DNA of 60,487 bases, counting the filler, from Squatina squatina (Eukaryota), in NCBI GenBank assembly GCA_031763465.1. It is 3 parts of 3 records of this genome, joined end to end, with 100 filler letters (N's around TTAATTAATTAA, not from the genome) between each part and the next. Parts side by side here need not be neighbours in the genome. Positions count along the whole stretch, not along the records: positions 16,045 to 37,303 come from JARFOE010000013.1; 2 more parts are not named here. The stretch is one strand, 5' to 3'. The notes below the pieces were generated by a model that had not been told where the DNA came from, ran no database searches, and was given only the letters and a program-made list of their open reading frames with translations. The position numbers and the translations under genes were made by a program. Position 1 is the stretch's first letter, and each line of letters starts with the position of its first letter. Shown here one piece after another: positions 1 to 60,487 of this stretch.

Positions 1-3000
1 GGAACATTGAGCTCCAAAATGGCAGCATTGGTGCCAATTAACATCATGATCTGCCTGCTCTGCATACTTCCAGCAGACATTCACTGCATGCACGCTAACG
101 CCCTCACCATTTTGGCATTTGGTGCGATTTGCCCCACAATTGTGCCCACGCATCGCAGAAACCATTTTGGAGCTCTAAGAGCATTCATAGTGCCCAGATC
201 CGAATTTTGAGCCATTTGACTGAGAATGACAGCTATACTACGTTTTGTGGCATTTTGATGCATTGAACCCGTCAATCAAATCAATGGTCACAGATATAAA
301 ATATAAATTATGAGGCATTCACAGTCCTACACTAACAGCTTCTTGAAGTCCTCATTTCAAAACTGGTGGTTGTGGCAATACCAGGGAGACATCAGGGTAA
401 TGAGTTCCTTTTAATGGAAAAAAAACTAATATATCAAACAAGCTTGTTCAGGCAAGTTTTAATGGTACACAGCTCCTCACAAACAAGTTTATAATTTATT
501 AACAGCCTTTCTCCATCATTTCCAGTCATTTTCTTTTAAAGAGAGTGATATAAATTAAAATGTCAATAAATATAATTGCTTCATAAACTCTCTTGAGGTC
601 CTTCCCTTGATCATGATTCCCTGTCCTGTTGCTGTGTGAAGTGTTGCTTTGCTAATAAATTTGCAGTTTATAGCTGGTTCCGAAATGTATGCATAAGCAA
701 AATTCACACAAAATAGAGTGCTGCCAGATGACAACCGCAATCAATTGTCCATCTTTCGAAGAAAACATAATTCGCCCTGTCACAGCCAAATCAGATGGTT
801 GACAACCACAAAATATATTTGTGGAAATTGAGCCGTAACAATAGAACATAGTTCTGGAAATCCACTCAGTAGCAGAATATTGTTGTGGGAGACTGAGTTA
901 GCAGGAAATAATATCCCAAAGCTGCATTTTTCTTTGAATATTAATATTTTTCTACCCCATACATTAGAATGCATCTACAAAAAAAACACGTACTATAAAA
1001 ATAAAGCCATTTTCAGTCTTAAAATAAAATACATTATCAGAATCGAAACCTTGAGAGAGCTGTTTCACTACACTATGAAAGAAATATGAAGATGCAAAGC
1101 AGCCTACCCCAAGGGTAAAGCATTACCCTGCTAATAAGATGAGGATGTATTTGACTCCCTGGGCTGCTTGTCACTTCCTTTGGTCTATCTTCATCTGTTG
1201 AGTTCTGCACTTCATAGCTATGCTGCTGGGTGGCATTTCATCGTTGTGTGGGGGTGTGTAAGGGGATTACAGAGGAAAAGCTTCCATCATCCTCTCCTCC
1301 TTTTCTGTTAAAAGCTGCTTCCTTCTGCTGACTATGCAGGCGATATGAAGGGAGCTGCATCAATTATTTGCTTAAAGTGCCATGCCTGCTGGTTAGAGAT
1401 GCCTCAATGATACAAAATGGAGAAATTAGAGAATCAAGTGAGGGCTATAAACAAACAGAAGGAAAAGGATTTTATGGAAAATTTTATAGTTTGAAGGAAG
1501 GGATAGTAACAGCATTTTCTGTAGTACTGTATAATGCCTTGGCCTGCAGCATTCATATTTGTCTATTAGTCAGCGGGGTGGAATTTGCGGTCCTGATTTA
1601 AAAAATCCACACCTACCTTTAGGCTCCAGGGTTTCGGAGATTTTAGGTTCTGGGCCTGCAGGCGTATGCCTATGTAAAGGCCCACATGATCCCAGGGACG
1701 CAGGCCATTCAGAAGCGTCCCTGGTGTCACGTGGACCAGGTACTCCAATCAAAAAGGAGGATTCCTAATATGCTTATAGGGATTCCATTTATGAACGGAA
1801 TCCCCATAAACTTATGAGGAATTCCCAAATAAATAAATAATTTATACAACTGGAATAAAAATAAATGTTCCCNNNNNNNNNNNNNNNNNNNNNNNNNNNN
1901 NNNNNNNNNNNNNNNNNNNNNNNNNNNNNNNNNNNNNNNNNNNNNNNNNNNNNNNNNNNNNNNNNNNNNNNNATGGTTCCACCCTGAATGATTTTTATTC
2001 ATAATTAGACTGAATAATGAGGATGAGGAACAGCTTGCAGATACAACTCAGATTTAGCTCCTTCCTTTACGGTTTGAATCAGCATAGTCTGGAATCTTTA
2101 AGACCACCTTCAGCCTATTCACTGTTACCTCCAAACACCATGGTTGGTAACACCATGCTGCCTCTTATTATGGTATGTGTTTTGCTTAGTTATGAAGTTC
2201 ATTTCCACATTTGTTGCAATCTCTATGGTTGCTACACCAGGACCAGTTTATTAATTCCAATATTAAAAAAAAAAATTATGACAATAAATTATTGGCTAAT
2301 TCATAATTAATGACATGACTGGAATGTTTTGGAATGTGAAGATCATTAGTCACAGGTTTGCAAGATGAAAGCGACAGCGTATGTCTGCTTTTGTAATATA
2401 AATGATATCTTGGGCAATTATGCCAAACACTTGCAGTGTAAGGTCTTTTATAGAGGATTTGAAATAATAGTGTGGCTGCAGAGTCAATTATTAAATCTGC
2501 AGTGCATTATAATAACAGATCTGGGAGAATCTCGCTCTTGTTCATTTTCTCTATGTATTTTTCTTCCCCGTTCTTATTTAGAATTGCATTTCACCATAGT
2601 TTCTCTGTAAAACATTTGGCCCTAAAATTGCAGTCGGAGGCTTCCTGTGGGTGGAGGCCTCTGACCATAAACATTTCTACGCGCTTACCTTGGGTCCCGG
2701 GGGCTTCAAAGACTTTGGGTCCTGGGCCTCTCCAGATGCCCGTGTGTAGANNNNNNNNNNNNNNNNNNNNNNNNNNNNNNNNNNNNNNNNNNNNNNNNNN
2801 NNNNNNNNNNNNNNNNNNNNNNNNNNNNNNNNNNNNNNNNNNNNNNNNNNAATAGTTTGGTCTTATTTTCATTTGGTTATGTTAATGGCTGATAGCACAT
2901 CTAAGCATTCAAATAGGAGAAAAATATACATTTCTTGAAAAAAGGATTACTTTAGTATACAGCTAAAGTTTAACTCAGCACTACTGTAAGCCCAAATCAC

Positions 3001-6000
3001 TTCATAGTCTAAAATATGAATGCCTTTGGCAAATGGTCCACCTGTTGCTATTCCCATAGCTATTCCACTTTAATTCATCACCATTTTTATTAGCTGAGAA
3101 TAACACACTGATTTGCAATAGGGAAAATATGAGCAGCCAGTAATAACAATGAAAGTAATAATATTTTAATGAAATGAGTTGATGTAAAAAAAAGAAAAAA
3201 TACAATAATGAAAACACAGTTAAAATGCTCGCTTCAGTAGTTAACATGGAACTTAACAGTTACAGCATTATACCATAGTGCCTCTCAAATCCCACGAAGA
3301 CAGAAAACTGGCTTTTCTGAGAAAAATGACACGTTAAATGCAGTACCAGGTTGACCACCTCCTTACATTTGGAGTGGCTGCACATTGAATTCATTTGCTT
3401 TATAAGCTCCATGGTTGTTTCACAGTCTGTACAGTTAGCTCATCTCAGTTGGAGCTGCAGTGGAGGAACTAAAATTGGTCTCAGTATCCCTGATTTGGTG
3501 AAGAGAAATCTGCCAGAGTTCCTGCTCTTGATCATTATTAAGTGACCTCTGCTGGGAAGCGCGTGTGAATTTAAAGACAGGAATAGACCTGCAGTAAAGC
3601 CTTGACCCTCACTCCCTGTTAATATTCACTTCATAGGCTCACAGGTGAAGAATGATTTCCTGGACAAGGTACTATAGGATGTACAGCTTTCAGAAGGGAG
3701 ATGAGAGGAGTAAAACAAATGAAAAAATAAAAATCCTCATGCAAATGAATCCTGAAAAATGCACAACTATTTTACAAAGAAATGTAATTCCTAAGTACGG
3801 ATTAAGCTGTGGTCAAGATTTCTGTATTTTGAATTTATTTTTAGCCACAAGTTATTCATTTATCAATTAAATCTAATCAGACATATTTTAAAACATATAC
3901 TGTACACAATCTCTCAAAGTAAAATGTACTGACAGATTGACTATATTTATTGAATGTCCTAACCCAAAATAATTAGGTAATATTTGGGCTGGGATTTAAA
4001 ATACTATAAAAAAGAAAATAGGAATTAGATCTTGTTGGACTGCTTTCTTGCTCTTTTTCATTTTGTTGCTTTAGACATCAGATTACCAAACACTCAGTAG
4101 TAGTAATGGCAGGATAAGGTCTTTATTTTAACTTCATACTACACAAAATCTTGTATGAAAGTTACTGAGAAATAAACTTCACAAAACCAGGGCATGCTTC
4201 CTGCTCTTGAAACACACTCCATTTNNNNNNNNNNNNNNNNNNNNNNNNNNNNNNNNNNNNNNNNNNNNNNNNNNNNNNNNNNNNNNNNNNNNNNNNNNNN
4301 NNNNNNNNNNNNNNNNNNNNNNNNCCTCCATGCCATTCAAGCAATGACAGATGCCATCGCGTCTGGGTCCAGGATGGTATACCGGGGATTTGATGTCTGT
4401 ATGCAAACACAACGATCTGTCCTCACGCAGACTGATGTGGAAGAGCTGCAGACGTCCTGGGGGAATGGCAGTGCTGATGATGAGGCTGGAGGTGCTCTCC
4501 TCTCTCATGATGAGAGTATTCAGTCGCCCGCCATTGCCACTCTGTCTATGCCTGGTGAGATAGAGGTGCAAAAGTTCAGCGAATTTCGGCCCCAAGATGT
4601 TATACTTTCAAAAGCGTAATTTTCAGAAATACAAAACCTGTGAAGAAATTCCAATGAATGTGCAGCTTCTAACTATTTATTCTGGTTCCTTAATAAGAAA
4701 AATAAGCACGTAAAGGAAGTTGATTCCATCTGTAATAGCTTGTCCTGTGTAGATCATTAATTGTACAATCAATCTCTGATCAATTGGGAGTTTCAAGCAG
4801 CCCAATTTTAAGTGCCTTTTTCAAGCTCATTTATTTCTCCTCGCCAAGGCCGTTTGGCATTAATACATTTCAACTCCTCACCACCTCGGCCAGTGGAGGT
4901 AGTCTAGAGTTATGAGAATAGCATCAAAAATTCTTCAGCTGAAATACACATGAATAAAAAATGCTATTAAAGAAATTATTAAAGAACTTTAACACTTTTG
5001 CTCTTGCCTTTAATTGATTTTTTATTCTAATTAGCTTTATATCATCTGCATCTGGCGAGAAATAACTGTTGAGCCTGATTTATTGGAGAAAAAGTTACCT
5101 CTGCCCTAGATATTACTTGTCACTTTTTATGGAGATGAGAGCATCAGTTAGGTTATTGTAGTAAAGTTAAATAGTTAATCGGGGATGGAAGCTTGCATCT
5201 TGAACACAGCCAGCTGCTGTTCTGGGCCTTCTCAATTGTAGCTGGAGGTCATTGCCCTCAGTGAGAAGCACAGCTGGTTATTTAAGGAATGGGATCGGTG
5301 ACTTCAAAGGTGACCTTTATTAATCACATCAACATGACAGGAACAGCAAACAGGGAGATCATATTTCACATTAAGTTATGTAGTTAGTGAAAGTTGGAGA
5401 GAGATAGAANNNNNNNNNNNNNNNNNNNNNNNNNNNNNNNNNNNNNNNNNNNNNNNNNNNNNNNNNNNNNNNNNNNNNNNNNNNNNNNNNNNNNNNNNNN
5501 NNNNNNNNNTATAATATTATTTTCATTTGTTATATGCATGCACTACATTGTAGCATTGTGATACAGTTCCTTTTGTTCAGCAATATGTAACTGATAGATT
5601 TGTAGCATTACAATTTAATAGTGAAAAGCTGTCAAACTAAATGTAAATAACATTTTTTATAGTTTTGTATAGGTTAAAAAATAATCACCTTGTATTTTTA
5701 ATTGGCTTAAATGCTGCCGATAGCTCTTAACGAGTTAAGCAAGTGATTGACTTAGAGACAATGCCAACAGACATTTTACCTTCAGGGTTTAATAATATTA
5801 TGTGTCACCAAGCTGTATTTTAACCAGACATGTGTTGACGATTGTAGCTCAAGGGTATAATTAAGACAATTTGTCACAGTAATGGCTGTCAAGCTGACCT
5901 TGTTTCTTAACAGGTGGGAAGATGCAACTAACAGGTTTAATAAAACAAACAATAGCTTGGGTGGAAGAATGAACTCTAATTAGCAACAATGTCATCAACC

Positions 6001-7637
6001 CTTGACATTAGGCTCTGTCGTACACCCAATATCTAACTTATTTGCACCCTCTGATAAAATATTCTAGCCCGGCAGGATCCCATAGAATAATTGGCAACCC
6101 TGTGTGGACTCTATATCTATAGATAATTAAAACTAAAAGCTATGAGTGATCAAAAATCCCATGTAGTTACAGCAAGGACCATTAAATTTACCCTGAATAT
6201 GCGATTCATTTTCCATTGTAAAATATAATGAAAATCTAAGAAACTGCATGTACTTGTTATAAAACAATTACAGTAAATAGAGAGAACTGAATACAAATTA
6301 TTTTCTTTAGAGGATTTGAATTTGTTTTATGAGATTTGTGAATACAGACTTAACATTTAATTTTCTGTTTCTCTCACTTCATAATGATCAAATACATGTC
6401 TCATCCATATTGTTAACAACAGAAAAAAAATCAGATTGCTGTTATTAATAATGTAAATACCTTTGTTAAGCCATGGCCAGATTTATTGGCTTTTATATCT
6501 CATCATGCTTAGTTTGAATTCAATTCAGATTTTACGAGCAGCTCTGGAACAGTGGCTCTAAAATCAATTTGATGATCATTTCACTCGAGATCTTGTCGCA
6601 ATATCAGGCAAAATAGTTGCTGTCACATATTTGTGTTTACCAACTAGTTTAGCAGATTTAATAACATCCCTCAGTAGAAAATTTACATATATTTCATTAG
6701 TCAGTAACGACTCCATTGCTGATGGATCCTGCAATTACCAGGATGATAGAAGGTGAACGAGATGGAGCTTGGTCATTTTTCATCGAGCAAGTCCTTAGGC
6801 CTTATGTTCTCCAATCAAGATATTCTATTGGAAGTATCAAACATAGCACTTATTACTCTGTTCACTTCTCCTGGGAAAGAAATTTATAAAGAAGTTAAGA
6901 AATATATTTCCTCTGCTTGCTCAGATACATTGCCTGGTTCGCTCTCCCTGCTCCCACTGAGCCTGGTTCTCATTTGCTGCTCATTTGGTGCCCGGTTCTC
7001 TTGTCTTGCTCAGAGTGAACCTGNNNNNNNNNNNNNNNNNNNNNNNNNNNNNNNNNNNNNNNNNNNNNNNNNNNNNNNNNNNNNNNNNNNNNNNNNNNNN
7101 NNNNNNNNNNNNNNNNNNNNNNNGTGTAATGCTAGATACAAGATAGCAAATAGCATGGACAAAGTAGATATGGAAAGTTACTTCAAACTAAATTGAGTAG
7201 GACAAGGAGATACAGACTCACATTGATAAATAAGGACTGATGTTAGGAAGTCTGTCACACAATGTGATTTGTACATGGAATGAACATTCAGGCAGAGTTG
7301 TGGAGGCAAAAAACCCTGACATTTAAGAAATTGGTTGTTGACATGATGGGAGAGGAGATTGTAACATCTTTCGGAATGGACGAACTGACGTTTCTCTTAT
7401 TTTCTGATTATCTTAATGGTTAATGTTGCTGTATCCCATAAGCCTTAATTTTCAGTATATTTCATTATGTTCCTTATACATGGCACTTATTTGTGCTTCA
7501 TTCCAATTCAATTTTTATTTCCAACTTTTAACAGAGGTACTGGATATACAAATATAAATTAACAAAAGGATTCGTAAATCTTTTAGGATTCTGTATGAGT
7601 GAAGGTATGCAAAATTTCTCATACAAAATAGAAAATA

Positions 7638-8031
7638 AAAACTTACATCTATATAGCACTGTTCACTTCCTCAGGACATCCCAGAGTGTTTTACAACCAA
7701 TCAAGTACAGTCACTGTGTTATGTAGGCAAATACGGCAATATCCCACAGAAATCAAAAGAATTAAAGACCAGATAATCTGTTTTTGGTGGTGTTCATTGA
7801 TGGACGATTGTTGGGCAGGTTACTCAGAGAACTCCTTGCTCTTCTTCACATAGTACCAGATCTTTTACATCCACCTGGGCAGGAAGATAGGCCTTTGGTT
7901 TAAAACCTCATTTGAAAGACGGCATCTCTGAAATGCACTGAATCGGTTAACCTAAATTATGTGCCCAAATTCATGCTAAGGCTTGGACCTGTACCTGCTG
8001 AGTTAGTGCAGTAGCATCAACTGAGCCAAGG
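7638..8031 (-). mobile_element. Degenerate Deu-SINE
   Basis: Reverse-strand similarity along the whole SINE (ctcaggacatccc, gaccagataatctg, tcttttacatccacctg, ctgagccaagg). Confidence 0.7.
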
Positions 8032-9829
8032 TTCTTGCACAAGTGAGATGTCAGATACCTGAGAAACTTCTTTCTGTCCATTCAGATGTATTGCAGAAAA
8101 GATCCCATTCCTTTTAAAGAGCAGAGTAAGGTTTTGTATTTTGAAACGTTGCCTTGCAAATGACCAGTAACATAATGCTTCGCAATACCATACATCCATA
8201 TTCCTATCTCTTATATCAAAGCATACAGTTATTAAGTTCTTATAATAATCCATGCTATCTTTAGTCATTGAGATTGCCAACTGTCAGAAATTAAGAGATT
8301 CATCCATGTTTAACCATATAGATTTTTATTTATTGTTAAGCAAGCTAGAAAACATTATGCACCGGATAGGTAAGAAACAGACAAGTTAGGATACACCATG
8401 AATTCCAGAGGACTTATAAAACTAACATTGCAGTTGATATATATTGTGCAGTTGAACATTCACAGATGGCTAGCAAAATGATTGCTGTAATCTGGGCTCT
8501 GCAGTGACAAACTCTTATATTATGAGTAATTTAAGTCACCCTATTGTAGAGATTAAGTGAAATAATTAGGAAATTGCACTACCTGATCAGATATTATCCA
8601 TATTTAATGTTGAATATTCAAGTTGTGATGTCCTAAGGGAACAAAAGATGGCAATATGTGTATAAATATGACATTCAGATTCTTAAATTGATTAGAAAAC
8701 AGTAACTGGTTTCTCTTTCTCTTGCTGATTACTGTAGGACAAATAAGTTTGTTTTTCTATGTAAATTAATCTCTAGGGATTACAGTATTTTAATTTCACC
8801 AAATACCTTGAAGCATAGTTTTAGGCTTATTTGCAGGTACATTTTTATTTATTAGATTTCAAAGCAATATTCTTGTTTTTATAAAAGCTTTTACCACAGT
8901 GAGATAAGGAAAGAAACAAACAGATGCATCATACATAAATTTTATTTATTTAAAAAAAACCTGATGGCTTATTTATCTGTAACTTTTCTCCGCTAGCTAA
9001 ATTTCCATAGCTCTCGAAATCTAGGACTAGTGTACTAATATTTAGTATTCCAATTTCTAGTTGTAATTCTATATTTATTTGTCATAATAGATATGGGTAG
9101 ATGTCTTTTTCCTCTCCCACCCCCCGTCAAAAAAGAGATGTTCCTTGGTTATCTGAACACAAATGAAGCAAATTTGTGCACTAAACACTGCAACAATGCC
9201 TAGGGGCATTTTTCATACCATTTTACCAATGGTGAATGTTTGTTTTTATAAATAGGACATCTGTTATGACTAACAGTGAAAAATATCCATAGGTGAGAAT
9301 GATAGCCTATAGAAAATCGGAGTTTGGTTTCAAGTTTTCTGAAAATTAAGCAATTTGTAGTAAATTTTTCCTGTCTCTAATCTGCCCACAAAAAATGGAA
9401 GGCTTATACACTGCATTTAGATTATATGCTTATGTACTGTAGTAGTTACAGCAAGGGTTGACTGACAGTGGTCTGGGCAAATTTGATCAAAGGTATGGGT
9501 AACCTTTCTGAATATGGTGATGGCACTTATCAGCTCTAATCATATAAAGTCAAAGCTAATGCTGCAATTGTGAAATGTTAATGAAGTTAATAAGATTACT
9601 TTGAATGAGATTGAAACTGATAACCACAAAGAACCAGGTAGGAGTTTGTTGAAGGGAATTCTCTCAACCACCATAATATGTTGGGGTCCTTTTATAGATT
9701 TGTCAAATAGGGAAATATTTGATTGGAAGAATATGGAGAATGTAAAGTGGAAAGGTTCATTGCAAGTGGCTTCAGATACATTTGTCCGATTTCTTGCCAT
9801 TGAATCAACTGTTATTTTAATCTCCAGTT

Positions 9830-10503
9830 TTAATTTAGCAAGGTTTTGTTACAGATTTCTGGATGGGGTATGCTGTGTGATTTTGAAGTCCGTGTCCTTT
9901 GAAGATAGGATCCATTGGACTATGTGATAAAAATGGTATGGCAAGGGAGGAGTAACAGAAAAGGCAGGTGCTGGTACAGAGAGTAAAACCTTATATTCAT
10001 GGCAAAATTTGATTTTTGACAACTGAGCTGAATTTTTTTTTAAGGAAAAGCATGTTGCTAGATTTTGCTGCAGGGCAATCACTTGTATCTAGCTATAGTG
10101 CAAATTTCCTTGCGTGCCCACCCAGTGTAGTTTTCAGGGTAGATTTTTCAGTAATTGAATCAGTTTAAAGCAGTACCCTATACAGAATCACACACCCCTC
10201 CCCTTCTGACTCTGTCAAAATAACAGTTATTTGATCATTAGTTGCCTGAGGCTCAATATGTCAATGCAATCTATAATCCGTCTATAAAATATATAGAAAA
10301 TGAAATAGCATAGCTTTTATATTTGGAACTCTCCTTTGTACCAGCTCCTGCCTTTTTTGTTACTCCTCCAATCAGGTCTCCCCTGCCATACCACCTTTTT
10401 TTCGCACATAGTCCAATGGATCCTATCTTCAAAGGATACTGACTTCAAATCACACAGCAAGCATACCCCAGCCAGAAGTCGGTACACAACTTTGTAAAAT
10501 TTA
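9830..10503. repeat. Long imperfect inverted repeat (arms about 9830-9984 and 10328-10503)
   Basis: 9895-9926 is the exact reverse complement of 10405-10436 (32 bp); similarity extends about 150 bp with indels. Confidence 0.92.
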
Positions 10504-13394
10504 ACCTTATAACAGGATATTCCCTAAAATAAATTCCCACGGGAATCTTCAGTTAATAAAGTTAACTTTAAATTTATGCTTTTCGGTTAGTTTGAAAAGG
10601 GTGCAAAATAGCATTTATTTATTCAGACTTTACTGCAAGGGCATCTTTTTAAATACTCTGATTTTTAATAGTTGATCTCCCAAGGAATGGTGCATGGAAT
10701 TAAAACCAACGAGGGGAGGAGCAGTGGGGGGAAAAGGGAAAGGAAGAGGGAACAAANNNNNNNNNNNNNNNNNNNNNNNNNNNNNNNNNNNNNNNNNNNN
10801 NNNNNNNNNNNNNNNNNNNNNNNNNNNNNNNNNNNNNNNNNNNNNNNNNNNNNNNNTAATGAAGAAGGTCTCATCACTCTGATGTTTATTAAGAGTTCAA
10901 AATGAAATTTGTTTGATTTGTCTCAACCCACATTCCCAGCTGATGCGATTCCTTAACATATACTCCTCCACATTTAAAACTTAAGCACACTTATTTTCAA
11001 AGTAACAATTGCAGCAAATTATCTGTTAATAATACCTTTTATATACCATTGCAAAACGTCTTTAAAAAGTGTATCAAAAATGCCATACCAATGATCATAC
11101 ATAACAGCATTCTTTCATGCATAATAAAGATCTGAAATCACTCACACCTGTGGTGATTGTAAATTGCAGGTCTTGCACACTTACAGAAAAACTGGTACAT
11201 TAACCTCCATTTATTTCATAGATAAACACATCTGATCTAGGAGAAATTCCCCATTCTGTCAGGTCTGACATTTATTTTATTTATACTGTGATTATATTTG
11301 AACAACTGTAACAACTGTGAAGAAGTAATAAAATCATAGTGGCAGCTGTCGATGGAGTTTGTGTTTATGCAGAAAGGTGACCCAATGCTCTTGTAATTGT
11401 ACAGTGCAGCAAGGTAAAATAAAAATACCAGGGCAAGATCAGCCATTAAGATTGGTTTTCTTTTTGAACCCGGCAAGTGGTACAAAGTGGTAAGCACTTA
11501 ACAGCACTCAGCAGGACTGAAAATCTTGGCAACCCCATATGAAAAAAATGATTACTATGAAACACATTAGCCATTTTTCAGAGATTTTAATATGGGTCTC
11601 AACTTGGAGCTGGGCGGGATATATTTTCATACTGATGGAATCAGGTGGCATAACACAAATCATGAAGGCAAGAAGGTTTAATGATGATCTGATACAGGCC
11701 CAATCATCATGCTTAATTCAGAACTGTGCTCCATTAGTACAGCCTTTGTGTTTAAAAAGGGCTATGTCATTTTAAAGAAAAGGGTTGGGAATGTTAGAGG
11801 TATGAGAAAGATTGGTCAGGTGGCAAGGCAAGAACAGAGGCATATTAAACGTTATTGCAAGACAAACCTCCACCCTCTTTTTTTACCTGAATGAATCAAA
11901 AAGAAATGTTTGTTGCAAAAATAATCAGTGTAACAGTTTGCTAAATTGCCATGCTTTCTGTTGATAACAGAAAGAAGCAACCGGAGCTCTCTAGCTATTT
12001 ATTTGTTTGTTACTGAGTTAATATATACATGCAAGTTGGAGGTTGAGAGCCAAGAACTAGTTAGCACTATTCTGCATATATAATGATCAGAAAAAAAAGT
12101 GAAGTTAGGACTTGCAGAGATGAATTTTTTTTTAACATAAAGTATTTCACACAAGCTTTGGAAAAGGCATTAATGTTTCTAATAGGCTATTATCAGAGAA
12201 AGAAATGATAGTGAATAAGGTGCATGATAGGCCATTAGGCAGGGTAATGAGAAAATGAAGGGACATTGCATGCTACAGTGGGACTAATGCCCTCTTTAGG
12301 CTGATGATATGACTTCAGATGTATTAAAGGGCATTTGTACATTATGGAGTGCAGCCAATTACATGCTGATCTTCCCGTGGCTGCACTCCTTAATGAGCTA
12401 AACCTCATTAAAGTGATTGTATCATGAAGCCAAGACAATGGGGAACTCCGAAGATGTTGTTAGGTTATGGCTGCCAGTTGTAATTCGAGGGAGTTGGTCC
12501 ATAGGTTTGGACTCTGGGTCAACAGGCTTGATTTTCCATTTTTGATATCCCAGCATATGGCTTGGAAGGAAAATCTTGCAGTGTCAGGTGACCACCATGC
12601 GTCAATTCCCGGTGTGCAAAATTTCATAAGTTTTATCTTGTAGGTTTTAACATTGGAGACCAAGGTGCTTGCAGTTAGTTTGGAGGTAACTTCCACATAA
12701 AAATGATCCTGAATGGGTTAAGTCTGAGCTTTTGAAGGGCAAAGCCTTTAGTCCAAATTGTTGCCATGCTGTGATTTTGATGTCTGCTGATAAATTCTTA
12801 AAACTGCTGTATCTATTGCTACGCCATCAATATTCATGTGGCCTGGAAAGCCATGGTCGCCTGTTTAAAAGAAAAGAAAACAGAAAATCCATTGTGGCTC
12901 TGCACAAGAGCCCAAGGGGTTAGTTTGTTTAATCATAAAATTCCTTCTGCACTGTGGGAAAACAGCCACTTAAAATTAAGAAACTTAAATTTAATAATAT
13001 CCGATATCTTTAAATTTCATTCAATAATACTAACGTGGTTCTTGGTGAACTAAAAAGAACACCTATCGCATAATTTAAAATAATAACAAGAATTTCACCA
13101 TGGCCACAATGTATAAGTCGGGTTTTCACAATTTAATAAAGGTTAGTTAACATCAATAATTCCAGTGTAATTTGGAACAATATTTTATTATCTAAACACA
13201 ATACAGAACAGATAAAAGAAATTAAAATAGCATATGCTCAAAAACAGTAGATTACGTCATCTTTCTCTTTTCTTCAGACACCTTCCCAAATGACTTTGCT
13301 TTTCTCAGCCTTTCCACAGCAGCATTGTTAACTTAAATTGTTGTTCAATTCTTTTCCCAATTCTGGGTGCACAATCTTAAATTAAAATGAACAT

Positions 13395-13476
13395 ACTATG
13401 TGTGCAGGAAATGTGTCCAGCTGCAGCTCCTGGCAGACCGCATTGAACGGTTGGAGCTGCGGTTGGATTCATACTG
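13395..13476 (+). mobile_element. CR1 ORF1 zinc-finger/leucine-zipper fragment
   Basis: YVCRKCVQLQLLADRIERLELRLDS. Confidence 0.6.
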
Positions 13477-13876
13477 NNNNNNNNNNNNNNNNNNNNNNNN
13501 NNNNNNNNNNNNNNNNNNNNNNNNNNNNNNNNNNNNNNNNNNNNNNNNNNNNNNNNNNNNNNNNNNNNNNNNNNNNTTTAACAAATTTTAGTAATTTCAT
13601 ATTTAGCTTCACCTAGACAGAGATAGATGGAAAATGTTATCTATCTTTTTTAGACACATTATTGAAAATGTAATTGAAAAATTTTATAGAGTTCAAAAGA
13701 CACAGAAATAATTTATTTTTCAAATTACAAACATCAGACTATGAATATTTCAGTACTGCTTTCAAGTATTACCTGCAAACTGATACAGATGCTATATTTT
13801 ATTAGAGTCCTTCTATAAGAATACCTCTGAGAGCTACACAAAAGGGACACTATACTGAAGAGCGAACTAGAGATAA

Positions 13877-14445
13877 GGGGGAGAAATTTGCATGTGACTG
13901 CCACAAACGATTTCTCATCTGGCAGGGGGGGTGCGGGGTGGGGGGCCGCTACTGGCTCCCACAAAATTGCATGGGAGTTAGCGGAGGCTCAAAACTGATA
14001 GTGCCCCATTTTCACCCTGCTGTGGCCCGTTTTCGGACCATAGCCGAAGTTGGGCAGCATCCCGTGAGGCCGCTGCAGGTGTTGTCAGCGCCAGCCTCGT
14101 AGGTCACAAACTGGGCCACACTCTACTCGCAGGGCGAAATTTAAAGGGAAGGTGTGTGGTGCCATTTTGTCCTCTGAGCTGACTTATTGGTCCGGCCATC
14201 TGTTACTTTTTTCGCAGGGTCCATGCCACGATGGTGCAGCCCGGCACTCCTCTTCTGTGCTGGGCTTATCGCCCCAGCCCCACCCCCGAGAGGAAATGGA
14301 GTGCCCGGCATTGCACTCCACTTCCTCTCGGGGACGGTAACCCCAGTTTCGCTGCCGAGGCGGGACTCCCTCACCGGGCGCAGGAAGGATCGCCTCGCCT
14401 CAGTTACCTCCTCCAAACGGGGTGATACCGAATTTCGACCCCCAA
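13877..14445. mobile_element. GC/CpG-rich putative non-autonomous DNA transposon
   Basis: Sharp GC-rich block with imperfect inverted termini GGGGAGAAATT...AATTTCGACCCC inside AT-rich DNA. Confidence 0.5.
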
Positions 14446-15324
14446 ATCTCACCCGCTGAAAACTGGCCTCACAGATCACAGCCTAAGAAGGCAAAAGTAT
14501 AATGATGTCTCTGAACAACGAGCAGCCATCAAAGGACAAACAGAAGGAAATACTGAATAATTCACATAATAGACCAGTAATATGACAAGCAATATGCACT
14601 TTTAGAAGATCAGGGCCTAAACATTACTGTTGACATTGTGTTCTACCAGAGGTAGGAGCAGGCTACAAGAACTTTATGGCAGCAGTTTTCAACGCCAATA
14701 TGTTCTGAATGTTTGCCAGTGGACATTATGAACACTTCCCTCATAGTAACAGTGCAAAACAGCCAAGGTTTTCACCATAGCAACTGCGCCAGCTTAGCAT
14801 AAACAAATACAGCCATGGAATGCAAGTCTGATGTGCTTTTCATAACCAAGGTTCGCAGAGGTGCATTTTTCCCCCTAACTTTCTTGCCTCTTCTCCCCTC
14901 ATCCCCTGAAGCATTGATTCATGCTGGGGTATGGCTCCAAGGTCGCCTGGTTCCCTCCGATGTTTTGCCCAATTGACTACTATTCACGTATGAGTTTGAA
15001 CAGCGAGGGTTGTCTGTCTCTTTGAGAATGCGGGATCCAGTTCTCACCTGGGAGTAGAATTTCTGCGGGAGTTCCACCATAACTTCAGTGGGAGATTGGT
15101 GGAAATGCCAATGGGACAGCAGAAGCCAGGGTTTCCGTCAATCGTCTGTTGAAGCAATGGTGGGAGATTGGGAAGTACTAACGCCGATATCCCCAAATGT
15201 GCACTTTCTGGTAGTATTCACTAGATGGTGATAAAGAGCTGTTAACTTGGTCCAGTTGGTGAATGTCATCTTGGCTAAATTGGTTATCTTGACTCAGTTG
15301 GCAGCACTCTGGGCTTTGGGTCAA

Positions 15325-15660
15325 CTCCTGTGTCAACCCCATCCAACTGCTAACCATTCGTCTAACTTTCCCCAGCCCAGTGTTCAGCAAAATTGTTAAT
15401 AGCTTCCTCTGTCCAGGCAAAACTACCATCATCACCTCCCTCCTCAAAAAGGCCAACCTTGGCCTGTCCGCCTCTTCTACTTTCTCATCCCTAAACTCCC
15501 CTTGTTGTTGAAGGTCCTTGCATGTGTCATTGCTTCCCAGCTGTGTGCTCAGCTCTTCCACAACTCACTGTTCGAACCATTCAATCCTGCTTCCACCCTG
15601 CCCACAGCACTGAGACTTACCTGGTCAAAGTCACCAACGATACCCTCTGTGACTGTAACT
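15325..15660 (+). mobile_element. Degenerate L2 LINE fragment
   Basis: Similar to 45448-45690 (cccatccaactg, atcacctccctcctcaaaaa, cacagcactgagac). Confidence 0.65.
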
Positions 15661-15669
15661 AAAGCACAG

Positions 15670-15944
15670 TGGGCGCCCAATTCATCCTTTTTTATCGGCA
15701 TTAAACTGGCACTAAATTGGCGTTAAGGGCTTAACGCCGATTTTGGGCGTTAAATTTAGCGTTGTGAAATTCGTCCCCCCTTAACGCCAGCGCCAACTGG
15801 GCGTTAAACCTTTACGGCTGAAAACGTAGATTTCAGCGTTACAGGCCCTCAGTGACGCTATCAGTAGGCGCGATGCCCAAAATGGCCGCCCGCTGGGAAA
15901 TTCGATAAGGCTGATCAGCCTTAAAACTAGTGGTGACAACGCCC
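15670..15944. mobile_element. CpG-rich transposon end with repeated GGCGTTAA/TTAACGCC motifs
   Basis: Several copies of the motif in both orientations; interrupts the L2 fragment; truncated by the scaffold end. Confidence 0.5.
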
Positions 15945-16044
15945 NNNNNNNNNNNNNNNNNNNNNNNNNNNNNNNNNNNNNNNNNNNNTTAATTAATTAA
16001 NNNNNNNNNNNNNNNNNNNNNNNNNNNNNNNNNNNNNNNNNNNN
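15945..16044. other. Artificial scaffold-concatenation linker (N44-TTAATTAATTAA-N44)
   Basis: 44 N, the palindromic 12-mer TTAATTAATTAA (stops in all six frames) at 15989-16000, then 44 N; total 100 bp. Confidence 0.97.
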
Positions 16045-16290
16045 AAACTCAACTGGTTCACTAATGTCCTTTAGGGAGGGGAATCTGCCGCCCTTACCCG
16101 GTCTGGCCTATATGTGACTCCGGACCCACAGCAACGTGGCTGGCTCTTAACTGCCCTCTGAAATGACCGAGCAAGACACTCGGTTGTAGAAGGCGGCTCA
16201 CCACCACCTCCTTTAGGGTAAATAGGGATGGGCAATAAATGCTGGCCTTGCCAACGATGCTCACATCCCAGGAATGAATATAAAAAATTG
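16045..16290 (+). mobile_element. 3' end of a SINE/LINE
   Basis: Ends ...ggcggctcaccaccacct...gggcaataaatgctggccttgcc...cacatccc...gaatgaat, a recalled chondrichthyan retroposon tail. Confidence 0.55.
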
Positions 16291-16331
16291 TCTGATCTTC
16301 ATTACATATATACATACAACCCTGGCCACAT

Positions 16332-16661
16332 TTATTGAGATTTCAAACACTGACCTTGTGAAGGAGGCAGGCTGTTCTGTTTAGCGGCAGAAGCGGATGG
16401 TTCCGATTCCGATAGTGTGTCTGGCACTTGGGAAGTGATATCCTGGGAAGAACTTTCCACAATTACAACTGGTTCTTGGGTGACGACTACTGGCGGTGCC
16501 TCTAACAACCAGACGACCTTCATTTTACTGGACCGGCAAGTGGATCCTTGTGTCCACTGTTCGACCTTAGAAACCGGATCATCCCCATCGATAATAATCC
16601 ATACCCACCTCTCCCGGAGAGGTAACTTCCCTGTTGCATACTTTGTGACTAACTCATCCAT
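16332..16661 (-). pseudogene. Putative truncated gag-like ORF (109 aa) downstream of the PBS
   Basis: ATG 17 nt after the PBS; MDELVTKYATGKLPLRERWVWII..DPVSKVEQW..KMKVVWLL then an S/P/E-rich linker. Gag identity is inferred from position. Confidence 0.5.
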
Positions 16662-16678
16662 TGTCCATTCTGAACAAT

Positions 16679-16696
16679 GTCCCTGTTCAGGCGCCA
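16679..16696 (-). other. Primer-binding site complementary to the tRNA-Lys(UUU) 3' end
   Basis: Minus strand reads TGGCGCCTGAACAGGGAC, a 17/18 match to the canonical Lys3 PBS TGGCGCCCGAACAGGGAC. Confidence 0.88.
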
Positions 16697-16699
16697 AAT

Positions 16700-17463
16700 T
16701 GTAAGACGTGCGGAATTACCCCTCGCCCTATCCAATAGTTTATAAAATTTGGAACGGAGAACAGACAATTTGAGACAAAGACTTCTGGATAAATTCTTTT
16801 TACTTAAAAATCAATAAAAGATTACAGATAAGAAATTGATGTCCTACTGTAATCCTCAGTTACACATAAATATGCCCAGACCCTTCCCTTTAATCTTAAT
16901 CAATCATAAGCAAAAAAAAAAACTCAGACAAAACTAACACCAGTGGCTGCTCGGTTCAGCTCGATGAATGGTCCGTGGCTGTTTTACCTGCGACTGATCA
17001 GGTCGCCTCCCGACTGCAGCAGTAGCTAATGTCTCTTTCGTAGCAATTTTTGTACCTTAAAAAGTTGGTTGTCCTTCATGCAAACATGTCATAGCATGCG
17101 ACCAATGATCTCCGATAAGCATTTGTTCTTGGTCTGTCTTTTCTCTGAACGTATGGTGATAGCTGCCAGTGGGTCTTTGTTCGTCACTTCCTTCTCAATC
17201 AGTTGATCAGAGGGCCTCAAATCAGAGCCAAGACATCTGCAAAAACTGGTCTTCCCCAAGTCTGTCCTCGTAAAATACTCCCAAGATGTAAACACTGGCC
17301 TCTGATCACAGCAGGCTCAACTCGCCTCCGAACAGCAGGGAACTTCCTTGCCTTTAACATTTGGATGCCTCTTTGTCTTTTACCCGAAGCATCTTGGTCA
17401 GTTTTAAATTTGGCCATGTTACTTCAAATTTTACATCAAAAAGCAAGAATATGCATTCTTACA
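16700..17463 (-). mobile_element. LTR (764 bp) of an LTR retroelement / endogenous retrovirus
   Basis: Perfect inverted termini TGTAAGA...TCTTACA, followed 3 nt later by a tRNA-Lys PBS. TATA-like TACAAAAA at 17047-17054 and AGTAAA at 16799-16804 on the minus strand. It interrupts a CR1 fragment at 17463. Confidence 0.8.
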
Positions 17464-17665
17464 GTCAATGTATCAACTGCCTCTTTAGCCATCTTTCAGG
17501 TCCAGGGGATTTATTGGCTTTCTCCAGTACCTTTTTTTCACGAATGCTAATTTCTTTCAGTTCCTCATTCTCGCTAGACCCTTGGTTCTCCACTTTCTGG
17601 GAGGTTTTTTGTATCTTCTTCTGTGAAGACAGACACACAATATTTGTTTAATTTCTCTGCTATTT
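17464..17665 (-). mobile_element. CR1-type LINE ORF2 fragment
   Basis: AEKLNKY..SVFTEEDT followed by KANKSPGP; same region as the copy at 35310-35869. Confidence 0.75.
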
Positions 17666-19249
17666 NNNNNNNNNNNNNNNNNNNNNNNNNNNNNNNNNNN
17701 NNNNNNNNNNNNNNNNNNNNNNNNNNNNNNNNNNNNNNNNNNNNNNNNNNNNNNNNNNNNNNNNNACAAAGCTTAGTTTCCATTTATCGCAGGCATTTCA
17801 TTGTTTTAGAAAGCCTGTTTTTGTTTTGGACATTTCTATACATTAAACAAGAAGTTCTTAACTTAGTGATGGGTCATTAATGTCATGTTCTGTTTTCCAT
17901 CAGATCGTTAAGTTAAAGCTAGTGTTCCATGGTACAGTAATTGGAAAGACACTTTGATGCAGATGAGTTCGTCCAAGTTCCATGCAGGTATTTTCTTAAG
18001 TTGGTGTGGGCTTAGCAGTTACATCTTTCCTCCCGTTCCCATTTCTCTTAAACTCTCTTGTTATGGATGTCTGAATTTCTCAATCATCAGTACTATCAAT
18101 GATTTTGTTTTTGGTGTTGATCTGTTTTACTGTGTTCTCGTGGTATTGGTTGCGAAAGCCAGAGCAGTTAGGGATGGATGGGAAAAGACACCATCTCTGG
18201 GCCAATGAGATTTTTGAGTGTTTGGCAAGTACAATTCAGTAATTAATTTGCCAGTTTGTTCAGCTACTCATACTATTTAAAGCTGCAGGAATGTATTTTG
18301 ATGCGTTAAAATAAATTTTAAGAGGGATCTTCACAGGGATTTCGATGTCCTTGTACACAAAACACAAAGTTAAAATGTAGATANNNNNNNNNNNNNNNNN
18401 NNNNNNNNNNNNNNNNNNNNNNNNNNNNNNNNNNNNNNNNNNNNNNNNNNNNNNNNNNNNNNNNNNNNNNNNNNNNNNNNNNNAATGAGGAAAGTCAATA
18501 GTTTCTGAACAGCTGATGCAAACATAGGTCAGCACACCCAAAACCCTATAAATGGTGAAATTCTGGATCAGCTAGTAGTTTATCTTCACTCCTGTCTTGG
18601 TTTTAAACTCCTCTTCCCCACTTTCACAAATCCATCAGATCGTATTATACCAGACATCAGACGATAAACCCAAGCTGAACTCATTTTACTTTCAGAAAGA
18701 AAGTACTTTCCAAATCCTAACTAGAAGGCTAAGCGACTTGGCAGTGTATAACACTACCTAACACAAACCAGACAATATATTGCAATTCTTTCCATTATTC
18801 AGCATGGAAAGCAAACGATGTGTCTAACGACTACAGTATTTACACTTTGTTCTTACATGCCAAGTTACACACATATATACTTCCTTTTTAAAAGGAACAT
18901 CACACAAATGCATCAAGTTCAATAGTATAAAAAAAGAGTGGCAAAGTGCACCGTTTTACAGTATATTTACAAATCCATAGCATTATTTCAAGTGGACCAT
19001 AAGCCTTCATTTTAGCTAAAAATACAATGTTATGCAATACCTACAAATGGAAATTCTATTGGCTCCAACAGCTTTGTACAGGAACAACTGATCAGGACAA
19101 GAAAGCTCATAGAATAATGCGAGGACTTAATAGTGAGTAGCCCTGCTTGTAAACCTCTTGATTTTGGAATGATGGCATGATGTCTGTCAAAGTGCAGGAT
19201 GAATTCATTAGCAAAGCTAGTAAGCACACATGCAGGTACAATCAGCTGT

Positions 19250-19369
19250 TCAAAATTCGGGACTCATGCCGTCATTGAAACATCCACAGCTGAGGTGGTT
19301 TGGCTGTTCCTCGAGACCCTTAAAGCCCTTCACTGAACCGCCATAGAAGAAAATACTCTGAAATCCATA
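19250..19369 (-). CDS. Putative terminal coding exon fragment of an unidentified gene
   Basis: Open frame from the gap edge, YGFQSIFFYGGSVKGFKGLEEQPNHLSCGCFNDGMSPEF*, followed by TE-free sequence resembling a 3'UTR. Protein not recognised. Confidence 0.4.
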   Translation of the reverse strand, partial: YGFQSIFFYGGSVKGFKGLEEQPNHLSCGCFNDGMSPEF

Positions 19370-19471
19370 ATNNNNNNNNNNNNNNNNNNNNNNNNNNNNN
19401 NNNNNNNNNNNNNNNNNNNNNNNNNNNNNNNNNNNNNNNNNNNNNNNNNNNNNNNNNNNNNNNNNNNNNNN

Positions 19472-19770
19472 GGCCCCGTCTGCTCTCTCAAGTGGACGTA
19501 ACAGATCCCGTGTGCGCTACTTTGAAGAACAGTCCAGGGGAGTTCTCTCCCTCTGTGTCCTGGGGCCAATATTTATCCCTCAATCAGCAGAACAGAAACA
19601 AACAATCTGGTCATTGTCACGTTGCTGTTTGTGGGAGCTTGCTGTGTGCAAATTGTCTGCCGTGTTTCCCACGTTACAACAGTGACTGCACTCCAAAAAG
19701 TACTTCATTGGCTGTGAAGCGCTTTGAGACATCTGGTGAAAGGCGCTATAGAAATGCAAGTCTTTCTTTG
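19472..19770 (+). mobile_element. Deu-SINE, 3' part
   Basis: Aligns by eye to 32775-33050; lies in the intron next to the desmoglein exon. Confidence 0.85.
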
Positions 19771-19789
19771 ACTTGATTTTCAATGTTAC

Positions 19790-19975
19790 CTTTTGAAGTA
19801 CCAAAATTCCTTCATTCGTTGCTTCATCGACCTCGAACCTGAAGTTCCCTGCTTCATTCCCTTCGATAATATCAAAGTGCCCCAGCCAGTTATCGGTAAA
19901 TTCTTGGTCGTTGTCAAATACTTTTATGCGCGTGACTTCATCATTCAATGTATTTTCATCCACCGATACTTCATA
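19790..19975 (-). CDS. DSG2: Desmoglein internal exon (EC3 cadherin repeat, DSG2-like), partial gene
   Basis: 186-bp phase-0 exon between acceptor ttcccttgtcttcAG and donor GTaac. Encodes YEVSVDENTLNDEVTRIKVFDNDQEFTDNWLGHFDIIEGNEAGNFRFEVDEATNEGILVLQK, matching recalled DSG2 (EVTRIKVFDADE..SDNWL..GNEGGYF..TNEGI) in length and motifs. Paralog assignment is less certain than family. Confidence 0.82.
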
Positions 19976-20189
19976 CTGAAGACAAGGGAAAAGAAGTGGG
20001 CATTTTATTCAAATGCAATTGCAGTTATGCACCGTAAATNNNNNNNNNNNNNNNNNNNNNNNNNNNNNNNNNNNNNNNNNNNNNNNNNNNNNNNNNNNNN
20101 NNNNNNNNNNNNNNNNNNNNNNNNNNNNNNNNNNNNNNNTCGATTGAGACCTTGAGTGAGATGTTTTTACTGCTTTAAGGCATCTCCCT

Positions 20190-21800
20190 AACACTACCGC
20201 ATCAACATCGCTGCCGAGAGAGACACGCTGGGCAGGAGGAGACCAGCTCAAGGAACAAGGCAGTGTATACACCTTCTTTTGGAAAGGAAAACCAGAGGAA
20301 AATGTTGTCTCCATGGGGTTGGATTCACCATAAAAAATGAACTAGTTGGGCATCTTAGCGAGTCCCCATGTGGGATAAACGAACACCTCATGAGCCTTTG
20401 GCTCACTCTAACCTGGAACCAATAAACTACAGTCGACAGTGCGTCAACCCTAGAAGCAATGGACGAGACCAAAAAGGAATTCTACTCCAGCCTTGAGCAA
20501 TCCCTGTCCCGTGTCCCAAAGGGAGACAAGCTGATTCATCTTGGCAATTTCAATGCCAGAGTTGGGAAGGACGCAAACCTCTGGAAAGATGTGGTTGGCA
20601 CGGAAGGAGTAGGGAAAGCAAACTCCAACGGAGTCCTCCTCCTGAAGGAATGCTTGGAACGTGGTTTTGTCATAATCAACACCCTATTTCATCAGAGAGA
20701 CAAGTACCAGACCTCATGACAACACCATTGCTCCAGGCATTGGCACCTACTAGACTACGTCATCGTTCGAGTGAGGGACTGCAAAGATGCCCGCATAACC
20801 CGCGCCGTGACGGGAGCCGACGATTGCTGGACTGACCACCGCCTAATCCGCTCTATTAGCTCCGTCAACCTGGCCCAAAAACGACAGCGGCAACTGAAAC
20901 AGGAAAATTAGCATTGAAGGACTCAAAGATCCCGTGAAGAAAGCTCTACTCACCCAACGCCGCACAACCAACCTGGCTACGCTCAACAAATCAGAGCCAC
21001 AGAGTGTCCACAGTGCGTGGTCCGCCCTGAAGTCTACGATTACCAGCACCTGCGGAGAGACTCTTGGTTTCTGTACCAGGAAGCATCAAGACTGGTTTGA
21101 CGAGAATGACCAGGAGATTCAGGAGCTGTTAAACCGCAAATGCAAGGCGTGCTTGAACTGGAAGCACCACGAGGGAAAGAAAACAGGTCTACAGACAAAC
21201 GAAGGCCAAGGTCCAACAAGAAACCCGGGACCTAAAGAATAGATGTTGGGTTGAAAGAGCACAGGAGATCCAGCAACTCACCAACAACCACGACATGCGT
21301 GGATTTTTCAGTGCAATCAAGACCATCCGCGGACCAAACACCCAAGGATCTACCCCGCTGAGAGCTAAGATCGGAAGCGTGCTCATCAAGGACAGAGAGG
21401 CAGTCAGCGCCCACTGGAAGGAACACTTTGAGGAACTCCTCAACTAAGACGCGGTCCTCGACGTCCGAGCCCTCGATTCTATCCCACAGCATCCTACCCG
21501 CCACTATCTCAACACAACCCCTGCCCGACACGAGGTTGAAAAGGCCATCCAGCAGCTGAGAAACAACAAGGATTCCAGCACAGATTGAACCCCTGCTGAA
21601 GTTCTAAAATACAGTGGAGAGGCACTCGTGGCACGAATCCATGACCTCCTCTCCCTTATCTGGGAGAAGGAGAGCACGCCAGGAGATTTCAGAGATGCCA
21701 TAATCATGACCATCTTCAAGAAAGGAGACAAGTCCGATTGCAGAACCTACAGAGGAGTCTCCCTGCTGTCCACCACTGGGAAGGTCATTGTAAGAATCCT
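20190..21800 (+). mobile_element. RTE-clade LINE fragment (AP endonuclease to start of RT), disrupted
   Basis: Frames give ETRWAG..QLKEQG..YTFFWKGK, KKEFYSSL..VPKGDKLI.LG.FNARVG, LLDYVIVR, CWTDHRLI, KHQDWFDEND and DFRDA.I.TIFKKGDKSDC..YRGVSLLST.GKV, with several stops and frameshifts. Confidence 0.9.
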
Positions 21801-21900
21801 NNNNNNNNNNNNNNNNNNNNNNNNNNNNNNNNNNNNNNNNNNNNNNNNNNNNNNNNNNNNNNNNNNNNNNNNNNNNNNNNNNNNNNNNNNNNNNNNNNNN

Positions 21901-22186
21901 TGGCGTGTGACTTGGAGGGGAACTTGGAGGTGGTGCTGTTCCCATGCGTCTGCTGCCCTTGTCCTTCTAGATGGTAGGGGTTATGGGTTTGGGAGGCGCT
22001 GCCTAAGGAGCCTTGGCGAGTTGCTGCAGTGCATCTTGTAGATGGTACACACCGCAGCCACGGTGCGTCGGTGGTGCAGGGAGTGGGTGTTGAAGGTGGT
22101 GGATGGGGTGCCAATCAAGCGGGCTACTTTGTCCTGGACGGTGTCGAGCTTCTTGAGTGTTGTTGGAGCTGCACTCATCCAGGCAC
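21901..22186 (-). mobile_element. Non-LTR retrotransposon ORF2 C-terminal fragment (CR1/L2/Jockey group)
   Basis: AWMSAAPTTLKKLDTVQDKVARLIG...SLHHRRTVAAVCTIYKMH matches the post-RT region of such LINEs. Confidence 0.75.
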
Positions 22187-22739
22187 TTAACCGCGGATCT
22201 GCGGGCTGCGGTTGAGTCGGTGCCAGCCTGCCCACACGCCCCGAGCTCGGGCGCCCAGGCTTTCCAGCGTGGAAGCCACGAGGTGACCAAGTGGCGCAAC
22301 GAATCCCTGTGCGGTGCTGGCGTGCGTCCAAATCCCTCTCCTCCTCCTCTCGGTTTATTTTTGTTGGGCGAGGGTTGGCCGAGGTGATTGTGGAGCCAAG
22401 GCCGGTAAAGGTGTTTGAGGTGCGGACCAGCCATGATCCCATCGAATGGCGGAACAGACCCGAGGGAGACCTCCTCCTGTTCCTATGCATCCCTGAGGAT
22501 AAGATAAACTGGAGAGAAGGAAGGGGAAAAAAAGAACTTGGGGAGAAATTGGCTGTGGGCAAAGCGGATACAGTCAACAGAAACGAAAATCGGGTGTGGT
22601 GCAAAATGGGCGCTCGATTCAGCATTTGGCATTGCCACCTGAGACCAATTTCACCTCCGTGTATTGTGGGAACATGGATCAGTGCTTATTAAAATACCGA
22701 TTGCACACAATCTCTCCCCTTTTGTCTCATCCGTCTATT

Positions 22740-23030
22740 GGATGAGACGTTAAACCGAAGCCCCTTCTGCTCTCTCAGGTGGACATAAAAGGTCCCATGG
22801 CACTATTTGAAGAAGAGCAGAGAATTTCTCCCTGGTATCCTGGCCAATATTTATCCCTTATCCGAAGATCACTAAAACAGATAATCTGGTCATAATCACA
22901 TTGCTGTTTGTGGGAGGTTACTATGTGCAAATTGGTTGCCGCGTTTCCTCCATTACAACATTTCAAAAATACCTAATTGGCTGTAAAGCGCTTTGGACCA
23001 TCCAGAGGCACTACATAAGTGCATGTTTTT
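22740..23030 (+). mobile_element. Deu-SINE, 3' part
   Basis: gatgagacgttaaaccg..caggtggacataaaa..ctgtaaagcgctttgg. Confidence 0.85.
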
Positions 23031-23219
23031 CTTTTTCTATGTATCCAATTCCTAGTGCAGAGTTTGAAACCGTGGCCCGGAATTTCTTCAGAGGTGCTCC
23101 CGCTCTGCTGTCTCCCGCTCCGTGTCGTAGCATTGCTAGTGTGTCATAAACAGGGAGCGTGTCCAAGGAAATTCCAGGACAACAACCTTCTGACCCAGAC
23201 TCTCGAGCAACTGAGCCTA

Positions 23220-23565
23220 ACTCACCCTCGTCTCCTGAGCTCTGTAACCTCCTCCAGTCCTTCAACCCTTCGAGGTCTCTGCTCTCCTCCAGGCCTGGCC
23301 TCTTGCTCATCCCCGATTTTCATCGCTCCACCATTGGTGGCCGTGCCTTCAGCTGCCCAGGCCCTAAGCTCTGGAATTCCCTCCCTAAACCTCTCTGTCG
23401 CTCCTCCTTTAACATCCTCCTTAAAATCTACCTGTTTGACTGAGCATTTGACCACCTGTCCTAGTATCTCCTTAGGCGGCTCGGTGTCAGATTTTGTCTG
23501 ATAACACTCCTGTGAAGCACCCTTGGGACTTTTTAAGGTGCTCGATCAATGGACGTTTTTGTTGT
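23220..23565 (+). mobile_element. L2 LINE 3' end
   Basis: LCNLLQ..NP.R.L.SS..GLL.IP...RSTIGGRAFS..GPKLWNSLP...LLK.YLFD followed by the 3'UTR. Confidence 0.85.
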
Positions 23566-24043
23566 AGCTGACTCTCTTGCCATTAGAGGAGATGGTGAGG
23601 CTAAAAATGGCAGTAGATGAAGGAGGATTAATGGTGGGGCCACTAAAGATGCCAATGTACATTGGAGATGCTTGCAGACAAAATACATGGTGACTGTTGC
23701 ACAGATATCTACCGCTGTAACCACTTGGAGCTTGGAATGGCCCATTTGCCAAGTCGGGTCATACTTAAAAACAAGCAGCACTGGAACTTGATCACCACAA
23801 TCTGGCAATCACAACAGTCCACCATGATCGCTCTATTTCTCCTTGAGATAAAATCTTTGCGCAAATTAGTCCTTTTGCTTTTAATCTGTCGCAAATGGGA
23901 ACTGCCTGGACCGAGTGCCAACCGTACCGGCTGCTATGGAGATTCACAACATCGGAACCTTCCCTAGGTTTTGGTGCCATGTTGCAAGGGCTTATACTCT
24001 GCTGTGCATTACGGGCACCTAAAGCAAGATTAGAAAATGTCAG

Positions 24044-24404
24044 AAGAAAGAAAGAATTTGTACTTGTAAAGGGACCTCAGGATGTCCCAAAGCGCTTTAC
24101 AACCAATTAAATACTTCTGAAGTTCAGTCATCGTTTTAATGTAGGAGATGCGACAGGCAATTTGCAGTCATCAAGCTCCCACAAACAGCAACGTGATAAT
24201 GACCAGATCATCTGTTTCAGTGATGTTGGGATGAGGGATAAATATCGGCCATATACCAGGGAGAACTCCCCTGCTCTTCTTCAAATAGTGCCACGGGATC
24301 TTTTATGTCCACCTGAGAGAGCAGATGGGGCCTCATTTTAAGGTATCATCAGAAAGTAGGCACTTCTGACAGTGCAGCGTTCCCTCAGTACTGCACTGAG
24401 GTGT
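24044..24404 (-). mobile_element. Deu-SINE, reverse copy
   Basis: Reverse complement of the same body and tail (cccaaagcgctttaca, gagggataaatat, ccctcagtactgcact). Confidence 0.85.
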
Positions 24405-25904
24405 AAGTGTTTTTAGATCGGTGCAGGTGGAATCTGCTTTGACTGCGCCTAATGCAACTCCACCCCACGGATCTCGTGGGTCCAAGGGACCCGGACATAT
24501 GNNNNNNNNNNNNNNNNNNNNNNNNNNNNNNNNNNNNNNNNNNNNNNNNNNNNNNNNNNNNNNNNNNNNNNNNNNNNNNNNNNNNNNNNNNNNNNNNNNN
24601 NTATTGTTGCTGTAACGTGTATTGTTGTCTCTCACTATATCTTTGCTACAACTTTCCAAAGCCTTTGACTGTAAGTAATGAAAATCACCATGAGCATGGT
24701 GATGTGCAATGAATATTATGAGATTTTAATGTAATTATGCTGTAAGCAGTGCATTTTGCCACTGCGAAGAGGGAATTGGGGATTAAACCATGTATGAATT
24801 CGCGAATGAAAGAAAAGGTCATGGATTGATATTACTCTAATTTGATTAGACCAAGGCTCCTTGCCTCAGCAATCAATGCTCCTCCAGCGACCATGTCTTC
24901 ACTCTCGGGCCAGCTTTGGTCCTGCGAGATTTCTTTCTAATCTCTGGCTAAACCTGTAACAAATCCTCTCATTAGAATCCATAGACAAAGAGCTCGAAAG
25001 GTTTCACGGTTCAGGTCAGATGATTTATAAAAGCTGGTGCTGTGCTCTGAAATGGCATGAAGCCTGGAATCTCTGTGGAAGGTGCGACATTCCACCCATT
25101 GACAACCTTCACCTGTGAAGCTCATTACTTAATAAAAAAAAACAGAGAATGCTGGAAACTCAGCNNNNNNNNNNNNNNNNNNNNNNNNNNNNNNNNNNNN
25201 NNNNNNNNNNNNNNNNNNNNNNNNNNNNNNNNNNNNNNNNNNNNNNNNNNNNNNNNNNNNNNNNGATCATTTTCTGACGTTGCCCTGCTAGTGCGGGGCC
25301 TCACCTGCTGACAATACATATTGAAAATTCAGGCATGCACTCTGCATGATGTTCTGAAGAAAATTGACAGAAAGCCGTGCGCAGTTCCCTGACAGCAGCA
25401 CAAACTCGGAAGATGACCCCCTATATTGGAAGCGCAGGTTCTGTGCTGATTATTCTTTTATATTGTGCATTGCTGACGTGTTATGTTGTGAGATTTACCA
25501 TCAGTTGACTAAAGAATGCAGCAGCGTAGCTGTGAGCTTGTGCATAAACTGACCTGCCGTAAGGCATCTGCTATTAAAGTCCGTGAAGTAGATTTAATTT
25601 ATTCGTACAGACAGGGAGTTTCTTTAATCAAACCCATCTGCTCCAGTCTGTGGTGCTTTAATACGAATTCCCAGTGTGTCACTTTTCTAACACAGATACG
25701 CCTTGTTACATGAAGCATATTCAGAGAGACACAAAAGAAATAAACTCTGAAAGAAGCTCCGATTATGTCAGGCATTATGTCATCGTCCCTTTGAATTCTT
25801 TGCACTTGACGGAGTCAAAATAATATCAATGTTAATCAGTGACTCTCCTTGCTCATATTTAATTATTCGTAAATTATCTTACATCGTGGCTGCCGCACTG
25901 TGTC

Positions 25905-26150
25905 CGCCAGGGCTCAGGGGGCAGCACTCTGGCCTCCGACTCAGGAGGTCATGGGTTTAAGCCCCACGCCAGCGACTTGAGCACAAGAATACAGGCTGGT
26001 GCTCCAGGGCGGTACTGAGGGAGCACTTACGGATGAGGCGTTAAACCGAGAACCCCTCCTCCTCTCTCAGGTGGACGTAAAAGATCCCACGGGCACTATT
26101 CTTTTGAAGAAGAGCAGGGGGGAGTTCTCCCCGGTGTCCTGGGGCCAAAG
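25905..26150 (+). mobile_element. Deu-SINE, 5' part
   Basis: Head ggctcagggggcagcactct..gggtttaagcccca plus body, cut by a gap. Confidence 0.8.
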
Positions 26151-26958
26151 TTNNNNNNNNNNNNNNNNNNNNNNNNNNNNNNNNNNNNNNNNNNNNNNNN
26201 NNNNNNNNNNNNNNNNNNNNNNNNNNNNNNNNNNNNNNNNNNNNNNNNNNNNAAGGGAATAGAGGGTTATGCTGATAGATTTAGATGAGGAAAGATGGGA
26301 GGAGGCTCGAGTGGAGCATAAACGCCGGCATGGACTGGTTGGGCCGAATGGCCTGTTTCTGTGCTGTAAAATTCTCTGTAATAAGTTACTGAATTATACT
26401 GAAGCAATTTGAAGACTAGATCTATATTGGGAACTGTCATCCTTATATGGTAAAAGGGCTTACAATTAGAAATAAGCCTGCTCAGGAACCCATCGTACAT
26501 TCTGTCGATGTAAATGTTTGAAACGATGGGTGACCCGAGGCCTGTGATGCAGTGTAACAGGCACAAAGTACATTAGCAAACACAATTCAAAAACAAAGAG
26601 GGCTTGTTTCTTGTAAGAATGTGGAGTTTGCGCCAGACATGGTAAATACAAGTTACAAGAGATTGCACTGTTTAAATCTGAGAATTGAGATTTTCTTCAG
26701 TCAGGCAAGTTAAAGATTAATGTGATTGAACAAAGAGGCACCATGAAAATGCATGAATACAAAAGATGACAAGCCTTGTGCCTGAGGGGAAAAGGTGACT
26801 CAGCTAGCCCTTCACCATGTCTTTATATACACAGCTGTTAATCCGAATATATTTATTTCCAACATATAAGCCTGCATCACAAGCTGCATGTAGATAGTGT
26901 GGTGTCAGCCCTGGCTCAGTGGGCAGCACCCTCGCCTCTGAGGCAGAAGGTCGTGGGT

Positions 26959-27169
26959 TAGGGTGACCAGACGTCTCGGTTTTGCCGGGGCAGTCCCGGT
27001 TTTTCAGCAAACATCCCAGTGTCCCGACAATTACCCGAAAATCGCCGAAACATCCCAGTTTCCAGCGAGCAAGATCAGAGAACTGACTGCACATCCCCAG
27101 TCTTGACAGAGACCTGACTGCACCTGCGCAGATTCGATGGAGACCTGACTGCGCATGCACATTCTCAAC
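26959..27169 (+). mobile_element. hAT-Blackjack-like DNA transposon end inserted in a SINE head (26907-26958)
   Basis: TAGGGTGACCAGACGTC..TTTTGCCGGG.CAGTCCCGG resembles MER81/MER94-type termini and interrupts the SINE head at gggtt. Confidence 0.65.
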
Positions 27170-27827
27170 NNNNNNNNNNNNNNNNNNNNNNNNNNNNNNN
27201 NNNNNNNNNNNNNNNNNNNNNNNNNNNNNNNNNNNNNNNNNNNNNNNNNNNNNNNNNNNNNNNNNNNNNGAAGCAAGAACATTAAATACTTTTTTTTTTT
27301 AAGTACAACATAAATCTGCTCACGAGTCTGACCTTTTTGTAGGTTGGGTGTAAATCTCAACTGAATGCAAGGCGGTGTGTTTTTTTCCGGCCACTTAATA
27401 GGAATAGTCTTTCAGACGAATCGTGCATACAAATGTGTTCTGACTTTAGGTATGCAGGCGATCGCTGCCTCGCTACTATTTCAAAGCTTTGCCATTTAAA
27501 GATTGGTCATTCATTAATCGGATTCTTGTGTTTAAACACTGGCCAGTCTACATGAAAAGTGGTAATCGCTGGCGGTGAGGTACCGTGCAGCAAGTGCTTG
27601 AGTGAGTCAGAGGAATTTAAATTGGACAATAAAGGTATTTAGTTTTGACTTAGTGTGGTTCCAGACATTCTGTTATCAGCAAGGTCAAGTAATTAATCCT
27701 TAGTACAATGTTGGCAGAAAAATATATTAAATCGGACTATTGCTATTGTGGCTCGTTTGGTTTCAAAATAGAAGTGTCTAAAGTTTAAGGGCTGCATAGC
27801 TGTTCAGATATTCTTTGTTAGCTCTGT

Positions 27828-28132
27828 ACGAGACTACTCCAACCCAGTTCTGGCTAGCCTCCCACTTTCTACCCTCCACAAACTTCACCTCATCCAAACC
27901 TCTGCTGCCCATGTCCTAACTCGCACCGAGTCCCGTTCACCCATCACCCCCTGTGCTTGCTGACATACATTGGCTCCCTGTTAAGCAAAGCCTCGATTTA
28001 AAAATTCTCACCCTTGTTTTCAAATCGCTCCATGGGCCACGCCCCCTCCCTATCCCTGTAACCTCCTCCAGCCTTATAACCCTCCGAGATATCTGCGCCC
28101 CTCCAATTCTGGCCTCTGATTTTTAACCGCTT
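27828..28132 (+). mobile_element. L2 LINE 3' fragment
   Basis: DYSN.VLA.LP.STLHKL.LIQ.SAA.VLTRT..RSPITP..HWLPV.Q.LD.KIL.LVFKSL. Confidence 0.85.
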
Positions 28133-28913
28133 NNNNNNNNNNNNNNNNNNNNNNNNNNNNNNNNNNNNNNNNNNNNNNNNNNNNNNNNNNNNNNNNNNNN
28201 NNNNNNNNNNNNNNNNNNNNNNNNNNNNNNNNGGAATGATCGGTAAACTGACACTGTTTTAAGACAAAAATTGGTAACGAGAGCTCTGTTACACTTGAAT
28301 TTCAAAGTACAGAAGCACTGGGATTTTATGTGCCTTTTTGTACACTTTTTTGATCTCCTAAATCATTAGGTTTAAGATACACGCTTTAAGAGTAACTGTG
28401 ACATTTTGAAGTGATCATTTCTCTACTCTCGCTACCCCAGGTGAAACACAACAAAGGTTGTGGGAAGGGGAGGGGAGAGGGACACAGTTAGACAATGGTG
28501 AGCTTTTTCTCTGCTTTTAGTTTAAGTAAGATGCTAAAAACACCAAATTTCGGTAAGAAATACTTTTTTTTTTGCTGAGGAAGGACGCTGAGCAAATCAT
28601 ACATCACGGATTCCAGTTTTTGGAAGCGCTACAGCAAATTTAAGCGGGCCGAGAAATAAAGGTGGTTAGTCACCAATGTTCCCGTTAAGCTGGGCGCGGC
28701 GATATGGAGGTCCCACGAAAGGCTGCTCAATGGCTTTACAACGGAAATAGTGGGAACGTTGGTGGCGCCTCCTGNNNNNNNNNNNNNNNNNNNNNNNNNN
28801 NNNNNNNNNNNNNNNNNNNNNNNNNNNNNNNNNNNNNNNNNNNNNNNNNNNNNNNNNNNNNNNNNNNNNNNNNNAGAAGATCCTAACCTTTTCCTTTCTT
28901 CCCCTTCTTGCAG

Positions 28914-29322
28914 TAAGTGTTCGCCATTGTGCAACTTTGAGGTGGCCATGACAGCGTTCAAAGGGATCTGGACGCAGCAGTTCTGGAAAGCAGTTTCCGG
29001 GGAGTTCCTGGCGATGCTCATCTTTGTCCTTCTCAGCCTGGGTTCCACAATTGGCTGGAGCGGTGAAGATGGACCTTTGAACATTGTCCTCATCTCTCTC
29101 TGTTTTGGACTCAGCATCGCTACCATGGTTCAGTGCTTTGGTCACATCAGTGGGGGTCACGTCAACCCTGTGGTAACTGCTGCCATGGTGTGTACCAGGA
29201 AGCTCAGCCTGGCCAAGGGATTCTTCTACATTCTTGCGCAATGCCTCGGTGCCATCGTAGGAGCAGGAATCCTCTACCTGGTCACGCCGACAGATGTTGT
29301 GGGCGGACTCGGAGTTACCATG
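28914..29322 (+). CDS. AQP4: Aquaporin-4 exon (M23-containing exon, TM1-TM3 and first NPA loop), partial gene
   Basis: Polypyrimidine tract and cAG at 28911-28913, donor ATG|GTAATT after 29322. Encodes KCSPLC...MTAFKGIWTQQFWKAVSGEFLAMLIFVLLSLGSTI...GHISGGHVNPVVT...GGLGVTM, colinear with mammalian AQP4. The M23-equivalent ATG is at 28948. Confidence 0.96.
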
Positions 29323-29417
29323 GTAATTCAATCTCACAAAACTATTAGCCGATTGGGCAGACATGGTGCTGGGTGGGAAGTCAATTATCAAAAGTTATTA
29401 AGAACAATGGGGTCATC

Positions 29418-29586
29418 CTTGGCTCAGTGGGTAGAGCTCTCGCCTCTGAGTCAGAAGGTCAAGGGTTCAAAGCCCCACTCCAGAGACTAGAACACATCTA
29501 GGCTGACACTCCCAGTGCACTACTGAGGGAGCGCTGCAGTGTTGGAGGTGCCATCTTTCGGCTGAGACGTTAAACCGATGCCCCGT
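29418..29586 (+). mobile_element. Deu-SINE, 5' part, in AQP4 intron
   Basis: tggctcagtgggtagagctctcgcctctgagtcagaaggtcaagggttcaaag contains box A/B-like motifs. Confidence 0.85.
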
Positions 29587-29731
29587 NNNNNNNNNNNNNN
29601 NNNNNNNNNNNNNNNNNNNNNNNNNNNNNNNNNNNNNNNNNNNNNNNNNNNNNNNNNNNNNNNNNNNNNNNNNNNNNNNNNNNNNNGTGCTTTCTCACTC
29701 CCAAGTTAGTTGTGTACATGTATAGACCATT

Positions 29732-29753
29732 CACACACACACACACACACACA
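29732..29753 (+). repeat. (CA)n microsatellite
   Basis: About 11 CA units. Confidence 0.95.
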
Positions 29754-31088
29754 CTAATAATTGCTAACTTTGAAGTTTACCTTGTGCAGTAACTTCCAAA
29801 CTTTAACACGAGCCACTGCTCTCGCTCTAACCTTGGTGAATCTGATCAATTCCGTGCCAATACTTGTCTATGAATCCTTGGTGTTAGCGGAAACTGTAGC
29901 GCTAATCCCCTAACAATCCAGCCCTTTTCATTTTTTATTTAAATGTTGCTTTTTTTTTTGACAAAAAACATTCGATTTGTTACGTGGTGGACACATGACC
30001 CTGAGGACTTGTGTAATTCACCTTTTAGTAAATTCAGTTGAATAGTTTGGAGAGGGTTTTTTATTCCTTGCTGAATCAACATGACGAGCTATCTTTATTA
30101 CAATGGGAAACACTGAATTAATTTGTATGCTTTGTCTGTAGGCAAGTGACAGTGAAACAGAAATATTAAATACCTGGAGGTTATATATTTTGGATATTTT
30201 CAATATTAATGTATATGAGAATCTCTGCCCACCTAAAAAAAAAAATTTGATAATGAGTCTTTACAATTGGCAATTGCTTAAGTCCCTCCCCTCCCAGAAT
30301 GGTGTCGAGAAAAATTTAAATATATACTTTATGTCCTTGTGGGACAGTGTGAGGTAGAATTCCAGTATCATTTATGGGAAGTAATGTACTTGGAGGTTAA
30401 CCTTGGCATAGTTCAATGGCTATATAAATTATTATATGGAAACTGTTGGAAGGGTGTACCCATATGCGGTTCACAACAGTTCTCTAAAATGGGTCGATTA
30501 TTAATCTTTCACAAACGTCCCAGTAAAATTCAACTAACGCGATTGTCATACGGCAGCCCAGGTTAACTTTTTTTTTTCATATTGTGATAATCTCAAAATA
30601 CGATTATCATACCAGATCAATATGAGACCATGCGTGAAGTACCATGATTTCAAAAGCATGATTTCTTTTTAACCCATTAGCACCTGGCAGAATGCTTCTG
30701 GTCCACAATGACTGGAAAANNNNNNNNNNGTGCTGGGCGTTGCAGGGAAACCACGAGGGGTGTCGGTCTGATGCGAATTGGTAATGTGTAGAGAGTTCAA
30801 TTACTACAGCCGGTTCGCCGTATTGTACATATATAAATAATGCCGTAGTTTTGGCAGACGAATGTAAACCAATTTGCAGTACTGTACTTAAAGCATTAAA
30901 ATATTTCCTGGTGTGTGCACCTTTTTAATATGAACACTACCTGGACCATTGCTGGAAAATGAGATGGTGGTGGCCAGTATTGGTTAGCGCCAGTGATTAT
31001 CTTTTTTTTTTGAAAAAAAGAAATCATACTCTTTTTCCCAACAATTACTGTATCATGTCATCAAGACAAATCATATCGTGACATCCCT

Positions 31089-31970
31089 ATCACCAGGTCC
31101 GATCTGAGGAAACTCTACATCTCCAGCGCCTTCGATACGAACACCCCCTTTGGATTACTCAATAAGGTCTGGTTCGAGATCTGCATGTACTTCTGCACAA
31201 GGGGGAGGGAGAACCAGAGAGAACTGGAGGAGGACTCCTTTGGCTTGGCCACAGATGAGGATGGGAGAAGATTTGTCTATTATAAAGCTTGTGGACCATA
31301 CCATAAATCTCGCTCGGTAACTTGGAGCAAGAAGAGAATGGTGAATGATGAGGAGAACTTCCCTAGGATGTATGAAACAGGCACAGAGTTCTGCCCTTAC
31401 GCGAGTTTTGTTAAGTATATCTCCAAACGTAACCCTCTCTGTAGGGCTTTTTTTCAAAGACCTAGGGATCATTGCAGTGAAAGTGATGTGACCTGGTATG
31501 AGAACAAAGCCATTGGCAAAAACCTGCTGGGCACCCGGATGCAGATGTTGTCCAAGGCGGCCAAGCTCTCGAAGACTTACACTAATCACTGTATAGGAGC
31601 AGTTTCCATAGCCACCCTGAGCAGCAGTGCAGGTATCGGCAGCAGGTTGGTCCCTCACCGATCTCCCCCAAACACAAATGGCTCCCATCAGCGTCTCCAG
31701 CAATCATGCCCTTACGCCCTCCAAAGCCACGATGGAGAGATCGTAGGGGTGAAAGTGGAGCAAGCCCTGATGACCCCTGCTCTTTACGAACCTATGTACT
31801 CAGATGCCACCTGTTGTCCACCCTCACCAAAAAGACTCTGCACCCGCTCCACCGATCCTGTAGATTCCCAGAATGTAATTCCAAATGGAAACAACCCACA
31901 GGAATCTATGCTGCAGGAGTCCAGTGGCCAGCTTGGAACCACTACATCAATAATCATATCAACTAACCAG
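31089..31970 (+). CDS. KCTD1: KCTD1 long-isoform exon with DUF3504 (Crypton tyrosine-recombinase-derived) domain, 5' part missing
   Basis: Open frame ITRSDLRKLY...PFGLLNKVWFEICMYFCTRGRENQRELEEDSFGLA...WYENKAIGKNLLGTRMQMLSKAAKLSKTYTNHCIGAVSIATL matches the recalled KCTD1 long isoform. Donor CAG|GTAATG after 31970. The 5' boundary is uncertain. Confidence 0.9.
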
Positions 31971-32271
31971 GTAATGCTTGTGCAATCATAGGCTTATCAG
32001 ATCATCTGATTTTTAAAGCCACCTTTTGAGTAAAAGAAAAGAAAAGCTGTGATGTGTGTTGCACGGGAACTTGAGCTTTATCAAAGTCGCTGTCTGAATG
32101 TAAAGTAATTTAGGAGGTGAACGAATATATTTATTATAGGCCAATCATTTGTAAGCTTAAAATTGAAATTGTTTCATTCCATCCTCTGTCCGCATTTAGT
32201 TTAACTTTTTCTCGGGGAGGTGGGCAATGTTGGTTTGAAAGCTTTTTCAGACGATTTGAGAATATCATAAG

Positions 32272-32415
32272 CAATGCTCCCTCTAATTTCTTTTCCTGTG
32301 CGTGGTCCCTTTAACACGCAACGTGACCCATTCAAATTTTTGTGTGTGCGCGGTTTCTTCATGTAAAGGCTTGCGCGGGAACGCCAGACGGCCACGCAGC
32401 TTGGCGGGAGCGTTG
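32272..32415. mobile_element. hAT-type MITE (144 bp)
   Basis: TIRs CAATGCTCCC...GGGAGCGTTG; perfect 8-bp TSD ATCATAAG at 32264-32271 and 32416-32423. Confidence 0.9.
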
Positions 32416-32618
32416 ATCATAAGTAGAGTTTACATTTTGTGATGATTGGTAACTTGATCGGACAAATGTATTGTGATTTTTAAATTCAGATGAGATTTCA
32501 TTTTCGGCGTGCAGTTTAGATTCACAGGAGAAGAACTTTTTTTTTCCTGCCTAAGAAAAATGGCACAGTAGCAGGAGTCGGCCATTCAGCCCATCGAACC
32601 TGCCCTGCCATTCTGCTC

Positions 32619-33050
32619 GTCAGCCGTGGCTCAGTGGGTAGCACTCTCCGCCTCTGAGTCAAGTCCCACTTCAGAGACCTGAGCACAAAAATCTAGGGCG
32701 GCACTCCCAGTGCAGTGCTGAGGGAGCGCTGCACTGTCAGAGGTGTCGTCTTTCAGATGAGACTTTAAACCGAGGCCCCGTCTGCTCTCTCAGGTGGACG
32801 TAAAAATTGCCACGGCCACTATTTCGAACCAAGAGCAGGGGAGTTTTTCCTGGTGGCCTGCCCAATATTTATCCCTCAATCGCTGTAACAGACTATCTGG
32901 TCATTATCATATTACTGTTGCTGTGAGCAAATTGGCTGCCGAGTTTCCTACATTACAACAGTGACTACACTTCAAAATAAGTACTTCGTTGGCTGTAAAG
33001 CGCTTTGTGACGTCCTGAGGTTGTGAAAGGTGCTATAGAAATGTAAGTTT
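32619..33050 (+). mobile_element. Near full-length tRNA-derived Deu-domain SINE (SacSINE1/AmnSINE1-like)
   Basis: Box-A-like head tggctcagtgggtagcactct, body aaaccgaggccccgtctg..caggtggacgtaaaa..aatatttatccctca, tail tgtaaagcgctttg..aaaggtgctatagaaatg. Many further copies in the window. Confidence 0.85.
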
Positions 33051-33394
33051 TCCTTTTCTTTTTCTTCTCTTTCTCTCTTTATTTTCTCTTTCTGTCTGTT
33101 AGATCATTTCTGCTCTTTACCTCTGTTTCATTTATCCACCTTTGATCCATATCCTTTGATACCTTTACCTAATATAAATCTGTTCGTCTCAGTCTTGAAA
33201 ATTTCAATTGATCCAGCATTCACAGCGTCTTGGGCAAAAGAGTTCCAGGTTTCCACTTCCCATTTGTGGGTGGAANNNNNNNNNNNNNNNNNNNNNNNNN
33301 NNNNNNNNNNNNNNNNNNNNNNNNNNNNNNNNNNNNNNNNNNNNNNNNNNNNNNNNNNNNNNNNNNNNNNNNNNNTTTAACTTTTTCCAGTCCT

Positions 33395-33490
33395 GAGCTG
33401 AAACGTTAACTCTGTTTCTCTCTCCACAGACGCTGCCTGACCTGCTGCGTGTTTCCAGCATTCTCTGTTTATTTCAGATTTTCAACAGTA
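33395..33490 (+). mobile_element. Penelope-like element terminal fragment
   Basis: gaaacgttaactctgtttctctctccacaga.gctgcctgacctgctg..tttccagcatt; recalled family, assignment tentative. Confidence 0.45.
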
Positions 33491-33567
33491 TTATGTTTTT
33501 GTATTATTTTTTGATATCTGTAGTGCAAATGCCTTTGGGTGCCTTTCAGTACGGGCCGAGTTTCTAA

Positions 33568-34023
<456 letters not shown>

Positions 34024-35309
34024 TAGTAAGTTAACTGCATGATTTTTTTTTTTGTCATGTAGACACTATTCAGGAATATTTTCACACAAATTAAAAGATA
34101 TTGGCGTAGATATTGGGACACCGAGCACTCGTTTTGCAGATGCTACGCAGCCTCCTAAGTCACCAAAATGGCGGTCAGGAAGTGAGCGCCCATTTCCAAC
34201 CGGATGTGCGCCGTCCACCATATTGAGTTGGGAACCAATGAGCTGTGTCCTTTACGAATGCATCNNNNNNNNNNNNNNNNNNNNNNNNNNNNNNNNNNNN
34301 NNNNNNNNNNNNNNNNNNNNNNNNNNNNNNNNNNNNNNNNNNNNNNNNNNNNNNNNNNNNNNNNCAGCTTCTCCAGTCTCTCCACATAACTGAAGTCCCT
34401 CATCCCTGGTGCCATAAAAGAATAAAAAAGGAAAAAAAAAGTAAATTCATGCGCAGTCCAAAAGTGGACAATGATATTGGCAGAAGTAGTAGAGAGACTA
34501 AAAGAAATCTTTTGTAACAAATGCAGCTCCCAGTGCACAGAAGCTAACGTTAACAGTGTGACAGAAATAAGTAGCCGCCATCCAGCGCTGTATATAAACA
34601 GTCTCCATAGCATTTATTTTTGGAACGATGGAGCTAAATTGTATGCGTGGAACAATATTTCCGACAGTAAATGCTCAATTATCCCCCATAATTGGACTAG
34701 GCAGAGAGTCTGTCTTGTTGTCTCTCTGGTGTGCTTCGCGAAAAAAACAGCACGAAAAGGTCACCAGCATCGTAAACAAAAACAAATGTGGTTTATAATT
34801 CAAGCCAGAACTTTAGACCGTTTTTTATTTAAAAATAACATTTTCTTTTAACGAGGGTGTGTGTTAATACGGACAAACATAATTCCAGGACCAACGAGTC
34901 TACAACTGATACTTTATACCACTTATACTGGGGGGGGGGGGGGGTTAAGGAAAAATGAAATAAATCTTAACTGAATGAAGACTGCGGAGCTTATTAAAAA
35001 CTTACAATCCAAGCTACCAAAAGAATTTCATTAACAAGCTCGGCATCAATTGTGCAGCAAGAAAGGTTTCAATCGAGTCATGTACAAAGAGCTTCAAATT
35101 AAGGATTCTCTTTACCAGTTCAGGAACTACAAGCTTGAAGGAATTCAATCAAATAGAGTCTTCCCCTCCAACCATTAGCACAGCACTGCCTGCGAGGTCT
35201 AGTTAGGAGGATTAACTACAAAAAGAGATGGGAGGTGATATTCCATCAGTTTCTGCAGAACAAAGCGCAAAAGCCCAGTCCATCACAAGTCAAAATAATG
35301 TGAAGACTG

Positions 35310-35869
35310 AAAAAAGAGAAAGTAAACTATGAGGGCAAACTAGCGAGGAATATAAAAACTGACAATAAGAGCTTCTTTAAGGTTATAAAAAGGAAGAGAG
35401 AGGTCAAAGTGAACATAGGCCCCTTGGAGAATGAGGCTGGGGAAATAGTTATGGAGAACAAGGAAATGGCAGGTGTTGAACAGATATTTTGCATCAGTCT
35501 TTACGGTAGAAGATACTACAAATATCCCATCAATACTAAAAAATGCAGGGGAGAAATTAAATATCATCACCATCACTACAGAATTAGTATTGGGCAAACT
35601 AATGGGGCTAAAGGCTGCTAAGTCCCCTGGACCTGATGGTTTGCATCCTAGGATCCTAAAAGAAGTGGCTAGAGATAGTGGATGCATTGGTTGTAATCTT
35701 CCAAAAATCCTTAGATTCTGGAGGATTGGAAAACTGCCAATGTGACACCCCTATTCAAAGGGGGGGAGGCAAAAAGCAGGAAACTATAGGCTGATTAGCC
35801 TAACATCTATTGTTGGAAAAATGTTAGAATCAATTATTAAGGAAGTAATAGCAGCACATTTGGAAAATC
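35310..35869 (+). mobile_element. CR1 LINE ORF2 fragment
   Basis: NIGPLENEAGEIV, LNRYFASVFTVED, KSPGPDGLHPRILKEVA, then ANVTPLFK..NYRLISLTS, with frameshifts. Confidence 0.9.
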
Positions 35870-35969
35870 NNNNNNNNNNNNNNNNNNNNNNNNNNNNNNN
35901 NNNNNNNNNNNNNNNNNNNNNNNNNNNNNNNNNNNNNNNNNNNNNNNNNNNNNNNNNNNNNNNNNNNNN

Positions 35970-36075
35970 AACATGACAACAGTAACTACACTTCCAAAAA
36001 GTACTTAATTGGCTACAAAGCGCTTTGGGACGTCTTGAAGTCGTCAAAGGCGCTATAGAAATGCAAGTCTTTCTT
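35970..36075 (+). mobile_element. Deu-SINE tail
   Basis: aagcgctttgggacgtc..aaggcgctatagaaatgcaagtct. Confidence 0.75.
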
Positions 36076-36740
36076 TTCTTTTTTTGCTCACGTTAACGTA
36101 CATTTCACCTCAATGATACATATTCAGAAAATTTCAATAATTATTCACAAAAAACTGAAGGCTTCAATGCTCCTGTTAACACTGCACCCACAAAGAGGAT
36201 AACTTGCTAAACTGAGCGATTTATAGATTTCTAAACATGTACCAAGATGTCAACAATGGCGAGCTACATTTTATGCCTTGTCTGGCACCAGCGTGCACAT
36301 TCTACACCTGTGGGAATGCAAACGGTGCANNNNNNNNNNACAATTCAGAGACACCGACACCGCGCCCATCCATCCAACAAAGCAAAGTCCAGGCAAAACC
36401 CGCTCATTTACAGACAGTATAACTGGGGAGGTCACGAATGCTGGTTCAGCAAAATGCAGGAGCAAAACAGTGACAGACAGTTGATGTGGGGGCGCTCACC
36501 CATCGCCCTGGTCTTACTCGAGGTGTAGTTAAAGCCACAGGTAGAAGATCAGCCATGGTCCTACTGAATGGCGGAGCAAGCTCGAGGGTGGCAGAGGACC
36601 GACTCCTGGCTCCTATTTCTTATGTTCTTAAACACGTGCNNNNNNNNNNNNNNNNNNNNNNNNNNNNNNNNNNNNNNNNNNNNNNNNNNNNNNNNNNNNN
36701 NNNNNNNNNNNNNNNNNNNNNNNNNNNNNNNNNNNNNNNC

Positions 36741-36910
36741 CGGTATACTGGCCAATATTTATGAGCTGGTCATTATCACATTGCTGCTTGTGGGAGCTTG
36801 CTGTGCACAAATTGGCTGCTGCGGCTCCTACATTACAACAGTGACTACACTCCAAAAGCACTTCATTGATGTCCGACGGTCGTAAAAGGCTCAATATAAA
36901 CACCAGTCTG
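36741..36910 (+). mobile_element. Deu-SINE, 3' part
   Basis: ctggtcattatcacattgctg..gtgactacactccaaaag. Confidence 0.75.
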
Positions 36911-37303
36911 TATTTTAAAGCATCTACATTACGGACTGCAGCTCTACGTTAATTCCCACCTCCCCTCCAATTGGAGTGTATTCAGAGTAAATTATTCCAA
37001 GATTTAGGTTCCACTTTATGGAAAGGGACCCTTCGAACATAACTTGTTGGCTCCCCATTGGAGAAAAGAAGGCTGGAGGGGGAGGGGAGAGAAGATGATC
37101 TGAGTCTTTTAAATGCTGAGAGGGATAGATAATGCAGTTGTAAGCAGGTTATTTAATTTGGACTGTGAGCGCAGAACTAGAGGACGAATATGAAATTAGT
37201 CAGCCTCAGGCAACGCGAGAGATTAGAAAAAAAATGTTTTTCCCACAGAGCAGGAGAGATGTGGAACAGACTCCCGGCAAAAGCAGTTAATGCTTTCTCG
37301 ATT

Positions 37304-37403
37304 NNNNNNNNNNNNNNNNNNNNNNNNNNNNNNNNNNNNNNNNNNNNTTAATTAATTAANNNNNNNNNNNNNNNNNNNNNNNNNNNNNNNNNNNNNNNNN
37401 NNN
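37304..37403. other. Artificial scaffold-concatenation linker (N44-TTAATTAATTAA-N44)
   Basis: Same structure as the first linker; 12-mer at 37348-37359. Confidence 0.97.
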
Positions 37404-40400
37404 TTGTATAGTGAATGGGTTCTATAATGAGCGGATTCTATAATGAACCGGTTCTACAATGAGATGTTTCTATAATGAGCAGGTTCTATAATGGAGAGGT
37501 TCCACAATGAACGGGTTCAATATGAGCGGGTTATATAATGAGTGGTTTACTATAATGAATGGATTCTATAATGAACGGGCTCTATAATGTATGGGTTCTA
37601 TAATGAGCGGATTCTATAATGAGCGGGTTCTATAAGGAAGAGTGTTCTGTAATGAACGAGTTCTATGATGAATGGGTTCTATGATGAACGGTTTCTATGA
37701 TGAGCTGTTTCTATAATGAGCGGGTTCTACGGTGAGCAGGTTCTCGAATGAGCGGGTGCTTTAATGAGCATGTTCTGTAATGAACAGGTTCCATAATGAA
37801 TGGGTTCTATAATGAACCGGTTCTATAAAGTATAGTATTTCTAATGAATATTCTCTATACTGAGTGGGTTCTATAATGTATGGGTTCTATAATGAATATT
37901 CTCTACAATGAGTGCTTTGTATCGTGAATGGCTTCTACAATGAGCGTATTACATAATGAGTGGTTTATATAATGGGCGGGTTATATAATGAGCGACTTCT
38001 ATAATGAACAGGTTCTATAATGCAGAGGGTCCATAATGAACTGGTTCTATAATAAGCAGTTTCTATAATTAGCAATTTCTAAAAGGAGTGGGTTCTATAA
38101 TGAAAAAGTTCTATAAAGAAAGTTTTCTCTAATGAATGTGTTCTATAATGAGCAGGTTCTATAATGAGCGGGTTCTATAATGAACGGGTTCTATAATGAA
38201 TGGGTTCTATAATGAGCGGGTTCTATAATGAACGGGTTCTATGAGCCGTTTCTATATTGAACCGGTTCTATAATGTATGGGTTCTATAATGATCATTTTC
38301 CATAAAGAGCGGTTTCAAAAATGAGCGGGTTCTATAATGTACGGCTTCTATGATGAATATTATCTATAATGAATATTCTCTATAATGTGTGGTTTCTATA
38401 AAGAGCTGGTTCTATAATGGGCCGGCACGATATTGAGTGAATTCTGTAATCAGCGGGTTCTATAAGCAGTGGGTTCCAGAAGGAGCGTGTTCTATAATAA
38501 ACGTGTTCTATTATGAACGGGTTCTATGATGAATGGGTTCTATAATGAGTGGGTTCTCGAATGAGCAAGTTCTGTAATGCATGTGTTCTATCATGAGCGT
38601 GTTGTATCATGAGTGGGTGCTATAATGAGCGGGTTCTGTAATGAATGGGTTGCATAATGAACGGGTTCTATAATGAGCGGTTTCAAAAATGAACGGATTC
38701 TATAATGAACGGATTCTATAATGAGCAGGTTATATAATGAACCGGTTCTATAATGAATATTCTCTTTAATGAGTGGGTTCTCTTATGAACAGGTACTATA
38801 ATGTATGGGTTCTATAATGAATATTCTCTACAATGAGTGGTTTGTATAGTGAATGGGTTCTATAATGAGCGGATTCTATAATGAACCGGTTCTACAATGA
38901 GATGTTTCTATAATGAGCNNNNNNNNNNNNNNNNNNNNNNNNNNNNNNNNNNNNNNNNNNNNNNNNNNNNNNNNNNNNNNNNNNNNNNNNNNNNNNNNNN
39001 NNNNNNNNNNNNNNNNNNNNNNNNNNNNNNNNNNNNNNNNNNNNNNNNNNNNNNNNNNNNNNNNNNNNNNNNNNNNNNNNNNNNNNNNNNNNNNNNNNNN
39101 NNNNNNNNNNNNNNNNNNNNNNNNNNNNNNNNNNNNNNNNNNNNNNNNNNNNNNNNNNNNNNNNNNNNNNNNNNNNNNNNNNNNNNNNNNNNNNNNNNNN
39201 NNNNNNNNNNNNNNNNNNNNNNNNNNNNNNNNNNNNNNNNNNNNNNNNNNNNNNNNNNNNNNNNNNNNNNNNNNNNNNNNNNNNNNNNNNNNNNNNNNNN
39301 NNNNNNNNNNNNNNNNNNNNNNNNNNNNNNNNNNNNNNNNNNNNNNNNNNNNNNNNNNNNNNNNNNNNNNNNNNNNNNNNNNNNNNNNNNNNNNNNNNNN
39401 NNNNNNNNNNNNNNNNNNNNNNNNNNNNNNNNNNNNNNNNNNNNNCAACGAGCGGGTTCTATAAAGGTGTGTTCTATAATGGGGTGATCTGTAACAGGTG
39501 GATTCTATAACAGTTGCTTCTATAACAGGCGGGTTCTACAACAGCACGTTCTATAATGGCGGGTTCTATAACAGGTGTGTTCTATAACAGGTGGGTTCTA
39601 TAATGGGGTGATCTATAACGGGTGCATTCTATAACAGTAGGTTCTGTAACAGGCGGGTTCTACAACAGCATGTTCTATAATGGCTGGTTCTATAACGAAC
39701 GGGTTCTATAACAGGGGCTTCTATAATGGGCGGGTTCTATAACGAGCAGGTTCTATAGCGGGCGGGTTCTATAATGGGCAGGTTCCACAACAGGCAGGTT
39801 CTATAACGAGGGAGTTCTATAATGAGAGGGTTCTATAATGGGCAGGTTCTATAATGCGCAGTTTCTATAACAAACGGGTTCTATAACAGGCGGGTTCTAT
39901 AATGGGGGGGTTCTATAATGGGTGGCTTCTAAAACAGTTGGTTCTATAACAGGCGGGTTCTATAATAGCAGGTTCTATAAAAGGTGGGTTCTATAACGGG
40001 CAGTTTCTGTAACGAACGGTTTCTATAATGAGCGGGTTCCATATTGTTGGGTTCTACAACGGATGTGTTCTATAATGAGTGGGTTCTGTAATGGACAGGT
40101 TCTATAACTAGCAGGTTCTATAATGAGCGGGTTCTATAACGAGGGTTCTATAATGGGTGAGATCTTTAGCGGGCAGTTTCTATTACGAGCATGTTCTATA
40201 ATGGGCAGGTTCTATAATGGACAGGTTCTATAACAGACAGTTTATGTGATGAACGGTTTCTATAACGAACGGGTTCCATATGGGCGAGTTCTATAATGGG
40301 CAGGTTCTATAACGAACGCGTTTGATAATGGGCGGGTTCTGTAACGGGCGGGTTCCATAATGAGCGGGTTCTATAACGGGCATGTCCTATAACANNNNNN

Positions 40401-41431
40401 NNNNNNNNNNNNNNNNNNNNNNNNNNNNNNNNNNNNNNNNNNNNNNNNNNNNNNNNNNNNNNNNNNNNNNNNNNNNNNNNNNNNNNNNNNNNNNGGGTTC
40501 TATAACAAGCAGGTTCTATAATGAGTGGGTTCTATAATGGGCAGGTTCCATAATAAGTGGGTTCTAAAACAATGGATCTATAATGAGTGGGCTCTATAAC
40601 GGGTGAGATCTATAGCGGGCAGTTTCTATAATAAGCAGGTTCTTAAACAGGTGGGTTCTATAATGAGCAGGTTCTATAACGGGCAGTTTATGTAAGGAAC
40701 GGTGTCTATAACAAGCGGGTTCCATATGGTCGGGTTCTCTAATGGACGGGTTCTATAACGTGCGGGTTCGATAATGGGCGGGTTCGATAATGGGCCAGTT
40801 TGATATCAGGCGGGTTCAATAACGGGTGGGTTCTATAATGAGCAGGTTCTGTAATGGGCAGTTGCTATAACGAGTGGGTTCTATAGTGGACAGGTTCTAA
40901 AATGAGCAGGTTATATAATGAGCAGATTTTATAACGAGGGTTCTATAACGAGTGGGCTCTGTAACGGGCGAGATCTATAACGGGCAGGTTCTATAACAGG
41001 CAGGTTCTATAAAGGGCGGGTGCTATGATGGGCAGTTTCTGTAACGAACGGTTTCTGCAAAGAGCGGGTTCCATATGGGCTGGTTCTATAATGGGCGGGT
41101 TCTGTAACGAGTGGGTTCTATAATGAGCGGTTTCTATAACGAGTGGTCTATAACGAGTTGGCTCTATAACGGGCGTGATCTATAGCAGGCAGTTTCTATA
41201 ATTGGCAGGTTCTATAACGGGCAGGTTCTGTAACAGGCGGGTTCTATAATGGGCGGCTTTTATAACGGGCGGTTTCTATAAAGGCCGCGTTCTATGACGG
41301 GCAGTTTCTGTAACGAACAGGTTCTATAACAAGCGGGTTCCATAATGGACGGGTTCTATAATGTGTGGTTTCGATAATGGGCGGGTTCAATAATGAGCAG
41401 GTGTTACAAGGGTTGGTTTCTATGGTTCTAT
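37404..41431. repeat. 16-bp tandem satellite, consensus GGGTTCTATAA(T/C)G(A/G)GC, in three contigs
   Basis: For example gggttctataatgagc gggttctataatgaac gggttctataatgaat; roughly 200 diverged monomers in 37404-38918, 39446-40394 and 40495-41431. Confidence 0.97.
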
Positions 41432-44174
41432 NNNNNNNNNNNNNNNNNNNNNNNNNNNNNNNNNNNNNNNNNNNNNNNNNNNNNNNNNNNNNNNNNNNNN
41501 NNNNNNNNNNNNNNNNNNNNNNNNNNNNNNNNNNNNNNNNNNNNNNNNNNNNNNNNNNNNNNNNNNNNNNNNNNNNNNNNNNNNNNNNNNNNNNNNNNNN
41601 NNNNNNNNNNNNNNNNNNNNNNNNNNNNNNNNNNNNNNNNNNNNNNNNNNNNNNNNNNNNNNNNNNNNNNNNNNNNNNNNNNNNNNNNNNNNNNNNNNNN
41701 NNNNNNNNNNNNNNNNNNNNNNNNNNNNNNNNNNNNNNNNNNNNNNNNNNNNNNNNNNNNNNNNNNNNNNNNNNNNNNNNNNNNNNNNNNNNNNNNNNNN
41801 NNNNNNNNNNNNNNNNNNNNNNNNNNNNNNNNNNNNNNNNNNNNNNNNNNNNNNNNNNNNNNNNNNNNNNNNNNNNNNNNNNNNNNNNNNNNNNNNNNNN
41901 NNNNNNNNNNNNNNNNNNNNNNNNNNNNNNNNNNNNNNNNNNNNNNNNNNNNNNNNNNNNNNNNNNNNNNNNNNNNNNNNNNNNNNNNNNNNNNNNNNNN
42001 NNNNNNNNNNNNNNNNNNNNNNNNNNNNNNNNNNNNNNNNNNNNNNNNNNNNNNNNNGCCTGCGCCCGTTTCCGGGGATGCCAAATTTCTCGGCCAAGAC
42101 CTATTTATATCTGGATAGATATCTATATAAAAGATAGAATAACATAGAGAGATATGCGGTGGTCCAGAGCCTAACAGTACATTCTTTCAGCACATTTCAG
42201 CTTTGCCCAGTGATTTCTACCAATGCAGCAGCGATGATTTATCACCAGCTTTTGAGTGTTTTCTGGTTCGGATCAAACCAAAGAGAATATCTGAACTGAT
42301 GGCAGTTCAATCATCCCTGCTGTGTAGCTTATTAGTCAAGTATTCAGGTAATTGTATGCTTAGATATAAAGTCTTGTCTGATGTTCGGCCTCATTAGGAA
42401 ACTGTTGTTGGATGAGTGCCTTTTGAATGGAATTCAGTTCTGTTAGGATTAATGCAAGTTGTGCTCAGACAATAAAAGTATAACTGATTTATATCCATGT
42501 CTAATATCTAGGCTTTTCTAAGACAACTGAAATATAGCTTGTCACTTTTTAATGGTCCTGTTCAGCGGATATACTGGATGAGAAAATTGAATAAATTATT
42601 TTGTGAGTTAGACCATTCTAATGCTGAGATTGCAAGTAACTGTGGGAGCTGCTTTATATGGCCTCATCGTTATAATTAGATTTTCTCTTCCTTNNNNNNN
42701 NNNNNNNNNNNNNNNNNNNNNNNNNNNNNNNNNNNNNNNNNNNNNNNNNNNNNNNNNNNNNNNNNNNNNNNNNNNNNNNNNNNNNNNNNNNNNCAATTGT
42801 GGGCCCATGAATGAAGAACTAGCAGATGGATATTTAATATGGATTAATCTACAGTAATGCAAATGGGAGCAGGTACCAGTAAATGTGTATAATGCGAAAG
42901 AATATCTGACAGGTTGAAAAAGATTTGGGAATGAACAATGCGTATATCCTGAAAGCATCTGATCAGTGTGAAGCAACTATTAATTAAAACCGTGAACTGT
43001 ATCCAAGTCTCCTACTTCTTTATCCTCTGCTGCCTTGTGGTCCTCGAACCGTAAGAGGATGCAGGTTGAGGGGAGGGAGTGGGGTGAGGGAGAGCTGTTG
43101 CTTTCCCTCACAGAATCTGTCCTTTTTACTATGTACTGTTTGCTCCTTGTCCCATGTCACTTGGAATCTTATATGTTCATTATTTGCTCCCTTGATAACT
43201 TCTTATCCCAGTAGCTCCATGACCACGGCCCAAAAAGACAGATCTGAAAAGCATTGGATTTCAAATCGGAACAAGGTATACAGACATTGCACAGATCAAT
43301 GGTGAATTTAATTCTGGAATATTCGAAGAAAAATATTGCAATGTTTGACTGTTGAGTGGTATCTTCAAGTCATGGTAGGGATCACAGTAAGCAAAATCCA
43401 CACAAACATTTACAGCTCTTTAGGTCTTGCGCACATTTGATTTTGCTAATTGATTATTTCCGCTCAGCAAGCTAAGATGCAGAATGAGAGCTCCCCAAAT
43501 TCTTCCCCAACAAAATGTCTTCATTTCAATATCATTCAAACATACTAAAAATGACAGGAAAAGACTGACTGGTCCATCAAGCTTGACCCATCCAGACATG
43601 TTACGACCTACACCCACGATTAACGCAACCTCCCCCTCAATCACACAATTTCTAGAGAGAAGCAAAAACTTTAGATCAATTTAAGAAAAAATCCTGAAAG
43701 ATTATTCTCTGACTCCCAACGATAATCAAGAAAGCTCCACGAGGCTGCAGTGAGGCTGGTCCTATCTGCTACATCAATGTGTCCTGATGAGTGATTGTTA
43801 ATTACTGCCTATTTTATGGTGTAATCTAGTCCATCAGAACTGGATTACGATTGTTCATACTTGTTTCATTTTCATCCCATCAGTCACAGCTGGAATTGGA
43901 CATGGATCCAAGAGCTGGGCAGCGTGCCAATTCATTCAGTCCCCAGCAGTTTCTTCCTAGTTTATTTCTAAGGTTACACTGATTGAAAACTTTGACCTCG
44001 TACCTCCTCACTCGAACCAATCTGTGGAGCTGCTTCAAAATTTCTGATGGGGAGAGAATCCTTGCATCAAATCATTGCTTTGTTTCCAAATCATTCCAGT
44101 TTTGGGAGGATTTGCAAGGTATAAATATATTTCAGCCCAATGGCACAGTATTAGCATAATAATATCTACCAGTG

Positions 44175-44687
44175 CTGACCCTTATGCTGAACCTTTATAA
44201 GACCCTGGTTAGGCCTCAGCTGGAGTATTGTATTCCATTCTGGGCACCACACTGTAGGAAGGATGTCAAGGCCTTAGAGAGGGTGCAGAAGAGATTTATG
44301 AGAATGGTACCAGGGATGGGGGACTTCAGTCATGCGGAGAAGCTGGGATTGTTCTCCCTGGAGCAGAGAAGGTTCGAAGGAGATTTGATAGAGGTCTTCA
44401 AAATCATGAATGGTTTTGATAGCATATTTAAGGAGCAACTGTTGCCAGTGGCCGAAAGGTTGGCAACCAAAGGAGACAGATTTAAGTTGATTGGCAAAAT
44501 AACAAGAGGTGACATGAGGAAAAAAAATTACGCAGCGAGTTGTGATCTGGGATGCACTGACTGAAAGGATGGTGGAAGCAAATTCAATAGTAACTTTCAA
44601 AAGAGAATTGAATAAATACTTGAAGGGAAAAAAATTACAGGACTATGGGGAAAGAGTTAAGGGGAGTGGGATTAATTGGATACTTCT
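44175..44687 (+). mobile_element. CR1 LINE 3' fragment
   Basis: LYKTLVRPQLEYC..FWAPH.RKDV.ALERVQKRF.RMVPGM..LGLFSLEQRR..GDLIEVFKIM. Confidence 0.9.
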
Positions 44688-45447
44688 NNNNNNNNNNNNN
44701 NNNNNNNNNNNNNNNNNNNNNNNNNNNNNNNNNNNNNNNNNNNNNNNNNNNNNNNNNNNNNNNNNNNNNNNNNNNNNNNNNNNNNNNTCTCTGCAAAATT
44801 TTCAGCCATCCACAGGCTAAGTGAATGTCACAATATCTCCATTTGACTCTGCTTTTACTGCACAAGGCTTTTGCAAGAAAAAACGTCATTCTTTCTTTTC
44901 TCAATTCCTCTCCTTTGAGCCACTTCTGACATCCTGTAAAATTCTTATTTTGAGCTTGGTTTAGGGATCATTGCTGTCTCAAAGACTGAATAAACAAGGA
45001 TTCACTTTATTGGGAATCACAATAATTTTATATGCAGCGGCACAACCTTTGCCAATGAATTCCAACTTAATTAGGCGCCTGGCTAGTGCAGTCTGAATCC
45101 AACCACCTGCCTAATTTGATGCACTGTCAGATACTGTTAATTGAATGTCTCTAAGTTACACAGTCAAACTGACACTTTCTGAGATAAATATAAATCATGA
45201 GATGATCAAATTCCATCAATACAGGAACCATCGACTAATGGGACTTCTGGAAATGGACATGGAGCAGATGGACTGATACAATCTTGTTGTGCCACTCTTT
45301 AATCTCTTGTTGCATGGGAACAAAATCAAACCATCTCATCTAATCAGNNNNNNNNNNNNNNNNNNNNNNNNNNNNNNNNNNNNNNNNNNNNNNNNNNNNN
45401 NNNNNNNNNNNNNNNNNNNNNNNNNNNNNNNNNNNNNNNNNNNNNNN

Positions 45448-45690
45448 ATGAGAGCGGGTTTTGGGAGCAGGGTGGTGGTGACAGCTGATTTGAAGGAGAG
45501 GGAGACTGTACAAGATGAGAGGGGACCACTTACATCCTCAGCTAGCATGGGGGCCAGGAAGGGAAGTTGGGTGGTCAGTAGTTTAGTGGGAATGGGGTCA
45601 AAGAAGCTGGAGGTGGACCTCATGGACAAGCTGAACTCATAAGAGGAGATAGGACAGAAACTAGAGAACGACACAGGTTCAGGGTCAAGG
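45448..45690 (-). mobile_element. L2 LINE fragment
   Basis: DPIPTKLLTTQLPFLAPMLA....LSS.TV..SFKSAV.T.LL.KP. Confidence 0.8.
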
Positions 45691-48600
45691 GAGGGAGACC
45701 CTATTATGTCAGAGTTTGTCAATTTGACTTTTTTGTATTATAAATGTACCTGATTTGGAATTGCACGCACACAGTCCTAAATCACACAGTAAATCCTTGA
45801 CTTTACCTCTGCGTGGTGAGGTTGGAAGGAGAAGGTGGGTGTGCATATTTTAGTTAATATAGGCCACAGGGAGAGACAGTGTCAGAGATGGATCATTTTG
45901 GGTGAGTTGGAAGAAATTAATTTTGCCTATTTTTACAGCCAAAGTGACCTGTCAGTGCGCCTGACAAACTACCCCTTCTGATGAAAAGCAGTGAAACAAT
46001 AATACCGATGAAATAATGAATACTAAAAATAATAAAACACCTAACACCTTCGTGAGACTCCACACTGCTACAGATTTATTCATCATGTTCCGACAGCGTC
46101 TTCAGAATTATGACTTGTCTGCTGGGCTGTTTTTTTGTGCTACTTGTGATTGCTTACTAATATTTAATTGGCAAGTCTGTTTGTAGTTACTTGCTATTTT
46201 AATCTTACAAGAGGCATGGAACTGTTATTACAGAGATAGGAACGCTACACGGGAGAGAGATATTGATGCAATTTGTGCGAAGGAGCGCTCTGACACTAAT
46301 GAGAGCGAGCAGCTCCGTATTTAGCTAATGAAACCGTGCTTTGAAGTGGATTCTTTTTTGCCATTCTTTGCAGTTTGACATGCTAGTCCTTGCATAGACT
46401 TGTAATTTCCAAAATTTTCTAAGATTAANNNNNNNNNNNNNNNNNNNNNNNNNNNNNNNNNNNNNNNNNNNNNNNNNNNNNNNNNNNNNNNNNNNNNNNN
46501 NNNNNNNNNNNNNNNNNNNNNNNNNNNNAAAACGCCTCTAACACTTAATTCAGGGGAATATTATGAAGCCCATTAAACGTGTGAATGGCATGTAAAGTGA
46601 TTGCAGATTGTTCGTAGAAAAATACAGATGTCAAGGTTTTAAAGTAATGAAAGCTGTGTAATTAAAGTAGGCCACGGGAGACTGAGGAACAGCTTTAGTT
46701 GGTCATCGAGCCTAAGTTACATTTGGCAATCGACCAAACTTGCTCTACCGTCGGCCCCGATGCAATTCAGTTCCTAAAGGACAAAGCAAAAGCTGATTTG
46801 GACTTTAAGTTGCCGCAAACACTACAACATATAACTTTAGGGGTTACATTTACACACACGTTTGGTGTTTTGCTTTGTCCTTTATAAGTTATAATTGAAA
46901 CCGTCTGTCACTTAAAGGGCAGGGGAAAAGATAGGTGCGCCATGAGGAAATAACCTTAATATTCAATTAATAAAGCAAGATCAAACAGATCCCCTGCACT
47001 TTTGTTTAGCTGCGCACAGTTTTGGGAATCATTAGGTTTAGAGGAGATTCAATAGACACTTTGATAATTGCTTTAATATTGAACAGTTGCTGTTTGCTTG
47101 AGTATACTGCTCTGCAGGCTGACACAGACAGATGATATGGCACAGAGTGGCCTTGCAGCAGCTGCTGACTGCAGCACTCCTATCGAGAGCGGGCTCGGGC
47201 TAGAACTGAAGCCAAATCTTGGAGAGCGAGATCTTCAGACATGGCTAAATTTAACCCACATGAATTAACATTTTAGAGGGATAAATATTAAGGCAATGGA
47301 GCTAAAGTGGGAAGGATCGACACCCTGATGTCACTGCTCCTTTGTGGGACGCCTTCTATCCTTCATCATTGAAGGGTGATTTCTTTTCTCATTGTTTACT
47401 GGCGTTGTAAGCTGTTTCATGTTGTTATCAGGTTTATCAGTTTTGGATGATAAATGTTCATGTTGGATAGGCATGGACACCAAGGGGACTAAACTGGAAC
47501 AACAGTCATAGACCTTAAATGGCTGTGGCTTCCCTTGTGACCTTTAATGCTTTCATTTAACTGTCTGAACTGTTCTGTGTGTGCACCATATTTTCTTTTT
47601 AACAGTGAAGCATATTGAACTGCTGTGACTGTTTTAATTAATGGATCAATCATTTGTTTGGTTTTGGGCCTGATTTTGAACTATACCCAATACAAGCTCG
47701 TGTATTTATTTTTGAACATCTCCAAAAGGTAATTTCAGAGCACTTGTGACCTGCGAATAATAATTTTACAAGCCCGTGTTCCTGGCATGGAGGCTCGGCT
47801 GCTGGGAAGGCACATTAGGAATTCTAGTGTGCTCCCTTCCGGTGCGTCCAAATTCCCAATTTGTGGTCCTGGCCAGTGAATCTCTGTGCCAGGATCGGCA
47901 ACANNNNNNNNNNNNNNNNNNNNNNNNNNNNNNNNNNNNNNNNNNNNNNNNNNNNNNNNNNNNNNNNNNNNNNNNNNNNNNNNNNNNNNNNNNNNNNNNN
48001 NNNTACAATGGAATATTGAACAGAATAACTCTAGAAGATGCACTGTCTTTGTTAAGGGTCAGGCCTATTCTAATTTTATTATTCACCCAGTTTTAATACT
48101 GACCAATAAAATCGGTATAGGCAGAACACTCCAACATAAATTTTAATCACGCTCTTAAAATTCTGACAGCATGCGTGTTGTTTTGCAGATTTTTTAAAAC
48201 TTGCAGTACAATGGTGTTGCCTATTAAATACAAAATAAAAATCACTGTTGTTTTATTTATTATCATTCAGAATGTAAAACAGTTTAAAGGATGCAAGCTC
48301 TGTGTACTTTCTAAATTGGCAAGACTCTGGGTGAATGCGTTTAACACAGAGAAGTGAAAAAAAACTGTCTATTCTCCTGACTGTGAAGGAGCCAATTAGA
48401 GTTTCTATTATTGCAATAGCCACTGTATGCCAAATCTCACATATCAGGGACATTGGCTTTGGGCTGTTTCTGAGTCTCTCCTTGTGAAAGAATTCCATGA
48501 AGCTGCTGTATTCTAACTGCTATTCGAAACAATCAACAGCCCAGAGGGTGTAAAATCAACCTAATTATTTCATAATTTATTTTAAATGACTTTTCATTTA

Positions 48601-48799
48601 ATGACAACATAACAGTACTGCAAGGTGATTGTTGTGGTTCTAATTTCAATAATTATGCAACAATATTCTAATTAATAGTCTGTAACAGTTTTTTGACCTT
48701 TTCTGTTCCTTTTCGTCATCTTTGAACTATTGAAAGGGAATATTAACAACAATTTAAGAACATTGACATAATGGCCGGGATTTTACTAACCTCAGCGGG

Positions 48800-48925
48800 T
48801 CCATAGAAACATAGAAACATAGAAAATAGGTGCAGGAGTAGGCCATTAGGCCGTTCGAGCCTGCACCGCCATTCAATATGATCATGGCTGATCATCCAAC
48901 TCAGTACCCTGTACCTGCTTTCTCT
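48800..48925 (-). mobile_element. CR1 3' terminus with (TTTCTATG)n tail
   Basis: catagaaacatagaaacatagaaa..ggagtaggccatt..gatcatggctgatc. Related ends at 26260-26380 and 36520-36630. Confidence 0.75.
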
Positions 48926-50222
48926 NNNNNNNNNNNNNNNNNNNNNNNNNNNNNNNNNNNNNNNNNNNNNNNNNNNNNNNNNNNNNNNNNNNNNNNNNNN
49001 NNNNNNNNNNNNNNNNNNNNNNNNNGACTCAACACTTCCCAAACCCCAACCCTCCCCGCACAGCCATGTAACCTCCCAGGAGAGACAATAAAAAACCCAA
49101 GGCCAATACGTGAAAAAATACTCTTGAAAATTCCTCTCCTATCCCTCAGGTGATGGAACCCCCATCCAGGAGTTCATACGGTTCAAGTGTGATCACCTAC
49201 ACTGCCGAGTCCATCGACCAAGTGAGGATTTACGTAGCATGATACGCGGAGGCAGCAGGCCACTGATTCCTGGTCTCAAAAATGCCACAGCTTTCTTTTT
49301 GGTAAGGAGCTGGGGCCTGAAATCCTGGGTTGCTGAGAGCGCTCCTGAGGTGAGAGTGGGGCACTTCATGCATCCTCCTCTTTTCCTTCCCGAAGTGAGA
49401 AGAGGAAGTGGGATTGGCCGGGGTGATACGGCCTGTCAGAAATCTCCACCTTTTTTCTTTGGCTCTTCCACCTTTTCAAGGAGCCTTTGCTAACCGAGTT
49501 GCATACAGCCAGCTCGTATCCTTTTTCTTTGCAATTAAGTGACTGCTCATTCCCCCTTTCGCATTAGAAGCTTCTGTGGCTCAAATATTGATTACCAGCG
49601 TACTTGGCAATGGCACTTTTATCCACACAAGGAAAGCAATTTAATACTTAAGTCCCTAATCAAATTATAGTATGTGCTGCGAGGAATATTCAAGCCATCT
49701 GCTGCTGTCTGCAGAAGAGACTAAAGTTGATGAGACTGTTCCGGCAGAGAGACAGCAACCAGTGCCTGAAACCCTTTCAGCTGGTGATTCCTGAGAGGTG
49801 CTTATTGATGGATGCAGTGAAAAACATAGGGACAGGATCTGAAAATTCTGTCTATTGATTTCAAAACAAGTCTGAATTCTGTTGCAAGGTTTGAAAACTG
49901 TGCTCTTAACAGTGAGGAAGGTCAATGAGCAATTCCAAGCGTTTGACCTTCCTCTGTCACTTGCTTCTGAAATGCTCATTTTAATCATTCCACAATTGGC
50001 GGTCGTGCTTTCAACTACCGAGGCCTTAAGACCCAGGATTCCATCCGTAACCGTCTCTCCTGCTGTAAGACGCTCCTTAAAACTTACCTCTTTGACCAAG
50101 CTTTTGGTCGTCTGCCCGGATANNNNNNNNNNNNNNNNNNNNNNNNNNNNNNNNNNNNNNNNNNNNNNNNNNNNNNNNNNNNNNNNNNNNNNNNNNNNNN
50201 NNNNNNNNNNNNNNNNNNNNNN

Positions 50223-51270
<1,048 letters not shown>

Positions 51271-51366
51271 TCACTCCAGATACAGCTCCTTTGCATCTCA
51301 CCTCCCCAAAGCCCATCACTTAAACATGCACACCTTGCCCGGGACATCCGCACGAGCCACCAACTT

Positions 51367-51613
51367 TGTGCAATTCCTGATTTCAAATCTCCCGTGCAAT
51401 TTCTCTTTTCAAATCTCCCGTGTAATTTGTTATTTCAAATCTCTCGTGCAATTTCTCTTTTCAAATCTCCCGTGCAATTTCTCTTTTCAAATCTCCCGTG
51501 CAATTTGTTATTTCAAATCTCTCGTGCAATTTCTCTTTTCAAATCTCCCGTGCAATTTGTTCTTTCAAATCTCCCGTGCACTTTGTTATTTCCAATCTCC
51601 CGTGCAATTTGTT
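51367..51613. repeat. 26-bp minisatellite (about 9 copies), AAATCTCCCGTGCAATTT(CTCT/GTTA)TTTC
   Basis: Directly visible tandem copies upstream of the LRRTM3 exon-2 acceptor. Confidence 0.93.
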
Positions 51614-51721
51614 ATTAGAAANNNNNNNNNNNNNNNNNNNNNNNNNNNNNNNNNNNNNNNNNNNNNNNNNNNNNNNNNNNNNNNNNNNNNNNNNNNNNNN
51701 NNNNNNNNNNNNNNNNNNNNN

Positions 51722-52290
51722 CACCCAACACCCTATTTGCTCCAGCTATTGCTGCACGGCATTGCTCCCGTACCTTTAAGGATGTATGCATTAGAATGCC
51801 CAGATCTCTTTCTATCGCCACCATCTTTCATGTTTTTCCCTGGAGGGTGTATGGATGTTGAGCATTTGCCCTGCCCACATGTATAACACTGCACATATCC
51901 AAGTTATAAATCATTTCTGGTCTTGAGCCTAATCTCCCAACACATTAAGATCTGCCTGAAGCAGACGAGCATCTTCTACAGTCCTCACACTCGCACAGAT
52001 CTTGATATCATCTTCAAATTTGCAAATTGTGCCCCCAAACCCTAAATCCAGATCATTAATAAAAATAGTAAAAAGCAACAGTCCCAATACTGATCCCTGT
52101 GGGACACCACTGGTGACCGGTCTCCAAACAGATAAAAATCCATCTATAACTATCTTTTGCCTGCTTCCTGCCAGCCAGTTCTGAATCCAACACAATATAT
52201 TACCATTAATACCGGAGGCTTCGATCTTATAGAGAAGCCTCCTCTTATGTGATACCTTATCAAAAGCTTTTTGGGAATCTAAGTTGACAA
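51722..52290 (-). mobile_element. CR1 LINE RT-core fragment
   Basis: LD.QKAFDKV.H, VTSGVPQGSVLG.LLF.IFINDLD, KF(E)DD.KI. Confidence 0.9.
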
Positions 52291-52369
52291 TGTTTGCTAC
52301 AGGTCTATTACTTGATCTCTTTTCACAGTGGTGAAGGTGTAAAATTTGTATAGACAATAACTATCAATG

Positions 52370-53021
52370 AAGGGGGAAGTGAAGGTCTACTGGAGAAAGA
52401 ATTGTTAGTGATAACTGTAGAAAACCCATCAGTTCTGAAAGAAAAAACAGAATTGAAAGTGGATTTATCATCTAAACCCTTGGTTATATGCAGAGTTTTG
52501 ACATGATATATAGGAAAGACTGTTTTCTCTGGCTAGGGAGTCAGTCCATTTACGAGTAATTATAAATTTAAATTTCTCACTGGGAATGAGAAGAGTGATT
52601 AGAAAAAAATTCTCTATGTAGAATTGGAGCTTTGGGATGCTTCACCACAGAGAATGATTGAGGGGGAGAAAACATTCTGTTAAGGGAAAATTTTGAAACA
52701 GCTGAAAAACAAGGCAATGGGGAGAGATAAGTAGGATTAGTTTTGGATTACTCTAGCAAACAGTCAGCATGTTGATGTTTTGTGGTATACACCAATGATT
52801 TTAGACTTCAATGTAGGGGGCATGGTTAAGAAGTTTGCAGATGAGACAAAAATTGGCCGTGTGGTTGATAATGAGGAAGAAAACTGTAGACTGCAGGGAG
52901 ATATTAATGGACTGGTCAGCTGGGTAGAAAAGTGGCAAATGCAGAGAAGTGTGAGGTAATGCATTGAGGGAGGGGGAACGACCAATAAATGGTAGGATAC
53001 TGAGCAGTGCAGAGAAACAGA
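52370..53021 (+). mobile_element. Degenerate CR1 fragments (3' end and RT piece)
   Basis: KFADETKIGRVVDNEE..RLQGDINGLVSW.EKWQM at about 52830-52945; decayed 3' end upstream. Confidence 0.65.
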
Positions 53022-54389
53022 NNNNNNNNNNNNNNNNNNNNNNNNNNNNNNNNNNNNNNNNNNNNNNNNNNNNNNNNNNNNNNNNNNNNNNNNNNNNNNN
53101 NNNNNNNNNNNNNNNNNNNNNCTTGGTACCTGTAATTTCACTCAGTATCACTGCCCTCATTTCATAACAAATACCCCTTTTGAAGTTGCTTGCTTAATAA
53201 TTGTTAATAATGAATTAATATTGACAGGTTTCCATGCGAGCTTGACCTACAGACTGATAAGTGTTACTTAAGTAAAATCATACATGTACAATTAATGGGA
53301 ATGAATTATCAATCGATTCAAATAAATAATTAATGCACAGGGTAAATAAATGATTCATTGGCTGAAAGTAATTCCCTGACTAAATAATCTGTTGGCTCAG
53401 AGGGACAATTGATTCAGTACCTGGAGGGAATAAATAAACGATCAATTGCTTCAAAGCAGCTGAATAACTGTCAAACTGAAATAAAATAATTTAGAGTAAG
53501 TTAATTGCCAACTGAAAGAAATGAAGTATTCATGACCCAATTGATTGCTGAACTGAATGGAACTGAATCTGGCAGGAAACGTTCCTCACGAGTTATTCGG
53601 ATCCTGGCCCGGTTGTATTCCAAGTTCCGCATATGTGCTTCATGCCCCCGGGCATGGTCACTCAGTCTGGCTCGGACATGCTCACTTTTTGCGCAGATGT
53701 AAAGAAAAAGCGAAAGAACTCGCATTTATATAATGGCTTTCATGAAGAAAAGGCGCCATACTGGCGAATAGTTGACTTCCTTGTCCCACACAAAACAAAA
53801 AGAAAGACCAGCATTTATATAGCACCTTTCATTCGCTATATTCAAAAGGGAGTTAGATGTGGCCCTTACGGCANNNNNNNNNNNNNNNNNNNNNNNNNNN
53901 NNNNNNNNNNNNNNNNNNNNNNNNNNNNNNNNNNNNNNNNNNNNNNNNNNNNNNNNNNNNNNNNNNNNNNNNNAGACAGGGACCAGTGGAATGCAACAGG
54001 TCCGGAGAATGTGGAGTTTTGCCTCAGAGGAAGCGATTGTATCATAATCATTCACATTTTTACTTATTTATTTTAAGGTTAATCTACTTCATTTTAACTG
54101 ATCAATACTAGGAATTTCTTACACTTGTTTATTTGGTGCCTAATCTGCAGGCCGATAGTTTATTAATTAATTGGCTGCATAAATCCTGGATTAGCTGTTC
54201 TACTGTTGGCCTAAAATCACACTTGAGAGGTTAAACTATTAAAAGTTTAATACAATTAAGCACAACTTAAGAGAAACCAGTCTAGGTTAGTATGGCAGAT
54301 CAGCTGATGTGGAGCACCTGCATAATGCTAGAGGTTCTGGATATTTGAACGTTTGAACCAAGGACATAGGAAGAAGTAGAATCAAGGGA

Positions 54390-55460
54390 TGCAACAGTAG
54401 TTTAGCAAGTAGGAGATAGGACCTTGACATGCATAATCTTGGGATTATTTCCGGGGCCACATGCTAGTCATTGTAGGAATAGATATGAAAATTAAGTGCA
54501 TGGCTGGAGAGATGGAGGAAGAAGCAATTCAGGCCCCTGGGTCATTAGGAATGGTTCGGGGGCAGCAGAGGCTATTACAGGATGGTGGGGCTTCTCCTCA
54601 ACAAGGGTGGGACCGGTGTCATTGCTGAGAGGTTAACCAGAGCTGAGGGAAAAGTTTAAATTAATAGGGCAGGGGAGGAGAAAGGAAAGCAAAAGGGACA
54701 AAGAGAATAACAAATATAAAACAGATCCGAAGGGGAAAAGATTATAATGTGCAAGATTGCAAAAAACAGAAAGAGGGAGGTTTGAATAGTGTATAAGTAA
54801 ATGTAAAAAATATTATAAATAAAGCTGATGAGTTCCAGCACAACAATAATAAATATGGCTTGAGCTAGGGCAGGAATTGGAGCGGAATGTGGCTGATTGC
54901 AAAGTATTCATGGAGGGTGGAGTATCATAAAATGGACAGGTGGAAGTGTTAATCAAAGACTCTATTACAGCACTGGACACAAGGATGATATAGGGGATGG
55001 TGGAAAAACTGAATCTATTTTGATAGAATAACTGATTAAGATGGGAAGTGTTACTCTATTGTAAGTACATTGTAGACCACCAAACAGTGCAGAAGAGATA
55101 CAGGAAGAGATTATGTAGACAACTTACAGTAAAATGCACCAACAACAGGGTTATCAAAATGGGTGACTTCAAATATAAGACAGACTAGGGCAAGAGTTAA
55201 GTCCATGACAAAGAATGGAAGGAGCTTCTACAGTGTGTCCAGGGCTATTTTCTAAATATTTAGATCAACAAAGAAAGGGATAATGTTAGATCTAGGAAAT
55301 GTAGTGGGACATGAGTTGAGGGTAGGAGAACATCTAGGTAATCGTGACCGTAATATTATTAAGTTCAATATAAAAATTTGAAAGGAGAGAGAACAATCAA
55401 AGATAAAAGTGCTTGACTGCAAAAAAAAAATCCAAATTCAGAGAGCTTTAAAAAAGGTAG
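54390..55460 (+). mobile_element. Highly degenerate CR1 (ORF1 esterase end and endonuclease)
   Basis: Remnants resembling WL..W....F..LGH...F.G..LHLN..G and CRPPN, MGDF; purine-rich, many stops. Confidence 0.55.
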
Positions 55461-55749
55461 CTAGCCCAGATAATATGGAAAGAACAATTGGCAAATAAGA
55501 TATGGACAATGAAAATATTCAAGCAGGAGAGGAGTTGGAAAATGTAATAGCTGTTTGATAACCCAGTGCATCTTGAGCTGGAATTTGCAAAGAATACAGA
55601 TAATGTACAGGAACAGGAACTCATAGCACCCCTGGGAAAAAATGACTAGTGTGATACAGTTAACATGATGTGAGTTAGAAATACCCAAGACCAGGAGGCA
55701 AGGATACAAGTTGAAAAAGTTAAATTCAATTAAATGAAGAAGCAATACC

Positions 55750-56600
55750 AACAACCTGCACTTATATAGCACCTTTAACATAGTAAAATATCCCAAGGTG
55801 CTTCACAACAGCATTATATGACAAAAATTTGACACTGAGCAACAAAAGAGGACAGGTGACCAAAAGTCTTGGTTAAAATGGTTGCAACTTAAAGGAGGAT
55901 GGAGAGATTTTGGTAAAGAATTCCAGAGCTTAGGGCCGAGGCAGCTGAAGGCAGAGCCGCCAATGGTGGAGCAAAGGAAATCGGGGATGCACAAGAGGCT
56001 TAATTGGAGGAGCTGCAAGATCTTAGAGGGTTGTAGGAGGTTACAAGGCAAATAGATTGTCATAGTTTGTTCACCAACACTTCAATAGAAGACAATTGGA
56101 GCACCTTTAAAGGCATAATGCAGATAATTGAAGAATTAACACATAGNNNNNNNNNNNNNNNNNNNNNNNNNNNNNNNNNNNNNNNNNNNNNNNNNNNNNN
56201 NNNNNNNNNNNNNNNNNNNNNNNNNNNNNNNNNNNNNNNNNNNNNNATCAAACAAAATTTGGCATTGAGCAACATAAGGAGATATTAAGACAGGCAGGTG
56301 GATTTTATTAAAGGAGGAGAACGAGGCAGAGAGGTTTCGGGAGGGAATTCCAAAGCTTAGGGCCTAGGCAGCTACAGGCACGGCCACCAGTAATGAGGCG
56401 AAAGATATCGTGAATTCACAAGAGGGTGAAATTGGAGGAACTCGTAGATCTCGGAGGGTTTTAGGGCTGGAGGAGGTTACAGAGATCTCGGGGGGCGGGG
56501 GGTGCGGTGGGGCTGGAGGAGGTTACAGAGATAGGGAGGGTTGTAGGGCCAGAGGAGGTTACGGAGATCGGGAGCGGCTGAGGCTATGGAGGGTTTTGAA
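55750..56600 (-). mobile_element. Two L2 3' ends (55750-56050 and 56250-56600)
   Basis: STIGGSAFSCLGPKLWNSLP motif; the second copy has internal tandem duplication of ggaggaggttacagagat units. Confidence 0.75.
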
Positions 56601-57589
56601 CAAGACAAAGAGACATTAAAACAAAAGGGATCGAAATAGACGGAGAAAAGGTGACAAAATAATAAAGACATAATGGAAAGCTCCTTCTAGTAGTGCTGAT
56701 CTGATAAAATGGAACTGGCCCTGAGAGAACGATTTGGATAATGTACTGTGCTGTTTAGTTAGGGGAAGTTGCTTATTTCAGGGAATGATTTGTAAATGTA
56801 ATACTTTCTTTCTTCTCCAATACTGTAATGCTTCTTGCGATTGATGTTGAGTCTTGAGCACCATATAATGATGATCCTATTGTTCTAATTGGTTCCAGGT
56901 CCTCTGTTTCAGTGCGAAACACTAGAATAATGTTCATTATGCTGATTAGTAAATAGGTAGGATTAAATTGTAATACAGCTAATGAGCTGTGGCAATTGAG
57001 GCTGTTGTAAAAATGCGGGCCGTCACTGCGCATTAATGCTTACTCTCTTATCCAATTCAGACACTCATTTATAATAATCAATCAACTAATTCAGCAGCTG
57101 GTTGATTGAAATCTAAAATTCTGACTGACTGGCCAGCAGTTAAGATTCGGTGTGTTTGACAGCTCGTTTGACAATTTGAAAGCGACTAACATAAAAGCGC
57201 ACGCCAGGTTTCCATTCCACATTTCTAACTGTTAACAGCAAGTCCTGAAGTCAACATAAAAATGCTCGATCTGGACCACCTACTAATGCTTCTAGTGAAT
57301 AATGCACCCAGGTCTGGGTTTGAGCAGGAGACGAGATTGAATCAAGGTCACTCAGTTTTTGTACTCACGAGAATCAGTTTTTATTTTCTCCCTCCTACTT
57401 TCTTTCTGCGTGCCCTTATTTACTCCTCGCTTATTGTTGTAAACGGTGGTGGTGCAATAGAGTGAACAAAGCTTTATTCTGAAGTATTCCGCATTGAGCA
57501 TTCACTAATAAAACTCCAACCGTCATGCAACTTCACAATCAGAGTGCTTGGAAAGGAAATCCCCATCTGTGAGTGGCAGAGGGACAAAG

Positions 57590-57935
57590 GCAGAGAGGTC
57601 GCTCTTCATTCGCCTCTGAGTAAAACGTTTGTGGGTTCAATTCCCACTCCAGAGACTTGAGCACCTAGTCCACACCGACACTTCAGTGCGGTGCTGAGGG
57701 AGTGCTGCACTCTCGGTAGTCACCTCTTTCGAAAGAAAAGTTAAACTGAGTCTCCATTTGCCCTTGCAGATGGGCTGAACAGTCTCCTGGCCAATGTACT
57801 CATCCCTCAACCAACGTCAATAAAACAGGTTATCTGCCTATTTATCTCATTGCTGTTTCTGGGACCTTGCCATGTGCAAAGTTGATGCTGTGTTTACCTG
57901 CATAATTTGCTCTGTGTGAAGCTCTTGAGGACATT
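57590..57935 (+). mobile_element. Degenerate Deu-SINE
   Basis: cgcctctgagt..gtgggttcaattcccactccagagacttgagcac..ctgagggagtgctgcact. Confidence 0.75.
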
Positions 57936-57982
57936 TCTAAGATATGGGATGCTGGGTAAATGTTGGGCACGTTGCTCACGAG

Positions 57983-58153
57983 CAATGTTCCCGCTAAGGT
58001 GCACGAGCAGATGCACGGTAATCTGACAGGTCCCGCGCAGGCTGCTTGCCGGCTTTTACACTGTAAATACTGCGCAGGCACAGAAATTTAAAGGAACCGC
58101 ACATTAAAAGAAACAGGCCACACAGAACAAAGTGCAGCTTACAGGAAACATTG
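57983..58153. mobile_element. hAT-type MITE (171 bp)
   Basis: TIRs CAATGTTCCC...GGAAACATTG; 8-bp TSD CTCACGAG/TTCACGAG with one mismatch. Confidence 0.85.
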
Positions 58154-58219
58154 TTCACGAGTGTAACTAATCTCTCCACAGAAATGTAACCAGAAGTGGT
58201 CATAAACATATCTACGTAG

Positions 58220-58686
58220 CAGGGTTTCCATTCCTGCCACAGTACCGAAACAGCCCTTATCAGAATCACAAGTGACATGACTGTGACCATGGTCAACTGT
58301 CCTTCTCGACCTTTCTGCAGCCTTCGACACGGAATCAGCTGCAATGGCTTCTCTTCCCACTCCCACACCATTACCTCTAAGGTCCCCCAAAGATCTATCC
58401 TTAGCCCCCTCCTATTTCTCATCTACATGCTGCCTCTCAGTGACCTCATCCGAAGACACGAGGTCAGGTTCTCCATGTACGCTGAGGACACCCTGCTCTA
58501 CCTTAGTTTGCAGATGACACAAAGCTGGGTGGGCGTGTGTGCTGTCAGGAGGATGTAGAGAAACTCCAGAATGATTTAGACAGGTTGGGCGAGTGGGCAA
58601 ATGCATGGTAGATGCAGTATAATGTGGATAAGTGTGAGGTTATCCACTTTGGTGGCAAAAACAGGAAGGCAGATTATTATCTGAAT
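58220..58686 (+). mobile_element. L2 RT fragment (58220-58500) abutting a CR1 RT fragment (58505-58686)
   Basis: GF...HSTETAL, VPQ.SILSPLLFLIYMLPL.D.IRRH..F.MYA.DT.LY; then FADDTKLGG..LQ.DLDRL.EWA..W.MQYNVDKCEVIHFG. Confidence 0.85.
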
Positions 58687-60059
58687 NNNNNNNNNNNNNN
58701 NNNNNNNNNNNNNNNNNNNNNNNNNNNNNNNNNNNNNNNNNNNNNNNNNNNNNNNNNNNNNNNNNNNNNNNNNNNNNNNNNNNNNNGAATAGTCCAGTCT
58801 AGAGGTAAGAAAGGCATGGAGGAGCGGGAGTGAGTCAAGTCTGTGTCCTGGCTTCCACTTGAAAACTCTTATCTTGCACTGTGTAAATCCAGGAGAGAGC
58901 ATTTTTGAGGCAAATTGTCGCTATATTTTAATTCCTGAATTCAGAATAGACAAAAATTTAAAGTTGTTTTCTGGGCACAAGATGTAAAAAAAAATGGTGA
59001 TTGAGGAGCAATCTTCAGCTGGCTTTCCAACCATTCCTCCCACTGATCCAAAACTCGTGTTGCAAAATATTGATTCAGACCCGCCAGCCAACTTCAATAA
59101 AGCAGGTGCTGAGGGAGAATCCTAACAATGGCTCAAGGGCACAAATGCAACTTCAATTGTATTTGTACTGAGAGAACAGATGTAGCGACAATTTACGGAG
59201 AGATTTAGCCCAATGTTTTTGAACAACAGTGAGACAGTGATCATCACAGAATAGCTTTTCTATGAAGATCACAGCATGGAAGCTATCAGAAAGCCCCACT
59301 GGAATGGCTTGCTTGTCAACGACCATCTGTGATCCCCTCAAACAGGCTGCTATTTGGCATGCACTTAACCACTATGCTTATCGGGATGCTGTCTTCCTCG
59401 CAGAAAGACTCTATGCTGAAGGTATGTAGGAAATGTAACATTGTCGAATGTGATCGCATGAGTGCTTTCTATCTACCACTGCTAAATTAACAATTGAAGG
59501 TTAAGGTAATCCATCATGATGTGCTCTTTGCCTACTGCTTCTAGACTGAATCCTCGAACCTGTGCAGGCTGTTGGGGAAGGCACTGGCTGGTTGCAACAG
59601 TGCACGGGCAAAGGGCAGCAAGGGACTGTGTATTGAGGGACCACTTCTAAAAAGAGCAGCCTCAAACTATTTACTATTTAAAATCTGCCCCAGAGAATGT
59701 ATATAGCACTTTCCTCATCTTTGAATGGTCTTTATCTCCTCATTCTCTCCCCACCAAAAAGAATGCAACCATTGAGCACAGAATGCATGTGGAGCATGAT
59801 GCGCTCTCCATCCCACCCAACAACCATGTGACCTGGGAAAGGTGAAAAACCAAATGGAAACCCAGGCTAATTTGGCTCCAAAAAAATCATGAAATGTATC
59901 TCTGACCCCACCCTAGGCAATTGAAACTAGTCCGGGAGATCACTCTGGTCCTGATGGTTCTATGCAGTACCTACCTCCTTGTAAGGCGTTGTCAGCCCCA
60001 GCTATATCCGGTCCCCACATGAGCCAGCAGCCTGTTCCAGTGGTCCACGATATTCTGCG

Positions 60060-60487
60060 AAAAGAAAGAACCACCTCCTGACCTCCAACCTACATCTGGC
60101 TTTGTACAGCAGAAAATTGTGACCCTTGGTCCTCCCCAACCTACTTAACTGGAACACAATCTATTCCCTAATCACCTTCTTAACCTCAATTGAACCACCC
60201 CTAAGCAATGTCCCCTTTAAGCTGCTCAGGGCTCTGCAGGTCCTGCATAGCTGGTGGGCTGGCTTTTAAATAGAAAAACCGTGCATGTGTGCAATTTTGA
60301 ATGGCCCGTGCAGCCCGTTGGCCAAAAAGAAATTAGAGGCAACCTTGTCCCTAAGTCTACACTTCTCTGAATTGTAGAGTCCCAGCTCTTTTAGTCTGTC
60401 TTGGTAACTAAGATGCTTTATACGGGGAATTCGTCTAGTGCCTCTACTCAGCACCCTTTCCAAATATCTCACATAGAAACATAGAAA
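60060..60487 (-). mobile_element. CR1 LINE 3' region, interrupted by the MITE
   Basis: LERVLSRGTRRIP.IKHLSYQDRLKELGLY..EKCRLR motif; (CATAGAAA)n tail of another CR1 at the window end. Confidence 0.75.
60206..60347. mobile_element. hAT-type MITE (142 bp) inside a CR1 3' end
   Basis: TIR CAATGTCCCC..; TSD CCCCTAAG/TCCCTAAG; reverse-complement similarity to 32272-32415. Confidence 0.82.

Follow-up and report, generated by a model that had tools for sequence, protein, structure and literature searches.

The window, a stretch of 60,487 nucleotides of Squatina squatina DNA (assembly GCA_031763465.1; filler included), contains on its minus strand the beginning of a retrovirus-like element. A 764-bp block (17463-16700) opens with TGTAAGA, closes with TCTTACA and is followed by an ATT spacer and an 18-nt primer binding site (PBS; 16679-16696, minus strand) that matches the 3' end of tRNA-Lys(TTT) at 17 of 18 positions. 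Beyond a 17-nt leader (16662-16678, minus strand), which in most other copies of the element is longer and carries an in-frame upstream ATG, an ATG at 16661 opens 109 codons that end with a stop at 16332. The termini, length, spacer, PBS, 17-nt leader and 109-codon frame had been described in the initial annotation and were recovered when the sequence was read again. The block has the TG...CA ends of a long terminal repeat (LTR), occupies the position of a 5' LTR, with the PBS next to it, and shares its termini with other copies in the assembly (K2P 0.18-0.27 to nine other full-length copies). The single PBS mismatch holds against all five host tRNA-Lys(TTT) genes; the corresponding tRNA 3'-end pattern occurs at six loci in the assembly, five of them Lys(TTT) and one called Gln. 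The last is a tRNA gene at 315-387 of L204 (G000:C924838), with a tRNA-Lys-type 3' end and an ARAGORN call of Gln(TTG). At the position of the LTR TATA box (17048-17054, minus strand), 33 of 36 aligned copies have a TATA start and the window copy does not, and a candidate polyadenylation signal, which would be the AGTAAA variant, lies at 16799-16804 (minus strand; AGTAAA in 24/36 and AATAAA in 4/36 aligned copies).

The element maps to G000:C13 around 15,212,000 in the assembly search and sits on a 1.6-kb contig piece (16045-17665) between a filler join and a 100-N gap. No 3' LTR was found in the 20 kb fetched around the window copy, a stretch that is gappy, and a Pfam search with three window frames gave nothing below E 0.24. 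Since pieces from runs X1 and X2 are 98% and 100% identical to the window LTR, the ERV copy itself is real. On its outer side, the LTR adjoins a minus-strand fragment (17464-17665) that was compared with other CR1 copies and that we take to be CR1-like ORF2. The LTR had been described as breaking this fragment exactly at its end; the fragment indeed stops there, yet the first five bases of the LTR equal the CR1 continuation in one of three other CR1 copies and are one base off in the other two. This boundary accordingly says less about an integration site than the initial annotation supposed, and the left limit of the LTR is uncertain. Elsewhere, the window contains a long tandem array (37404-42200) whose period is 16 bp, a lone desmoglein-2-like exon (19790-19978, minus strand) and plus-strand pieces of aquaporin (MIP; 28877-29330), DUF3504 (31014-31988) and KCTD1/15 (33571-34026). 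No other desmoglein exon was found in the parts retrieved from the 130 kb of scaffold around it, about 11 kb under the window excepted. Because the aquaporin, DUF3504 and KCTD1/15 pieces lie less than 20 kb from desmoglein and metadherin exons, the 100-N gaps likely conceal large distances.

An old LTR family and the start of its gag gene

A search of the assembly with the LTR, the check that the initial annotation had proposed, returned 736 candidates, and all 40 of those scored match. The 39 other copies are 71-81% identical to the window LTR over the main match, and those reaching an end share the same start and stop termini; an LTR with so many copies and common termini is not a chance arrangement. 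Divergence among ten full-length copies (K2P 0.15-0.28, median 0.21, 45 pairs) marks the family as old. The target-site duplications of 4-6 bp anticipated for other copies were seen in a single case: among nine both-ended copies, one has a clean 4-bp duplication (L002, within a CR1-like repeat) and the rest are not clean, L003 being a 5' LTR and two more possibly so. In one locus, L025 (G000:C235133, 1-1741), an env-like end, an LTR, a PBS and a gag start follow one another in a single run, an arrangement that could represent tandem proviruses with a common LTR, an integrated circle or a chimera.

The first 53 codons of the ORF (16503-16661, minus strand) have relatives in the assembly (141 of 150 scored candidates match), and Gag homologues are present in Scyliorhinus torazame as well. 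Among the 26 copies that align with them gap-free, differences at first, second and third codon positions number 265/209/407 for the 18 distant copies and 68/76/93 for the eight closest, a third-position excess against a near-even spread that would reflect selection while the sequence was viral and neutral decay once it was resident in the host. The structure model of the gag homologue P0097 pairs a small helical domain with a coiled coil of 130 residues, and whole-Gag fold searches returned coiled coils or weak matches only, none at E<=0.001. Together, homologue matches, codon-position excess and model identify codons 1-53 as a genuine part of a viral gene, predicted to encode the small helical domain ahead of a long coiled coil. 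The distant gag relatives L072, L075, L080, L081, L082 and L084 carry another PBS, presumably Arg-type, a difference that suggests a primer switch inside the group.

A metadherin exon joined to gag

The similarity to gag stops within the ORF. In all 39 other copies, the internal region past query position 198 of 410 (approximately window position 16502) is unmatched, and from codon 54 the window sequence belongs to a host gene. Codons 54-102 match the metadherin (MTDH/LYRIC) family in all 14 protein-search hits, with 73-90% identity, and correspond to residues 540-588 of Heptranchias metadherin (90% identical). What had been read as an S/P/E-rich linker of Gag is thus a host exon, the penultimate coding exon of metadherin (16355-16503, minus strand), an assignment that draws on the protein matches, a contig from run X3 and an exon phase in agreement with the neighbouring metadherin exons. 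In contrast to metadherin as otherwise known, the exon in this assembly is missing the acceptor together with its first 5 nt and has gag in their place; its GT donor is intact at 16354. Codons 103-109 run into the metadherin intron (16045-16354, minus strand), which comprises the read-through codons and the stop of the ORF, followed at 16045-16290 by a very high-copy repeat (summed depth 5,000-67,000) that is presumably SINE-like. The segment 16505-16290 is single-copy in the assembly, the last metadherin exon follows further down this scaffold, on the same strand (G000:C13:15207782-15207853), and five further exons with intact visible splice sites were found on small contigs. A desmoglein exon had also been considered for the linker, and was rejected when all nine shark desmoglein-like proteins mapped only to 19790-19981. 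The shark-like metadherin P0083 carries the UniRef label Kangiella spongicola, which is probably a contaminant or a mislabel. By its matches, the 109-codon ORF reads as a chimera of gag (codons 1-53), metadherin (54-102) and intron (103-109), and on present evidence it is not a biological unit; of the initial description as LTR, PBS and gag-like ORF, the LTR, the PBS and a gag start stand, and the ORF as a single gag does not.

The joint falls at 16502-16503 (minus strand), where two bases (AG) fit both sides, as judged from the continuation in the gag family and from the X3 contig. This contig (158 nt, depth 2.7) matches 16405-16503 at 98 of 99 positions and past 16503 reads not gag but a pyrimidine tract and a CAG acceptor, which yields the VEEA start seen in metadherin homologues; the acceptor evidence is one contig from one run of one study, and X3 may be a sister species. 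A search of this assembly did not find the normal metadherin acceptor, an absence to be expected from a real deletion and from a gappy assembly alike, and no read or contig, those of the sparse runs X1-X3 included, spans the joint in either direction.

Similar mid-exon joints occur at least five times in this assembly, once inside this window. There, an LRRTM-type exon (50254-51270, minus strand) that matches residues 1-208 of the 346 of LRRTM2 breaks within its contig at about 50513, with no GT at the switch, and continues as a Myb/SANT (Myb_DNA-bind_5) piece. Further examples came from 25 cadherin loci returned by the desmoglein search (29 before two desmoglein exons and two overlapping loci were set aside; their open frames total about 40 kb, in part counted twice), among which nine frame ends were inspected: four are broken within the contig and have no splice site at the joint (L172, L181, L185, L187), two are probably broken (L171, with a GT at the joint, and L177) and three are native or simply frameshifted (L183, L188, L189). 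The exon in L181 is fused to a repeat present in 11 other loci, and a PDB search gave no identity for the piece fused to the exon in L187. The six broken or probably broken exons are taken to be CELSR- (as in L187), FAT- and protocadherin-type, and the continuation expected for the exon in L185 is likewise assumed.

The gag/metadherin joint is very probably an assembly artefact, in which case the ERV stump may lie outside metadherin altogether and the 109-codon ORF would be absent from the animal. The fuller reading, which is somewhat less secure and still clearly the probable one, is that 17463-16503 is the LTR, PBS and 53 gag codons of an old ERV resembling snakehead retrovirus (SnRV), to which a metadherin exon (16503-16355) was joined by an assembly chimera. 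The principal alternative is a real deletion allele, in which an ERV in the intron before the penultimate metadherin exon lost its 3' part together with the exon acceptor through microhomology; transcripts of such an allele would use a cryptic AG or leave the exon out, and the allele itself would probably be a damaged, heterozygous or private variant. It would account for a joint within one contig with a 2-nt overlap, as in real deletions, and for the absence of the normal acceptor from an assembly in which the other metadherin exons found keep visible splice sites. The normal acceptor in X3 speaks against it, however, as do the five or more like joints in LRRTM, CELSR-, FAT- and protocadherin-type exons, which would be too many for conserved genes, and a deletion allele is considered unlikely.

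A much bolder version supposes that the joint is not only real but used, with an old LTR in the last-but-one metadherin intron driving a short functional fusion as a case of retroviral exonisation in a shark lineage. The candidate product would fuse 53 Gag residues in frame to the metadherin exon, whose intact donor would splice to the last exon, for a total of about 126 residues and a basic C-terminal tail (KKKKRARRET). The in-frame join, the intact donor and a last exon that follows on this scaffold and strand are all compatible with it. Yet it requires a real joint, the TATA position of the window copy is not TATA, the near-even gag differences to the eight closest gapless copies resemble neutral decay, and chance alone would put one third of joints in frame. 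Were such a fusion real and expressed, it would count as a notable co-option; its likelihood, and that of an LTR driving it, is very slight.

The artefact reading has consequences beyond this locus. Chimeric joints inside contigs number at least four among the 25 cadherin loci and two in this window, and findings of fusion, exon capture or truncation from this genome need raw-read support.

Relatives with capsid and pol

The window copy has no pol, and its assignment to a retroviral class rests on the homology of its gag to more complete relatives. Two of these, L075 and L076, begin with the same Gag N-terminus (53-54% amino acid identity over the N-terminal probe) and continue on the same contig with capsid-like, protease-like and reverse transcriptase (RT) regions. 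Modelled by itself, the capsid region of L128 gave what the whole-Gag searches had not: it resembles retroviral CA, with the MLV CA C-terminal domain as the best match (Z 11.8, rmsd 2.9, 87 aligned residues); rows 1-34 of the fold search are all capsids or capsid-derived, foamy CA ranks 37-38, and Foldseek ranked the same chains at the top, but at E 0.045. A zf-CCHC knuckle is present in the gag homologues P0097 and P0099, and pol in one relative has the order PR-RT-RH-like (tether)-RH-IN, with two RNase H-type domains.

In an RT tree of 62 rows, which holds no foamy or lokiretrovirus references and from which L076 (79 aa) was excluded by length, the RTs from this assembly fall among the retroviruses (100/100). 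They are separate from the 20 rows of Gypsy type and also from a clade (100/99) with the look of class I. The long branch of L075 comes from a frameshift within the piece used. The family RTs lie near ERVs of coelacanth, frog and turtle and share a clade with SnRV at 88/28 only. SnRV is the best-scoring named virus (Pol, 212 bits, 43% identity), ahead of foamy virus (173, the score that bears on foamy-like ERVs of clade Tu; foamy rows are not in the tree), MLV (146-148) and Ty3 (112), and the motifs LDISNGFWS and QQYTWT.LPQGFH.SP.IFHQ are common to the family and SnRV; the SnRV sequence, P0023, was recognised as such by eye from a sequence in the supplement of PMC7947760. This phylogeny, the RT half of the RT/IN tree that the initial annotation had called for, indicates that the RT of the relatives is retroviral and not Gypsy. 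The window element is most likely the 5' end of a chondrichthyan-type ERV of class III, and its family likely belongs to the SnRV-like group (clade Huo, class III).

Such ERVs have precedents. In the available part of PMC4422223, elephant shark ERVs cluster with SnRV (CmiERV lineage I); what could be consulted of PMC6001957 describes clade Huo as SnRV-related and widespread; and the accessible text of PMC11089739 counts 2,843 RT loci of clade III across six chondrichthyan genomes. Of the suggestion of a possibly uncatalogued chondrichthyan ERV family, the type of element stands, but the group is not new, SnRV-like ERVs being on record from elephant shark; the stump is a genuine ERV of an already known kind, and the family itself is probably uncatalogued. 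It resembles SnRV and SnRV-like ERVs in its RT motifs, its cartilaginous-fish host and, in the relatives found here, a gag-pol-env organisation between TG...CA LTRs, but the closer RTs (50-54%) are those of unnamed coelacanth and frog ERVs. Membership in ERV4, likewise a group of ERVs outside classes I and II with env, was considered and rejected: ERV4 is described in the available part of PMC4299795 as having no Gag zinc finger and 5-bp target-site duplications, whereas here the gag homologues have a CCHC knuckle and the one clean duplication is 4 bp.

Identification of the element as an endogenous lokiretrovirus is improbable. It would be the first in cartilaginous fish, the screen published in PMC7947760 listing, in the available part, none in six chondrichthyan genomes, and it would suit a Gag with an N-terminal coiled coil, as in Bik-1, and the env-like piece of L085, which resembles a lokiretrovirus Env by eye only. 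The reading was dropped on the RT motifs, since gag-linked contigs have the SnRV motif LPQGFH.SP, not the PFGY.NSP of the two lokiretrovirus RTs with which they were compared by eye in the available supplement of PMC7947760. A Gypsy/Metaviridae origin, which the initial annotation had left open and to which a very short leader after the PBS and a window copy without pol would lend themselves, is very improbable, being already contradicted by the position of the gag-linked RTs in the retrovirus clade (100/100), the dual RNase H of a relative and env-like frames that adjoin family LTRs; it could be revived only if every one of the contigs that link gag to RT (L075, L076, L128 and L129) were a chimera.

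A subfamily without capsid

The copies closest to the window element are organised differently from these complete relatives. All six whose gag DNA is 77% or more identical and whose family sequence extends for 1,000 nt or more lack a capsid and have one AT-rich non-coding segment in common, part of which is also carried by seven more distant or shorter copies. L026 (81%, 968 nt) has neither capsid nor AT-rich segment, and L071 (73% gag identity) has a capsid. In the more distant L085 (65%), a shortened gag is followed by the AT-rich segment and an env-like region, with no RT, and in L018 and L025 env-like frames lie ahead of a family LTR. The env-like frames of L085, L025 and L018 are broken and show an RKRR site, a Cys-rich stretch and a hydrophobic C-terminal segment; the env-like piece had no Pfam or PDB match and was likened to F-type Env by eye only. 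To judge from these sequences, the copies nearest to the window element make up a capsid-less, Lys-primed subfamily, which probably keeps env and has probably lost pol, the latter on the basis of the one copy read through to env (L085). The initial interpretation as the 5' end of an internally deleted ERV is thereby redistributed: the 5' end stands, the window copy is cut off at the joint, and the internal deletion is that of the subfamily.

This combination of a Lys(TTT) primer with the absence of capsid and, in one copy read to env, of pol distinguishes the subfamily from SnRV-like ERVs, and a string search for the Lys PBS found no match in the available supplement of PMC4422223. A parallel is BHIKHARI (Bik-1) of zebrafish, likewise a fish ERV that has been amplified without pol and has a coiled coil at the start of its Gag; in the available text of bioRxiv 10.1101/2024.03.25.586437, Bik-1 is a relative of lokiretroviruses that keeps its capsid and was recently active, whereas the subfamily described here is old (LTR K2P median 0.21), has lost its capsid and apparently retains env. 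In searches that covered the subscription literature thinly, no paper was found on this ERV family, on non-autonomous shark ERVs or on an ERV-metadherin fusion.

From these features we infer a non-autonomous provirus. Host tRNA-Lys(TTT) would prime the element, which would integrate as a provirus coding for no more of Gag than its N-terminal domain and coiled coil; the common non-coding DNA and probably env would come next, and complete relatives would supply the capsid, RT and integrase for its copying and integration. The window copy would later have decayed neutrally and lost its TATA box. SnRV-like ERVs were already known from cartilaginous fish, and the window element, as it most likely stands, matters little in itself. 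The family, however, seems to owe its spread to a Lys-primed form that had lost capsid and probably pol and had kept the Gag N-terminus and env, and elements without pol are overlooked by RT-based screens.
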